Below are positions 1 to 64,000 of a stretch of DNA of 64,000 nt, piece by piece (position 1 is the first letter of the stretch; every line of letters begins with the position of its first letter). A program made the translations under genes and the position numbers. This stretch comes from Acidobacteriota bacterium. GTDB taxonomy: Bacteria > Acidobacteriota > Blastocatellia > RBC074. The stretch spans positions 93,820 to 157,819 of the forward strand of contig JAFDVI010000012.1 of NCBI GenBank assembly GCA_018269055.1, given 5' to 3'. The notes beneath the pieces were generated by a model. It ran no database searches and was not told where the DNA came from. It saw nothing but the letters and a program-made list of their open reading frames with translations.

Positions 1-103
1 CAGATTCAGTTTGCGCTGAAACTGATCTTCTAATCATTTGGGTTAATCTTTTGGATGGGGCAATTTAGAAAATTGCCCCATCGCTCTTTTTAGGCTGGCT
101 GCG

Positions 104-1210
104 ATGAAAATAAACCGTCTGTTTTTCCCTTTCGCTTTTATCCTGCTTCTAACCATAGTAGTTTTCGCTCAGAACAAAACCGAAAACGTCATCCTGATCA
201 CCTTCGACGGTGCGCGCACACAGGAAATCTTTGGCGGACTTGACCTGGACATCCTGAAAGACAAAACCCGGCGCGGTAAAGTCGAAGATTCCGCGCTTTA
301 CAAAAAGTTTTGGGCGGCGACTCCCGAAGAACGTCGAATGAAATTGATGCCGTTTTTCTGGGGAACGCTGATGAAGGATTACGGTTCGATTGCCGGAAAT
401 CGTTCGCTTGGCAGCGCCGTGATGACCACGAACAAAATGTGGTTTTCGTATCCGGGCTATTCTGAAATCCTGACCGGACAGGCGCACGATGACGTCATCA
501 ATAGCAATGACCGCAATCGTAATCCGAACACGAGCGTGCTGGAATTCCTGAAACGCAAACTGAAGCTGACCAAAAACCAGGTGGCGCTGTTCGGTTCCTG
601 GGATGTGTTCAATTGGATTGGCGAACACGAAGAAGGCGCGGTGACCATCAACGCCGGTCACGAACCGTATGAAAGCGCCGATCCTGAAATCAAGGTTTTG
701 GCCAAGTTGCAGAACGAAAAGCTCAGCCCTTGGGACAGCGTTCGTTTCGATTATTTCACCGTGCGTTTTGCACTGGAGCATTTGCGAAAGTATCAACCGC
801 GCGTCGTGCACATTGCGCTGGGTGAAACAGACGATTGGGCGCACGCGGGCGATTACAACCACGTGCTGGAATCCTTTCGCCACAACGACCAGCAGTTGAA
901 GCAGATTTGGGAATTCCTGCAAAGTTCGCCAAAATACAGGGGCAAGACTTCCATTCTCTTCACAACCGATCACGGTCGCGGAAAAACCATTCGGGATTGG
1001 ACGGATCACGGCGAAAAGGTTCCCGAAGCGCAGTATATCTGGATGGCGTTTGTCAGCCCCGATAGCCAGCTTCGCGGCGAATGGAAAAACACGGAAACGA
1101 TTTATCAGAACCAGGCGGCAGCAACGTTGTGCCGCTGGCTGAACCTGGATTACAGCGAAAACAATCCGCAAGCAGGCAAGCCTGTCACGGAACTGTTCGG
1201 CAAAAAGTAA
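104..1210 (+). CDS. Exported alkaline-phosphatase-superfamily metalloenzyme (nucleotide pyrophosphatase/phosphodiesterase-like)
   Basis: N-terminal signal peptide ([23 protein letters not shown]); metalloenzyme motifs [28 protein letters not shown] and TTDHGRG typical of AP/NPP-type phosphoesterases. Confidence 0.55.
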
Positions 1211-1260
1211 ACGTCAGATAAGGGCCGGCAATAAGACCGGCATTCAGGACTAGAAGCACC

Positions 1261-2508
1261 ATGGCAGCAACTCTTGCAGAGGCTCCGGCCAACCAAGCTG
1301 TTGACCGTCCTATTCCACCTTCCACCAATCAAACCGTCAGTAAAGTTGTCCGATTGACTTCCATGGATGCCTATCGCGGCTTCGTCATGTTCTTGATGGT
1401 CGCGGAGGTGTTGCATTTGAGTCGTGTTGCCGCCGCGCATCCCAACTGGTTTTGGAATTTCCTGGCGCGACATCAAACGCACGTCGAATGGTATGGCGCT
1501 TCGCTGCACGATTTGATCCAGCCATCGTTTTCCTTTCTGGTCGGCGTGGCGCTTCCCTACTCCATCGCCAGCCGCGAAACCAAAGGCGAAGCCAAAGCCA
1601 AAATGTTCGCGCACGCCGCCTGGCGAGCCTTGATTCTGATTTTGCTCGGCGTTTTCCTTCGTTCAGTCGGCAAGCTGCAAACGTATTGGACGTTTGAAGA
1701 CACGCTGTCGCAAATCGGAATGGGGTATCTGTTCTTGTTTGCCTTGGGATTTCGTTCGACAAAAGTTGTCTGGGCTTCGCTGGCACTGATCCTGTTTGGT
1801 TATTGGCTGGCATTTGTGTTGTATCCGCTGCCGCCGCCGGGATTCGATTACACGGCGGTCGGTGTTCCCGCCGACTGGCCGTATCACGCCACGGGAATCG
1901 CAGCGCACTTCAACAAAAACAGCAATCTCGCATGGGCTTTCGACACGTGGTTTTTGAATCTGTTTTCGCGCGAAAAACCCTTCACCAACAACGGAGGCGG
2001 TTACGCAACGCTCAGCTTCATCCCTACGCTCGGCACGATGATTCTGGGCTTAATCGCTGGCCGCTGGCTGCGTGAAGAGGCTTCCGACAAATCAAAACTT
2101 CAAAAACTTGCGCTTGCCGGAATCGCGGGTGTTGCGTTCGGTTTGGCGCTGCACTATTCCGGCATCTGCCCTTCGGTCAAACGCATCTGGACGCCAAGCT
2201 GGACGATTTTCAGTGGCGGCTGGTGCTTTCTGCTGCTGGCCGGGTTTTACGGTTTGGTTGATATGCTTGGTTACAAACGGTGGGCTTTCCCGCTGGTCGT
2301 TATCGGCATGAACTCGATTGCGATTTATGTCCTGTCGCATTTGATTGAAAAATTCATCCTCGCATCGTTCCGCATTCACTTCGGCCAGAATGTGTTCAAT
2401 GTGTTTGGCGATGGTTATTCCTGGCTGCTGAGCGGCTGGGCCGTAATCCTGGTTTTCTGGCTGATACTTTACTGCATGTACAAGAAAAAACTGTTCATCC
2501 GAATCTGA
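1261..2508 (+). CDS. DUF5009/HGSNAT-like membrane acyltransferase (heparan-alpha-glucosaminide N-acetyltransferase family)
   Basis: N-terminal [13 protein letters not shown] motif followed by multiple hydrophobic helices; the start may be the internal Met just before DAYRG. Confidence 0.6.
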
Positions 2509-2541
2509 AACCTGGGTACGCATCGCTTCCAGCGTGCGGAT

Positions 2542-3981
2542 GTGGCAAGCGGCGCATTTAGAGACAAAGCGGCAATCGCCAAAACCGCGAGCCGGAGGCA
2601 TCGCGTACCCAGGCTAATCACCGAAATGACAAACAACCAAGACCCGTATCAACTTCGGCCCGAAGACGTGGCCGAACCACCTTCAACGTTGCTCGAATCA
2701 TTCAAGCGCATCGGCCCCGGAATGATTCTGGCGGCATCCATCGTCGGCTCAGGCGAACTGATTGCCACCACTACGCTCGGCGCAAAAGTCGGTTATGCCG
2801 CGTTGTGGATCATTCTGCTGAGCTGTTTCATCAAACCTGCCGTCCAAGCCGAAATGGGACGCTACATCATTGCAACCGGGGAAACCGGCCTGGAAAGTTT
2901 CAATCACGTTCCCGGCCCGCGGTTGAAAGTCAATTGGATTGTCTGGGCATGGATTCTGATGACCTTGATGACGATGTTTCAGGTCGGCGCGATGTTCGCT
3001 GGAGTTTCTCAAGTCATGTTTTTGTTGACTGGCATCGCCGTCAAAATCTGGGTTTTGATCTTTCTGGCGATCACGCTGGCGTTGCTGCTGGGTGGAGGCT
3101 ATGACCGTATCGAAGGCATTGCGATGATCAAAGTCGGTTTATTCACGATGCTGACGTTTCTGGCGGCGATGCTGTTGATCCGCATGCCGCAGTATTTTTC
3201 GTGGGATGAGTTTCTGAACGGCTTCAAGTTCAAGATGCCGGGCGCTGGCTTTGCTGACGCGGTCGCCGTCTTCGGCATCACAGGCGTCGGTGCAAGCGAA
3301 TTGTTTATGTATCCGTACTGGTGTGTTGAAAAAGGCTACGCCCGATTTACCGGCAAGCGCGAAGAGACGCCGGAATGGAACAAACGTGCCCGCGGTTGGA
3401 TTCGCGTCATGCACCTGGACATCATCAGTTCGATGGTCATTTACACCGTCGCGACCATTGCGTTTTACATGCTCGGCGCAGGCGTGTTGCATGGAATGGG
3501 GTTGATTCCCAAAGACAGCGAGATGATTTCGACTTTGTCGAACATTTACACGCAAACATTGGGCAGTTGGTCAAAATGGATTTTCTACGTCGGCGCAATC
3601 GTCACGCTATACGGGACCATCTTTGCGTCACTGGCAGCCAATACGCGAATCTTTGCCGACATTGCGCGGCTGATGGGATTTTTCAAGGCCGATGACGGCG
3701 AAGCCCGCGTGCGGTACCGCAAAGGTTTTTTGCTGGCTTTGAGCGTCGTTCCGCTGGCGCTCGTCTTCAACTTCAAAGACCCTGTGCAGATGGTCCGAAT
3801 CGGCGGAATTTCCCAGGCGATGATGCTGCCCATTATTGCCATCGGCACGCTTTACCTGCGCTATCGCCGCTTGCCGAAACAAATCATTTCCGGTGCCTGG
3901 CAAACCGTCGGGCTATGGGTTGCTTCCATCGTCATCATTGGGCTGATGGGGTATTCGGTGATCAAGGCAGTTTGGCCCTGA
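2542..3981 (+). CDS. Nramp-family transporter with non-canonical metal-binding motif
   Basis: TM1 signature FKRIGPGMILAASIVGSGELIATTTLGAKVGYAALW matches the Nramp template GPG...DPGN...GA..GY.LLW, but DPGN is replaced by GSGE; 11-12 predicted TM helices; GTG start at 2542, alternative ATG at 2626 (MTNNQDPY). Confidence 0.7.
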   Translation: MASGAFRDKAAIAKTASRRHRVPRLITEMTNNQDPYQLRPEDVAEPPSTLLESFKRIGPGMILAASIVGSGELIATTTLGAKVGYAALWIILLSCFIKPAVQAEMGRYIIATGETGLESFNHVPGPRLKVNWIVWAWILMTLMTMFQVGAMFAGVSQVMFLLTGIAVKIWVLIFLAITLALLLGGGYDRIEGIAMIKVGLFTMLTFLAAMLLIRMPQYFSWDEFLNGFKFKMPGAGFADAVAVFGITGVGASELFMYPYWCVEKGYARFTGKREETPEWNKRARGWIRVMHLDIISSMVIYTVATIAFYMLGAGVLHGMGLIPKDSEMISTLSNIYTQTLGSWSKWIFYVGAIVTLYGTIFASLAANTRIFADIARLMGFFKADDGEARVRYRKGFLLALSVVPLALVFNFKDPVQMVRIGGISQAMMLPIIAIGTLYLRYRRLPKQIISGAWQTVGLWVASIVIIGLMGYSVIKAVWP

Positions 3982-3996
3982 TTCACGCCATCAAAA

Positions 3997-4048
3997 AATA
4001 CGTCCGACCTTGAGCCTGTCTCATTCTCAAGTCGGACGTACTTTTGAC
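3997..4048. terminator. Bidirectional rho-independent terminator between convergent genes
   Basis: about 14-bp stem with one bulged C, CGTCCGAC(C)TTGAG ... CTCAAGTCGGACG, flanked by A-run upstream and TTTT downstream. Confidence 0.7.
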
Positions 4049-4087
4049 CTCTACTTTTATGCGAACTAACAATGAAGCGGTTTGTTC

Positions 4088-5092
4088 TTACTGTCCTTTC
4101 ATCTTTCGGACATAGTTGCTGTCAACGCCGTGAATTTTGAGCTTCACCAGATCGTCAACCGTCAGGTTATTGAACCCAGCATCTTTCATTTCCCGGATGA
4201 ATTTGCCGTTCACGCCGTGAATTTTCATCGCAATCAGCTTGTCCACCGGAATGCTGCTGAATCCATACGATTCCAAATCTTTGACGTATTCGCCGTTAAT
4301 GCCATGAATTCTCATTGCCACCAGCTTATCGAACGGCACACCAGTGTACCCCAGAGCTTGAATCCCTTTGACGTACTCTTCATTGATGCCGTGAATCCGC
4401 ATGGTGATCAATTGATCTACCGTCAACTCTCCGTATCCCAGCGACCTGGCTTGAGCGATGAACTCTTTGTCCACGCCGTGAATGCGCATGGCGATCAGCT
4501 TATCCACCGGAACCTGTTTGTAACCGGCGGATTCGATTTCCCGGATGAAGTTGCCGTCAGCGCCGTGAATTCGCATGGCGATCAGCTTGTCTATCTCGAC
4601 CTTTTCATATCCCAGCGACTTTAACTCGCTGATAAAGCGCGTGCCGACATCGTGCATGGTCATTGTGAAGAGCTTGTTGGTAGAGATTTCTCCGTACCCC
4701 ATTCCCTGCAGGGAACTGGCAAAACTCCGATTCGGCGAAAACTTGAAATCGCCGACGCCTTTGCCATTCGCGAACAAGCCTGTGAAAACGACGATTCCCG
4801 CTTCGCGCTGCAAACTGAATTGAGCATTTGAACCGGCGTTCGGGTTTAGACCCGTAAAATCGCCAATGGGAAAATCCGAACTCATCTGCCAATGGCCTTT
4901 TCGATTTTCCGAGTCGGCATTGAGCGAGAGCCAGAGCATTGTCCCTTTGGGCGTCTCCTTCACCTTGGCCGTCCAATCACCGGAAATAGCTTCCTGCGCC
5001 AAAACAGCTTCGGGTTTGTGAAAGCCGTACACGATCAAAGCAGCCACACAAATCAGTGCGACCACACTACAAAGCAAAACTTTCTTGAGCAT
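4088..5092 (-). CDS. Exported tandem-repeat protein (6.5 x ~29-aa repeat shared with adjacent BlaR1-like sensor)
   Basis: Good RBS GGAGGG upstream of ATG at 5092; N-terminal signal/anchor MLKKVLLCSVVALICVAALIVYG; ~150-aa unique domain, then repeats KLIAMRIHGVDKEFIAQARSLGYGELTVD and variants. Confidence 0.85.
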   Translation of the reverse strand: MLKKVLLCSVVALICVAALIVYGFHKPEAVLAQEAISGDWTAKVKETPKGTMLWLSLNADSENRKGHWQMSSDFPIGDFTGLNPNAGSNAQFSLQREAGIVVFTGLFANGKGVGDFKFSPNRSFASSLQGMGYGEISTNKLFTMTMHDVGTRFISELKSLGYEKVEIDKLIAMRIHGADGNFIREIESAGYKQVPVDKLIAMRIHGVDKEFIAQARSLGYGELTVDQLITMRIHGINEEYVKGIQALGYTGVPFDKLVAMRIHGINGEYVKDLESYGFSSIPVDKLIAMKIHGVNGKFIREMKDAGFNNLTVDDLVKLKIHGVDSNYVRKMKGQ

Positions 5093-5140
5093 TTTCTATC
5101 CCTCCGAGGTTGGTTGTGAATCGGCGCTTGCCGCCGTGTG

Positions 5141-7327
5141 TCAGCGTTGCCCCTTGAGCAAAATGGTATCAATTCCCTGAATTTTCATTTGGATCATCTG
5201 GTTGACCGAGATATTTTTCAGCCCGGCCGCTCGCAGCTTTTTCACATAATCTGCGGTGACATCGTGAATGCGCATCTGCACCAATTGTTCGACTGACAGA
5301 TTTTTGAAGCCAAGGTCGGCCATTTCCTTAATGTACTGTTCGCTCACATCGTGGATTTTCATTTGTGTCAGTAGGCCGATGGAAATGTTGTCGTAACCGA
5401 GAGATTTCAACGCCTTGGCATATTCCGGCGTCACGCCGTGAATTTTGATCTGCATCAATTCTTCCAATGAAGGTTTGCGGCCAATCCAGCGTTGAATCTC
5501 GCTCACATACATTTCGTCAATGCCGTGAACTTTCAAACCTAAGAGCTTCTCAGCGGTCAAATTCTCGTACCCGGACTTGCGCATGGATTCGATGAATTCG
5601 GGAGTCACACCGTGAAGTTTCATCGCGGAAAGCTTGGACAATTTCTGGTCGCCAAAACCCGCGCGTTTCATCGTGGCAATGTAATCCGGCGTCACGCCTG
5701 AGACTTTCAACTGAACCAGTTCATTGACCGAAATTTGTCCACCATTCCAAGTTTTTGCCTGTTGGATGAATTCTTCGGTGACACCGTGAATGCGCAAGTT
5801 CGTCAATTCGTGAACGGTCAGATTGTCCAGACCCGCCTTGCGCATGGACGCGATGAATTCCGGCGTCACGTTCTGCGACTTCAATTGTACGATTTGATCC
5901 ACGGTCAAATCTGAAGACTGCGCCTTTGTCTGGTCTTGTTCCGCCGAAAAGGAGTTTTCGGGTTTCGGGTCGCCAAGATCGTTGCTCGTTGGTGTTTTGG
6001 CTGGCTCGGCGGCGGCTTTCACCTGCTCTTTCGCCAGTTCGATTTCGGCTGGTTGCGTTTTCGCTGTCTGCGGCTCAGTTGAAATGACGGAATCTCGATT
6101 GATCTGTGATTTGGTAGGAGTTAAGGGAGAATCGGCGGCGGCTTTCCAGGGCTGCACAACCGCCAACGACAACACCAAACAAAAAGCTCCGATGTTGGCC
6201 AAGAGCAAGCCGGACCGGTTCAAGCCACATCGTTTGACAGCCGGATTGAGAATGCAGCGCACGCGATTTTCCAATTGCGAACAGGCCAGTCCCACCGCGA
6301 CGGGAGAATAGTGTTGCATCGAACGAGCATTTCCCGGCTCGCCAGCACCGAACGATTTGGCAATTTCAACTAAGTGCTGGGCGTAGTCGGTGGCTTTCGT
6401 TCCCGCTTCCAGGACTCTGTCATCACAAGCCAACTCGCGTTCAACACGCAGACGTTTGGCCGCCAGCCACACCAGGGGGTTAAACCAATACATCGCGCAG
6501 GCAAGTTGCGCCAGATTTTGCGTCAGACAATCGCGGCGTTTTACGTGCGCCAGCTCATGCAGCAACACGACATTCCTGCATTGTTGCGACCATGCATTGG
6601 CTTCGAACGGTAACATCACACTGGAGCGCAAGGCCCCTATGGTCATGGGCATTTCAATTTGCTCGCTGCGCAACAATCCGACCTTGCCACGAATGCCCAA
6701 CTTTGCCGCCAGGTCGGTGATTGTCGAAATCCACTGGCTTTCGGTGACGGGTTTAGCTTGATTTGCCAGACGTTGAACCCTGAACGTTCCCGCGAGCAAT
6801 CTGGCAATGACCAGCAAGGCTCCGAAAATCCAGAATCCGAGTGCGGCCATTTGCCAATTCACGGCCCCCAAGAAGGATGAAAGATTGGTCTGCCAGGCAG
6901 GCTTTGCTGAGAGAGTTGACCCCCCTCCGTCAGGTTCGATTTCAAATCTGAACGTTCGAATCGTTTCGCTGGGAGTGATCCTTGTGTATTGACTGATGTT
7001 TTCACTCGCTGTCGAAGAAATCGGGGTAACCAGAATTGAAGGCGTCGGGGCATTGCGATTTGCGTCCAATGCGGTTTCTATCCTCGGCGTTGGCGAAGGC
7101 AATAAACCCAATCTCCAACCGGGCAAAAGGAAGGACAAAAATGGCAACGCCAACAAGCCCATTACCGCTGCGCTCCAAATCCAATGACGGATTGCGGCGG
7201 AAATCCGGAGCAACGACGCGGTCAAAGCCCAAGCCAGCAAAAGCAAGACAGTGCTTTTGATCGCCCAATCCAGCGGAATCTGAAGACTCCCGAGCAAACC
7301 ATTCGTCAGCGTGTTCAGTTCTGCCAT
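5141..7327 (-). CDS. blaR1: BlaR1-family M56 peptidase signal transducer with C-terminal tandem ~29-aa repeats in place of a penicillin-binding sensor domain
   Basis: HEXXH zinc motif VLLHELAHVKRRD inside a multi-TM N-terminal region; low-complexity Pro/Ala/Lys linker; then 8.5 repeats such as ELTNLRIHGVTEEFIQQAKTWNGGQISVN; RBS GGGAGGG; start 1 nt after the blaI stop. Confidence 0.9.
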   Translation of the reverse strand: MAELNTLTNGLLGSLQIPLDWAIKSTVLLLLAWALTASLLRISAAIRHWIWSAAVMGLLALPFLSFLLPGWRLGLLPSPTPRIETALDANRNAPTPSILVTPISSTASENISQYTRITPSETIRTFRFEIEPDGGGSTLSAKPAWQTNLSSFLGAVNWQMAALGFWIFGALLVIARLLAGTFRVQRLANQAKPVTESQWISTITDLAAKLGIRGKVGLLRSEQIEMPMTIGALRSSVMLPFEANAWSQQCRNVVLLHELAHVKRRDCLTQNLAQLACAMYWFNPLVWLAAKRLRVERELACDDRVLEAGTKATDYAQHLVEIAKSFGAGEPGNARSMQHYSPVAVGLACSQLENRVRCILNPAVKRCGLNRSGLLLANIGAFCLVLSLAVVQPWKAAADSPLTPTKSQINRDSVISTEPQTAKTQPAEIELAKEQVKAAAEPAKTPTSNDLGDPKPENSFSAEQDQTKAQSSDLTVDQIVQLKSQNVTPEFIASMRKAGLDNLTVHELTNLRIHGVTEEFIQQAKTWNGGQISVNELVQLKVSGVTPDYIATMKRAGFGDQKLSKLSAMKLHGVTPEFIESMRKSGYENLTAEKLLGLKVHGIDEMYVSEIQRWIGRKPSLEELMQIKIHGVTPEYAKALKSLGYDNISIGLLTQMKIHDVSEQYIKEMADLGFKNLSVEQLVQMRIHDVTADYVKKLRAAGLKNISVNQMIQMKIQGIDTILLKGQR

Positions 7328-7328
7328 T

Positions 7329-7718
7329 TCATCTACCCTCCCGTTTGGCCGTTTCGATCATCTGTGAGAGCCGGTCAAGCTCTTCGTCACTTAATTTGGA
7401 CTTGGACAGCGTCAGCAAGGCCGCCATTGCCTGTTCAGCCGAACCGTCAAAGAATGTTTCCAGCATCTGCTTCAAGGCGGATTTTCTGGCTTTTTCGCGC
7501 GCAAGCGTTGGTTTGAAAACATACTTTTGGCCGTCCTGTTCGTGCCGCAGATACCCCTTTTCTTCCAACAACCGCAACATTGCGCGAACGGCGGAATAAC
7601 TTGGCGGGTTCGGCAGGCTTTCCTGTACCTCTGCCGCCGTCGCCTGGCCACGCTGATAAATGACATCCATGATCTGCCGCTCCCGGCGGCTCAAATGATG
7701 ATGGGAATTGTCGCTCAT
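7329..7718 (-). CDS. blaI: BlaI/MecI/CopY-family transcriptional repressor
   Basis: MSDNSHHHLSRRERQIMDVIYQRGQATAAEVQESL...YSAVRAMLRLLEEKGYLRHEQDGQKYVFKPT, a winged-helix penicillinase-repressor signature; translationally coupled to the blaR1-like gene. Confidence 0.9.
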   Translation of the reverse strand: MSDNSHHHLSRRERQIMDVIYQRGQATAAEVQESLPNPPSYSAVRAMLRLLEEKGYLRHEQDGQKYVFKPTLAREKARKSALKQMLETFFDGSAEQAMAALLTLSKSKLSDEELDRLSQMIETAKREGR

Positions 7719-7777
7719 ATCTGCTTCCTGATTTTTGGTAAATGGTGACGCTTTCGTTGAAACCTGTCTGCTAATTT

Positions 7778-7807
7778 TCTAGCACCAAGATGCTAGTTTT
7801 TTAGCAT
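7778..7807. promoter_or_regulatory. Candidate BlaI operator: inverted repeat CTAGCA-N7-TGCTAG plus a third TAGCA half-site
   Basis: tCTAGCAccaagaTGCTAGtttttTAGCAtc lies ~60-90 bp upstream of blaI (minus strand) and ~130 bp upstream of the divergent OPT gene. Confidence 0.45.
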
Positions 7808-7934
7808 CACATCTCAAAAGCGTCAAGTGCTTTTCTTGTAGAAACCTGACCACCGGCTTTGCCGCCGACACTGAATCTTGTAAAGTTCATTTGCCACCTG
7901 ATTTTGATTCCACATCAAGCAAGGAGAAATGTGC

Positions 7935-10214
7935 ATGGCTGAAAAGCTTGCTGAATACTCTTCGACCTCGTTTCGCCCCTTTATCCCAGACAGAACCAAA
8001 CTACGAGAATTGACCTTACTGCCGCTGATTTTCGGCACGCTGCTGGGAATCGTATTCGGCGCGTCGTCGCTGTATCTGGTGCTGAAAACCGGTTTGACCG
8101 TCAGCGCCTCGATTCCAGTGGCTGTCATTTCAATCACGATCTTTCGGTTGCTGTCGAAATTCGGAATGCGGAACGCGACGATACTGGAAAACAACATTGT
8201 GCAAACCGCCGGATCGGCGGGCGAATCCATCGCCTTCGGCTTTGGCGCGACGATGCCCGCGATTATGATTCTGGGCTTCAACCTGGAAATCCTGAATGTG
8301 ATGCTGGTGGGAACGCTTGGCGGGTTGCTGGGCATTCTGATGATGATTCCACTGCGCCGCGCCCTGATCGTTCAGCAACACGGCGTGCTGAAATATCCCG
8401 AAGGAACGGCGTGCGCCGAAGTTCTGAAAGCCGGGGCGGACGACGAATCCCTGCGCGAAGCCGAAGCCGCAGGCACAGCCGAAATCAGCGAAACCAAGAT
8501 TGGCGCGAAAACCATTTTTACCGGTTTCGGCATCGGGCTGGCGTACAAATCACTGATGTCGGCGTTCAAGATGTGGAAAGAAGTTCCCGAACGCGTGTTC
8601 GGCGCTCCGTTCAAAGGCGGTTCGGTTTCGGCGGAAATTTCGCCGGAGTTATTGGGCGTCGGTTACATCATCGGGCCGTACATCGCCGGATTGATGGTTG
8701 GCGGAGGCGTGTTGGCCTATCTGGTTCTGATTCCCGCCATTAAATTTTTCGGCGATTCGCTCAGCGCACCGCTGCCGCCCGGAACGCAGCTAATCAGTGA
8801 AATGACGCCGGACGATGTTCGCAGCGCCTATGTCCTGTACATCGGAGCCGGGTCGGTCGCGGCGGCTGGCATTATCAGCGTCATTCGCTCGATGCCGGTT
8901 ATCTGGGGAAGCATCAAAAGCGGGTTGCACGATTTGCGCGGTTCGCAAACCGCAAGATCAAAAGATCAGCCGCGCACGGAACAGGACGTGCCCATCAAAT
9001 GGGTCATCATCGGCATCATCGTGATGATGGGATTGATCATGGCTTTTCGCAGCTTGCACATGAATTTTATCGGCGCGCTGTTGATCGTCATTTTTGGGTT
9101 TCTGTTCGTCACGGTTTCTTCGCGGCTGACCGGCGAAGTCGGCTCTTCTTCGAATCCAATTTCAGGGATGACGTATGCGACGTTGCTGTTGACCTGTTTA
9201 ATCTTTCTGGTCGTCGGTTGGACGGCTCCGGCGTATTACGTGACGGCGCTTTCGGTCGGCGCCATCGTTTGCATTGCAGCGTCAAACGGCGGCACGACTT
9301 CTCAGGATTTGAAAACGGGCTTTCTGGTGGGAGCCACGCCGAAGTATCAGCAGTTGGCAATTCTGTTTGGCTCTTTGGCGTCGGCGATTGTGCTGGGGCC
9401 GATTCTGCTGCGATTGAATGACAGCGGCACGGTGTATCTGAAACCGCAGACTCCGGCAGTAATGGAATTGCGCGTTGATCCGACGACGCTGCACGAACGC
9501 GAAATACTGAAAGGCCCACAATCGCGCGAGGACACCAATTCATACCTGGTCTGGCACCGTACGGATGAAAACGGTGACACCAAAAAATACCTGGTCAATG
9601 ATCAAGGCGTTCCAGTTTACCTGGTTGACCCGGGCATCAACGGCGCAGAAAAAACTCGCCCGGATGGATCATCCGTACCAAAGTTCGACGCGCCCAAAGC
9701 CGTGCTGGTGTCGTACATCATCAAAGGAATTTTGAACCAGAAACTTCCGTGGGCTTTGGTGCTGCTTGGCGCAATGATTACCATCACGCTGGAATGCGCC
9801 GCCGTGCCTTCGCTAGCCTTTGCTGTCGGGGTGTACCTGCCGCTTTCGACTTCAATGCCGATTTTCATCGGAGGCATGATTCGCTGGTTGGTGGATTTGT
9901 GGCTGCGGAAACGCCACGCCGACCGCAATTTGACCGAAGAACAATTTATCGCCGAAACAGATAAAAGCCCCGGCGTGTTGATGGCTTCGGGGTACATCGC
10001 CGGTGGAGCGATTGCCGGAATCATCATCGCGTTTCTGGCCGGTGTAATGACCGACACCAATGTCAAAATCGAGCATTGGGCAAATACCAGCAATCCCTTT
10101 TTCAATGGTCCGAATTCAAACCTTCTCTCGCTGCTGCCCTTTCTGGTTTTGATCGTGCTGCTTTATCTGACCGGCCGGGAAAAGATCATGGCCGGCAAAT
10201 CAAAGGCTGAGTAA
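7935..10214 (+). CDS. OPT-family oligopeptide transporter
   Basis: MAEKLAEYSSTSFRPFIPDRTKLRELTLLPLIFGTLLGIVFGASSLYLVLKTGLTVSASIPVAVISITIF is characteristic of OPT/YGL114w bacterial oligopeptide transporters; AAGGAGA RBS 6 nt upstream of ATG 7935 (ORF-track start 7929 sits too close to the RBS). Confidence 0.85.
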   Translation: MAEKLAEYSSTSFRPFIPDRTKLRELTLLPLIFGTLLGIVFGASSLYLVLKTGLTVSASIPVAVISITIFRLLSKFGMRNATILENNIVQTAGSAGESIAFGFGATMPAIMILGFNLEILNVMLVGTLGGLLGILMMIPLRRALIVQQHGVLKYPEGTACAEVLKAGADDESLREAEAAGTAEISETKIGAKTIFTGFGIGLAYKSLMSAFKMWKEVPERVFGAPFKGGSVSAEISPELLGVGYIIGPYIAGLMVGGGVLAYLVLIPAIKFFGDSLSAPLPPGTQLISEMTPDDVRSAYVLYIGAGSVAAAGIISVIRSMPVIWGSIKSGLHDLRGSQTARSKDQPRTEQDVPIKWVIIGIIVMMGLIMAFRSLHMNFIGALLIVIFGFLFVTVSSRLTGEVGSSSNPISGMTYATLLLTCLIFLVVGWTAPAYYVTALSVGAIVCIAASNGGTTSQDLKTGFLVGATPKYQQLAILFGSLASAIVLGPILLRLNDSGTVYLKPQTPAVMELRVDPTTLHEREILKGPQSREDTNSYLVWHRTDENGDTKKYLVNDQGVPVYLVDPGINGAEKTRPDGSSVPKFDAPKAVLVSYIIKGILNQKLPWALVLLGAMITITLECAAVPSLAFAVGVYLPLSTSMPIFIGGMIRWLVDLWLRKRHADRNLTEEQFIAETDKSPGVLMASGYIAGGAIAGIIIAFLAGVMTDTNVKIEHWANTSNPFFNGPNSNLLSLLPFLVLIVLLYLTGREKIMAGKSKAE

Positions 10215-10320
10215 CGCAGCAGGCCCAATACCGCGACTGTGAAGTTGCCCCACGATTGCAAGCGACTTGAAACGTTCTTTGAGGCATTGGAACCAAAGAA
10301 TATAATGATCGCAGCCAATC

Positions 10321-12831
10321 TTGAGCTTTACCGACAACAGCAACGTCAACCACTCTCTTCGACCGGAAAGGACGCCTATGATTGATCAACTTGATTCCAA
10401 TGCAGCCAGTCCGGCAAGCCTAGAACCGACACGGGGTGGGCACAGCGATCTGCCCGAAATGCTTCGGACAATTGTCGAAACCGTTGGAGCTTACGGCTGC
10501 ATCCTCTGGCAAGTCGAGCGCCGCTTATCCATTCCCGAAACTTCGTCGGATTTAAAGCTCTTTGCGCTTTCCGAATGGTTTCCCAGAGAACAAATGGCTG
10601 AATTACATGACCTGCCGCTTCACAAATCTGCGACAGGCTTGGTAACCCTGACGCAACAAACTATCAACATTGAAGACATCTGGGCTGATGGTCGCACCTA
10701 TAAAGACGACCCGTTCTTATCGAAGTCTGGCATCAAAGCAATGTGCTCGGTCCCAATCAGTTATCACGATGGGGGCAAAGGAGCGCTCAATCTTTATCGC
10801 AACGAAACAGTACCATTTACAGCCAAAGAAGTGATCCAAATTGAACGAATGGCTCCATTGGTTGCCAGACTGTATCAAGCAACTCGTGATAAAGTCGGCA
10901 TCAATCTAATTACTGGCATTAATGAGTTAATAGAAAAGGCTCGTTTATACAACCCAACCTTCCCTTTGACTCTGGAACGAATAAAAAATTTGCTGAAGGA
11001 AATTTCTGAGTTGGTTTCCAGTTTGTTCCGCTGCTTCGAAACCTCGATCTTTTTAGAAGATTACTATCGCAGTCCTGAAGTATACGAACTAATGGCAACA
11101 ACATGGCCAAAGCTCTTTCCACAAACCGTTTCGCGAAAAGGCGTTGGGCTGACTGGCTGGGTCTTGCAAAATATTGAGCCAGTTAAAATATTTGATTTGA
11201 TGAGCTTTGATAAGGACAAAACCCTTATTGAACGCGAATACCCGGGTATTACTTGGGGGGATGACCTAAATATTCGAGATAATGTTTTTGTGAAACTCAG
11301 ACAAGAGTATGGCGATTTCCCTCCACCGATCAGCTATATGGCTGTCCCCATCATGAATGGCGAAAGTGTTTGTGGTGTTATGAGGTGCAGTTTTGCTGAA
11401 AAAATTCCCGATCATTTTGCGGATCGAGAATTAAGATTGTTGAAGTTAATCGGTGCGCAAATCGGGCAGTGCTGGGATCATTGGCTGACAGAACGAGGCC
11501 GACAGGAAGAAAGGGATGCTTGGAGAAAATTCGTTGCGCGGCTTAGAGAGCTAAATGACATTGTGAATAAGCAGTTGGAACATGCCGAATCTAAGCTTGA
11601 AATTACCCCCATTTTTGAGAAGGCCTTACAAATCGCTGCTGAAGTTGTTGAGGGTGCCGAAATCCTGGATGTTCGGTTGTTAAAACAAGAGGAGCACTCT
11701 GGTTACTTTTATTTTGAAACTACTTATGGGAAGGCGTGGCATAGAGGCGGTGAGAGTGAGAGACAAAAGCGTCTTAAAACGCGGTTTCACTTGAACAACA
11801 GTTTGCCGCAATCAGCGGGCGAACATGTTTATAAAACTCGCCAAACTTATGTGATCCCAGACGTCCGCGCGAAGCAGGCTATTTACCAAGAAGTTTTTCC
11901 AGATGTCCAGCGCATGATTGTGGCCCCGATTTTCCGCAAAAATGAGGTCACCGGTCTTTTTGATATTCGTGGTACCGGCAATCGAGTTTTCCCAGAGTAT
12001 GCCAAGCACATGGCTGAGGTGCTTGGGCAGTTGATAGGCCTGTCTTACGATTTAATATGCGAAATTCGCGACAAGAAATCTCTCGAAGCACAACGGACTG
12101 ATATTGCGAAAACTTTGGCGCACCAATTCAATACACCAATTACTCAAGCTCATGCTCGCGTGAATCAACTAGTTCACAGATTTAAGGAACAAGAAGCGTT
12201 ATTGAAAGGCTTATGGCCGATCCGTGGATTATGCGGCAAAGCGAAGCGAGTCAGTCAAAATATCAGGCTCTTCGCTCAACTTGCTGAAGGTAAAACTGGC
12301 GGTGAGATTGATCTTAAAACAGATTGGATGAAAGCTGACTCTCTGATTCGCCTTCTCAAAGAAGCAAGCTGGGATACCCAGCTATTAGTCGCACCGCGCC
12401 GGAATATTCGGTTTCAAGTTGATGAAGATAGTTTTGATGAAGTTTCGCATGACAAGCATCGAATGCGAGAATTGCTTGTAGACAAAAGCTTACTTGAACA
12501 GGCTATTTTTAACTTGTTAGACAATGCGGCAAAATATAGCCTTCCCGATTCAACTATTAAAATTTACGCTGGTTGGACAGGCGGTGGGCGATTTCACATC
12601 TCTGTTCAGAACAAAGGAATTAAGCTTGAATCAAGCCAGATCAACATTTGTAAAGAATATGGCTGGCAAAGTGAACAAGCAAAAGAAAAAGATAGTAGTG
12701 GCGCTGGAATTGGCCTCTGGTTAATCCATAACATTATGGTGGCTCACGGTGGCGAGTTGATTCCAATCCCAACATCATCAGAGCAAATCACCAAATTTCA
12801 GCTTGTATTTCCGGAAAAAAATGTGAGGTGA
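10321..12831 (+). CDS. Cytoplasmic multi-GAF sensor histidine kinase
   Basis: No TM segments; three GAF-like segments; H-box LAHQFNTPITQAHARV; N/G boxes NLLDNAAKYS and GAGIGLWLIHNIMVAHGGEL; alternative start ATG 10378 (MIDQLDS) has a better RBS; low GC (~42-45%). Confidence 0.85.
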   Translation: MSFTDNSNVNHSLRPERTPMIDQLDSNAASPASLEPTRGGHSDLPEMLRTIVETVGAYGCILWQVERRLSIPETSSDLKLFALSEWFPREQMAELHDLPLHKSATGLVTLTQQTINIEDIWADGRTYKDDPFLSKSGIKAMCSVPISYHDGGKGALNLYRNETVPFTAKEVIQIERMAPLVARLYQATRDKVGINLITGINELIEKARLYNPTFPLTLERIKNLLKEISELVSSLFRCFETSIFLEDYYRSPEVYELMATTWPKLFPQTVSRKGVGLTGWVLQNIEPVKIFDLMSFDKDKTLIEREYPGITWGDDLNIRDNVFVKLRQEYGDFPPPISYMAVPIMNGESVCGVMRCSFAEKIPDHFADRELRLLKLIGAQIGQCWDHWLTERGRQEERDAWRKFVARLRELNDIVNKQLEHAESKLEITPIFEKALQIAAEVVEGAEILDVRLLKQEEHSGYFYFETTYGKAWHRGGESERQKRLKTRFHLNNSLPQSAGEHVYKTRQTYVIPDVRAKQAIYQEVFPDVQRMIVAPIFRKNEVTGLFDIRGTGNRVFPEYAKHMAEVLGQLIGLSYDLICEIRDKKSLEAQRTDIAKTLAHQFNTPITQAHARVNQLVHRFKEQEALLKGLWPIRGLCGKAKRVSQNIRLFAQLAEGKTGGEIDLKTDWMKADSLIRLLKEASWDTQLLVAPRRNIRFQVDEDSFDEVSHDKHRMRELLVDKSLLEQAIFNLLDNAAKYSLPDSTIKIYAGWTGGGRFHISVQNKGIKLESSQINICKEYGWQSEQAKEKDSSGAGIGLWLIHNIMVAHGGELIPIPTSSEQITKFQLVFPEKNVR

Positions 12832-12838
12832 AATTACT

Positions 12839-13279
12839 ATGCGGATTATTTTGATTGAAGATGATTACATGCAGGAAGATTGGATAGGCACTGAGTTGGA
12901 GTCTCGGTTCGTAAAGAAACCGGAAAAAATCTTCAGCGAATTTGGCTTCAGAGAACAACTTAATCAAATAATTGCCTCGCCACCTGACATATTTGTGGTT
13001 GATATTATGCTGCCGTGGACAGAAGTTGGTGAAAGCGATGAAGAGCGCCCAGATGAAGTGAAGGAAGGTGGAAAATTTCGTGCCGGCTTCAGATGTATAG
13101 AGTTGCTTGCAAGGTACGAGAAAACAAGAAATATCCCTATCATTCTTTACAGTGCAATGGCAAAAGACGATTTGAAGGATGAATTACGGCGAATGCCTTC
13201 TCATGTCAGATTCATTCCAAAGGATTCTGATATTCAACCACTCATTGACGCAATACGGGAAGCAGCGGCTCAAGGTTAA
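12839..13279 (+). CDS. Stand-alone response-regulator receiver domain protein
   Basis: MRIILIEDD...DIFVVDIMLPW CheY-like receiver with acidic pocket and phospho-acceptor Asp, plus an acidic insertion; RBS GAGGTGA; no output domain. Confidence 0.75.
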   Translation: MRIILIEDDYMQEDWIGTELESRFVKKPEKIFSEFGFREQLNQIIASPPDIFVVDIMLPWTEVGESDEERPDEVKEGGKFRAGFRCIELLARYEKTRNIPIILYSAMAKDDLKDELRRMPSHVRFIPKDSDIQPLIDAIREAAAQG

Positions 13280-16200
13280 TCATGTGATGCCAATAGCTTG
13301 TTCAGATAATCCTGCCGACTTTGCTTGAAGTGCGTTACATACTCCGGCCAACTTAGTTTGAGGTGCTCTTCAATTTCACGCATTGATTCGTAAACACGAA
13401 AATTGAAGGACCGGTCGGTGGTGATAACTTGTTTACGTAAGTTTTTCGCTAATGCGCTCGAAAACATCTCAAGTAATGTGGCGATTTCATCAGAAACCTC
13501 TTCTTCGACCATTTCGCTTTCGGCCTCTTGCTTAATTGCGAAATGCGGCAACCACTTGAGCAACTCGTTCCAAACTAATATACGCTGCGTTTGCTCATTC
13601 AGCTTTTCTAGCGGAATGTAGAATCTCGGCAAACACTCCACAGCCCACGGAGGCCATAGTCTTGATTGCCCTGCCAGATCTTCTGCCCAAGTTGCGCGAC
13701 GAGGATTGGAATCAATAACTTCCAGTAGCCGAGATCTGAAGGCTAATCGGCGATTCGCTATATTCTCCAATTGTCCAGCTATTTCGGCTAGGGATCTTCC
13801 TATTTCCTCCAGTGGATCTACAGTTTCCAGTAAGGGGTTCACACCGTTCACGACTGGCAAACTCATTTCACTTTGTAACTGAGGAGGCTGCTTCCAACAA
13901 TAAACAATCAGCCCCAAATCCATCGCTTTTTGTTGAAGTGGGTCGTGAAAAGGTCCAAGCTCATCAATGACAATCACTTGAGAACGCGCTTTGTATTTGG
14001 CAATTTGGTCAACTTCTTCTTTCGCTAATGCCGGGAAGAAGAGTAGGTCTGTAATCAAATTCTTGTGTATACGGAGATCAATCTCTTTACTCTCATCAAT
14101 CTCAATTGAATGACCTCTATTCCGAATCTTTTCTTCTGCTCCAACTCTAAGTGAGTTATCGGGCGAGAAATCAGGTAATACCAGCCAAACCACGTCATCA
14201 CGAATCAGGAGGGGCATGACTTTTGATAGGAATTCAAATGTCACATTGCTCTTCCAGTTGTGTGCAAGCATACTAATTGGCAGGCCACCGACTTGTGCTC
14301 TTAACTTATCCAGCAGATTGGCTAGTTCATTGGAGGATATTTTCTGGCACCCTGATTGTGTTTGCAGAGCGTGTCTGTGCGTGCCCCGAGTCAGCACCGG
14401 CTCCTTGGGACGATCGTCACCTTCGCTTTCGTCAATCACTGTTATCGAGCCGAACGCGCGTGAAGGCAGAATCAAGCCCGAATCTTCATTACAGGATCGC
14501 CTTCGAACTGAAGGCGAAGTCAGAGTACCTAGACGAGAGTTTCCGACCAGCTTAAATGGAGATTGAGCGCTCTCTAACGGAAAATCTTTCCATTCCGGCT
14601 TCGCAATGCGAATCGCCCACCAGATGCGATCCAGCGCGCGAACAATGCTTTGGCCCTGTGACAAGGTCAGCGTGCTATGAACTGCCGTTGTCGTCCCATT
14701 TAGTAAATCAAGGAGCAGTTCCCGATACCTTTGGCGGCGTAGCTTGCGAGGTCGAAACCTGTTTGAGTTGGCCGGATCGTTGACAATTTTCAGCTTACGT
14801 TCCTGATAAGGGTCTTGTACATCTTTCGCAACAAGCTCTGGGGCTAGCGACGCATTGCCTTGTAAAAAGAAGATTGAATCATATGGATAACCCCTAACAC
14901 CATTCTCTGGCTTACTCTTGAGGTCAATTCGAATGACGTGGCGGTTGATGCCAGTCAGTTCCATATACTTGGCTTCGCTGCCGAATCCTTTGCCGACGAC
15001 CGCCAGACAGGGAATATGCAACCCGCTGTGAGAGCGATCCTGAAAGGTGAAACGAACGCGAGAGTAAGTTTCGCTCTCATAAGTGTGACTAATGTCTTCA
15101 ACCGAACTGACTTTGGGATAGTCCTTTGAAGTGGCAATTAGCGGTTGATAGCGCCCAGTTTCAACCACCGTAATATCGTCAATCGTCGTGACATCTCCAA
15201 AATAGGTCAGTAATGCAAGCATATGCGGCAGCAAATCGAGCGTCAGCCCATACTGTAAAGCCTTGTCACGTCCAATTTCGATTGGCCGATCTTCAGTCAG
15301 ATAAAACTCAATTCTGGCAATCGCGCCGCCAAGATGCCGGCGAATTTCCGGCAGCAGTTCTTTGATCTCCAGTGCATAAAATTGGTAGTGATCCAATCCA
15401 AGAACCTCTGTACGGGTTTTGGGTTTGAAGGCGCGCCGCAGATCATCCACATTTCCAACTTGGCTGTCGAAGGGCTTTTCAACAAATACCAATGGCACTT
15501 TATTCAGCCATTGGCGCGCCAACAATGAATGAGTGAAATCAGGTGTCACGACGAACACTACATCGGGGCGGAGTTTTTGGTACTTGGCATAATCTTCAGG
15601 CGACGCCTTGTCAAGATAGACTTCCCACTCGTTGAGCCCCGCTGCCCAGCTTTGCACTTTCTGCCGTTGCTCTTCCGTTCGGTACCAACGTGAATCATCC
15701 GTATAAAACACAGAAAGTCGGTGCTGCCGTTTTTCAGTTTTCATGATCTCTTCAAAACGACGGCGATAAGTGTTAATCACCCAATCACCTACACCTTCTA
15801 CGACAATCATCAGCGGACGACGAAGTGGTTGCCGCTTGCCAGCCTTCTTGTTTCGATCAGGCATCCTAAACTCATCTTCTACGGAACCCAACAAGAGCAA
15901 CTTAAGCGGATCAGGTTCGATGACAGTTGCTTCGGGAATAAAGTATCGGTAGACGTCTGTTCCTTTTTTCGCAGAATTGGCCAGTGGAAGAGAAAAGTGA
16001 AGGCGAGCACCACGGACATCTTCCAGCTTACCGGAGGTCTCTGGCTTCAATGGCTCCAGTACCGCTTCAGGGGACGCCGGTTTGACGCAAATGCCCAGCC
16101 TGGCAAAGCGTGAAACCAAAGCCGGATTTTGTGTCAACTGCTCATACAGCATCCGCCCCATATCTAGTCGAGCGCCGCGATTGACGCGAATAGTACGCGC

Positions 16201-16959
16201 TTCGTCATTCAGTGGCGAATCTTTCAACGTTATCCCTGCACGATGGTAGGGGTTGTTGACGTAAGACCGGTTCAGCTTGAAGACTACCTCTTGTGAACTG
16301 TAATAACTGAGTAGAATCGGCCCGTGATCACAGATCAGAGTCTGGTCATTAAGGGGTTGCGATTGCGGTGTATGATGAAAACTCAGTGCAATCAGTGGGC
16401 TGTCATCACTGCTCAGATTGTACAAGGTTGCGTGACATCCGGTCGGCACAGCGATTTTGTCACCTTCTTGGGCAACCCACATCTCAACCTCACTGTTTTC
16501 CCGCGAAAGCAACAGCAGGCCATAGCCTTGAAATTCAAATACCTCGGCAACTCGGTACCCTTCTTCTCGATCGTAAGGGTAGTAATGGCCCATTGTGCAG
16601 CCGAAGCTGTAAACCTCCGATCTTTCCAGAATCACGGCTACATTGCGTGCAACCCAAATATCCGGCAATTGTGGGTCAGCAGGAAAGTCCACACGGCCAT
16701 GAATAGCGTGCACACAGACCTCATGGTGACGATTGAAACCAAATTCACGGTCAAATTGCTCCCAGTCACCACGAAGAAACCTGGCCAGAGAGTTCTCAAA
16801 CGATTGTGATTCAATTTCGTAATTTCGGTTATTAGGAAAGCGTTCTGTTGTTTCAATGCGAATCAACGCAGGACAATTTCTGGCGATCAGGACACGCTGC
16901 TCTGGGTCAGAATGAAGGTGTTGCCGCGGATGATATGTGATTCCATCAGGCAGGTTCAT
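13276..16959 (-). CDS. Large (1227 aa) multidomain protein: cupin-like N-terminus, Gfo/Idh/MocA-like NAD(P)-binding oxidoreductase core, ~500-aa C-terminal region of unknown function
   Basis: Rossmann/GFO_IDH_MocA signature VVFVVTPDFTHSLLARQWLNKVPLVFVEKPF; cupin-like His-rich segment (HHEVCVHAIHG...GHYYPYDREEGYRVAEVFEF); strong RBS AAAGGAGATC before ATG 16959 (ORF-track start 16995 is probably too long); low GC. Confidence 0.8.
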   Translation of the reverse strand: MNLPDGITYHPRQHLHSDPEQRVLIARNCPALIRIETTERFPNNRNYEIESQSFENSLARFLRGDWEQFDREFGFNRHHEVCVHAIHGRVDFPADPQLPDIWVARNVAVILERSEVYSFGCTMGHYYPYDREEGYRVAEVFEFQGYGLLLLSRENSEVEMWVAQEGDKIAVPTGCHATLYNLSSDDSPLIALSFHHTPQSQPLNDQTLICDHGPILLSYYSSQEVVFKLNRSYVNNPYHRAGITLKDSPLNDEARTIRVNRGARLDMGRMLYEQLTQNPALVSRFARLGICVKPASPEAVLEPLKPETSGKLEDVRGARLHFSLPLANSAKKGTDVYRYFIPEATVIEPDPLKLLLLGSVEDEFRMPDRNKKAGKRQPLRRPLMIVVEGVGDWVINTYRRRFEEIMKTEKRQHRLSVFYTDDSRWYRTEEQRQKVQSWAAGLNEWEVYLDKASPEDYAKYQKLRPDVVFVVTPDFTHSLLARQWLNKVPLVFVEKPFDSQVGNVDDLRRAFKPKTRTEVLGLDHYQFYALEIKELLPEIRRHLGGAIARIEFYLTEDRPIEIGRDKALQYGLTLDLLPHMLALLTYFGDVTTIDDITVVETGRYQPLIATSKDYPKVSSVEDISHTYESETYSRVRFTFQDRSHSGLHIPCLAVVGKGFGSEAKYMELTGINRHVIRIDLKSKPENGVRGYPYDSIFFLQGNASLAPELVAKDVQDPYQERKLKIVNDPANSNRFRPRKLRRQRYRELLLDLLNGTTTAVHSTLTLSQGQSIVRALDRIWWAIRIAKPEWKDFPLESAQSPFKLVGNSRLGTLTSPSVRRRSCNEDSGLILPSRAFGSITVIDESEGDDRPKEPVLTRGTHRHALQTQSGCQKISSNELANLLDKLRAQVGGLPISMLAHNWKSNVTFEFLSKVMPLLIRDDVVWLVLPDFSPDNSLRVGAEEKIRNRGHSIEIDESKEIDLRIHKNLITDLLFFPALAKEEVDQIAKYKARSQVIVIDELGPFHDPLQQKAMDLGLIVYCWKQPPQLQSEMSLPVVNGVNPLLETVDPLEEIGRSLAEIAGQLENIANRRLAFRSRLLEVIDSNPRRATWAEDLAGQSRLWPPWAVECLPRFYIPLEKLNEQTQRILVWNELLKWLPHFAIKQEAESEMVEEEVSDEIATLLEMFSSALAKNLRKQVITTDRSFNFRVYESMREIEEHLKLSWPEYVTHFKQSRQDYLNKLLASHD

Positions 16960-17012
16960 GTTTGATCTCCTTTTTGCTGCGAGTGGCAAAATCATCGTTT
17001 CTGGTCAGTGAC

Positions 17013-17580
17013 TCAACCGAACGAAGATTTCGGACAATCCAAACTGGTTTGATTGCCTGCGAATAGGACTGCTGAGCAGGCTGGCGGGCTGAATACTACG
17101 ACAAAGTTGTGAGAACTTCTATTCGACTTTGGGATTCTATAGGTTCCTTGAATGTATTCACTACAGAAGCGCCCGCTTCCGTCAGAGCCATCCTGATCTC
17201 GGATGTAACGCTTGATTTGCTCTTCGTTGAAGCCAACGGTTGAGAACGCGTAACCTTGTGCCCAGAAATGTTTTCCTGTGAAGTTGCGTTCTTTCCCTTG
17301 CAATCGGGCAATCGCAATTACACTTTTGCCTTTGATAAACCCAATCACTGATGCCGCTGCGTGTGTGGGAGGAATCGCAATGCACATTTGGACGTGGTCG
17401 GGCATCGTGTGGCCTTCGATGATCTGGCAATCCTTCTGACGCGCCAGTTCGTGAAAGATCGCTGCGGAGTTGTTTTCGGATGTCCCCAAACAATTCCTTG
17501 CGTCGTCGTTTGGGCACAAACACGACGTGATCTTTGCAATCCCATTTTGAGTGGGACAAACCTTGGTAGTTTTCGTTCAT
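17013..17580 (-). pseudogene. tnpA: IS200/IS605-family tnpA (Y1 transposase), frameshifted
   Basis: N-terminal MNENYQGLSHSKWDCKDHVVFVPKRRRKELFGDIRKQL in one frame (from 17580), then HELARQKDCQIIEGHTMPDHVQMCIAIPPTHAAASVIGFIKGKSVIAIARLQGKERNFTGKHFWAQGYAFSTVGFNEEQIKRYIRDQ in another frame (to 17013); frame switch around 17440-17470. Confidence 0.8.
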
Positions 17581-17705
17581 AAAGTTCTCCCTTTGTTATG
17601 GCCCACCAAGCTACCGAGGGGAGAACCTACTCCCGGAACGCTCAAAGCTTTTCAAGTCTCACCGGTTGAACCAGTGGCTTTCCTGTTGACGCCTACAGTT
17701 ACATC

Positions 17706-19403
17706 CTACTTCACGAAATTCAGCCCATGCGGAATGGCGTGCGGAATCACGTATGCAAACAGCATCACGATCAACCCGACGATGGCAGCCAGAATGATGC
17801 TGTGCCGCATCACCGCGCGAAGGATTTTGCCTTCGTTGCCGACCTGTCCTGTGGCGGCAGTGGCCACGACGATGGATTGAGCGTCAATCATCTTACCCAT
17901 TACGCCGCCCGCTGAATTTGCCGAAGCCATCAGAATCGGATCAATCTTGAGTTGTTCGGCGGTAATGCGTTGCAAACTGCCGAACAGAGCGTTTGACGAT
18001 GTGTCACTGCCGGTCAAGGCTACGCCAAGCCAGCCCAGAAACGTGCCGAAGAACGGAAACAGCCAACCCGTTTTGGTAAACGCCAGCCCCAAAACCGCAT
18101 CCATCCCCGAATACCGCGTGACAAATCCAAGTCCCAGCATGCAGACAATTGCCAACACGGCGTATCGCATTCGTTTCAGCGAGTTGAAAAAAATGCTGAA
18201 CAACCTCGCCGGTTTCACTCCCAACAACAATCCCGAAACCAGAGCGGCCAAAAACGCCGCTGTTCCGGTCATGGTCAACCAGTTGAAATCGTATCGGGCG
18301 GCTTCGGGCGTAGATTCGCGCACGACAGGTTTGTCACGAAAAACCTGGTTGTGGAGCATGGGCACATCCCAGCCCGGCGGTCCGGGACGAGGCTTTCCAT
18401 CCGGTAACGTCACGGCGAAGGAAGGAGTCGTTGCGCGGTTCAGGGAATTTTTGATCGAAGGCAATCCCCATAACAACACGAAGATACTCAAAATCAGAAA
18501 CGGCATCCAGGCGCGAAAAACCTGAGCATGTGTGTGAGGTTTATGCTCAGCGGGGTTCGCAATCTCAGTTTCGTGTTTGAATCGCCAGATCGTTTTCGGC
18601 TGCCAGAAGCGAAGGAAAACAAGCATTGTTGACAAACATGCCACCGCTGAAGCGATGTCCACCAAATTGCTGTCCACGTAGTTCGACCACAGAAATTGCG
18701 TGATGGCGAACGAAACTCCGCAGACCAAAATTGCCGGCAACACCTCAATCGTCGCCCGCCACGATGACATGACGCGAACCAACCAAAACGGAACAATCAC
18801 ACTGGTGAACGGCAAAATGCGTCCGGTCATCGCCGACAAATCCGATTCGGGCAACCCGGTCACAGCCGCCAGCGTATGCAGCGGAGTTCCGATGGATCCC
18901 CAGGCGACAGGCGCTGTGTTCGCAATTAAATTCAGAATCGCCGCATTGAAGGGATCAAACCCAAGTCCGATCATAAATGCGCCCGAAATCGCCACCGGAG
19001 CGCCAAAGCCCGCACAACCTTCAACAAAGGCTCCAAAGGCAAACGCTACGAGCAGAGCCTGCAATCGGCGATCTTGCGAAATCGCCGCAACGGAATCCTT
19101 CATGATTTCAAACTGGCCGGTAGCGACTGAAATGTCATACAAAAACACTGCCGCAATGACGATCCAGGCGATTTTCAATCCGAACGCCACGCCGAAAACA
19201 AAGCTCATCGCGGACATTGCAACCGGCATGGTGAACACGGCACTGGCCAAAACGATTGCCAATCCAGCACAAATCATCGCCGCCCATTGCGGGGCCAGGC
19301 CTCTGACAGCGAGTAAATAAAACAGCACAAGGATGGGAATCGCAGCCACCAGTGTGGAAAGCGGCCACCAATGAAGAGGGTCGTAAACTTGTGTCCAGTT
19401 CAT
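17706..19403 (-). CDS. lctP: L-lactate permease (LctP family)
   Basis: MNWTQVYDPLHWWPLSTLVAAIPILVLFYLLAVRGL... closely parallels LldP/LctP N-termini; many TM helices; start chosen at MNWTQ rather than the longer ORF at 19454. Confidence 0.85.
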   Translation of the reverse strand: MNWTQVYDPLHWWPLSTLVAAIPILVLFYLLAVRGLAPQWAAMICAGLAIVLASAVFTMPVAMSAMSFVFGVAFGLKIAWIVIAAVFLYDISVATGQFEIMKDSVAAISQDRRLQALLVAFAFGAFVEGCAGFGAPVAISGAFMIGLGFDPFNAAILNLIANTAPVAWGSIGTPLHTLAAVTGLPESDLSAMTGRILPFTSVIVPFWLVRVMSSWRATIEVLPAILVCGVSFAITQFLWSNYVDSNLVDIASAVACLSTMLVFLRFWQPKTIWRFKHETEIANPAEHKPHTHAQVFRAWMPFLILSIFVLLWGLPSIKNSLNRATTPSFAVTLPDGKPRPGPPGWDVPMLHNQVFRDKPVVRESTPEAARYDFNWLTMTGTAAFLAALVSGLLLGVKPARLFSIFFNSLKRMRYAVLAIVCMLGLGFVTRYSGMDAVLGLAFTKTGWLFPFFGTFLGWLGVALTGSDTSSNALFGSLQRITAEQLKIDPILMASANSAGGVMGKMIDAQSIVVATAATGQVGNEGKILRAVMRHSIILAAIVGLIVMLFAYVIPHAIPHGLNFVK

Positions 19404-19530
19404 GGCGGCGGAGTGTAGCGGTGAAGCAGAATTCTGTAAAACTCGATAGCCCAAAAAAGACAGGCTTCAAACATTTTCCGTGTTTGAAGCCTGTCGGATT
19501 TACAGTACTGCTAGTTTTCTCAGGGGATGC

Positions 19531-19959
19531 TTACACCAGCTTCGCAGTCAGATGAATTTCAGTGCCCGCCAAAGCCTTGGAAACCGGGCAGCCATTTTTG
19601 GCATCGAGCGCCGTTTTTTGAAACGTCGCATCATCAATGCCGGAAATTTCGGCTTCGGTTTCCAGATCAATTCGGGTGATCGAAAACGCTTCGCCGACTT
19701 TTTCCAGCTTTACTTTTGCGTTGGTGTGAATGCGCGTTGGAGTAATCCCTGCGCGGGAAAGTTGTGCCGTCAGCGCCATCGTGAAGCAACCGGCGTGCGC
19801 TGCGCCGATCAACTCTTCCGGGTTTGTGGCGGATTGGCCTTCTTCAAACCGCGATTTGAAGGAATAGGGTCCTTCAAACGCGCCGCTGCCGACAGCCAGG
19901 CGCCCGCTTCCCTCGATCAGGTTCCCCTTCCATTCTGCTTCTGCTTTATGTGTTGGCAT
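19531..19959 (-). CDS. osmC: OsmC/Ohr-family peroxiredoxin
   Basis: 142 aa with GAAHAGCFTMAL and GCPVSKAL, the conserved Cys pair of OsmC. Confidence 0.85.
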   Translation of the reverse strand: MPTHKAEAEWKGNLIEGSGRLAVGSGAFEGPYSFKSRFEEGQSATNPEELIGAAHAGCFTMALTAQLSRAGITPTRIHTNAKVKLEKVGEAFSITRIDLETEAEISGIDDATFQKTALDAKNGCPVSKALAGTEIHLTAKLV

Positions 19960-20082
19960 GAAATTCTCCTCGGATTGTTGATGAGTTTTGTGTTGATGGC
20001 GATTGCGATGCAGTCGCCATCAGCCGTTGACGCCCAAGGATGCACTCTGACCAATGAAAAACGCAATCAGTGCTTCGCGTTC

Positions 20083-20838
20083 TTAAACTTGCGCCATCCC
20101 ACCATCAACAAACAACTCTATCCCGGTGACAAAACTGCTGTCGTCCGAGGCCAGAAAGACTGCGGCTTTGGCAATTTCGTCAGAAGTTCCCATACGTCCA
20201 AGCGGCACACCTGCAATCAGCCCAGCCTTTATCTGATCAGCTTGAACATTGATATTCGCCGCCAGTCCGTCAAGTGCAGGCGTTTCAACCGGCCCCGGGC
20301 TGATGACATTGACACGAATCTGCCGTTGCTTCAGGTCGGTAGTCCAGCTTCTGGCGAACGAACGTACCGCCGCTTTGGTCGCGCTGTACACGCTGAAGTT
20401 TTCCAGTCCCTTGCTCGATGCGATGGAAGCGTTCAGGATGACGGAAGCGCCGTCCGGCAATAACGGCAAAGCTTTTTGCACAGTGAACAGCACACCTTTG
20501 ACATTGATCCCAAAGGTCTTGTCGAAATGCTCTTCGGTGATTTCGCCCAGTCGAGCAAACTCCCCTCCGCCAGCATTCGCAAACAAAACGTCAACTCGCC
20601 CCGCTTTCCGTTTGACGGTATCGAATAACCGATCCAGATCATCAAGCTTGGACACATCCCCTTGAATTGCCGTGACATTTCCGCCGATCAGTTTGACTGC
20701 CTCGCCCAATTCGTTTTGGCGACGCCCAGTGATGAACACCTGCGCGCCTTCTTCAACAAATCGTTTGGCGGTTGCCAGACCAATGCCGCTATTTCCGCCA
20801 GTGATAACCGCAACTTTCCCCTCAAGTTTCTTCGACAT
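20083..20838 (-). CDS. SDR-family NAD(P)-dependent oxidoreductase
   Basis: MSKKLEGKVAVITGGNSGIGLATAKRF (TGxxxGIG cofactor motif); YSATK catalytic motif; strong RBS GAAGGAGGG. Confidence 0.9.
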   Translation of the reverse strand: MSKKLEGKVAVITGGNSGIGLATAKRFVEEGAQVFITGRRQNELGEAVKLIGGNVTAIQGDVSKLDDLDRLFDTVKRKAGRVDVLFANAGGGEFARLGEITEEHFDKTFGINVKGVLFTVQKALPLLPDGASVILNASIASSKGLENFSVYSATKAAVRSFARSWTTDLKQRQIRVNVISPGPVETPALDGLAANINVQADQIKAGLIAGVPLGRMGTSDEIAKAAVFLASDDSSFVTGIELFVDGGMAQV

Positions 20839-20909
20839 AAACTCTCCCTCCTTCAATTTGAACCTCTGTTGATTATCAATTTTCAGCTTCTCGAATTCGT
20901 GTTTCCGAG

Positions 20910-21644
20910 TTACCAGGGCAGCGTTTGCCCCAAATGGAAATACCCGCCGGTTGGGCCGTCGCTTGGTAATGTCGCCAATTGAACTGAGGTCTTTGCGCCG
21001 TCTTCAACTTCCAATGGAGCCATTTCACCGCCCATATCGGTTTTCACCCAGCCCGGATGCGCAGCGTTGACTTTTACCGACGTGTCTTTCAATTCATTGG
21101 CCAGATTCACTGTGAACATGTTCAGCGCCGATTTCGAAGCGTTATAAGCCGAACCTGAACTGGAAGAACCGGCGATCGGCGATTTTGGATCGGAATGAAG
21201 CGCCAGCGATCCCAAAATGCTGGTCAGGTTGACGATGCGTCCGGCATCGCTCTTTTTGACCAGCGGCAGCAGTTTTTGTGTCAGCGAAACCAGATTGAAT
21301 ACATTGGTTTCAAAGGTTGCGCGCCAATGTTCCAATGTGCCTTGCGATGCGGAAATTCCAAAGTCCTTCGCAATTCCCGCGTTATTAATCAGAATGTCCA
21401 GCTTGCCGAATTTATCCGCGATGAATTTGGCTGCGTTTTCCTGAGACCCAACATCATTGACATCCAACTGTAAAAATTGAACATCCAGGCCTTCGGCTTT
21501 CAACTTGTTCGCGGCTTCGGCTCCGCGCTGCTCATCTCGTGCGGCCAACAAAACTGTGACGTTTTTGGCGGCCAACTGGCGAACCGTTTCAAACCCAATG
21601 CCTTTGTTGGCTCCTGTGACCAGCGCAATTTTTTTCGAACTCAT
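20910..21644 (-). CDS. SDR-family oxidoreductase (carbonyl-reductase-like)
   Basis: MSSKKIALVTGANKGIGFETVRQL; YNASK catalytic motif; start could also be ATG 21656 (MEGRM...). Confidence 0.85.
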   Translation of the reverse strand: MSSKKIALVTGANKGIGFETVRQLAAKNVTVLLAARDEQRGAEAANKLKAEGLDVQFLQLDVNDVGSQENAAKFIADKFGKLDILINNAGIAKDFGISASQGTLEHWRATFETNVFNLVSLTQKLLPLVKKSDAGRIVNLTSILGSLALHSDPKSPIAGSSSSGSAYNASKSALNMFTVNLANELKDTSVKVNAAHPGWVKTDMGGEMAPLEVEDGAKTSVQLATLPSDGPTGGYFHLGQTLPW

Positions 21645-21753
21645 TCTTCCCTCCATTGGTTTTTTGCCTCTTTTTTCATATCGTTTTCCCGCCCTGTTAA
21701 TTCTTGCCTGAAAATGAGAAATACGATACGCTACGTTTCGATTTGAAAAATAC

Positions 21754-22395
21754 GTGGGAGATGATGAAGTGTCAAGCAAAATTTTGTCAAAGATTGAAGA
21801 AAGTCCGGGCGAGGCCTGTGAATCGAAACAGCCCGGCCGCCCTCGCTGCCCGCTGACGCATCAGAATATCCTGAAGGCTGCCCGCGAATTGGTGGAGGAA
21901 GTCGGATTTGACAGCCTGACGATTGAAGGAATCGCGGCGCGCGCGGGTGTCGGCAAAACAACCATTTACCGGCGCTGGCCGAACAAGGCGAACATTGTCC
22001 TGGACGCGTTCTTCGAAGATCTTGTTCCTTCCGTTTCCTTTTCCGATACAGGCAATGTGCGCGAAGATATGCGCCGCCACCTCAAAAAATTCGTCAAAGA
22101 GTTGAATGGGCCGCTGGGGTGCAAGATTTCAATGCTGTTGGCAAACGGACAATTTGATGAAGAAATGGCCGACGCGTTTCGCTTGCAATGGATCGAACCT
22201 CGACGCGATGAGGCTCGGCAAGTCATAGAGCGTGGCATCGAACGCGGCGAAATCCATCAGAAGGTTGATCCCGATTTACTGATAGACGCATTGTACGGGC
22301 CGATTTATTTTCGCTTGCTGGCGGGTCATGCTCCACTGACACCGAGCTTCGCGGAATCATTGACGGAATTGGTAATGAGTGGCCTCGACGGTTAG
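21754..22395 (+). CDS. TetR/AcrR-family transcriptional regulator
   Basis: HTH LTIEGIAARAGVGKTTIYRRWPNKANIV; divergent from the SDR gene; GTG start. Confidence 0.85.
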   Translation: MGDDEVSSKILSKIEESPGEACESKQPGRPRCPLTHQNILKAARELVEEVGFDSLTIEGIAARAGVGKTTIYRRWPNKANIVLDAFFEDLVPSVSFSDTGNVREDMRRHLKKFVKELNGPLGCKISMLLANGQFDEEMADAFRLQWIEPRRDEARQVIERGIERGEIHQKVDPDLLIDALYGPIYFRLLAGHAPLTPSFAESLTELVMSGLDG

Positions 22396-22526
22396 TGATG
22401 ATATCAACAACAAAACAGCGCTTCGCCAAAGTTGTAACCATCCGCCAATGCAATCGTCTATCTAAATGCATTAAATTTACATCCGCACCTTCACAGAATC
22501 TGTGAATTCAACTCAAAGGAGAGTTT

Positions 22527-23570
22527 TTGATGAAACGCCTATCGGGCCTGTTTTGTCTCTTATTGGCTTTTCCCGTAGCCGGTCTGGCTCAAGATCGGCC
22601 AGCGTCGGAGGAAGCATTGTTGCAGCGCATACGCGCTCTGGAAGAGCGTTTATCCACCATGGAGCTTTCGCTGACCAAAGACATTGACGACGCGTTGTGG
22701 TTTCAACGAATGAGCGACATCGCCATTGTGGACAAAGTCAGTTATGCAGGGCCGGCTCCACGCGTGATTCCGAACCCAACCGGACAAGGCGCAGGAAATC
22801 CCGTCATCATCCGCGCCTTTACTTTCATCCCGAAAAAATACGCAACGGCCAAAATCCCTTTGCTGGTGTATGTCCACGGCGGAGTTCACGGCGATTTCAA
22901 CAACTCTTCACTTCACATCATTCGCGAACTGGTCGAACAGGGCTACGCCATCATCGCACCGGATTATCGCGGCAGCACGGGCTACGGTCGCGGCTTCTGG
23001 CAATTGATTGATTACGGCGGATTGGAAAATGACGACGTGCTGGCCGGAAAGCGCTGGATGCTGGAAAACCATTCGAACCTTGACCCGCAACGCGTGGGAA
23101 TCCTGGGGTGGAGCCACGGTGGAATGATCACATTGATGAACATTTTCAACTGGCCTCAGGAGTATAAAGTCGCTTACGCAGGAGTTCCTGTCAGTGATCT
23201 GATTGCTCGAATGGGGTACAAAAGTCAGGGCTACCGCGATCTGTACTCTGCTCCCTATCATCTGGGCAAAACTGCTGAACAAAACGTCAACGAATACAAA
23301 CGCCGCTCCCCGGCCTGGAATGCGGAAAAGCTGCAAACGCCCCTGCTGATTCACACCAACACCAACGACGAAGACGTCAACGTGCTGGAAGTCGAGCATC
23401 TGATTCAGGCGCTGAAAGCCGCGGGCAAAAAGTTTGAATACAAGATTTACGAAAACGCTCCGGGCGGACACATTTTCAATCGGATTGACACCAAACTGGC
23501 GCAGGACTCGCGCGCGGAAATCTGGCGCTTCCTGGCAGGGTATTTGAATCCGCCGAACCCAGTGAAGTAA
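22527..23570 (+). CDS. Exported S9-family alpha/beta-hydrolase (prolyl oligopeptidase/dienelactone-hydrolase-like)
   Basis: Signal peptide MMKRLSGLFCLLLAFPVAGLAQ; nucleophile elbow GWSHGG; YVHGGVHGDF oxyanion region; RBS AAAGGAGAG. Confidence 0.8.
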   Translation: MMKRLSGLFCLLLAFPVAGLAQDRPASEEALLQRIRALEERLSTMELSLTKDIDDALWFQRMSDIAIVDKVSYAGPAPRVIPNPTGQGAGNPVIIRAFTFIPKKYATAKIPLLVYVHGGVHGDFNNSSLHIIRELVEQGYAIIAPDYRGSTGYGRGFWQLIDYGGLENDDVLAGKRWMLENHSNLDPQRVGILGWSHGGMITLMNIFNWPQEYKVAYAGVPVSDLIARMGYKSQGYRDLYSAPYHLGKTAEQNVNEYKRRSPAWNAEKLQTPLLIHTNTNDEDVNVLEVEHLIQALKAAGKKFEYKIYENAPGGHIFNRIDTKLAQDSRAEIWRFLAGYLNPPNPVK

Positions 23571-23576
23571 TTGTAA

Positions 23577-23656
23577 GTAGAGCAACCTGCCGAGGTTGCT
23601 CCGATTTCGCCAAAGATGCTTTACGTCCGCAATAAGCAACCTTGGCAGGTTGCTCT
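23577..23656. repeat. Pair of near-identical palindromic (REP-like) hairpins in an intergenic region
   Basis: GTAGAGCAACCTGCCGAGGTTGCTC at ~23577-23601 and AGCAACCTTGGCAGGTTGCTCTAC at ~23633-23656; each is a 9-bp stem hairpin and the two copies are also mutual reverse complements. Confidence 0.7.
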
Positions 23657-24625
23657 ACCATTTCTGAGAAATTGATGCCAACAAAGATTCTGCTTTTTGC
23701 TTTTCTCCTGCTCGGCTTAATCGGCTGGCAATCCGCGAGACCCACACGACCGAAGCTGCTGGGCGTCGCGCACATGGCCTTGAGCGTCAGCGACGTTGAA
23801 AAAACGCGCGGATTTTACAAGGACTTTCTCGGCTTTGAAGAACCGTATGATTTGAAAAACCCAGACGGATCGCTGGCGATGACGTTTATCAAAGTCAACG
23901 ACCAGCAGTACGTCGAACTCTTTCCGGGATACAAAGCCGGTGAAGACCGATTGCGCCACATTTCGTTTTACACCGACAATGCCGAACAGTTGCGGCAATA
24001 CTTGAAAGCCAAAGGCGTCGCCGTGCCGGACAAGGTCAATAAGGTTCGCATTGGCAACACCAGTTTCAACGCCCAAGACCCCGAAGGACACACCGTCGAA
24101 TTCACGCAATACGAACCGGCGGGTTGGACAATGCGCGAACATGGGAAGTTCATTGGCAAACAGCGAATTTCCGCGCGCATTATGCATCTGGGCATCATCA
24201 TTGGGGATGTTCCTGCCGCAATGAGTTTTTATCACGACACGCTCGGCTTCACGGAATTCTGGCGAGGCAATGCGCGCGGCACCGATACCGTTTCGTGGAT
24301 CAACATGCGGTTGCCGGATAGTCCCGATTACATAGAGTTTATGCTTTACGCCAACAAACCCGCGCCCGGCGCGCGCACTTCGCAGCATCACATTTGCCTG
24401 GAAGTTCCCGACATTCAAAAAGCTCTGGCGCAACTGGAAGCCAGCCCGGCGCGCAAACAGTACACGCGCCCGCTGGAAATTCGCACGGGAGTGAATCAAC
24501 GCCGCCAGTTGAATTTGTTTGATCCCGACGGCACGCGCATTGAGTTGATGGAACCGCACACAGTGGATGGCAATCCACCGCCTTCGTCAACGTCGCCGTT
24601 GCCGGTGGTCAAAAAGGCTTCATAG
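23642..24625 (+). CDS. Two-domain VOC (glyoxalase/bleomycin-resistance/dioxygenase) family protein, probably exported
   Basis: LGVAHMALSVSDVEKTRGFYKDFLGFEE and HLGIIIGDVPAAMSFYHDTLGFTEF are duplicated VOC betaalphabetabetabeta modules; possible start at 23675 gives signal peptide MPTKILLFAFLLLGLIGW. Confidence 0.75.
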   Translation: MAGCSTISEKLMPTKILLFAFLLLGLIGWQSARPTRPKLLGVAHMALSVSDVEKTRGFYKDFLGFEEPYDLKNPDGSLAMTFIKVNDQQYVELFPGYKAGEDRLRHISFYTDNAEQLRQYLKAKGVAVPDKVNKVRIGNTSFNAQDPEGHTVEFTQYEPAGWTMREHGKFIGKQRISARIMHLGIIIGDVPAAMSFYHDTLGFTEFWRGNARGTDTVSWINMRLPDSPDYIEFMLYANKPAPGARTSQHHICLEVPDIQKALAQLEASPARKQYTRPLEIRTGVNQRRQLNLFDPDGTRIELMEPHTVDGNPPPSSTSPLPVVKKAS

Positions 24626-24689
24626 TTTTCAAATTCCAACCCAAGTTACCCAATGAACCAAGCGATCTTTTTTCGTGGAGGACACTAAC

Positions 24690-27600
24690 GTGAAATTGCT
24701 TCGTGCTTTTCTAACGGCAGTGCTGTTTGGCACTGCTCTTTCCATCGCGCTCCATACAGCGAGCGCTCAAGGCCGTAGAGGCGGCGGACAAGGCGGGCCT
24801 CCGGGCGGAGGGCAGCTTGGTGAAGGCGGGCCAGAACGTCCAACAGACCCGATGTCTACGCCGACGTTCAACGGACTGCGATTTCGTTCGATTGGCCCGG
24901 CAGTCGTCGGCGGACGCGTTAATGGATTTGCCGTTGATCCGAACGATCGCGCGAAATACTTCATTGCCGTCGCTTCGGGCGGAGTTTGGAAAACTGTCAA
25001 TGCCGGAACCACCTGGACGCCAGTGTTCGACAACTACGGTTCGTATTCGATTGGCGCGATTGCGCTCGATCCAAATAACGCGTCGGTATTGTGGGTGGGA
25101 ACCGGCGAATACAATTCGCAACGCAGTGTCGGTTATGGCGATGGCGTGTACAAATCTGAAGACGGCGGACGCAGTTTCCGCAAAGTCGGGCTGGATAAAT
25201 CCGAACATATTGGCAAGATCGCGATTGATCCGCGCGATAGCAAAATTGTGTACGTCGCTGCGCAAGGGCCGTTGTGGTCCGCGGGCGGAGATCGCGGGTT
25301 ATACAAGACCACAGATGGCGGCAAAACCTGGAAAGCCGTGCTTTCAATCAGCGAAAACACCGGCGTGACGGATGTCGTGCTCGATCCGTCGAATCCCGAC
25401 ACCGTGTATGCCGCCAGTTGGCAACGCCGCCGCCACTTTTACACCTTGATTGACGGCGGCCCTGAAAGCGCGATTCATAAATCCACGGACGGCGGAGCGA
25501 CCTGGACGAAGCTGCGCGGCGGATTGCCGGCAGGTGATCTTGGCCGTATTGGTCTGGCAATTTCCCCCGTTGATCCCAACGTCGTGTATGCGACCGTCGA
25601 AGCCGCCGCACAGGGCAGCGGCATTTATCGTTCCGCTGACAAAGGCGCAACCTGGGAACGAACCAGCCCCACCATCGCGCAAGGCATGTATTACGGCCAG
25701 ATCATCGCCGATCCGAAAAACGTGGATCGCATCTACATTCCAAACGTGGTTTTTCAGGTTTCGGATGATGGCGGCAGAACGCAGCGCCCCTTGGGCGAAC
25801 GTCTGAAACACGTAGACAACCACGCCATCTGGGTTGATCCGCACAACACGAATTACATGCTGGTTGGTTGCGATGGCGGCGTGTATGAAAGCCATGACAA
25901 AGGTGCGAATTGGCACTTCAAATCCAATTTGCCCATTGCGCAGTTTTATGACGTAGACCTTGACCAGCAATCGCCGTTTTATTTTGTGTACGGCGGAACG
26001 CAGGACAACAACTCACTGGGCGGCCCGGCCAGAACACGTAGCGCCGCCGGGATTCCCAATTCTGACTGGTTTACGACCAATGGCGGCGACGGGTTCACTT
26101 CGCGCATTGACCCTGAAGACCCGAACACAATTTACGCCGAAAGTCAGAACGGCGGCTTGGTGCGATTCAATAAGTTGACAGGTGAACGCACCAGCATCGC
26201 TCCTATTCCGGGCAAATCGGAAGAGTCCCAACGTTACAACTGGGATTCGCCAGTGATTATCAGCCCGCATAACAGCAAACGGCTGTATTTTGGAGGTCAC
26301 AAATTGTTCCGCAGCGACAACCGCGGCGACGATTGGAAAGCCATCAGCGGCGATCTGTCGCGCGGATTGGATCGAGACAAACTGCCCGTGTTCGGCAAAA
26401 TCTGGGGGCCTGACGCCATTGCCAAACACCAATCCACAGCACTGTATGGCAATGCATCCACGATTTCGGAATCACCAAAAAAAGAAGGCTTGATTTACGT
26501 CGGCACCGACGACGGATTGCTGAACATAACCGAAGACGGCGGCAAAACCTGGCGCAAAGTCGAAAAGGTATTGGAAGTTCCCGAAGGCTGCTACGTGCAT
26601 CGCGTGCTGGCTTCGCAGCACGACGCCAACACTGTGTACGCGCTCTACAACAATCACCAAAACGGCGATTTCAAACCGTATCCGGTGAAAAGCACGGACG
26701 CCGGAAAAACCTGGACGCTGATCAATGGCAATTTGCCCGAACGCGGTTCGGTGTATGCCATCGCCGAAGACACAGTGAACCCGAACCTGCTGTTCATCGG
26801 CACAGAGTTCGGCATCTTCTTCACAGTGGACGGCGGCACGAAATGGATACAGTTGAAAGGCGGATTGCCGACCATCGCCGTACGCGACATTGCCATTCAC
26901 AAACGCGAAAACGATTTAGTGATCGCAACCTTTGGCCGAGGCTTTTATGTGCTCGATGATTATTCCCCGCTTCGGGGCGTGAAGGCCGAAGTGCTGGCGC
27001 AGGAATCCAATCTGTTCCCCGTCAAGGATGCGCTGATGTACATCCGTTCTTCCGCCACCATTGGCAGTCAGGGAGCTTCACAATATCTGGCGCAAAACCC
27101 TGCGTATGGGGCGACAGTGACGTATTACCTGAAAGATCCGATTCGCACGAAGCGTCAACTTCGCCAAACCGCCGAGCGCGAAGTCACACGCAAAAACGAA
27201 CCAATCAAATATCCGACGCGACAGGAATTGCGTGAGGAAACCGAAGAGGAAGCGCCCGCTTTACTGTTCACCATTACCGATGCCAAAGGTGAAGTCGTCC
27301 GCCGGTTGACGGCTCCGGCATTGCCCGGCATTCAGCGCGTCGTATGGGATTTTCGCTACGCGCCGCCAATCGTCCAGGCTGCGCCGCAATTGCCTCCGGG
27401 AATTGAAATCGAAGGCGGCGCAGGCGGCGGCTTCGGCGGGTTCGGCCCGCAAGGCGAATTGGCTATGCCGGGCAAATACACTGTGACCATGGCCAAACGT
27501 GTTAACGGCATCATCACTCCTCTGCCCGGTACCCAAAGTTTTAACGTCGTTGCCGAAGGCACGGAAAAGATGACTCCGCAGGATCGCACGATCCTGGCTG

Positions 27601-28049
27601 AGTTCCAGCGCAAAGTCGTCAAATTACAACGCGCCGTCGCTGGCGCTATGGATGCCGCAAACAGCGCCAAAACGAAACTCGGGTTGATGAAACGCGCTGC
27701 CCTGGAAGCTCCCGGTTCAAATCAAACCTTGCTCAACGAAGTCAACGCTGTTGACGACAAAGCCGATGAGGTATTGCAAGCCTTGCGCGGAGGTCGTGAG
27801 TTGACGGACATTCCGCCGCCTTCGATCAATCAACGCGTCAATGCCATTTCGCAGCGCATCCGCATGTCGGCTCTGCGCCCCACGCAAACTCAGCAAGAGC
27901 AATACGCCATTGCCGCCGAGGATTTCAAAGCGGTCATGGTCAAGCTCAAAACTCTGGTGGACATGGATTTGCCCAAACTGGAAAAGGGATTGGAGGGTGC
28001 AGGCGCTCCATGGAGCGCAGGTCGCTTGCCCGTCTGGCCTGACAAATAA
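24690..28049 (+). CDS. Large secreted BNR/Asp-box (sortilin/VPS10 or GH74-like) beta-propeller protein
   Basis: Signal peptide; repeated S/T-x-D-G-G-x-T/S-W motifs (SEDGGRSF, TTDGGKTW, STDGGATW, SADKGATW, TEDGGKTW, STDAGKTW, TVDGGTKW); GGAGG RBS before GTG 24690. Confidence 0.8.
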   Translation: MKLLRAFLTAVLFGTALSIALHTASAQGRRGGGQGGPPGGGQLGEGGPERPTDPMSTPTFNGLRFRSIGPAVVGGRVNGFAVDPNDRAKYFIAVASGGVWKTVNAGTTWTPVFDNYGSYSIGAIALDPNNASVLWVGTGEYNSQRSVGYGDGVYKSEDGGRSFRKVGLDKSEHIGKIAIDPRDSKIVYVAAQGPLWSAGGDRGLYKTTDGGKTWKAVLSISENTGVTDVVLDPSNPDTVYAASWQRRRHFYTLIDGGPESAIHKSTDGGATWTKLRGGLPAGDLGRIGLAISPVDPNVVYATVEAAAQGSGIYRSADKGATWERTSPTIAQGMYYGQIIADPKNVDRIYIPNVVFQVSDDGGRTQRPLGERLKHVDNHAIWVDPHNTNYMLVGCDGGVYESHDKGANWHFKSNLPIAQFYDVDLDQQSPFYFVYGGTQDNNSLGGPARTRSAAGIPNSDWFTTNGGDGFTSRIDPEDPNTIYAESQNGGLVRFNKLTGERTSIAPIPGKSEESQRYNWDSPVIISPHNSKRLYFGGHKLFRSDNRGDDWKAISGDLSRGLDRDKLPVFGKIWGPDAIAKHQSTALYGNASTISESPKKEGLIYVGTDDGLLNITEDGGKTWRKVEKVLEVPEGCYVHRVLASQHDANTVYALYNNHQNGDFKPYPVKSTDAGKTWTLINGNLPERGSVYAIAEDTVNPNLLFIGTEFGIFFTVDGGTKWIQLKGGLPTIAVRDIAIHKRENDLVIATFGRGFYVLDDYSPLRGVKAEVLAQESNLFPVKDALMYIRSSATIGSQGASQYLAQNPAYGATVTYYLKDPIRTKRQLRQTAEREVTRKNEPIKYPTRQELREETEEEAPALLFTITDAKGEVVRRLTAPALPGIQRVVWDFRYAPPIVQAAPQLPPGIEIEGGAGGGFGGFGPQGELAMPGKYTVTMAKRVNGIITPLPGTQSFNVVAEGTEKMTPQDRTILAEFQRKVVKLQRAVAGAMDAANSAKTKLGLMKRAALEAPGSNQTLLNEVNAVDDKADEVLQALRGGRELTDIPPPSINQRVNAISQRIRMSALRPTQTQQEQYAIAAEDFKAVMVKLKTLVDMDLPKLEKGLEGAGAPWSAGRLPVWPDK

Positions 28050-28127
28050 TCAACTCTGACAAATCAATTGACAGGATCGACGGCCGCAGCTTCAATTGCA
28101 GCGACCGTTGATCCTGTTTTGATATGA

Positions 28128-28937
28128 ATGAAACCATTTGCCGCAAACGCGCGCCGCTCTGATTTCTGTATGAAGGACTTTGTTGACCGCCATTCCGTTG
28201 TTCGCTCCATCTGGGGCTGTTCCGATACGATCTTGCTGGTGTTTGCCGGCGCGGCGGCGGAGTTCGCCCTGAATCGCGCAGTGGACTGGCTGTTTTTTAC
28301 GAACCGAATTCCCAACGATCCCATTGGGCGATTGTTTTCAACCGTACGGTATGGGCAGGAAATCGTTTTTGCCGACGAAGCGGCGGTTCAAAACGTCTTT
28401 CATCGTATCAACGCGGCACACTCCGCAGTGGAACAACGACGCGACCAACAGATTCCGGACTGGGCTTATCGCGATGTGCTTTACATGCTGATTGATTATT
28501 CCGAGCGCGCCTACGAACTGGTGCGCCGCCCGCTCAGCCTGGCGGAAAAAGATGATCTATACGATGTATTTTATCGTGTGGGCTTGGGGTTATATGTAAA
28601 GCAGCTTCCTCCAAATTATGCAGAATGGCGGATTGACCGGCAGCTTCATTTGGAGCGCGATCTCGCCTACAGCCAGCATACAGCTTTGCTTTATGAAAAA
28701 TACCGGCAACATTTGGGCTGGTGGCGATACCAATTGGTGTTGCGGCTGCAAGCTGCGTTGGTTCCTGACCATGTTCGCCGGTTGTTGAAGCTTGAACCGT
28801 TTCCAGTGCTCGCTCCAGCGTTGAAGGCGTATGGATTGTTTGGCGTGGGCAAATTGCGCTCAACCGCGCAGTGGCTGTTGCTGCCAGCCGATCGCCTGGA
28901 AGATGTCAGGCGACTCGATTCCGCCAGCATCGCCTGA
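28128..28937 (+). CDS. Hypothetical protein (possibly DUF2236/MpaB-type oxygenase-like)
   Basis: 269-aa ORF with coherent codon usage; weak resemblance to MpaB-like family only. Confidence 0.5.
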   Translation: MKPFAANARRSDFCMKDFVDRHSVVRSIWGCSDTILLVFAGAAAEFALNRAVDWLFFTNRIPNDPIGRLFSTVRYGQEIVFADEAAVQNVFHRINAAHSAVEQRRDQQIPDWAYRDVLYMLIDYSERAYELVRRPLSLAEKDDLYDVFYRVGLGLYVKQLPPNYAEWRIDRQLHLERDLAYSQHTALLYEKYRQHLGWWRYQLVLRLQAALVPDHVRRLLKLEPFPVLAPALKAYGLFGVGKLRSTAQWLLLPADRLEDVRRLDSASIA

Positions 28938-28992
28938 GCCTTTAGCGAGGGCTTGCCCTGAATTTACCGGTCAAAGTATTTCGAGAAAACTG

Positions 28993-30102
28993 ATGTGGCA
29001 ACGACATAAAATCTTATGGATTTCCATTGCGGCAGGCTGGATGCTGATTGCGCTGTCGTTCACGCTGAATTACTTTTTCTTTTCCAGTCATTACGTCACG
29101 ATTTTCAGCACGCCACCGACGTTGTTGCAGATGCTGGTCTGGGAAATTCCTTATTGGATTTTGTGGGCGGCGCTGGCTCCGGTGGTGTTTTTGATTACAC
29201 GCCGGTTTCCGCTGGAACGGCAATCGTGGTTGCGGAATGCTTCGATTCACGCGGCAGCGGGTATCGGCCTGGCCATCGCCCATCGGATTGTTTACCTGCC
29301 AATTTGCTGGCTGCTGTACGTGGACGTGTACCGGAAAATGCCTTCGCTGACGGATTTATACGCGTCGGATTTGCTGTTCAACCTGCCAACGGGTTTGATG
29401 TGTTACGGCACGTTTTTGCTGGTCAGTAACGTCATCGAATACTACGAACAATCGCAGGCGGGCAAACTTCGCGCGTCGCAATTGGAAGCGCAACTGGCGC
29501 AATCGCAGTTGCTGGCGCTGAAAATGCAATTGCATCCGCATTTTTTGTTCAACACGCTGAATTCAATCTCCGCTCTGCAAATGACCGATGTCGAAGCCGC
29601 CAATCGAATGACAGCTCGGCTGGGCGATTTTCTGCGGATGACGCTGGACAACGTCGGCGCGCAGGAAGTCACGCTGCGACAGGAAATGGAGTTTCTACGC
29701 TGTTACCTGGAAATTGAACGCATACGATTTCAGGATCGCATGGAACTGACGATGGACATTGATCCGGACGCGCTGGATGTGCATGTGCCGAACTTGATTC
29801 TGCAGCCGCTGCTGGAAAATTCGATCAAATACACGGTGCTTCTCAGAACCGGCACCGGGCATATCCAAATTCGAGCCAATCGTTCTGCGGAAGTTTTACG
29901 AGTGCAAGTGGAAGACGACGGCATTGGTTTGCAGATGCCTCGCAACAGCAACCAGGTGACGCGCGGAGGCGTTGGCTTATCCAACACCAAAGAGCGTTTA
30001 AGGCAGCTTTACGGAAACCTGCAGAGCTTCGCGCTGGATCATTCGTCGAGCGGCGGCGTGCTGGTGACAATGGAAATTCCGATTCATAGAAATGGCAATT
30101 GA
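28993..30102 (+). CDS. LytS/YehU-type membrane sensor histidine kinase
   Basis: 4-5 N-terminal TM helices; His_kinase H-box LKMQLHPHFLFNTLNSISAL; HATPase (QPLLENSIKY, GGVGLSNTKERL); start chosen at MWQRHK. Confidence 0.85.
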   Translation: MWQRHKILWISIAAGWMLIALSFTLNYFFFSSHYVTIFSTPPTLLQMLVWEIPYWILWAALAPVVFLITRRFPLERQSWLRNASIHAAAGIGLAIAHRIVYLPICWLLYVDVYRKMPSLTDLYASDLLFNLPTGLMCYGTFLLVSNVIEYYEQSQAGKLRASQLEAQLAQSQLLALKMQLHPHFLFNTLNSISALQMTDVEAANRMTARLGDFLRMTLDNVGAQEVTLRQEMEFLRCYLEIERIRFQDRMELTMDIDPDALDVHVPNLILQPLLENSIKYTVLLRTGTGHIQIRANRSAEVLRVQVEDDGIGLQMPRNSNQVTRGGVGLSNTKERLRQLYGNLQSFALDHSSSGGVLVTMEIPIHRNGN

Positions 30103-30874
30103 AACCAAACCAATTCGCGCCGTGATCGTGGACGACGAACCATTGGGACGCACTGTCATCCGTGAAATGTTGCGCCGCGACCGGGATTTCGCCGTCGTTG
30201 GCGAATGCGCAAACGGCTACGAAGCCATCGCCATCATCAATGCCGAACGCCCTGATTTGGTTTTTCTGGACGTGCAGATGCCAGAAATAGACGGGTTTGA
30301 AGTGCTCTCGGCGCTGGATGCCGATCAATTGCCGTTGGTCATATTCGTGACGGCGTACGACCAATACGCGGTCAGCGCCTTTGAAGTCCATGCGGTGGAT
30401 TATCTGCTGAAACCGTTTGACCGCGAACGCTTCGGCAAAGCATTGCAGCGCGCCAAAGATCAATTGCAGCAGGAACAAAACAGCGACCTCAGTCAGCGCA
30501 TTCTGGCGCTGCTGGAAGAGCAGCGGGCAAAACCGAAATACTTGGAACGACTGGTCATCAAAACCAATGGCCGCATTTTCTTCCTGAAGACCGAAGAAAT
30601 TGATTGGATCAGCGCCGAAGGCAATTACATCAATCTGCACGTCAAAAAAGATTCTTACCTTTTACGCGAAACCATCAGCCATTTGGAAACGCAACTCGAC
30701 CCGCAACGCTTTGCGCGCATCCACCGTTCGCAAATCGTCAACCTTGACCGCATCCGCGAACTTCGCCATTGGTCGCATGGCGAATACCAGATCATCCTGC
30801 ACGGCGGCGAAGAACTAATGCTCAGCCGCAGCTACCGCGAAAAGCTGCACGAACTGCTTGGCGGCATATTCTGA
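30092..30874 (+). CDS. LytR/AlgR-family response regulator (REC + LytTR DNA-binding domain)
   Basis: IRAVIVDDEPLGR...DLVFLDVQMPEIDGFEV receiver; C-terminal LytTR (IDWISAEGNYINLH...); overlaps the kinase gene end. Confidence 0.9.
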   Translation: MAIETKPIRAVIVDDEPLGRTVIREMLRRDRDFAVVGECANGYEAIAIINAERPDLVFLDVQMPEIDGFEVLSALDADQLPLVIFVTAYDQYAVSAFEVHAVDYLLKPFDRERFGKALQRAKDQLQQEQNSDLSQRILALLEEQRAKPKYLERLVIKTNGRIFFLKTEEIDWISAEGNYINLHVKKDSYLLRETISHLETQLDPQRFARIHRSQIVNLDRIRELRHWSHGEYQIILHGGEELMLSRSYREKLHELLGGIF

Positions 30875-30917
30875 TTGCCATGACTTTCCCGCTAAATCCG
30901 TAACACCTCAGTCCGCA

Positions 30918-30948
30918 TTCGTCACAACCGCAGGCCTGTTCATCACAA
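30918..30948 (+). promoter_or_regulatory. Candidate LytTR binding site: 10-bp direct repeats TTCGTCACAA / TTCATCACAA with 21-bp periodicity
   Basis: Repeat spacing matches the known LytTR-family site architecture (9-10 bp repeats, 12-bp spacer); located ~75-105 bp upstream of the APC permease start. Confidence 0.45.
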
Positions 30949-31022
30949 AAAGCTATTCGGCCTGAAAACCGCTTCATAAGATCGTCCGGCGAACCATCAA
31001 ATCAAACATTGGAGACGATTTC

Positions 31023-32564
31023 ATGAGCGGATTGTTCATTACCAAACCTCTGGACAAAATTCTGAAAGAAGCGAATGAAGAAGGCCAGCACGGGTTGAAA
31101 CGCGTTTTGGGGCCGCTGAACCTGATTGCCTTGGGCATCGGTGCGGTCATCGGCGCAGGCATTTTCGTCATCACGGGTTCTGTGGCCGCGCGCTTTGCCG
31201 GACCGAGCATTACGCTTTCCTTTGTTTTGGCGGGAGTCGGATGCGCGCTGGCGGGCCTTTGTTATGCGGAACTGGCCGCGATGATTCCGGTATCGGGTTC
31301 TGCATATACCTACGCGTACGCTTCAATGGGAGAATTTATCGCCTGGATCATCGGTTGGGATTTGATTCTGGAATACGCCTTCAGCGCGGCAACCGTGGCT
31401 TCGGGGTTGAGCGCGAACGCTGTCAGCCTGCTTCAGGATTTCGGCGTGCATTTGCCGCCGCGATTGATCGAAACGCCAGGTCAGGAGTTGTACTTTTTTC
31501 AGGGAAGGTGGGAGGTACTGACGACAATTGCTCCGGCGGTGAAAGCCGCAGGCATCAGCGCCGATTCGCTGCCGCACGTGACGGCGATTTTCAATCTGCC
31601 AGCATTCATTGCCGTTTGTGTGGTGACGGCGATTTTGGTGGTTGGCGTCAAAGAATCTGCCAATCTGAACGTGGCGATTGTCTTCGTGAAATTGGCGACT
31701 GTCATGATCTTCATCGTCATCGCCGCGGCGTTCCTTTGGAAAAATCCGCAAATCGCTTCGGCCAACTGGCATCCGTTCGTTCCTGAAAACACCGGAAAAT
31801 TTGGCGAATTCGGCTGGTCGGGAATTGCGCGCGGAGCTTCCAGTATCTTTTTCGCCTTCATCGGATTCGATGCCGTCTCGACCGCTGCGCAGGAAGCGCG
31901 CAATCCACAGCGCGACATGCCCATCGGACTTCTTGGCTCGCTGGCGATCTGCACCTTGTTGTACATCGTGGTGAGCGGCTTGCTGACCGGCGTCGTGCAT
32001 TATTCGCAATTGAATGTTGCGGCTCCGGTGGCGCTGGCGATTGATGCGACGGGCGTGAAATGGGGAAGCTTGCTGGTCAAATCGGGAACGATTGCCGGCA
32101 CGGCGACAGTGATGATGATGACGCTGATGGGGCAGTCGCGAATCTTTTTTGTGATGTCAAAAGACGGAATGTTGCCGTCCTGGGCCGGAACCATTCACCC
32201 TCGTTTTCGCACGCCGTGGATTTCGTCCATCGTAGTCGGGTTGTTCATCGCTGTTTTTGCCGGATTGCTGCCGATCAGCATTCTGGGGGATTTGGTGAAC
32301 ATCGGAACGCTCTTCGCATTCATCATTGTATGTTTTGGAGTCTGGATTCTGCGCAAAAAACGGCCCGATTTGCCCAGGCCATTCAAAACGCCCTGGGTTC
32401 CAGTCGTGCCTGTGCTTGGCGTGGTTGTGTCGTTCCTGTTGATGGCGATGCTGCCGTGGGATACCTGGCTGCGGTTAATCGTCTGGCTGGTAATCGGCCT
32501 AGTGATCTACTTCACTTACAGCGGCAAACGAAGCATCCTGCGCGCCAATCCGCATCTGGAATAA
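31023..32564 (+). CDS. APC-superfamily amino-acid permease (cationic amino acid transporter-like)
   Basis: LKRVLGPLNLIALGIGAVIGAGIFVITGSVAARFAGPSITLSFVLAGVGCALAGLCYAELAAMIPVSGSAYTYAY, the canonical APC consensus region. Confidence 0.9.
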   Translation: MSGLFITKPLDKILKEANEEGQHGLKRVLGPLNLIALGIGAVIGAGIFVITGSVAARFAGPSITLSFVLAGVGCALAGLCYAELAAMIPVSGSAYTYAYASMGEFIAWIIGWDLILEYAFSAATVASGLSANAVSLLQDFGVHLPPRLIETPGQELYFFQGRWEVLTTIAPAVKAAGISADSLPHVTAIFNLPAFIAVCVVTAILVVGVKESANLNVAIVFVKLATVMIFIVIAAAFLWKNPQIASANWHPFVPENTGKFGEFGWSGIARGASSIFFAFIGFDAVSTAAQEARNPQRDMPIGLLGSLAICTLLYIVVSGLLTGVVHYSQLNVAAPVALAIDATGVKWGSLLVKSGTIAGTATVMMMTLMGQSRIFFVMSKDGMLPSWAGTIHPRFRTPWISSIVVGLFIAVFAGLLPISILGDLVNIGTLFAFIIVCFGVWILRKKRPDLPRPFKTPWVPVVPVLGVVVSFLLMAMLPWDTWLRLIVWLVIGLVIYFTYSGKRSILRANPHLE

Positions 32565-32565
32565 A

Positions 32566-34224
32566 TCAAACTTCCAACACGACGGGAATAATCATCGGCC
32601 GTCGTCCGGTTTCGCGTTGAATGTGGCGCTTCAGCTCCAGTCGGATTTTTTCCTTGATCACAGCCCAGTCAGTGCGTTCCTGATGCGTGGCACTGGCGAT
32701 GGTTTCGGCAACGATAACACGAGACCTGCTCAGGAATTCGCCGCCTTCGTCGCTCAACGCCAGACCGCGTTGAATGACTTCAGGCGCGGATTCCAACTCA
32801 CCGGAAGTTTTGTTGATCGCCACAATCGGCAGCACGATGCCGTCGTAGGCCAGATGTTTGCGGTCGCGAAGCACCAGTTCGTCAATGCGTCCCGACCCGG
32901 AATCGTCTATCAATGTTCTGCCGACGGTAATCTTTTCGGGAATCTCGACGCTGGCTTCATCCAGCGCAATCACATCGCCGCTTTCCGCCAAAACGATTCG
33001 ATTGTTGGGCACACCCCATTTGCGAGCGGCTTCGGCGTGACGATAAAGCTGGCGAGTTTCGCCATGAATCGGGATCAGGAATTTGGGACGCACGGCGTCA
33101 TACATGATCTTCAAATCTTCCTGCCGCCCGTGTCCCGAAACGTGAATCCGGGCGATGCTGGAATCAATCACGCGGGCGTCTTTTTTGAACAGGTGGTTCA
33201 TCATCCGCGAAATGGATTTTTCATTACCGGGAATTTGCCGCGCCGAAATGACAACCGTGTCGCCTTTGATCACGCTGGCGTCTTTGTGCTGGTCAACCGA
33301 CATTCGCGGTAAAGCAGCCATCGGCTCCCCCTGGCTGCCCGTCACCAGCAAACAAACCTCGTCGGGGGCCAGGCGTTTAGCCTGCGCCGGGCTGACCAGC
33401 AGATCGTCGTCAACGTCCAAATACCCATGTCGCATCGCCACTTCGACATTGCGAATCATGCTGCGACCGATCAGCGCCACTGCGCGTTTGGTTTCCGCCG
33501 CCAGGTCAAACACGATTTGCAACCGGTGAACGCTGGTCGCGAAACACGAAACAATCAGACGCCCTTGAGCCTCCTGAAAGATTTTCTCAAATGCCGGGAT
33601 GACGGCTTTTTCGGAACCTGTGCGGCCTTCGCGTTCGACGTTGGTCGAATCCGCCAGCAACGCCAGCACGCCCTGATCACCAAGCTGATTCAACCGTTTC
33701 AGGTCAATGGCGTCACCCATTACAGGAGTTTCGTCCACCTTAAAATCTCCCGTGTGAACGATGACCCCAACCGGCGTGTGAATCGCCAGCGCGACGCAAT
33801 CCACCAGTGAATGCGAAACACGAACGAATTCGATCTCAAACGCTCCCAACTTGAACGGCTTTTTCGTGGGAATGGTATGCGTTTGCACCATATCCAGCAG
33901 ACCGAATTCCTGCAACTTGCCTTCGATCAGCCCCAGCGTGAACTGGGTGGCATAAATCGGCACGTTGGCAACCTGTAACACGAACGGCAGAGCGCCAACG
34001 TGATCTTCGTGCGCGTGCGTCAACACGATGGCGGTCAATTCATCACGATGTTCTTCGATGTAGCTGAGGTCTGGAATCGCGATGTCAACGCCGAGTAAAT
34101 CTTCGTCGGGAAACATCATGCCGCAATCCACAATGATCATCTGGTCTTCGTATCGAAAGACCGTCATGTTCATTCCGAATTGCCCTAAACCGCCCAATGG
34201 AGTGATTTGAAGTTTGCTTGCCAT
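32566..34224 (-). CDS. rnj: Ribonuclease J
   Basis: [19 protein letters not shown]...[14 protein letters not shown] metallo-beta-lactamase/beta-CASP RNase J signature; 552 aa. Confidence 0.9.
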
Positions 34225-35130
34225 TTATAAACGTTCGCTTTCTGTCATCTGGCGGGAGAGTATATCCGAATCGGCTTCCGTAGCCATAACGCCCACGCCT
34301 AACCGATAAATTTCCTCTGCCAGTTCTGCCAGTTCTGCGATGGTTAACGTTTCCGCTCTTCGCTGAGGATCGAGCTTCGCCGCCGCCAAAGCCTTTCGAA
34401 TTGTATCCGCCGCCGGAAGTTTCAATCGCATCCAACCCGCGCGCAAATTGTTCAAAATCGTTTTTCGACGCTGGGAAAACAGGGTTTTGGTCAATTCCAA
34501 AAACAGGTTTTCATCGCTGACCGCAATCGCAGGTTGAGGCCGAACTTTCAACCGAACGACGCTGGAAACGACTTTGGGGACGGGGCGAAATGCGCTCGGC
34601 GGCACGTCAAATAACGGTTCGGCTTCGCAATAAAACTGCACCAGCACGGACAGGTAACCGTATTCCTTGCCGCCGGGGTTGGCCGTGATGCGTTCGACAA
34701 CTTCGCGCTGTAACATCAAGGTCATCTCGGTGATGCAGCGGCGATGCTCAATCAATCGCTGCAAAATCGGCGTGGAAATGTTGTAGGGAAGATTGGCGAC
34801 GACGCGCGCGGCCGAAGCCGGAGAAATAAGCTGGCAGAAATCCACCTCCAGCGCGTCGGCTTCGATCAATTTGAAATTTTCCCGGCTTGCAAAACTGCTG
34901 GCCAGAATGGGCGCCAAATCGCGATCCACTTCGATGGCAATGACTCGCGCGCCGCTTTCAATCAACAGTTCGGTCAACGCTCCGTGTCCCGGCCCAATTT
35001 CCAAAACGGTTTCGCCAGCTTGCGGCCTGACCGAAGCGACAATTCGTTCGCAGTAATGCGATTTGACCAGAAAATTTTGTCCGAGTCTGCGTTTGGCTTT
35101 CATTTCCGAAAAGTAACTGCCCGTCATCAA
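34225..35130 (-). CDS. rsmA: 16S rRNA (adenine1518/1519-N6)-dimethyltransferase
   Basis: [11 protein letters not shown]...[15 protein letters not shown]...[12 protein letters not shown] are KsgA/RsmA signatures; the true start may be the internal Met (MKAKRR). Confidence 0.9.
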
Positions 35131-35135
35131 CCGGA

Positions 35136-36338
35136 TTATTCAAATAATCCTTCCACATAAGCCTTCGGATCAAAGACAACCAGATCATCTGCTTTTTCGC
35201 CGATGCCGCAATATCGAATCGGCAAATTCAACTCTTTGGCAATGGCGACAGCGATGCCGCCTTTGGCCGTGCCGTCCAGCTTTGTCAGCACCAAGCCTGT
35301 GATGTCCGCTGCTTTCATAAATTCGCGCGCTTGGCTCAAACCGTTTTGGCCCGTCACGGCGTCCACTACCAGCAGAACTTCGTGCGGAGCGCCCGGTACT
35401 TCACGGCTCGCAATACGCTTCATTTTTTCCAGTTCGGCCATCAGGTTGGATTTGTTGTGCAACCGTCCGGCGGTGTCCACGATCAACACATCGGCGTTGC
35501 GCGCTTTGGCTGCTTTCAGCGAATCGAACAACACCGCCGCCGGGTCGGTTCCCTGTTTCTGTTGAATCAGCGGGACTCCGGCGCGATCCGCCCAGATGGC
35601 CAGTTGATCCGATGCCGCAGCGCGGAATGTGTCGGCGGCACAGATCAAAATTTCGTTTCCTTCGGCTTTGATGCGCTGCGCCAGTTTGCCAATCGTCGTC
35701 GTTTTGCCGACGCCATTGACGCCAACGATCATCATCACATACGGACGCACATCGTCCGGCACAGACGTTTCCGAAGCGACGCCGCGCGCGCGTTCGGCAT
35801 TTTCCAGAATGTCCAGCAGGTTTTGTTTGATCGTTCGCTTCAGTTCATCCACGTCTTTCAGCGTCTGGCGATCCACTTGTTTGCGCACGTTTTCGATAAT
35901 GTCCATCGTCGTTTGCACGCCGATGTCCGCCCCGATCAATGCTTCTTCCAATTCATCCAGCGTCGCGGCATCAATTGCCTTCTTGCCTTTGACGGCGTCT
36001 TCAATGCGAGTGGCGATGTTTTCGCGCGTGGAGGTAATGGCTTTGCGGAATCGCTTGAGAAATCCCTCGTCTGTGGAATCTTCCTCCGGCACCGGTGCAG
36101 GCTTGAAAGCTTCAACGACTGGAACTGGCGCAGGAACCTCTGCGACGGGTTTGGCAACAGGCGCTTCAACTTTTGCTGGCTCTGGAATCGGAACTGCCGG
36201 AACTTCCGCCTTCACAGGTTTGACTGGTGCTGTTTCAACCGCCGGTTCTGATTTTGATTCAACAGGCTGTTCAACTTCGGAATCAAATGCGCTTAAATTC
36301 AGCGAGATGAAATCGCTCTTTTTTCTTTTCCAAAACAT
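35136..36338 (-). CDS. ftsY: Signal recognition particle receptor FtsY
   Basis: Acidic/Pro-Ala-rich N-terminus; SRP GTPase domain [34 protein letters not shown]. Confidence 0.95.
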
Positions 36339-36373
36339 AAATTCAAAAACTCTCTCTCAAATTTCAATCGGCA

Positions 36374-37603
36374 TCAATCGCCGATTGCCATCGCTTCTCT
36401 GGTTCTGGCTCGCGCGATGTCTTCGTCTTTCGGATAACGCCACAGCAATGCAGCCGAAGCCAGCGGCAGAACCGACACGATCAGCAACGCTTCCATAAAT
36501 CCAACGCGGCTGCTCAACACGCCGGTCAGTGGGGCCATCAGCGCGCCCGCGCCCCAGGCAAATCCCATCATCAATGCCGAAACCGTGCTGGCTCCGCCAG
36601 GAACCATTCGCTGCGCCATCACGACGCTGATCGGAATCGGCAAATTCAGCATGGTTCCTCCCAGCATCAACAAAACGTAGCTCGGCAAGCCGCTCAAGGA
36701 AAAAGCTCCCACCAGCAAGGGCGTTGCCAGCAGCATCGCCAGCAAGGTCACTCGTCGCGCGCCAAAACGATCTGCCAGCGCGCCGCCGAAAAATCCTCCG
36801 ATGCCTCCAAACAGGATAAAGCCTGCCAAAATCCAACTCCGTCCGGTATCGCTCATGCCATTGCTTTGCAGCGCGAATGGCAAAAAGGTCTGCACGCTGA
36901 CTGACACCGCCGAGCGCAAAACGACGGCGAAGTACAATAGCGTCAGTGGAACCCAGGCTGCGCGTAACGCCTGCTTCAAACTCGGCGCATTTTCTTTTTT
37001 CTCGACTCGTTCGAGCGACGGACAATACCGCAGCATCAACAGCCATACCGCTACCCCCCAACCCATCGTGTACCAACTGTGCTCCAATCCATACAAACTT
37101 ACAGCGGCGGCGATCAATACAGGCCCCAGCGCATAACCAACCGTTCCAGCAGAGGAAAAAATGCTCATCACCATGCCCTGATGCTTGCCAAGCCCGTCTT
37201 CTGAAGCCGCGCGCGAAACCATCGCTGCGCTTTGCGGGTGAAATGCTCCGACGCCCATTCCCCCAATCACGACAAACGTTATCAACATCGGCAAGCTGGT
37301 CGCCGTCCCCAGCATGGACAAAAACACCGCTGCCACCAGCGGGCCAAACACTGCCATCGAACGTTTCAAGTATCGGTCAGAAATCATCCCGTAAACCGGC
37401 TGCATCAGCGACGAACTGATCATCAACAGCGGCGTCAGGAATCCTGCCTGCGCCGGTTTCAACCCCAGCCGCAAAGTCATCACCGGCAACAATTGAAACA
37501 GAAAGCTGGAATAGGAATCCAGCACGGCGTGTGTCGTCGAAAGCAAGGCGATGGTGGACTTGGCTTGTTTGTTCATAGAGGTCAATCTACAGTTTCTGGT
37601 CAC
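36374..37603 (-). CDS. MFS transporter
   Basis: 12 predicted TM helices; MFS loop motif ([11 protein letters not shown]). Confidence 0.8.
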
Positions 37604-38348
37604 GATATTTAGACGCAGCTTCTACGAATTCACTGAAAATCGCTTGCGACAGTCGGTCGTCCCGCCAAGCAATTTCGGGATGCCACTGCACTCCCAGCAC
37701 AAAGCGATCCGAACGAACATCAATGACAGCTTCGACAATACCATCAAAAGCACAGCCAATTACACGAAGATCACGCCCTACGTTCGCAACAGCTTGGTGA
37801 TGGCTGCTGTTGACGCGAACCGTTTCGCTTCCTGCCAGTTTTGCCAGCAAAGAATCAGTTTCGATTTTGACGCTATGCGAAGGGCGAGAGTAAATCTGTC
37901 CCTGTTCGTGTTTGATGGGATTGCCGACCTGGGATTCAATGTCCTGAATTAACGTGCCTCCGCGCGAAACATTCAACGATTGCATGCCGAAACAAATCGC
38001 CAATACCGGCATCGCCATCGCTTCGGCAAATTCCAGCATGATCAAATCTGTTTGATCGCGTTCGGGAAAGACCGGGCCAAGTTTCGGATGCGGTTCTTCA
38101 CCGTAAAGCGCAGGATCAAGGTCGCTATTACTGCCAGAAAGCGCCAAACCGTCCAGCCGATCACATAACGCACTCAAGTACTCACTCTTGGGAATGAGCG
38201 GAATGTGAATCGGTATGCCCCCGGCAGCCTCCACAGCTTCGGAATAATAGCGCCGCAAATAGAATGTATCTTCAGTATTTAAGCGTTCCGTGATGCCTAT
38301 CAGCGGACGAGAATTTGGCAAGTTTTTCGATAAACTCACAACCGGCAA
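37587..38348 (-). CDS. Class I glutamine amidotransferase-like / gamma-glutamyl-GABA hydrolase (peptidase C26)
   Basis: LIGIT...[17 protein letters not shown]...[11 protein letters not shown]...WHPE are C26/PuuD-like catalytic features. Confidence 0.8.
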
Positions 38349-38451
38349 GCGGCGAGAACTCCTTCAACCAAGATGCATTGTGCCAGTAAGTGAGCGAGTG
38401 TAAGCGGCAGTTTGAGGCTTGTCAAAAATGAGGTTTTCCCGCTCTTGCGAC

Positions 38452-38505
38452 CCCAAAAACCAAGAGGCGAGCCAATGAAAGCTCGCCTCTTGGTTTTGTC
38501 TTTTT
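38452..38505 (-). terminator. Rho-independent terminator downstream of secreted paralogue 1
   Basis: 15-bp perfect stem AACCAAGAGGCGAGC/GCTCGCCTCTTGGTT with 8-nt loop, followed on the transcribed (minus) strand by a T-run. Confidence 0.75.
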
Positions 38506-38529
38506 AGACGTTTGTGCCAATTACCATCA

Positions 38530-39543
38530 TTAGCAGCTCGGCGGGAAGACTGGGACGATGTAACCATCCACACAGTTCAGCGTCAGGTGATGCAGGTTGT
38601 GACCACCATTGAACGCGCCAGCGCTGGAAGCCGCGTTCGCATTGAAGTTGATCGCTGCGCCCAGGATCGCGATCGCGCCCGTCTGGTTGAAGAATTTCAC
38701 CCAACCCGTGCGACCTGCCGGAATGAAGGTTTCAAAACGCGGTGTCGTGCGCGGGAAGTTGTTCGACAGGGTATTGCGCAACTGGCAGCTTCCGCTCACC
38801 GAGAAGCTCAGCACGTTTTCCGCATCGTCGTACAACAGTCCGAAAAGTGTGCCCAGCGTCGAAGCGCCGATACCCAGGTTGCCGCCTACGCGGTTGATGA
38901 TGATCAATGTGTCATTGCCATCTGCACGGCTGCCGACGTTGTCCAACGCCAACACGGCCGGAGCGCAGTTGTAACCGTTGGCTGCGTCACCGGTGATTCC
39001 ATTGAACCTGATGACAGCAGTTACGGAGTTGGCATCGCAGCCGGGCACTCTGCCGTTGTAAAGAGCCGAGAAAGCCACCGCGCCCAAATTGGCCGCGTGA
39101 CCGCTGGTGAATTTCACATATTCATCACCGATCAGGGAATTGAAGCCGATTGGGCAGCCAAGCACGCCATCCACAGACACGGCCACGATGTAACCGGTGA
39201 TGCCAGGATCAACGTCGGAAGCCAGGAAGGAAGCGGTCTGGTTCGCCGTCAAGCAAATGAAGCTGTCAGCGATCGAGCAACCTTCTGCAACGAAGTAGAG
39301 GTGGACAAACTGCGCAAAAAAAGGATCTGTGTTGGTGATGTTGATGCGCGTGTTCTGGGTGTTGCCGGAAGTCGCGCCCGATGTGTAGACGTTGTAGAAG
39401 AGGATTGAGCCAGCCTTTTGGTCGCTCGCTTCAGAGGCGGCCGGATATGCAAGTCCCGGATCTGCTGCCAATGCAAAAGACGACATGACAACCAACGCGA
39501 ATAGTGCCAACAATGCGTGTGTGAGTTTGTGTGAAATACGCAT
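38530..39543 (-). CDS. Secreted Cys-containing protein of unknown family (paralogue 1 of tandem pair)
   Basis: Signal peptide [26 protein letters not shown]; strong RBS AAGGAGAAT; 10 Cys; ends ...PVFPPSC; ~75% identical to the upstream paralogue. Confidence 0.85.
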
Positions 39544-39860
39544 TTAAATTCTCCTTGTTAAATGAGCTTGAACATTTGAAGTCTTAGGAACGAAGGTCAG
39601 TACCTTCTTCAAGAATCTTCATAAATCGGAAATTACCAGTGACGCGAGAAGTTCGCAGGCTTTCAATGTGAGTAAAGCGAGGGAAAACCTGCGTGACGCT
39701 CGAATAGTGTCCCGACAACGTCTGTGAGTCAAGACCTAATCGGAAAAATTTCTCTTCATTCAGATTTGGAACCACAACTCAGGACTTATAAGTTAAAGAA
39801 GCGGACCACATTTGACCCGCCTCTTTCTCCGGACAAACTACTCAATGTGCCAACCATCGT

Positions 39861-40859
39861 TTAGCAGGATGGCGGGAAGACCGGAACGACATAGTTTGCA
39901 GCGGCAGACAGTGTCAGCGCATGCAGATTGTGGCCGCTGGTGAACGCGCCCGCAGACGAAGCAGCGTTTGCGTTGAAATTAATCGCAGCGCCCAGAATTG
40001 CGATGTCGCTCTGGCTGAAGACCTTGAACCAACCAGTGCGGCCTGCAGGAATGAATGTTTCAAAGCGAGGGGCCGTGCGCGGGAAATTATTCGACAGACT
40101 GTTGCGCAACTGGCAGCTTCCCGTGACGGAGAAGCTCAACGAGTTTTCCGCATCGTCATACAAAATTCCGAACAACGTGCCCAATGTGGCAGCGCCAATG
40201 CCCAGGTTCCCACCAACTCGGTTGATGATCACCAGCGTGTCGTTTCCGTCTGCACGGCTCCCCACATTATCATCGGCCAAGGTGCGTGGTGCACGGTTAT
40301 AGCTCCCTGCCAACAACAAGCCATCAAAGAAAAGCGCAGCTAACGAGCCGTCAGTGGAAAGGACGTTTGTATTGGTCAGCTTCGCAAAAGCAACTGCTCC
40401 AAGATTCGCCGAGTGGCCTGACGTGAACTTGACGTACTCATCCCCAATCAAAAAATTATGAGTTGCTGGAGCGCCATTCACACCATCAACAGCAACAGCA
40501 ACGATGTACCCGCTAATGCCAGGGTCAAGGTCAGAAGTCAGAAAGGATGCAGTCTGGTTCGCCGTCAAACAGATAAAGCTGTCAGCGATTGAACAGCCAT
40601 CGGATACGAAATACAAGTGAACGAACGCAGCCGAAGTGACACTGGTGTTGGTGATATTGATGCGGGTGTTTTGTGTATTCCCGCTGGTCGCTCCGGATGT
40701 GTAAATATTGTAAAACAAAAGTGATCCCGCCTTCTGATCGCTGGCTTCGGATGTCGGCGGATAGATCAAGCCAGGGTCAGCCGCCAATGCTAGGGACGAT
40801 AGCACCATTAGCGAAAAAACTAAGAACAACGCATGTGTAAGTTTGCGTGAGGTTCGCAT
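39861..40859 (-). CDS. Secreted Cys-containing protein of unknown family (paralogue 2 of tandem pair)
   Basis: Start at [26 protein letters not shown] (ATG 40859, RBS AAGGAGAATAAA); same architecture and C-terminal PVFPPSC as paralogue 1. Confidence 0.85.
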
Positions 40860-41238
40860 TTTATTCTCCTTGTAAAGGTGGACAAGTGGTTTTCGAACTC
40901 GATGGTTCTCGGTAACAAGCCTCCTGATGCAGGTGCCTAAGGTCCCGCTTACCATCAAATCATGCATATCTTGGCCTGCGGGGGAACTGAACAAGCCAAA
41001 TTTGATTTTGGGAGGCGAGCTAACAAACGTTACTTTGGAAATTCAGTGAGGTAAGATTGCTAGCGTCGTTGGGTATACTCCCACGCAATACGCAGTGTCA
41101 ATCAAGAATCTATATTTTTTCGGTTCAGATTTTTCCTCGCCTGATTTTCTGTAACTGATTTTACCGAAACGAGGGGTGCCGTAATGTGGCCCGACAAATG
41201 TTCAACACTTCTGTCAACACTTCAGTCACTTTGCGCGA

Positions 41239-42093
41239 TTAAAGCTGAGCGAAGTTTATCAACTTTACATTGAATTTCACCACTGCTTGAACAACATCGG
41301 AATCAGTCAATAAGGAAAGTTCGTTTTGCCTGGCTCCTAGCAGGCGAGTATGGGACTGTCGAAGGTCTGTGTCTTCATATCCCGGATGGCTCATCAACTC
41401 GCTCATCCCATCCGGTAAAGACCGAAGCAAACCCAGCAGCCAGGATTTTGTCCAAAACCCGGTTTGTGTAACCCCGAAAAATGCATTCGCTGTTTTCACG
41501 CCTGAACGCCGCAAATTCGATTCGCTCCTTCGGCAAAGCTGCGCCAGTGCAACCGCGGTCATGTTTTGAGCCATCAATTTTGCTGAAGCCTTCAGGCCTA
41601 CAAACCGCCAATGTTCGCGAGGAGACCGCATTGCCTGGATATCGTAATCGCCAATTATGTTTGCCATGACTTGGCAAATTGGAGGCAGGGCATGAGCATG
41701 TTTGTGACTGTCAACGTGGGTCAATCGCAACCCCGCTTCCAATACTTTTTCAATCTGTGCGCGAAGCTCAATCTCTATTTCCAGACTGTTCAGCCTGCCC
41801 GCCATCCACCGGCGAAGCAACTGCGTGCTCGTCCCCAAAAACTCACCACGTTCGTTGAGCAAGCTTCGCACTTGCGGAGCTGCAGCGACTGGAATTCCTT
41901 GTGTGATATTGAAATGAAGTCCAACGCCGAGTGTCGGATGATCTATGGCCAACCGAACGGCGTCCTCGAACGCGGGCATGTTCGCCATCAATGTCGTGCT
42001 GGTCAAAATGCCGCGCGTATGCGCTTCGATGACCGCGCGGTTGACGCCTGCGGTCATCCCGAAATCATCTGCGTTGACGATCAAACACTTCAT
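41239..42093 (-). CDS. hpnK: YdjC/ChbG-family carbohydrate deacetylase (HpnK-like)
   Basis: MKCLIVNADDFGMTAGVNRAVIEAHTRGILTSTTLMANMP...GVGLHFNITQG has the YdjC-family metal-binding D-D and His motifs. Confidence 0.75.
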   Translation of the reverse strand: MKCLIVNADDFGMTAGVNRAVIEAHTRGILTSTTLMANMPAFEDAVRLAIDHPTLGVGLHFNITQGIPVAAAPQVRSLLNERGEFLGTSTQLLRRWMAGRLNSLEIEIELRAQIEKVLEAGLRLTHVDSHKHAHALPPICQVMANIIGDYDIQAMRSPREHWRFVGLKASAKLMAQNMTAVALAQLCRRSESNLRRSGVKTANAFFGVTQTGFWTKSWLLGLLRSLPDGMSELMSHPGYEDTDLRQSHTRLLGARQNELSLLTDSDVVQAVVKFNVKLINFAQL

Positions 42094-43076
42094 TTTTTCC
42101 TGCGCGCCGCCGCCAAAAACATCAGCCCAATGCCAATCCAGAAAAACATTCTGATTTTCCGAATGATGGCCAGCGCCACACCGAAACTTCCGTCGAAGCC
42201 CAACACCTTGGCCAATTCGCGCGTGCCCAACTCATCCACGCCAACCATTGCCGGAACGAAGGTAAACGCGATATTCAATGCCCGGTTGACGGATTCCATC
42301 AAAAACGCAGTGGCGAAGCTCAGGTGCGCCCCAATCAACTTCATCGTCACGAAAATCTCTGTCACCCCCGCCAGGTGAAACGACATTTGGCACAGGATCA
42401 CCAGAAAAAAATCCATCGGACGTTTGGCGAAGAAATCAAAAATATATTCTTCCAGTTCAGCCAGGTGAACGATCTTTGATTCCAGCTTTGTGCGTTTGGC
42501 TTGGTCTCGAATCAACATACGCACCAAAAATACAGCCGTTCCGGAACCCAGCTTCCAACGACGCCCGATGACAATCACCGAAGCGATGATCACTAAAATC
42601 ACAGCCGCCAGCGAAACTCGCATCGCCACGCGCAACGAACCGGCCATTCCGAAACTGGTCAGCAACGCAATCGCTCCGGCCATCACCATCACACAACTGG
42701 AAACCGTGTAGGTGATGTTTTCTACCGCCAGCGACGATACGCGCGAAGCCAGCGAAACCTTGTCGCCCAGCACCATTGCTTTCAGCGGCTCGGCAACCAG
42801 CGGGCCGGCGGTCAAATCGCCAATCGCTTCGCCAGCCAGCCGCGCCCGCCAGAGTGTCCAAAATCCTACGTGACGATCTTCGGGCGAAATACACCGCAAC
42901 CAGGACAAGCTGCGCGTCAGGTAGCGACACGCCGAAATCGCCAGAATCCACACAAAGCCGGAACCAAGCTGACGCAATCGCGCGGCAATTTCCTCAACAC
43001 CAGTTTGTCGAATGACATAAACAAAAAGGGCGAGTCCGATGACGGCTGAGATGATGGCAAGCAGGCGAGATTTCAT
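42090..43076 (-). CDS. hpnL: Lysylphosphatidylglycerol-synthase-TM-region / flippase-like membrane protein (UPF0104, HpnL-like)
   Basis: 328 aa, ~8 TM helices, N-terminal pattern MKSRLLAIISAVIGLALFVYVIRQTG; overlaps the hpnK-like start by 4 nt. Confidence 0.7.
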   Translation of the reverse strand: MKSRLLAIISAVIGLALFVYVIRQTGVEEIAARLRQLGSGFVWILAISACRYLTRSLSWLRCISPEDRHVGFWTLWRARLAGEAIGDLTAGPLVAEPLKAMVLGDKVSLASRVSSLAVENITYTVSSCVMVMAGAIALLTSFGMAGSLRVAMRVSLAAVILVIIASVIVIGRRWKLGSGTAVFLVRMLIRDQAKRTKLESKIVHLAELEEYIFDFFAKRPMDFFLVILCQMSFHLAGVTEIFVTMKLIGAHLSFATAFLMESVNRALNIAFTFVPAMVGVDELGTRELAKVLGFDGSFGVALAIIRKIRMFFWIGIGLMFLAAARRKK

Positions 43077-43084
43077 TCCGGGGA

Positions 43085-44188
43085 TTATTCGTAACTTAAA
43101 GCATCTACCGGGTCCTGACTGGCCGCGCGCAGCGCGGGGTAGAGCGCGCCCAACAATCCGCTGGCCAGGCCCGCAGCGGCAGCAAATAAAATCGTTCGCA
43201 AATCAAGTTCGATCTTCCAACCCAGACCGTTGACCAAACAAAACCGCGCCACGATTGCAAACAGCAACCCGCCAACAATGCCCAGAGAGCTGATGAGCAA
43301 GGCTTCCTTTTCAAATGTCCAGGCGATCCAGAATTTGGAGGCTCCCAGGGATTTCAGAATCCCGATTTGGCGCGTCCGTTCGGCAACCGTCGTGTACATC
43401 GTCAGCAAAATTACCAGCAAGCTGATCACCGTTGCCAAGCCTTTCACCACGTCCAGAAAGATATTGAACGCTGAAAAGCCTTCCGCAAATAGTTGCGGCA
43501 GGTCGCGTGTGAACAGGACTTTGTAATCAGGATATTTGTCCGTGATACGGCGCGCGATTTCTTCCTGTTGGTTCGGGTCATCGCACTTGACGAAGATCAT
43601 GGAACACTTGTCCTGCGTCCCAAGCGCCTGTTGCATCGTGGAAAGAGGAATTTTGATGCGTGCTCCGGCTTCAGGCTCGTAAACGCCGACAATGGTCAAT
43701 TCCCGCTCAGACCATCTGATTTTGTCACCGAGCTTCACCTTTTTGTCGGAAGCATATTTCCAATCCACGATGGCTACGTCGCCGGAAGACGGCAGCGGCT
43801 GACCGCTGGTGATGCGTAGCTTGGTCGCCAAAACAAACTGATCGTATTCAATGCCGTCCACCTGTTGAATGCCGAGTCCGCCGCTGGCGCCCATTTGCAG
43901 GTTCTGCCCAACCGGCGTCGCCACGGCAACTCCGGGCACGGATTGAATCTGCGCAGCTTCTTCAACCGGAATCGTCATATCCGCCGAAGTCAGCGAAATT
44001 CCCTGCCCGCCTTGCCGCAGCATAATTTCTACTCCAATGTTGGCATCGCGCTGCCCGCGATCCCGCAACGCTCCGCGCACCAAACCAACCGTCAAAACGA
44101 CAAGCACAACGCCGACGGCAACGCCAACTACGCTGGCGGCTGTACGGCCCGGGTGGTGAGTTAAGTTGGAAGCAACAAGATTATTCAT
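43085..44188 (-). CDS. FtsX-family ABC transporter permease (MacB/LolE-like)
   Basis: TM1, large periplasmic domain, then C-terminal FtsX 3-TM bundle (...ERTRQIGILKSLGASKFWIAWTFEKEALLISSLGIVGGLL...); no adjacent ATPase gene. Confidence 0.8.
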   Translation of the reverse strand: MNNLVASNLTHHPGRTAASVVGVAVGVVLVVLTVGLVRGALRDRGQRDANIGVEIMLRQGGQGISLTSADMTIPVEEAAQIQSVPGVAVATPVGQNLQMGASGGLGIQQVDGIEYDQFVLATKLRITSGQPLPSSGDVAIVDWKYASDKKVKLGDKIRWSERELTIVGVYEPEAGARIKIPLSTMQQALGTQDKCSMIFVKCDDPNQQEEIARRITDKYPDYKVLFTRDLPQLFAEGFSAFNIFLDVVKGLATVISLLVILLTMYTTVAERTRQIGILKSLGASKFWIAWTFEKEALLISSLGIVGGLLFAIVARFCLVNGLGWKIELDLRTILFAAAAGLASGLLGALYPALRAASQDPVDALSYE

Positions 44189-44221
44189 AAAGGATGAAAT
44201 CGGAATGATGAATGATGAAAA

Positions 44222-44602
44222 CTATGATGATTTCTTTGGTAATCGGGTCTTTGCCCTTTTGACAGACGAGACCAGAATCGCAATCAGTTCGTCAGCTTCT
44301 TGAAGCAAAGGGTTCATTCGCTCTTTGTTGACGATACCCGCCTCAACGAGCAATTCAAGCCAATAAATAGTTTCTTCAAGTTCCTGCAGCCCACCTTCAA
44401 TCTTGCTGATAAATTCCAAAGTCGAACGCGCCCGACAGGCTTCACGATAATGCGCTCCAACCGACGTTCCGCTCCGCAATACCTGCTTCCCCATCACCTG
44501 AGCTTCTGTTGTTTTCGGCAATGAAGAAAACACCTTCACAACTCTCAAGGCAAAGGATTTGGTACGAACTCGCAAATCCTTGTCTGACTCATCATTCATC
44601 AT
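44222..44602 (-). CDS. Four-helix-bundle protein (23S rRNA intervening-sequence protein / Avd-like family)
   Basis: KSFALRVVKVF...QVLRSGTSVGAHYREACRARSTLEFISKIEGGLQELEETIYWLELL is the TIGR02436/PF05635 pattern; 4-nt overlap (ATGA) with the alaS stop. Confidence 0.75.
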   Translation of the reverse strand: MMNDESDKDLRVRTKSFALRVVKVFSSLPKTTEAQVMGKQVLRSGTSVGAHYREACRARSTLEFISKIEGGLQELEETIYWLELLVEAGIVNKERMNPLLQEADELIAILVSSVKRAKTRLPKKSS

Positions 44603-47394
44603 TCCGCCTTCATCATTTTGATGATGATGTCTGGAATAGCAACAAGCGCAGCATCAAGTTGATCCGCTTCAACGCCCCCTTCCGCCAAATCAGGCTTGCC
44701 GCCTCCGCGCGCGCCGGGGATTTGCTTGATAACATTGCCCGCTTTGACTTTTCCAGTTGCGTCGGCGGAAACCATCACCAGCAGCGATGCTTTGCCATCC
44801 ACTACATCCGCGATGACGACGACGCCCGGAGCGATTTTCCGCGTCAAAGAATCAGCCAACTGGCGACGACCTTCTTTGCCCAGGTCTTCGACTTTGCGCA
44901 CCAGCAGCTTGATGCCGTTGATGTCGGTGATTTGATCGTCGGAACCGCCACCCCCTTGGGCCAGTTTCAGCTTCAGCCGTTCGATCTCTTTTTGCTGATC
45001 GCGCAATTGCGATTGCAGCCGTTCCAGTTCGCTCGGCAATTTGGCGGGCGAAGCGTTGATCTTCGCGGCGGCTTCAGCCAACAGGTTTTCAGACTGTTGG
45101 AAGCGTTCAAACGCGCCTTTGCCCGTCACAGCGCGAATGCGGCGCGTGCCGGACGCAATCGCTTCGTCGCTGGTGATTTTGAACGAGCCGATGTCGCCGG
45201 TCGCGCGAACGTGCGTGCCGCCGCAGAGTTCTTTCGAGAAAATGCCCTCGGCTCCGTTCACCGTCAGCACGCGAACTTTCTCGCCATACTTTTCGCCAAA
45301 CAGCGCCATCGCTCCCGAACGCATGGCGTCTTCAATCGCCAGCACATCGGTTTGAACGGGTTCGTTGCGCAAGATGTGATAGTTGACCAGGTTTTCGATC
45401 TCTTCGATTTCGGCCCGCGTCAACGGTTGGTAATGGCTGAAATCGAAGCGCAGGTAATCCGGCGCGACAATCGAACCCGCTTGCTTGACGTGCGTGCCGA
45501 GCACTTCGCGCAGCGCCGCATGCATCAAATGCGTCGCCGTGTGATTTCGCCGCGTGGAATCTCGTTTTTCAACGTCCACTTGTGCCGAAACCACATCGCC
45601 AACTTTCAGACTTCCCTTCTCGACTTTGACTTTGTGAACGCGAACGTCCTGGACTGGACTGATCGTATCTGTGACGGTGGCGCTGACACTGTCAGAACTG
45701 AGCGAGCCGACATCTCCCACCTGCCCGCCGCTTTCCGAATAAAACGGAGTCTGATTCAACACGACTTCGCCTTCTTCGCCTTCGTTCAAGGCTTTCACCT
45801 CATCATCGCCTTTGATCAAAGCAATGACTTTCGAATCCTCAACTCGCGTCGTTTCGTAGCCTTTGAATTCCGTCTTGGTGTCGTGGCGGCGTTGAAGAGC
45901 AACGTAGGCAGGCTTTATCGAGCTTTTGGCCTCAATCTTTCCCAAGTCCTTTTGTTTTTGAAGTTCGCTTAATTCTTTTTCTATCAGTTCTCGAAATTCT
46001 TCCTCTGTAAGACCTGTAATTTGGGTGCTTCCTTCGCCTCGACGATAAATCTTCCAAGCTTGTCGTCTACAATACTCAGTTTTTCCCCTTTTATCGGTGT
46101 TCAGCACAACGAACATTAAGTCAATAGGAGTTCCGAAAGTATCATACAAACGTGCAAGTTCATGGACTGGAACGTGGCCAGCTTCAACATCACCTCCATT
46201 ATCAAAAATGACGGGGGTTACATTTTTCTCCATCAATTCATCAAGCTTCTTCAGGCCTACGGTCAGTGTTGCACCGAACCGTTTTTCCTCCAGCCGCACC
46301 ATCTTCTCAATGTAGTCGCGTTGTGTTTCCAGTTCCGGATACGCATCTTTCATGAAATCAATTACGAAGTCGCAGACCTTGAAGAAGAATTCCTCCTTGA
46401 ATCCGAGATTCTCGCGTCCGTTGTAAATCGCACGGCGCATAATCTTGCGCAGCACGTAATTGCGGCCTTCGTTACCGGGCATAATTCCATCCGCGATGGA
46501 AAACGCTGTCGCGCGCGCGTGGTCGGCGATGACGCGCATCGCGAAGCCTTCTTGTGTTTCCGCTTCGTAATGCCGGTCAGAAAGCTTTGCAACAAACTCG
46601 ATGATCGGTTTAATCAGATCGGTTTCGTAATTCGACTTAACGCCTTGCAAGACCATTGAAATGCGCTCTAATCCCATCCCTGTATCCACCGAAGGCGCAG
46701 GCAGGGGATCGAGTTTGTATTGCCCCGGAGCGATTTCGCTGCGGTTGTATTGCATGAACACCAGATTCCAGATTTCGATGGTGTCATCGCCCGGGCCGTT
46801 GACGTATTCGGCTTTGTTGAAGTTCGGGTCTTCGGGGTGCTGGCCCATGTAGTAATGAATTTCCGAACACGGCCCGCACGGCCCGGTTTCGCCCATTTGC
46901 CAGAAATTGTCTTTGCGACCGAAGCGCAGCACACGCTCGCGCGGAGCGCCCGCTTTCACCCACAATTCGACCGCTTCTTCATCCGCCGGAACTTCTGCGT
47001 CGCCTTCGAAAACGGAAAACCACAGTCGCTGCGGGTCCAATTTGTATTCGTTGACCAGCAAATCCCATGCAAAGCGAATCGCGTCTTCCTTGAAGTAATC
47101 GCCAAAGGAAAAATTGCCGAGCATCTCGAAAAACGTGTGATGCCTTGCCGTCTTGCCGACTTCGTCCAGATCGTTGTGTTTGCCGCCGGCGCGAACACAT
47201 TTCTGCGAGGTCGTGGCACGTTTGTAATCGCGCGTTTCGGCTCCCAGGAAAACGTCCTTGAACTGGTTCATTCCGGCGTTGGTGAACAACAGCGTAGGGT
47301 CATTGGCAGGCAGCAAGGGAGAAGATTTGACGATCTTGTGGCCTTGCCTGGCAAAATAATTCAGGAAGATGCTTCGTACTTCGTTTCCAGTCAT
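44599..47394 (-). CDS. alaS: Alanine--tRNA ligase
   Basis: MTGNEVRSIFLNYFARQGHKIVKSSPLLPANDPTLLFTNAGMNQFKDVFLG class II AARS motifs; editing domain with HTATHLMHAALREVLG; 931 aa. Confidence 0.97.
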   Translation of the reverse strand: MTGNEVRSIFLNYFARQGHKIVKSSPLLPANDPTLLFTNAGMNQFKDVFLGAETRDYKRATTSQKCVRAGGKHNDLDEVGKTARHHTFFEMLGNFSFGDYFKEDAIRFAWDLLVNEYKLDPQRLWFSVFEGDAEVPADEEAVELWVKAGAPRERVLRFGRKDNFWQMGETGPCGPCSEIHYYMGQHPEDPNFNKAEYVNGPGDDTIEIWNLVFMQYNRSEIAPGQYKLDPLPAPSVDTGMGLERISMVLQGVKSNYETDLIKPIIEFVAKLSDRHYEAETQEGFAMRVIADHARATAFSIADGIMPGNEGRNYVLRKIMRRAIYNGRENLGFKEEFFFKVCDFVIDFMKDAYPELETQRDYIEKMVRLEEKRFGATLTVGLKKLDELMEKNVTPVIFDNGGDVEAGHVPVHELARLYDTFGTPIDLMFVVLNTDKRGKTEYCRRQAWKIYRRGEGSTQITGLTEEEFRELIEKELSELQKQKDLGKIEAKSSIKPAYVALQRRHDTKTEFKGYETTRVEDSKVIALIKGDDEVKALNEGEEGEVVLNQTPFYSESGGQVGDVGSLSSDSVSATVTDTISPVQDVRVHKVKVEKGSLKVGDVVSAQVDVEKRDSTRRNHTATHLMHAALREVLGTHVKQAGSIVAPDYLRFDFSHYQPLTRAEIEEIENLVNYHILRNEPVQTDVLAIEDAMRSGAMALFGEKYGEKVRVLTVNGAEGIFSKELCGGTHVRATGDIGSFKITSDEAIASGTRRIRAVTGKGAFERFQQSENLLAEAAAKINASPAKLPSELERLQSQLRDQQKEIERLKLKLAQGGGGSDDQITDINGIKLLVRKVEDLGKEGRRQLADSLTRKIAPGVVVIADVVDGKASLLVMVSADATGKVKAGNVIKQIPGARGGGKPDLAEGGVEADQLDAALVAIPDIIIKMMKAE

Positions 47395-47621
47395 AAGTGT
47401 GTCAACGGTTCAAAATTGGTCTTACGTGTGAAAAGCCGGACTTTAACGAGCGCATTTTGCTTTGTCAAACTTTGATTCTTCGCGATTGTCCGAGTGATAA
47501 ACGACCTGCCAGCTTGTACTTAGGGCTTTGATTTGTTTCAATTTCCTCAATAAGTGACGCCATCCGTGAGACGTCTCAATCCTTGTCAATTTTATGTACC
47601 TGGCTGGGAGGCCTGCTTATG

Positions 47622-48185
47622 TCTGAAAAAAACATTTTTGCGCAACGAGAACATTGGCTGGAAGAAGAGTATTTCCGGAAACAGGAACAACAGCTCATCG
47701 AACAAATTCATCATCGGCAATTCAGAGAAGCCGACCGGCAACGGCTGGCCGAAATCACAGGGTTGAAGGATGAAGAAGTACTCAATGCGTTGCAAGATAT
47801 GGGATTCTCATCGGAAACGATTGAGTTATTGCACATGCTGCCGTTGGTGGAGGTGGCCTGGGCGGGCGGAGCCGTTACGGAAAAACATCGAAACGCCATT
47901 ACGAAAATCGCCAGAATGCGCGGTATTACGGAAGGAAGCGAAGCCGATCAACGGTTGACGCAATGGATGACCGAAGAGCCGCCAGCGGAATTGTTTGAAG
48001 CTGCGCTTCATGCCACACGGTTGATGCTGGATGCGTTGCCACCCGAAGAACGGGAGCGCAGCCGCCAGGAATTGCTTCTTCACTGCAATCAGATTGCGCA
48101 CGCAATCTATGGACGCATGTGGGGACACGATGTCGTTTCCGGCGAAGAGGAAATGATCGCCCACATCGCTGAAGAATTGAGCTGA
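47622..48185 (+). CDS. Hypothetical cytoplasmic protein
   Basis: ORF with RBS GGGAGG 9 nt upstream of ATG 47622; helical, Glu/Arg-rich; no family recognised. Confidence 0.6.
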   Translation, partial: SEKNIFAQREHWLEEEYFRKQEQQLIEQIHHRQFREADRQRLAEITGLKDEEVLNALQDMGFSSETIELLHMLPLVEVAWAGGAVTEKHRNAITKIARMRGITEGSEADQRLTQWMTEEPPAELFEAALHATRLMLDALPPEERERSRQELLLHCNQIAHAIYGRMWGHDVVSGEEEMIAHIAEELS

Positions 48186-48575
48186 AACCAAAGCCTCGAT
48201 AATTCGAATTGCGGCGGGATGTTGAAGCAAAAATCCTGATCAACTTAATGCAGGCGTAATTCCGGTTGCATTTGCGTCTGCCTCTAAACCACATTTGTGT
48301 CGGAAAACTTTCAGCAAAATACATTTTTGCCAGTTTCCTGCCTTCATTGCCCTGCGAACACCAAACGCCTGGGTTCCTCTTAACTCTTTGTCAACAAATC
48401 ACTTTCCCCAAGATCGTCGGCCAAATCCAACCATCGGCATGGAACTTGCTCAAATTAGGGTGGTGAAATTTGTTTATTAAATTTTCGCCGCTTGAAAACC
48501 GATTTAACACCGAATGGCTAACATCGCGTTTTCGCCGCAGCCACAATGGCTGCAATTTTAGAGGTACCAATTTTT

Positions 48576-49412
48576 ATGAAGAATTATCTTTTTGCTAGTG
48601 ATTTTGATCAGACCTTGAGCTTCAACGATTCCGGGTTCGTGTTGAGCGAATTGCTGGGAATCACGGATTTCGAAAAACGCGTTGCCGGTATGGCGCGCAT
48701 CAACCTGGTGCAACAGGGCGGCGAACTCGCTTATCTGTTGTTGCACGACCCGGAGTTTCGGCAGGTTCGGCGCGAACATTTACGCGAGGTCGGCAAACGC
48801 ATCCGCCTGAAACAAAACATCCATCTGCTGCCTCAAATTCTGAACAGCGGAATCGAAGGCTACGAATTTTCCTTTTACGTGATTTCGGCTGCGCCGGAAG
48901 AAGTTGTGCAATCGGCGCTGGAAGGCATTGTTCCGCCGGATCATATTTTCGGAACGCGTTTTCGCTACCATCCGGTGAGCGGCGAAATTGAATCCATCGT
49001 TCGCGTTCCCGCCGGATACGGCAAAGTCGCCGTTCTGGACGAATTGCAAAAGGAACTCCAACTGAGTCCCGCCCATGTTGTGTACGTCGGCGATGGCAGT
49101 TCCGACGTTCACGTCATGCTGCACGTCAATCGCTGCGATGGGTTTACGGTTGCAGTGTCGGAAAACAAATACCTGACGCCAATCGCCAAGCGAACGATCC
49201 TCAGCGAAGATGCGCTGAGCCCGCTGATTCCCGTGCTGGAAGAGATCGTGGGCTTGACCAATCCGGCCAGTATACGAACGCTGTTTGAATCTCATGGATT
49301 GCAAATTCAAGAGTGGGATAAGGTCAAAACTGATTGGCTGACCATTCGCACCTTGCCTCCCCAAACGTTTGCGCAGGCTGCGGGCACGTCGTCGGAGGTG
49401 GGAAATGTTTGA
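48576..49412 (+). CDS. HAD-superfamily hydrolase (phosphoserine-phosphatase-like subfamily IB)
   Basis: Motif [10 protein letters not shown] seven residues from the start; motif [14 protein letters not shown]. Confidence 0.8.
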
Positions 49413-49638
49413 GTGGATTGGCTGGGTGGCGACCGCAGTTTTCGCCATTTCTTATTTCTGTCGCCGACCTGCTCTGTTACGCCGTACGCAAGCGCTGGCG
49501 GCGTTACTCTGGATAGGGTACGGCTTGATCATCAAAGCGCCGCCGGTGATTGTTGCCAATATGGTTGTGGCCGTGATGGCAGTTCTCTCATCGTTTCAAC
49601 GCAAAGAGCAGTTTGCGACGAAAGCAAGCGCGGATTGA
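49405..49638 (+). CDS. Small two-helix membrane protein (hypothetical)
   Basis: [18 protein letters not shown]...[31 protein letters not shown]; overlaps the HAD gene end by 8 nt. Confidence 0.5.
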
Positions 49639-49661
49639 AACTCGTTGCGTTCTGATTTCAC

Positions 49662-49710
49662 AAAACGCGGAGCGCCTTTTTCCACAAAGGCGCTCCGCGT
49701 TTTGTGTTTT
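49662..49710. terminator. Strong bidirectional rho-independent terminator
   Basis: AAAACGCGGAGCGCC-tttttccacaa-GGCGCTCCGCGTTTT followed by GTGTTTTT; lies between convergent genes. Confidence 0.8.
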
Positions 49711-49726
49711 TACGCTTGGCTGGCAA

Positions 49727-52700
49727 TCAGAAAAAGAGTTTTAACGCCAGTTGGCCGATGCGCGGATCGGTGGCTTGATTGAGCGCACCAAAATTCCCTT
49801 TCGAGCTGAGTTTGGCAAAGTTCCCGGCGGCAATGCCCTCGTCGAAGTTCACATGATTGAAGATATTGAAAAACTCGGCGCGAAACTGAAGTTTGTAGCG
49901 TTCGGTGAAGGAAAACGTTTTGGTGAACGCCATGTCCCAATTGAAAGAACCTGGGAATCGCAAACTTCCTTTGCCGAGAGTTCCGAATGTGCCCACGGGA
50001 TTATTTACAAACGAAGGCAGCGCAAGCCAATCTTTGCAGGCTTTTGTGCTGCCAGCACAAGCGCCGGAACCGTACGCGGGGCCGACGATATTGGCTCGGT
50101 CTTGTCCGATTCCTGTGCCGGAATTATTCACACCGGACAACACAGTGATTGGGCGACCGGTTTGCGCTGAAACCAATCCGCTCAATTGCCATTCACCCAA
50201 CAAACCGCGCACGAGCGCCATCGAATTACCAAGCTTGGGAAGCTGCCAAACGTAAGAGCCGACAAAACGATGCGTGTGATCGAACTCCGACGGACCGCGG
50301 TCAAACGGATGCCGCAGCGGATCGTCCCAAGGACGCGCCGAGTAGGTGTCAAACCCTGTAACGCCCGCACCGGGCGGCAATGTGTCAATGCTCTTTGCCC
50401 AGGTATAGCTGCCCAGAATCGTCAGACCGCCCGCCAAACGGCGCTCGCCGGACAATTGAAGCGAGTTGTAGCTGGAATTCACATCCTGGCTGTCCTGCTG
50501 TATGTCGCTGAACAGCGGGCTTCCCGCGATTGCGTTGAGTCGCCGGTTGCCTCCGCCGACGGGCGCAGGATTCAGGTTCAACGTTTCCGTCAAATGGCTG
50601 CTATGAGAACCAACATAGGCGATGCGCCCTAAAATGCTATAGGGCAATTGCCGTTCGATGGACAGGTTCCAGTTGTACACTGTCGGAACCTGGTATTTGG
50701 TCGCGGGGTCCCAACTCAGAATCAATTGATTCAAGGTGAACGCAGTGTTCGATGGCGGCGGAAAGGTCGCCGGGAGCGGATAAACGCTGGCTTGCGATGC
50801 GCAGCCCAGCGCCGTTTGCGTCGCAGCTTTTGTGCAGAGCGGATCGCTGAACGAACCCGGTTTCACTGCGCCGGTCAACGTGCTCAGGATGAATTGCGGA
50901 CTGAACGGAGTTTGATCCACAAAACGATTGTTGATGATTCCGTTCAACCGTGTGTCGTAAAAGATTCCGAATCCGCCGCGCAAAGATGTTTTGCCGTCTC
51001 CGAATACGTCGTAGGCAAAGCCGATGCGTGGAGCAAAATTATTCAGGCTGGAACGGACGCCGTCTTCCGGCACGCCCGCATCACCGGGGAAAAACACTCC
51101 CGGAGGCGCGTTGGGAAATTGTTTGGAGCGCACACCGGCCAGAAAGTCGGCCAAGCGAAATTGCTGCACGCGTCCTTTGAGTTCGTGCCAGGGCAGAAAC
51201 GGTTCATACCGCAAGCCTAAATTCACCGTCAGTTGTCGGCTCACCCGGAAATTATCCTGAATGTAGACGCCGGCAAAAATGTTGCGGTTAAGCTTAAATT
51301 CTCCTGCGCCCTGTCGAAACGCCACATTGCCGCTGTAATCGCCGAGTTGCCCGGCCAGAAACGCCGTCAACGAAGGAAAGCTGAATTCGGCGGGTTGGAA
51401 GAATTTGTTGTCCAGGTCTACCTGGCTGCGTTCAATCACGCCACCAAAACGCAAATCGTGTTTACCCAACACCCAGTTCACATCGTCGCTCCAGGTGAAA
51501 TTGTTGCGAATGAACGAGGCCGAAGGATTGTCTCCGAAATTGAATGCGCCGTTCACTCGAATCTGTTGAATGGCTTTCGGGTCCGCCTGAAACGGAAGCG
51601 CCACGCCCAAATCCGCAACGCTGATCGCATTGTCCGCAGGCCCGCGCGTTGCGTTTTCATTGGCATAACTGAAGCGGAAGGAATTCAGCAGCGTCGGGCT
51701 GAACACGTGACTGTATTGAATCAACGTGTTTTGGGAAACGATGGTTGAGCCATCGGAATAAGTCAGGAAATTCGCGGGATCAAACACGGCGTTGCGCGAA
51801 AAGTGGTTGTAAAAATAGCGTCCAGAAATTTTATCCCTCTGGTTGAAGGAATGGTCTACTTTGCCGAGCACTTCGTTGAAGTTCTGCCGATCCGGCCTGG
51901 CAAAACTCACTTGATTGTTGGCGTCGCCGACTGGGATGCCTTTCAGCAAATTGATCACAGCCGGATCGGTTGCCGTCGCTCGTAACGCTGCGCTGGGAAC
52001 CGTCCGCGTGGTTGCGCCACCGATATTGCGCAAGCGAGTGGCCTGAAACGCGGCAAAGAAAAACGTGCGGTCTCGAAGAATGGGCCCGCCTACTACCCCG
52101 CCAAATTGATTTCGTTTCAGTTGATCCCGTTTGGCGGCCTGCCACTGCCGGGCGTTGAATACTTCATTGCGCACGAATTCAAACGCGTCGCCATGAAATT
52201 CGTTGGTGCCGGAGCGCGTCACAACATTGACCACGGCTCCGGCATTTTGTCCGTATTCAGCGCTGTAATTGCTGGTCTGGACGCTGAATTCCTGCAACGC
52301 ATCGGGCATGGGAAAAGGCTGATTGACGTTGGTGTATTCGTCCACATAATTGCCGCCATCCAGCGAATAACTGACCATGTTTTGCCGCGCGCCATTGGCG
52401 GCAATCGTCACCGCGCCGGGAAAGGTTTTGGTTGATCCCTGGTCTGCGCCGCCACTGGGAGCGGCAACCGCTCCGGGAACCAGCAAGGTCAACGTCGCTG
52501 CATTGCGACCGTTGAGCGGCAATTCCTGCACGCGCTCTCGTTCAATGACCTGCTTCAGGGTGGGCGTCGAAGTGTCCACCTGAATGGCATCGGCGATGAC
52601 ATTCAACACCTCCGTGTTGGCTCCCACCTGCATCGTCGCATTCACGGTCAGGGTCTGATTTGCTAGCAGAGTCGTCCCTTTTTGATTGAAGGTGCGAAAA

Positions 52701-52977
52701 CCCGTCGCTTCTACAACCAGGTTGTATTGCGCAGGGCGGAGCGAAGTCAGCACATAATGGCCTTCGGTGTCGGTGGTTACCGTGCGGGCAAACCCTGTCC
52801 CCGATTCGGTAGCGGTGATTCTTGCGCCCGCAATCACGGCTCCCGACGGATCGGTTACGGTGCCCGTAATGCTCCCAAACCCTTGTGCGTAAACCGCCCC
52901 GGAAAATGTCAATAAACAGCACAGACTCAACCCCATCATCATCCGAGAGGTAAAATAACGAACAGATACAATTCTCA
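49727..52977 (-). CDS. TonB-dependent receptor with N-terminal carboxypeptidase-regulatory-like domain
   Basis: Signal peptide then GSITGTVTDPSGAVIAGARITATESGTGFARTVTTDTEGHYVLTSLRPAQYNLVVEATGF (CarbopepD_reg_2), plug and beta-barrel; ends with the aromatic terminal ...LKLFF. Confidence 0.9.
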
Positions 52978-53361
52978 TGACGGATTCCCCTTTTGTCGTT
53001 GCGTCTTCAAATCTGATCCAATGCACATTGGAAATAAGTTGTAAGCCAACTGGTTCAGCGGCGATGCCCCCAAACAAGCAATCATCCCAGCAGAGCAGTC
53101 TGTTACCTTAATTTTTGACTTTACCAAACATCGTCAACAGGTTGTGGCTGGTAACCCTACGGAAAATTTGAATCTGGTTTCCCGACCAAACTGGGCGTCT
53201 TCCGACGCTCAACAATTGCTCTAACTTAATGCCTGTATTAGAGTAAGCGGCGTTGCGGTTCCTTCCGCCGTTGACTTCCCGCAAACACGGATATTTGTTC
53301 GGCCAGCCCGATTCTGACGCCGATTATGGTCATTGGTCAGGAAGGAAGTCTTTCCCAAATC

Positions 53362-53389
53362 TTGACAAAGTTTTGACGAAGTTTTGACG
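53362..53389 (+). promoter_or_regulatory. Triple TTGAC direct repeat with ~11-bp period (-35-like TTGACA, or OmpR-family binding repeats)
   Basis: cTTGACaaagtTTTGACgaagtTTTGACgc sits immediately upstream (-55 to -27) of the wHTH regulator start codon. Confidence 0.4.
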
Positions 53390-53415
53390 CGCGGATTTCT
53401 TCCATCAACCGAGCA

Positions 53416-55681
53416 CATGAACCAGCCCGCCAAACATTTTTATGAATTTGGCCCATATCGCCTGGAAACCGGCGAGCGCATTTTGTTGCGTGATGGCCAG
53501 ATTGTGGCGCTAACGCCAAAGCTGTTCGATACACTGCTGGTGCTGGTTGAAAGTGGCGGGCGAATTCTGGACAAGGAGGATTTACTGAAACTGGTCTGGC
53601 CGGACACCTTCGTCGAAGAGGTGAGCCTGGCCAAAAAGGTTTCGATTCTCCGCAAAGTGCTGGGCGAGGATTTCGAGCACCATTACATCGAAACTATCCC
53701 TCGGCGCGGATATCGCTTTGTCGCTGAGGTTCGGGAAGTTCGCGAGGACGCTCCGCTTCAACCCATCCAGCCGAACGGGCAAAATGGCGTTGCCACGTCG
53801 GCTGCCCCCCAAAATACTCAACCAGCGATTTCCGAGGTTTCGCCAACCCCAACGGTTTCCGAAGCCAGCCCGGCAACGCCTTCAGAACGAAATCGTTCGC
53901 GTCCGCTCACTCGTTGGTTCGCATTGATGGCTGGCTTGCTGCTACTCGGTTCGCTGGTGGTTTTATTCGTCCGCCGATTGGAAATTGGGGCGGCAACGAA
54001 GACGCCAAAATCATTGCCTCCGCTGAACGCCGTTCCGTTGACCAGTTATCAAGGTAGTGAAACACAAACCGCGTTTTCGCCAGACGGCAATCAAATTGCG
54101 TTTGCCTGGACGGGGACACAGGGAACCAAACCGAACCTCTATGCCAAGTTGATCGGCGTCGAAACTCCCTTGCAACTGACAAATTCGGGGGCAACGGATA
54201 TGTATCCGGCTTGGTCGCCGGATGGTCGTTACATTGCGTTTATTCGCCAATCCGCATCGGGCGACGGGATTTACCTGATTCCCGCAATCGGCGGCGTGGA
54301 GCGCAAATTGGCAGATGTATTCCCTGCCCAACTTCCCACCGATGGCAACAGCCCGTATTTTGCTACGGATGGAAAATCTCTGGCGATTCCAGACAAATCT
54401 TCAGCGGCGGAACCGCTGAGCATTTTCCGTCTTATCATCGAAACCGGCGAAAAGCACAGATTGACATCGCCCCCTTCCGAGGCGGTCGGCGATCACTACC
54501 CGGCATTTTCCCCGGATGGAAAGATGCTGGCCTTCGTTCGCGAAACCCGCTGGTCGATTGCGGACATTTACGTGCTGGCATTGCCGTCGGGGGAACCGAA
54601 GCGGCTAACGTTTGATGATCTGCCGATTGTCGGTTTGGCCTGGACTGCGGACAGCCGCGAGCTGCTGTTCACATCCCGGCGCGGCGGCAGCACACGGCAT
54701 TTGTGGCGCGTCGCCGCTAGTGGCGGTGCCCCCGAACGAATTGAAACCGTTGGGAATGACGTGATCAGCCCGGCCATTTCCTTACGAGGCAACCGGCTGG
54801 CTTACACACAGGCTTTGGATGACATCAACATCTGGCGCATTGAACTCAATGCCGCAGGCCACGCCAAATCCCAGACCAGCCTGATCGCTTCCACGTTCTG
54901 GGATCACGGACCGGATTTTTCGCCGGACGGCCAAAAGATCGCTTTTGCCTCCGGTCGTTCCGGCAGCGCAGGCATTTGGGTATGTAACAGCGATGGTTCC
55001 AAACCCAGATTGCTACACGCTTGTGGGCCGCACGTTACGGGAACGCCGCGTTGGTCGCCGGATGGTCGCTGGATTGTTTTCGATTCCCGTTCCTGCCTAC
55101 CAGGAATGGCAGGCAATCCGGATGTGTATCTGGTCAGCGCCGACGGCGGCCAGCCTCGCCGTTTGACCACGGACGAAGCCGAGGATGTCGTGCCAAGCTG
55201 GTCTCACGACGGCCAATGGATCTATTTCGCTTCGACGCGCAGTGGCAGTATGCAGGTGTGGAAAGCGTCCGTAATGGATGGCGCGGCGGTGCAAATCACA
55301 CGACAAGGCGGTTTCGAAAGCTATGAATCTCCTGACGGCAAATACCTGTATTACACCAAAGGCCGCAACACGCCCGGCATCTGGCGTATTCCGACGACGG
55401 GCGGCGCGGAAGAATCCGTCATTGATCAACAGAGAGCGGGGCAATGGCGATACTGGCGCGTGACCGACCAAGGCATCTATCTGGCAGTCACGATGCCCAG
55501 CGGACCGGTAATTGAATTTTTCAACTTCACCACGCAGCGATTCACTGAAGTTGCCCGTCCTGCCAAAGGCCCGGAGCGGAACATTCCCGGCCTCGCCGTT
55601 TCTCCCGATGGTCATTCTCTTCTTTACGTGCAGATGGATCGCAGCGGCAGCGATTTGATGATGGTCGAAGACTTTCGCTGA
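53416..55681 (+). CDS. CadC/OmpR-type winged-helix DNA-binding domain - TM - TolB-like (PD40) beta-propeller one-component regulator
   Basis: FGPYRLETGERILLRDGQIVALTPKLFDTLLVLVESGGRILDKEDLLKLVWPDTFVEEVSLAKKVSILRKVLGED...IETIPRRGYRFV (trans_reg_C); TM segment (WFALMAGLLLLGSLVVLFV); repeated PD40 motifs (YPAWSPDGRYIAF, FSPDGKMLAF, FSPDGQKIAF, WSPDGRWIVF). Confidence 0.85.
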
Positions 55682-55811
55682 GAATCACAGGCCGTCAGAT
55701 TGGTTTCCAAATTGGCGTAAGTTGGGGCGATTTTGAAAGACCAGAAAAAAAGCAAAGAGAGAAGACGTTTCCCTCTTTGCTTTAGCGCCATTCAACGAAG
55801 GTAAGGACGTT

Positions 55812-58800
55812 TCAAAAGACAAATCGCAATCCGAATTGCAGTTGCCTGGGCGTGGTTCCCTGCGCCAGTGATGTGATTCGTCCCACATTGGCGGCAATCG
55901 AAGTCGCGTTGGAATTGATCGTCAGCGAAGACGGCTCCGCATAGTTTTGAATGTTGAACACGTTAAACGCCTCGAAGCGCAATTGCAGGTTCATCCCTTC
56001 GCGCACCGGGAAGCTCTTGAACATGGAAAGGTCCATGTTGACTACATGCCCGCCTCGAAACACGTTACGTCCCAGATTTCCGAACGAGCCGGAAGGAATT
56101 CCGAACGCGCAGGAATTGAACCAGCTAAAGGACGTGTAAACCGTATCTGCCGCGCGCCCTCCCTGCGAAACGGTCTTCTGGCAGTTCGGATCGGGATTGG
56201 CCGCAACCGGCCCAGCCACAAATGGGTCGGCGATCAGGTTTGGACGAAGATAGTTTCCTGGCGCATTTCCCGGCGCGCTGCCGCGCAGGTTTGCCAGGTC
56301 TCCCGTAATTTGCAGATTGTAGGGAGCGCCCGAACGCGCCTGGAAAATGTAATTCGCCTGCCAGTTGCCCAATACCCACGAAGCGGGGCCGCTCTGAATC
56401 CATTTCTTTCCTTTCCCGAACGGCAACTCGTACACCGTCGCCCAGGAAAGGAAGTGCGGAATGTTATAAGCTGAAAGGCCTCGCCCTGTGCTGGGGTCAA
56501 AATAATTTTGCAGCGTCGAACCGCCGCCCGGCCCATTTTCGACGTTGAAATATCCGCTGCTTATGTCAATGGATTTGCTCCACGTGTACGAAACCAGCGT
56601 GTGCAATCCGCGCGAAAACCGGCGCTGGAAGCTGGTCTGTAAAGCGTTGTAGTTGGAAGTGCCTTTGCTCAGCGTGTAGTTGATGTTCGCTGCCACCCAC
56701 GGCATAGGGCGCAACGCGTCAATCACCGCAGCAGGCGTGCCGTTCGGCGAAGCCTGGCGCGCGGTATTGCCCAAGCCCGAATACGGCAACCTTCCGTTTT
56801 TGCTGCCCACGTACGCGGCAGAAACCATCATCGAAGGCGTCAGTTGACGTTGCAGTTCCAGATGCCATTGCTGCGAATACGGGTCTTTGTAATTCGGATC
56901 GTCGCCAAAAGTATTGGCGGGCGTCCACGGATTGGTCGTCGGCAGCGGCGTCGCAAATCCCTGTCCTTGAACTTGAATGATGTTAAATGCCGTGCCGTTG
57001 ACGAAATTGGCGCTGGCGTTGGCCGTACCGGCAAATGCCGTCGCGTCGGGCCAAACGGCCATCTCCAGATCGTTCTGCGCATATTGGCTGCGCGCCGGAA
57101 CCGCGTCCCAGTACAGCCCATACCCTGCGCGCAGCACTGTTTTCGAGTTAATGGACCAAGCAATGCCAAGGCGCGGCCCGATGTTGTCTTTCACCGCGGG
57201 CGGCGCGAAAAACTCTTCGCCAGCCAACACCACGTTGTTGAAATGCGGATCGTTTTGGAATGCGTCCGGAATGCACGGCGCGGCTTTGACCACGCTGCAC
57301 AGCCCCGGCATTGTCTTTGCGCCGATGATCCATTTTTGATTGGGAATATCCAGCGCGTTCCACAACCGCCCATCCAGCGTGCTTGGCACGTTCAGATAAT
57401 CGTAGCGCAAGCCCAGCGTCAGCGTCAGATTCGGCGTCAGTTTCCATTCGTCCTGCCCATAAGCCGCCCACGCGGCGTATTTGAATTGCACTGGGCCACC
57501 GTGCAGGATCGGCAATTGCGCCTGGAAATTGTTCGGGAAACCCAGCAACGCCGAAGCCAGCGACAAACCGGTTGTGCCTGAAGCCACTGCCGGATTGCGC
57601 GTTTGTTCATCGCTGAAAGTGTAGGTTTGGAAAGTGTTCAACTGGATGCGCTTGGCCTGGATGTACCAGAAACCCGCTTTGATGTTGTGAGGGCCTTTCA
57701 ACCAGACGATGTTCGGCGTCACGCTCCAGTTTGGATTTTCGCGCGGTGCTGCGCCGCGAATGCCGAAATTGTTGTTGCCGCCGTTCGTCCAGTTGGAAAG
57801 CGCCACCAGCAAGCCGCCGTACTTTTCCACATCCAAAAATCCGCCCTGCTTCAAGGGATCAAGCCCGGCTTCGTGTTGATTTTGCTGCCCGGCATCAACG
57901 CCTGGACGCCCGGCATAACCGCCGCGAACATCCAGGATCAGGTTCGGACTGAACGTATGCGTCCAGCCGCCACCGTAATTTCTCCCCTGCGAACCGCCGC
58001 CCGTCGAGCCGACTTCCCCAATCGGCGTCAGAATCGAAACGCGGTGTTCGGTGTAGCGGAAGAAAACGTTGTCCGCGTCGCGGAAGCGGTGATCCACGCG
58101 GCCTTGAAAGCTGTTGGAGTTATTCACCGTTGGACGCGTCTGGATGAAGTTCGTCGTTCGGTCGCGCGCGTCCGAGAAATTGGGCGTTGCCGCGTAGGTT
58201 TGGAAGAACTGCTGCATTGGCCGAAAGATCAACGCTTGCGGAATTATGTTGCAGGCCGTGCCGATGGTTTGATCCTGTTGTTTCTGCGCGTTCACGGGAA
58301 GCGGATTTCCTGCGGCGTCGCAGCGGAACGGATCGCGCACAAATGTGCTGCCCGATGTGCGGGTTGAGTATGGGTTGTAGATTTGGCGGCGGAAGCCCGA
58401 ACTCGTATTGCTGAAGTCTCCGCCAATTTCAGCCGCCGTCGGCACGTAAGCCAATCCTAGGTTGGGTTGGCTGTAGCGCCAACCGTCATAGCTGGCCGAA
58501 AAGAAGGTTTTGTTTTTGATGACCGGTCCGGTCACCACCGCGCCGAATTGATTTTGATGAAAGGGCGCAGGGCCGCTGGGGACAAACTGTCCCGGTTTGC
58601 AGCGCGCCAGCGTGCACGTAGCGTCCGTAAATGCATTACGCGCGTCGAAGAAATTGTTGCGGACATATTCAAAGGCCGAACCATGCAGATTATTGCCGCC
58701 GGATTTCGAGACCATATTCACAATTCCGCCGGTCGCGCCGCCATATTCAGCCTTCGCGTCGTGCCCGACGACCTTGAATTCCTGCACCGCGTCAATGTTC

Positions 58801-59486
58801 GGGATGACGATGTAAGTCGGCCCGCGCACGTTGGTATTGATGATTCCGTCAAAGAAATACAGCTTCGAGCGGTTTTGCTGGCCGTGGAATGAAGCGTCGG
58901 AAAAGCCCGATCCGGGTAATCCCACGTTGCCTTCGCAACAACCGACGTTACGGTTTTGCGAAGTCGAAACCGGCGTCACGCCGGGGGTGAGCGTCAACAG
59001 TTGCGTGAAGTTTCTGCCATTGAGCGGCAGGTCTTGCACGGTTCTTTCCTGAATGACGGTTCCTAGCTCAGTCGTTGCGCTGGACAGCAATTCGCCATTG
59101 GCGGCGCTGATTTCGACCGTCTGGCTGACTTCGCCCACCGTCAGCGAAATGTTCTGCCGAACGGTCTGGCTGACACCGACATCGAAATTGGCGATTTGCG
59201 TCGTCTTGAATCCTTTGGCTTCCACTCGCAGCGAATACGCGCCGGGACGCACGTTGACGAAAATAAAGTAACCGTCCTGATTGGAAGTCGCCTGCGATTC
59301 GATCTTCGTCGCCAGATTGATCAGCTTTACGGTTGCGGTTGGCACGGCTGCTCCCGATGGATCAGTAACGACACCATTCACTTCACCCGTTGATGTTTGC
59401 CCTAACAGAGTCGAGCCAAATGTCAGAAGCACTATCGGTAACACCATCAACCTGAAAAGTATCAACTTCGTTTTCCCGAAAAACAT
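55812..59486 (-). CDS. TonB-dependent receptor with carboxypeptidase-regulatory-like domain
   Basis: Signal peptide; EVNGVVTDPSGAAVPTATVKLINLATKIESQATSNQDGYFIFVNVRPGAYSLRVEAKGF; plug/barrel; C-terminal ...LRFVF. Confidence 0.9.
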   Translation of the reverse strand: MFFGKTKLILFRLMVLPIVLLTFGSTLLGQTSTGEVNGVVTDPSGAAVPTATVKLINLATKIESQATSNQDGYFIFVNVRPGAYSLRVEAKGFKTTQIANFDVGVSQTVRQNISLTVGEVSQTVEISAANGELLSSATTELGTVIQERTVQDLPLNGRNFTQLLTLTPGVTPVSTSQNRNVGCCEGNVGLPGSGFSDASFHGQQNRSKLYFFDGIINTNVRGPTYIVIPNIDAVQEFKVVGHDAKAEYGGATGGIVNMVSKSGGNNLHGSAFEYVRNNFFDARNAFTDATCTLARCKPGQFVPSGPAPFHQNQFGAVVTGPVIKNKTFFSASYDGWRYSQPNLGLAYVPTAAEIGGDFSNTSSGFRRQIYNPYSTRTSGSTFVRDPFRCDAAGNPLPVNAQKQQDQTIGTACNIIPQALIFRPMQQFFQTYAATPNFSDARDRTTNFIQTRPTVNNSNSFQGRVDHRFRDADNVFFRYTEHRVSILTPIGEVGSTGGGSQGRNYGGGWTHTFSPNLILDVRGGYAGRPGVDAGQQNQHEAGLDPLKQGGFLDVEKYGGLLVALSNWTNGGNNNFGIRGAAPRENPNWSVTPNIVWLKGPHNIKAGFWYIQAKRIQLNTFQTYTFSDEQTRNPAVASGTTGLSLASALLGFPNNFQAQLPILHGGPVQFKYAAWAAYGQDEWKLTPNLTLTLGLRYDYLNVPSTLDGRLWNALDIPNQKWIIGAKTMPGLCSVVKAAPCIPDAFQNDPHFNNVVLAGEEFFAPPAVKDNIGPRLGIAWSINSKTVLRAGYGLYWDAVPARSQYAQNDLEMAVWPDATAFAGTANASANFVNGTAFNIIQVQGQGFATPLPTTNPWTPANTFGDDPNYKDPYSQQWHLELQRQLTPSMMVSAAYVGSKNGRLPYSGLGNTARQASPNGTPAAVIDALRPMPWVAANINYTLSKGTSNYNALQTSFQRRFSRGLHTLVSYTWSKSIDISSGYFNVENGPGGGSTLQNYFDPSTGRGLSAYNIPHFLSWATVYELPFGKGKKWIQSGPASWVLGNWQANYIFQARSGAPYNLQITGDLANLRGSAPGNAPGNYLRPNLIADPFVAGPVAANPDPNCQKTVSQGGRAADTVYTSFSWFNSCAFGIPSGSFGNLGRNVFRGGHVVNMDLSMFKSFPVREGMNLQLRFEAFNVFNIQNYAEPSSLTINSNATSIAANVGRITSLAQGTTPRQLQFGLRFVF

Positions 59487-59597
59487 TGGATCATTCCTCC
59501 TTGCCGGATAAGTTCGACCGTTTCAGGGTCGAAAGAAACCAAAGTATCGAAGACTTGTTGAGCGGCAGTTTTTGAATCCCAGCAAAGCCAGCAAAGG

Positions 59598-61034
59598 TCA
59601 ATTCCCGTTCACGTCCAACCGAAGCACGGAGTCCAAATCGCTCGGAGCCTGTTCCGGCAATTGCACAATCAGCTTTCCGTCCTTGTGCGTAAACTTCAGC
59701 GGCTTTTTCGATCCGGCCAGCAGATGGGCTTTCGTGACCTTGCCCTTCATCCCTTCCAGCACGAATTCTTTCGGCCAGGCAAACAAATGAATGTAAATGA
59801 CGCCCGGTTTGGTCGTCGCACGCCATTCTTTCGCCTGCTCAAATATGGGTTGGCCTTGCTGATTCTTTTTCGTGTCGCTCAAGCGGCCGAACTCTTGACC
59901 GAAGGGTGACGGGCTGGCGCCATAAATCGCTTCGCCATTTACTTTCAGCCACTGGCCGACTTTGCGCAGAATGTCCTGGCTCGGTTGCGGGATGATGCCT
60001 TCGGCGGTAGGGCCGACATTAAGCAGGTAATTGCCGCCTTTGCTGACGATGTCCACCAGTTTGAACACGATCTCGGCGGGCGGTTTCCAGTGATCGTCGT
60101 AGCTTTTGTAACCCCAGGTGTCATTGATCGTGGCGGGAACTTCCCAAACGCCGGGCACGACTTGATCGGGAATGCGGTTGTCGCCAGTCGAACGGTAATC
60201 GCCTTTGCCGCCCAGCCGCCCGTTGACCAGGCAATTTGGTTGAAGCTCGCGAACCATGTCCGCGAATTGCTGCGCGCGTTGTTCGGTCATCAATCGCGGC
60301 GTGTCGAACCAGATTAATCCCAACGGGCCGTATTGCGTCAGAATTTCGCGGGTTTGCGGCAGGGCTTTGTCGCGCAGGTATTGGTCAAAATCTTTCTTGT
60401 CGTCCGGCCCAAAATCCCAGGTGTTGCCCGCGCCGTTCGGTTCGTGCCAATCCTGCGCTTGCGAATAGTAAAAGCTGAGTTTGATGCCGCGTTTGGCGCA
60501 GGCGGCGGCAAGCTCCTTCATCGGGTCGCGCTTGAAGGGCGTGGCATCCACAATGTTGTACTTGCTGACCTGCGATTTGAACATCGCGAAACCGTCGTGA
60601 TGCTTGGACGTAATCGTCAGGTATTTCATCCCAGCGTCTTGCGCGAGTTGCGCCCACTCTTCGGCGTTGAACTTGACCGGATTGAACTGTGCTGCAAGCT
60701 GCTCGTACTCCTTCACAGGGATTTTGGCGCGGTTCATGATCCATTCGCCGATACCAGGGATTTGCTGCCCTTTCCAGGTTCCCGCCGGAATCGCATACAA
60801 GCCCCAATGAATGAACAAACCGAACTTGGCTTCGCGGAACCATTTGCTGCGCGGGTTGTTCATCTCGCGCGCGGCTTCTTCGGGGCTAGCCATTGTGATA
60901 GCCGGACGCGGCGCAGGCGCGGGTTGCTGCTGTTTGTAGGCTGAGACAAGAATGCTAAGCGCATACATAACAGCCAGGACGGTCAGAAATCGGACAATAA
61001 GCATTTGCAAGAAAAATCTTTTAGAGTTTTGCAT
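59598..61034 (-). CDS. Exported alpha-L-fucosidase (GH29)
   Basis: FGLFIHWGLYAIPAGTWKGQQIPGIGEWIM...MKYLTITSKHHDGFAMFKS is the GH29 catalytic region; start at MQNSKRFFLQ (ATG 61034). Confidence 0.85.
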   Translation of the reverse strand: MQNSKRFFLQMLIVRFLTVLAVMYALSILVSAYKQQQPAPAPRPAITMASPEEAAREMNNPRSKWFREAKFGLFIHWGLYAIPAGTWKGQQIPGIGEWIMNRAKIPVKEYEQLAAQFNPVKFNAEEWAQLAQDAGMKYLTITSKHHDGFAMFKSQVSKYNIVDATPFKRDPMKELAAACAKRGIKLSFYYSQAQDWHEPNGAGNTWDFGPDDKKDFDQYLRDKALPQTREILTQYGPLGLIWFDTPRLMTEQRAQQFADMVRELQPNCLVNGRLGGKGDYRSTGDNRIPDQVVPGVWEVPATINDTWGYKSYDDHWKPPAEIVFKLVDIVSKGGNYLLNVGPTAEGIIPQPSQDILRKVGQWLKVNGEAIYGASPSPFGQEFGRLSDTKKNQQGQPIFEQAKEWRATTKPGVIYIHLFAWPKEFVLEGMKGKVTKAHLLAGSKKPLKFTHKDGKLIVQLPEQAPSDLDSVLRLDVNGN

Positions 61035-61076
61035 GGCGGTGTGGTTCTGTGTTGCCGAGGATTGCCCGGCGTTGTA

Positions 61077-61147
61077 GCACAAACTGTCAGTTTGTGCCGC
61101 TTACTCCACTCGCCTTTGGGAGCATCGGCGCAAACTGACAGTTTGCG
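61077..61147. promoter_or_regulatory. Two 21-bp perfect palindromes GCACAAACTGTCAGTTTGTGC and GCGCAAACTGACAGTTTGCGC, 50 bp apart
   Basis: Located in the 125-bp gap between the GH29 start (61034) and the upstream TBDR stop (61160); both followed by GCTTACTC/GCTACTC. Confidence 0.55.
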
Positions 61148-61159
61148 CTACTCTTGCTG

Positions 61160-64000
61160 TTAAAACGTAATTCGCAAGGAGCCTTGCATCACGCGCGCAC
61201 TGCGTGCGGCGTTGACTTGCCCGAATCGGGCGTTGACCTGATTGCCGCTGGTGTCAAACCGCGCAGTCGTGTCTATGCCGGACCATTGCGTGTGATTGAA
61301 GGCGTTGTACATTTCCCAGCGGAATTGCAGGTAACGCGATTCGCTCTTGAGCGGGATGTTCTTGAAGAGCGAAAAGTCCCAGTTGTGTGTGCCGGGATTA
61401 CGGAACACGTCTTTCGGCGCATTGCCGAAATCTCCGCGCGCGGGGCGGGCAAACGCCGCGGGATTAATCCATTGCACAAAGCCCGTCGAAGCCACGGTTT
61501 GTTTGCTATCTGACAAATTGGGATTGCCGATGACATTGACGCGCGTGCCGTCTCCGCCGCCGGATAGGTCCGTGCCGGAATCCACCAGCGCCAAGCCAAT
61601 CCCGCCGGGCGTGCCGCTGGCAAAGGCCGTGATGCCGGATAATTGCCAGTCGTCGAAAACGGCCTTAACCGCGCGGTTGTCCCAGAGTTTGGAAGCGCGC
61701 GGAATGTCCCATGTGTAGTTGATGACCATCACATGCGTTTGGTCGAAACCGGCTCTGCCGTAATTCCAAATGCTGTAAGGACGATAGGTCGCCAGTCCGC
61801 CATCGCGGTCGCCATCCACCAAATCCATCGTCTTGGAATAGGTATAGGCCAAGCCGAATTGCAGCCCGCGCGCAAAGCGGCGATTGGCCGCCACCTGCAG
61901 TGCGTTGTAATTCGAATAACCTGCGTTGTCGTAGTAGGTGATGTTGCCGTACCCCGGATACGGGCGCAGGAAATCATCCGGCAATGCTGTATTCGCCACC
62001 GTCGGATTGGCATTTTGCGGGTTCACGTCCAAATGGCGGGCGCGATACGGGATCAGATTGATGTTCCGTTGCTGTTGCAAATGGCGGCTTTGCGAACCGA
62101 CGTAAGACACATCCAGCACGGTGCCGAAACCGAGATCCTTCTGAATGCCCAGATTGTAGCTGTAAGTCACAGGCGTCGGAGCGTCCAGATCGAAGCCCGT
62201 CACGCTACTGGGAAAAAGCGTCCCGCCCGAACTCAGCAGTGAGTCCATATTGCCGTAAAAGATGCGCGGGTTATCAGCAATTGGAGGATTACGCGCCACA
62301 TCCGTCCAGATGGCATTGGCGCTGACGCGGGTTTGATTGAACACGCCGAAACTGCCGCGAACCGCCAGTTTTCCATCGCCTTTGACATCCCAGGCAAATC
62401 CCAGGCGCGGTTGCACCTGAACGGGCTGCTGTTCTTTGAACCCGCGCGGGTAACTGCTGTCCGTTCCCAGCACCATTCCGTTGTACGGATCGCCCGTTCC
62501 CGGCACGAATGCCCCAATCAAAACCGCGGGGAGCAATTGGCCGTTGACCGGGTTGAGAGCGCGCCGATTGGCCGCAGCACAAGTGCCTCCAGCCGGAACC
62601 GCAACCGTGCAACCCGGCTGGTAATACTTCGGCGCTTTGGATTTGTCGTAACGCGACAGCGCAAACGCCGCCGAATTGGCCGTGTCCTGATACCACTGGT
62701 TGAACCAGCCAAATCGCACGCCGTATTCGATGTTCAACCGGCGCGTCGCTTTCCACGAATCCTGCACGAACCAATCCACCAGACTCTGCCGCCCTTCGCC
62801 GCTCGGACGGAACGTCGCTTCCGTGTATTGCGTGAAGTTTCCCAGAATCGCGTTGGCGTAGGCATATCCCGAATTCAGCGGGTTGTTCGCGTCGTTGGAG
62901 AAGGTGAATTGCCCGCCGAAAACTGCCGTCGCGCCTTCGTAGTTGCGTGCGCGTTCTGCATAGAAACCTGCCTTCAGGTTATGAGAGCCGAGTGTGTAGC
63001 TGAGATTGTCGGTAAAGGTGATGATCGTGTCGGCTCCGCGCAACGGCGTTCGCCCATCGTAGGTGATGTTGGCCGGGCTGGTGATATTGCCGAACGAGAC
63101 CTGCGGAATGATGCCCAGCGGATTTAATTCGGGATGAAACTGCCCCAGCGTGTAGCCATACGTCGCCTTTTGCAGTTTGGCCAGTTCCGCATCATTGAGC
63201 GGCGGCCCTTTTTCGACGCTGTGGCGCACGCCGAGCGAAGCTTCGTTGACCAGCCGCGTGGATAAAACGCGCGTCCAGTTGCCGATGATGCTGTTGTCGG
63301 TGAAGGTGTAGTGCAGTCCCGCCAATCCCCAGTTTGCCGTGCCCGCCGGAACGGCAATGCCCTGGTTGTCGGCGTACCACATCGAACCGCGGACATAAAA
63401 ACTGTCTCTTGCCGAAGGGCGGTAATCCGTGCGGAACAGGTTCTGCCGCTTGGGCACCTTGATGCTTTCCTGGAACAGGTAATTGTACCCGGCCTTTGTG
63501 ATGCTCAGGTTGGTCGCATTCGGCAGCGGAAACACGCTCAGCAGCGCCTGGCCGTTTTTGTTGATTCGATTGGCCGGAATGACGTTGCCGGGGAAACAAG
63601 CCGTTTGATCTGTGGCGTTGCAATTCCCAGTCTTGGTTGGATCGCGAATGAAAAGCGGGACAGGTTTGCCGCTACTGTCCAGTGAGGTAAATGATTTCGA
63701 AAAATCTCCCTTGCGTTCCAGATCGGTTGCCGTCGTGACCTGGCGCAGCGCCTGCGGATTCAAGGTCTGGGAATCTTCGAAGGAGTAAAAGAAAAACAGC
63801 TTGTCCTTCACTTTGTCGCCGACTTTCGGCAGCCAAACGGGCCCGCCAAAGGTCGCGCCAAGCGTGTTGTAGCGGTAGCGCGGCTTCGGAACCGTGGTGG
63901 TTTTTCCCGTCAACGGCGATGTCACCAGCGTGTTGTTGTTGAAAAAGTTGTTGGCGTTGAACTGTTCGTGGCGTTTGTACCAGTATCCTGAGCCGTGATA
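61160..64000 (-). CDS. TonB-dependent receptor (C-terminal ~940 aa; N-terminus lies beyond the window end)
   Basis: Beta-barrel TBDR-like sequence ending ...SLRITF; the frame remains open to position 64000. Confidence 0.8.
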   Translation of the reverse strand, partial: YHGSGYWYKRHEQFNANNFFNNNTLVTSPLTGKTTTVPKPRYRYNTLGATFGGPVWLPKVGDKVKDKLFFFYSFEDSQTLNPQALRQVTTATDLERKGDFSKSFTSLDSSGKPVPLFIRDPTKTGNCNATDQTACFPGNVIPANRINKNGQALLSVFPLPNATNLSITKAGYNYLFQESIKVPKRQNLFRTDYRPSARDSFYVRGSMWYADNQGIAVPAGTANWGLAGLHYTFTDNSIIGNWTRVLSTRLVNEASLGVRHSVEKGPPLNDAELAKLQKATYGYTLGQFHPELNPLGIIPQVSFGNITSPANITYDGRTPLRGADTIITFTDNLSYTLGSHNLKAGFYAERARNYEGATAVFGGQFTFSNDANNPLNSGYAYANAILGNFTQYTEATFRPSGEGRQSLVDWFVQDSWKATRRLNIEYGVRFGWFNQWYQDTANSAAFALSRYDKSKAPKYYQPGCTVAVPAGGTCAAANRRALNPVNGQLLPAVLIGAFVPGTGDPYNGMVLGTDSSYPRGFKEQQPVQVQPRLGFAWDVKGDGKLAVRGSFGVFNQTRVSANAIWTDVARNPPIADNPRIFYGNMDSLLSSGGTLFPSSVTGFDLDAPTPVTYSYNLGIQKDLGFGTVLDVSYVGSQSRHLQQQRNINLIPYRARHLDVNPQNANPTVANTALPDDFLRPYPGYGNITYYDNAGYSNYNALQVAANRRFARGLQFGLAYTYSKTMDLVDGDRDGGLATYRPYSIWNYGRAGFDQTHVMVINYTWDIPRASKLWDNRAVKAVFDDWQLSGITAFASGTPGGIGLALVDSGTDLSGGGDGTRVNVIGNPNLSDSKQTVASTGFVQWINPAAFARPARGDFGNAPKDVFRNPGTHNWDFSLFKNIPLKSESRYLQFRWEMYNAFNHTQWSGIDTTARFDTSGNQVNARFGQVNAARSARVMQGSLRITF

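Follow-up and report, generated by a model that had tools for sequence, protein, structure and literature searches.

Detocs consists of a kinase (DtcA), a receiver (DtcB) and a receiver-PNP effector (DtcC), and PNP domains of the kind that one protein described below carries mark defence systems (bioRxiv 10.1101/2023.01.24.525353). The window (the whole stretch of DNA analyzed here, 64,000 nucleotides) resembles Detocs in that an enzymatic effector has a histidine kinase and a stand-alone receiver for neighbors; the genes, and an adjoining transposase, are as follows.

10321..12831, plus strand: cytoplasmic histidine kinase with GAF-GAF(-GAF) domains, 836 aa if read from the first start codon, with GAF and HATPase_c matches
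12839..13279, plus strand: single-domain receiver, 146 aa, with a weak Pfam REC match (E 0.003)
13276..16959, minus strand: big gene, complete, 1227 aa plus stop, a natural fusion of an enzyme core and an accessory module
17013..17519, minus strand: IS200-like Y1 transposase (PF01797, E 8e-21), 53 nt upstream of the big gene

Gene model and distribution of the family

The preliminary description had named no strand for the gene. The minus-strand reading frame is uninterrupted over 13276-16995, and the plus strand carries stop codons throughout the region. The start was placed at the ATG at 16959, which gives 1227 aa and has AAGGAG about 7 nt 5' of it, a good Shine-Dalgarno sequence. P0001, deposited from a 310-kb contig of an Acidobacteria MAG, is identical to the protein, and 94 more relatives were found (~95 in all). 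About 20 of these are full-length fused forms with 38-55% identity, from independent assemblies and different samples; the full-length alignment of fused forms comprised 18 homologues. Because of the identical deposited protein and the independent full-length relatives, the big gene is not an ORF by chance, nor is it an assembly chimera, the outcome that the preliminary description had named as refuting it. That the enzyme and its tail are separate adjoining genes in most relatives would suit a chimera, or a meaningless frameshift or stop-loss fusion of two neighbors. Against such an artefact stand the fused homologues, with their conserved linker and invariant TRG motif, and a rough Neighbor Joining tree of the core, in which most fused forms group together; the artefact is highly improbable and effectively refuted.

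The family is extremely rare (5 loci only among 185,579 species genomes) and patchily spread over Acidobacteria, Chloroflexi and archaea, and transposases or integrases often adjoin its loci. PADLOC models gave zero matches to the big protein, the accessory protein and the NAGPA-like protein of its relatives, and the system was undescribed in the literature searched.

Enzyme core

16255..16707, minus strand: cupin (beta-jelly-roll), aa ~85-235, phosphoglucose-isomerase type (PF06560), with TMGHYY...EVFEFQ...VPTGCHATLYN
15400..15819, minus strand: NAD(P)-binding Rossmann domain, aa ~381-520, with EGVGDW, D421-D422, LDKA, TPDFTHS and VEKPFD
14569..15399, minus strand: substrate-binding alpha/beta domain and closing helices, aa ~521-797, with LDHY, GLTLDLLPH, VGKGF and ALDRIWWAI

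Residues 1-797 were modelled as one compact, rigid enzyme unit (AlphaFold (AF2), pLDDT 90.9, pTM 0.91), which joins a phosphoglucose-isomerase-type cupin to a Gfo/Idh/MocA / G6PD-like NAD(P) dehydrogenase. The three-part architecture proposed in the preliminary description, and both of its domain calls, thus agree with Pfam matches in the protein or its relatives and with Foldseek. For the cupin the agreement is indirect: the window protein itself has no Pfam match to PF06560 (cupin-type glucose-6-phosphate isomerase), which matches 11 of 60 relatives (best 2.9e-7), and aa 87-230 are beta-rich in the model, with cupin pLDDT >90. The cupin ligand positions are kept family-wide (H125 in 71/81 sequences, H127 in 70/81, E139 in 76/81, H176 in 74/81); the window protein deviates, with Y127 at a His ligand and F92 where 75/81 carry His.

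The Gfo/Idh/MocA signature quoted earlier, VVFVVTPDFTHSLLARQWLNKVPLVFVEKPF, was found at aa 467-497, and PF01408 (GFO_IDH_MocA) matched aa 447-514 (E 1.7e-6; 29.1 bits, cut-off 24) as well as all 60 relatives. Across 81 sequences, G389, G391, W393, D422, D450, K451, D474, H477 and E494-D498 are invariant in the Rossmann domain, and D523, H524, E556, R564, D575, H579, D594, E630, K657 and Y745 in the substrate domain. The dehydrogenase catalytic set (the EKP lysine K495 and D575-x3-H579) is intact. The best Foldseek folds for the core were G6PD (2bhl, 7xhl, 8i37; E ~1e-13) and GFOR (1ofg); G6PD_N matched 3/60 relatives, and the window protein had no G6PD_N or G6PD_C match. All domain-level matches lead to glucose-6-phosphate-handling families and lend no specific support to the inositol substrate suggested before.

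Accessory tail

14356..14568, minus strand: disordered linker, aa ~798-868, pLDDT <50, with T857-R858(-G) at nt 14383-14391
13894..14346, minus strand: domain A, aa ~872-1022, Rossmann-like (beta-alpha)6, model pLDDT 85-92
13279..13815, minus strand: domain B, aa ~1049-1227, helical with a small sheet, WPxWAVECLP, model pLDDT ~85-92

The remainder of the protein had been described as ~500 aa with no recognizable motif. It is indeed unmatched (no Pfam, NCBIfam, PADLOC or PDB-sequence match), but it is shorter (~430 aa, aa ~800-1227) and not featureless, being built of the disordered TRG linker, domain A and domain B. The boundary formerly drawn at aa ~740 (LRRQRYRELLL) falls inside a confidently modelled core helix, because the conserved enzyme core extends to aa ~797. 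Fused in the window protein, the tail is encoded in most relatives by a gene of its own: 400-420-aa genes lie directly 3' of the 800-aa forms and have 26% identity to the window tail (E 4e-28 and 7e-28). Every aligned fused form keeps T857 and R858, and standalone accessory proteins carry 1-4 copies of [VI]RTRG at the N-terminus.

Structure modelling and fold search had been proposed in the preliminary description for this region; domain A gave weak fold matches to oxidoreductase N-terminal domains, and domain B has no Pfam or PDB match. In profile comparison (hhalign), domain A matched the core dehydrogenase (Prob 89.5%, E 2e-6, 98 columns), with all 7 control pairs at Prob <1%; judged from these alignments, domain A is paralogous to the NAD-binding Rossmann domain of the core itself, though diverged. 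D922 and D971 are invariant, and a G-x-G loop (HGWG), present in most of the family, aligns with the core dinucleotide loop EGAGDW; the window protein has HNWKS. Y127, F92 and this lost Gly-x-Gly may impair both the isomerase half and whatever nucleotide binding domain A has in this protein.

The A+B profile search returned 389 representative clusters. Among 143 representatives, 36 had A+B, 36 had A only and 49 had another N-terminus with B; domain B is fused elsewhere to HATPase_c (P0191), SLOG (P0162) and HEAT. Domains A and B are thus independently mobile.

Receiver, kinase and genomic context

The kinase/receiver pair that had been noted beside the big gene is real, as seen from the GAF, HATPase_c and REC matches. 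The kinase translation contains an H-box (LAHQFNTPIT), N-box (LLDNAAKY) and G-box (GAGIGLW). The receiver carries conserved E7, D9, D55, S/T105 and K128, with a conserved insertion after beta3 (P..V...G..RAGFRC), and its stop codon overlaps that of the big gene (TTAA, 13276-13279). With the H, N and G boxes and with D55, S/T and K present, both proteins are predicted to be competent. Receiver orthologues (37-48% identity) are found at the corresponding place in other loci, and kinase orthologues (29-42% identity) occur in all domain-B loci. The Detocs-like model PDC-M60B matched the receivers weakly (E 0.005 in the window, 8.6e-6 in L046).

Domain B travels with this pair. A convergent receiver and GAF histidine kinase were present in 12/12 loci whose accessory module has domain B, which upholds the functional link to the big gene proposed earlier, and both were absent from all loci with domain A only. 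The neighborhood asked about before, always with GAF kinase and receiver, is therefore conserved for domain B and not for domain A alone. For three further domain-B proteins neither kinase nor receiver could be seen, in contexts that were short or uninformative. Domain B is accordingly predicted to couple the big protein to the pair.

GC content is 0.41-0.50 over ~10.4-17.3 kb and 0.52-0.59 in the flanks, which hold ordinary genes and are not a defence island. The transposase sits where many relatives have a NAGPA-like gene, and no NAGPA-like match was found anywhere in the window.

In a sister locus type (L046-48), a PDC-M50A-like TM protein, a ThsB-like TIR and an SLOG-domain B protein, in this order, converge on a receiver and a GAF kinase. 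The receiver has 38.6% identity to that of the window, with the same insertion, the kinase 35% over 823 aa (E 9e-153), and domain B matches at E 2.8e-46. A ThsB-like TIR (8.7e-59) is also close to L005, and the N-terminal PNP of one relative (P0050) matches the Detocs-like PADLOC model PDC-M60C (1.8e-27). Other neighbors were CHAT-TPR (L008, L038, L039, L040, L001), TnsD/TniQ (L014), and an integrase, UvrD-PDDEXK and SNF2-PLD (L003).

Proposed function and alternatives

We give about even odds to a portable two-component signalling cassette whose enzyme-plus-adaptor subunit is the product of the big gene. Since its kinase/receiver/adaptor set elsewhere accompanies Thoeris-like immune genes, the big protein could be a metabolic effector of a new kind, under signal control. 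The cytoplasmic GAF kinase would detect a small-molecule or stress signal and phosphorylate the output-less receiver; the phospho-receiver would dock on domain B and, through the pseudo-Rossmann domain A, switch the enzyme on or off. Its predicted reaction is isomerization and/or oxidation, with NAD(P)+, of a phosphorylated sugar; candidates are glucose-6-P/fructose-6-P or a sugar phosphate that the NAGPA-like or PNP partners of relatives split off from a nucleotide or glycoside. Substrate, cofactor, signalling direction and biological role are here what we infer.

A plainer account, close to the preliminary description and in our estimate possible but rather unlikely, makes the core a bifunctional hexose-phosphate isomerase/dehydrogenase of ordinary regulated carbohydrate metabolism. 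It would divert fructose-6-P/glucose-6-P to an oxidative route, or modify a sugar destined for a polysaccharide or small molecule, with the GAF kinase and receiver adjusting activity to nutrient or redox state and the TIR/CHAT link incidental. The glucose-6-phosphate enzymes found by PF06560, G6PD_N and the best folds speak for it, as does a core without any defence-model match, and so do the neighbors: pyruvate kinase adjoining the kinase (L004, L005, L014, L016), PFK (L001), SorC-type regulators (L003, L005), ROK and DeoR (L039), SIS, GT2 and glycoamylase genes, and the NAGPA-like gene, of the sugar-phosphodiester glycosidase type. Yet these pyruvate kinases are unusual and differ strongly from one another (27-37% identity), and the pentose-phosphate partners (6PGL, gnd) were seen in no locus. 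The rarity of the family, its transposases and integrases, the low-GC island, the defence-clade PNP domain and the dedicated kinase/receiver/domain-B module common to the TIR+SLOG locus also fit such housekeeping poorly. The signal flow might instead be reversed, which we hold to be improbable: the cupin-dehydrogenase and its NAGPA-like or PNP partners would make or process a putative nucleotide- or sugar-derived messenger that domain A senses, and domain B would pass the ligand state to the receiver and kinase or be gated by them. This would parallel the TIR (maker) and SLOG-domain B (sensor) of the sister locus, domain A being Rossmann-type like SLOG; both cassettes combine an enzyme, a Rossmann-type domain joined to domain B, a receiver and a GAF kinase, and the G-x-G loop kept in most members and the separate mobility of A and B suit a sensor. 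However, the loop is lost in the window protein. Because domain-A-only loci have neither kinase nor receiver, domain A must also act independently of the relay.

For the signal-controlled effector, a conflict- or stress-type role is slightly more likely than routine carbon-flux control, because orthologues of the kinase, receiver and domain B serve the Thoeris-like TIR+SLOG locus and one relative has a Detocs-type PNP. The shared signalling module, the PNP fusion and the frequent TIR, CHAT and transposon neighbors point to such an effector at least as strongly as to the production of a modified carbohydrate, the role first suggested. Many sugar-metabolism neighbors fit ordinary metabolic regulation equally well, which counts against the proposed effector. 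So do the missing PADLOC matches, the weak PDC-M60B matches of the receivers, the altered cupin and domain A residues, the ordinary flanking genes and the three domain-B proteins seen without kinase or receiver.

Comparison with known systems

The core shares with Gfo/Idh/MocA oxidoreductases (for example Zymomonas glucose-fructose oxidoreductase and inositol 2-dehydrogenase) the PF01408 match above threshold, a Rossmann plus alpha/beta sheet domain, and the EKP, D-x3-H and TPDxTH motifs; the target-normalized Foldseek TM to GFOR is ~0.6. It differs in its ~13-15% identity only, the rigid 800-aa cupin fusion, G6PD-like motifs (GDW, LDHY), a pseudo-Rossmann paralogue as obligate partner, and two-component coupling. 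Glucose-6-phosphate dehydrogenase (Zwf/G6PD) gave the best structural matches and occasional G6PD_N matches in relatives, and we take the core motifs to resemble its GASGDLA, VEKPFG and RIDHYLGK; the window protein's sequence profiles are nearer to Gfo/Idh/MocA, and its spacing is D-x3-H, not that of G6PD. With cupin-type phosphoglucose isomerase (PF06560; Pyrococcus/Thermococcus cPGI) it has in common the pattern TxGHxH...EVY...PxxxH..N, with metal-ligand positions kept in 70-76 of 81 family sequences, but the window cupin is fused to a dehydrogenase and has Tyr at the second His ligand. Compared with Detocs, the window sensor is GAF rather than TPR, there is a single receiver, and the effector is a cupin-dehydrogenase with domain B and no receiver domain of its own, a system that PADLOC models miss. 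Beside the ThsB-like TIR and SLOG-domain B of the Thoeris-like loci lie orthologues of the window's receiver and GAF kinase; in place of TIR and SLOG, the window cassette has the cupin-dehydrogenase and domain A.

Gene, reading frame and distribution

The features under analysis were the following.
10321-12831, plus strand: GAF histidine kinase
12839-13279, plus strand: single-domain receiver
13276-16959, minus strand: big gene, encoding a 1227-aa protein (the window protein) with a cupin and Gfo/Idh/MocA dehydrogenase core (aa 1-797) and a tail
17013-17519, minus strand: IS200-like Y1 transposase

The big gene lies in an open reading frame spanning 13276-16995 on the minus strand; the plus strand at 13276-16959 holds many stops. 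Its start is the ATG at 16959, with a Shine-Dalgarno AAGGAG box ~7 nt upstream, and the product is exactly 1227 aa. An identical protein (P0001) was found on a 310-kb contig of an Acidobacteria MAG. A search of 5.8 billion proteins returned 94 further relatives, ~20 full length at 38-55% identity and ~70 of ~800 aa that span only the first 65%, and 185,579 species genomes held 5 loci only (Pyrinomonadaceae, Thermoanaerobaculia, Micrarchaeota). With an identical copy and 94 relatives, the reading frame is therefore judged a real, conserved and rare gene. A promoter and terminator scan around the big gene gave nothing above chance.

Core dehydrogenase and cupin

PF01408 (GFO_IDH_MocA) was the only Pfam match in the window protein (aa 447-514, E 1.7e-6; 29.1 bits against a gathering cut-off of 24, with only profile positions 50-112 of 120 matched), and it was matched in 60/60 relatives. 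Across 81 sequences, G389, G391 and W393 of the dinucleotide loop after beta1 (E388-G389-V-G391-D-W393) were invariant, as was D422 of the D421-D422 pair at the end of beta2, which suggests a preference for NAD. E494-K495-P496-F497-D498, D575-x3-H579, D450-K451, D474, H477, D523-H524, K657 and Y745 were likewise invariant and are all present in the window protein. The catalytic set of the Gfo/Idh/MocA family consists of the EKP lysine and the D-x3-H pair; both are kept, and the core is therefore predicted to be an active dehydrogenase.

The 81 sequences gave an AlphaFold model of aa 1-800 with a pLDDT of 90.9 and a pTM of 0.91 (pLDDT >90 in the C-terminal alpha/beta sheet domain); given this confidence, cupin and dehydrogenase are modeled as one rigid body. 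The closest solved folds by Foldseek were glucose-6-phosphate dehydrogenases (G6PDs; 2bhl, 7xhl, 8i37) and glucose-fructose oxidoreductase (GFOR), with E about 1e-13. The G6PDs were the top matches at that value, yet their TM was only 0.5-0.63; GFOR entries 1ofg, 1evj and 5a02 gave E about 1e-12 and TM (target) 0.6-0.68. Sequence profiles placed the dehydrogenase nearer Gfo/Idh/MocA. Pfam G6PD models (PF00479/PF02781) had no match in the window protein at E <= 1, G6PD_N was matched in only 3/60 relatives (best 9.2e-5), and PDB G6PD sequences scored E about 0.6 against the family profile. LDHY in the core (D523 and H524 invariant) resembles RIDHY of what we take to be the RIDHYLGK-type substrate motif of G6PD. 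By sequence profile and modeled fold, the core belongs to the Gfo/Idh/MocA family, and the dehydrogenase first noticed from the sequence is borne out by the PF01408 match and the GFOR-type fold.

The N-terminus had been called cupin-like. The cupin-type phosphoglucose isomerase HMM PF06560 was matched in 11/60 relatives (best 2.9e-7) and not in the window protein itself. The cupin ligand positions H125, H127, E139 and H176 are kept in 70-76 of the 81 sequences; the window protein has H125, Y127, E139 and H176, three of the four metal-binding residues, and F92 where 75/81 sequences have His. Because Y127 and F92 replace conserved histidines, the isomerase half of the window protein may be weakened.

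The tail as a fused accessory protein

The unrecognized C-terminal region had been put at ~500 aa; the core reaches ~aa 797, and the tail runs only from there. Relatives of 800 aa have a 400-420-aa gene immediately downstream whose product and the window tail are homologues (26% identity, E 4e-28 and 7e-28). This comparison makes the window protein a gene fusion; by the Rosetta-stone argument, core and accessory protein would act together. In a rough NJ tree the fused forms mostly cluster together.

AlphaFold modeled the tail (pLDDT 75) as a disordered linker, domain A and domain B, and Foldseek against PDB and BFVD returned nothing meaningful. The tail had no Pfam, PADLOC or PDB-sequence match. 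PDB profile searches matched designed coiled coils only, taken as noise, and the G6PD partner OpcA was rejected as an identity for the tail (no Pfam match at E <= 1 in the window tail and 6 standalone accessory proteins). Word-indexed homologue searches recovered 1 protein with the tail alone and 3 with the tail alignment, and a full HMMER scan was needed; across 1.84 billion representatives, the tail profile matched 389 clusters. Among the 143 new clusters listed, 36 were A+B, 36 were A only and 49 combined another N-terminus with B. The fusions seen included B+HATPase_c (P0191), SLOG+B (P0162), HEAT+B and TPR+A.

Within the linker, T857-R858 is invariant. The N-termini of standalone accessory proteins show [VI]RTRG motifs, 1-4 per protein (L038:9369-9980, L040:12388-12999, L013:3778-4335, L015:4248-5426 and L023:1031-2215; L numbers denote genomic loci of relatives), for example PVRTRGPVRTRG...PVRTRGAVRTRG in L038. 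The motif could serve docking or cleavage. Both aligned accessory proteins from CHAT-flanked loci (L038, L040) have several copies each.

Domain A (aa about 872-1022) was modeled as a (beta-alpha)6 Rossmann-like fold. Its profile aligned with the NAD-binding profile of the core at an hhalign probability of 89.5% (E 2e-6, 98 columns); the controls, seven pairings drawn from domain A, domain B, receiver, cupin and core, all stayed <1%. The alignment pairs PLTILIHGWGS of domain A with PLxIVVEGAGDW of the core, vxLDL...D.RIY.NLv.DLVFFP with EVYLDKAD...Y..LRPDVVFIVTPD, and RARAvIV with the PLVFV preceding EKP. From the hhalign score and its controls, domain A is therefore read as a diverged paralogue, now without the EKP lysine, of the core Rossmann domain. 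The G-x-G loop is kept in most members and is absent from the window version (HNWKS). A receiver-like phospho-acceptor role for domain A was rejected (hhalign Prob <1%).

Domain B and the kinase/receiver pair

Domain B (aa about 1049-1227) was modeled as helical with a sheet; resemblance to REC, cupin or core was rejected (hhalign Prob <1%). The kinase is an 836-aa cytoplasmic GAF-GAF(-GAF) histidine kinase with HATPase_c (2.7e-12), an H-box (LAHQFNTPIT), an N-box (LLDNAAKY) and a G-box (GAGIGLW). In the 146-aa receiver, E7, D9, D55, S105 and K128 are conserved in 12 orthologues; it also has a conserved insertion, P..V...G..RAGFRC. By their motifs the pair is a two-component system with a true receiver, and the kinase and receiver neighbours of the preliminary description stand, with D55 as the conserved predicted phospho-acceptor. 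Viral contigs yielded no member of the receiver family.

A receiver and GAF kinase convergent with the big gene were present in 12/12 loci whose accessory module includes domain B (window, L001/2, L003-L008, L014-L016, L030), a count that leaves out the domain-B proteins P0166, P0129 and P0191, whose contexts were too short or uninformative. Where the accessory protein is domain A only, kinase and receiver are missing (L013, L017/38, L018/19, L040, L020/39, L026). The suspected constant adjacency of GAF kinase and receiver thus applies to the domain-B loci but not to those with domain A only.

Big gene (minus) and receiver gene (plus) overlap by their stop codons, which form the palindrome TTAA at 13276-13279, and convergent 3'-end overlaps recur in relatives (L001 4 nt, L003 15 nt, L005 8 nt), which suggests coupled or interfering transcription of both arms. 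L005:14178-19031 has two tandem GAF-kinase and receiver pairs beside one cupin-dehydrogenase cassette. L004 has two further sets of PAS kinase, about 160-aa gene and 369/490-aa gene (L004:1-9040), a 796-aa protein without Pfam match upstream of the cassette, and a 55-aa ORF that duplicates the C-terminal third of the receiver (L004:13704-13871). The 369-aa gene beside another kinase in L004 was considered as a domain-B protein and is not a relative.

Genomic context and sister locus

GC was 0.41-0.50 over ~10.4-17.3 kb versus 0.52-0.59 in the flanks, which carry ordinary genes. The low-GC segment 10400-17519, which holds kinase, receiver, big gene and IS200-like transposase, looks like a horizontally acquired island. 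Elsewhere in the window, a 1124-aa Sortilin/BNR-repeat protein (24675-28049) and a LytS-type (His_kinase) sensor kinase (28831-30102) are unrelated to the big gene. In 10 loci a 465-500-aa protein, borderline NAGPA (phosphodiester glycosidase; 22-26 bits against a cut-off of 25 in 4/4 tested), lies directly upstream of the core; in the window the transposase takes its place.

Conflict-type or mobile neighbouring genes at loci of relatives
ThsB-like TIR + TPR: L005, about 5 kb upstream (PADLOC 8.7e-59 for TIR)
CHAT-TPR: L008, L038, L039, L040, L001
TnsD/TniQ: L014
Integrase, UvrD-PDDEXK, SNF2-PLD: L003

Neighbouring genes of sugar metabolism at loci of relatives
Atypical pyruvate kinase directly beside the GAF kinase: L004:17327-18220, L005:19260-20993, L014:12962-15013, L016:7374-9296
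PFK: L001
SorC-type regulator: L003, L005
ROK + DeoR: L039

The four pyruvate kinases are up to 683 aa long and mutually divergent (27-37% identity), and the L004 copy seems internally deleted.

At the loci of P0162 (L046:6242-12961, also L047 and L048), a TM protein (PDC-M50A, 5.6e-31), a ThsB-like TIR (9.3e-13) and a SLOG-domain B protein (domain B, E 2.8e-46) converge on a 152-aa receiver and an 834-aa GAF kinase. The receiver shares 38.6% identity and the insertion with the window receiver (profile E 2e-53), and the kinase 35% identity over 823 aa (E 9e-153). Since the same three components recur here, kinase, receiver and domain B are read from these similarities as a portable signaling module that goes with two or more distinct gene sets. 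The pairing of TIR/SLOG with two-component genes seems not to have been described before.

Proposed mechanism and alternatives

In the proposed mechanism, the GAF kinase would phosphorylate the receiver, and the phospho-receiver would dock on domain B and, via domain A, switch an NAD(P)-dependent sugar-phosphate isomerase/dehydrogenase. As candidate substrate, a free reducing sugar phosphate would agree both with the resemblance to G6P enzymes and with the glycosidase/nucleosidase partners. A conflict or stress system with a metabolic effector is possible, at somewhat under an even chance. Ordinary carbon-flux control, with the pair regulating an enzyme whose neighbours elsewhere include pyruvate kinase and PFK, is rather unlikely, and a messenger-maker/sensor arrangement, in which the signal would flow in reverse, is distinctly improbable.

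The conflict reading can be taken further, though doubtfully: the window may contain one member of an undescribed family of Detocs-like two-component immune/conflict systems with interchangeable effectors, here a metabolic-enzyme abortive effector. Its hallmarks would be the cytoplasmic GAF histidine kinase, the RAGFRC-insertion receiver and the new adaptor domain B. One effector type would be TIR+SLOG (Thoeris-like); the other would be the cupin-dehydrogenase and its pseudo-Rossmann partner, joined in some cases by a NAGPA-like glycosidase or ATP-nucleosidase-type PNP, a central-metabolism-style abortive effector that, on firing of the kinase, would cause the sugar-phosphate or NAD(P) pool to collapse or be rewired.

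If the proposed mechanism is right, it would wire a two-component system to an enzyme in a new way: an output-less receiver would act via its own adaptor, domain B, for which these searches gave no Pfam or PDB match, yet the A+B profile matches hundreds of clusters. The enzyme would also be one controlled by a degenerate duplicate of its cofactor-binding domain, and possibly a metabolic effector of a new class, with a sensor module in common with a Thoeris-like TIR/SLOG system; the Detocs idea of defence by phosphotransfer would extend to GAF sensors and sugar-phosphate/NAD chemistry. Read conservatively, the family is a rare, horizontally mobile, hexose-phosphate-type enzyme with testable regulation, for which domain boundaries and residues for mutagenesis are supplied in either case.

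Comparison with known defence systems

A relative, P0050, has an N-terminal PNP domain that matches the Detocs-like PADLOC model PDC-M60C at 1.8e-27; domains of this kind act as ATP nucleosidases and are a marker of defence systems (bioRxiv 10.1101/2023.01.24.525353). The window protein had no PADLOC match, the window receiver reached only E 0.005 against PDC-M60B, and the effector has no receiver domain by hhalign of domain A or B against REC (Prob <1%). The logic is similar to that of Detocs, but the window system falls outside it by the DtcA/DtcB/DtcC HMMs and by the effector-receiver criterion. The architecture was not described in the literature searched. The system is rated an effector under two-component control, centred on a Gfo/Idh/MocA enzyme and carrying two uncharacterized domains.
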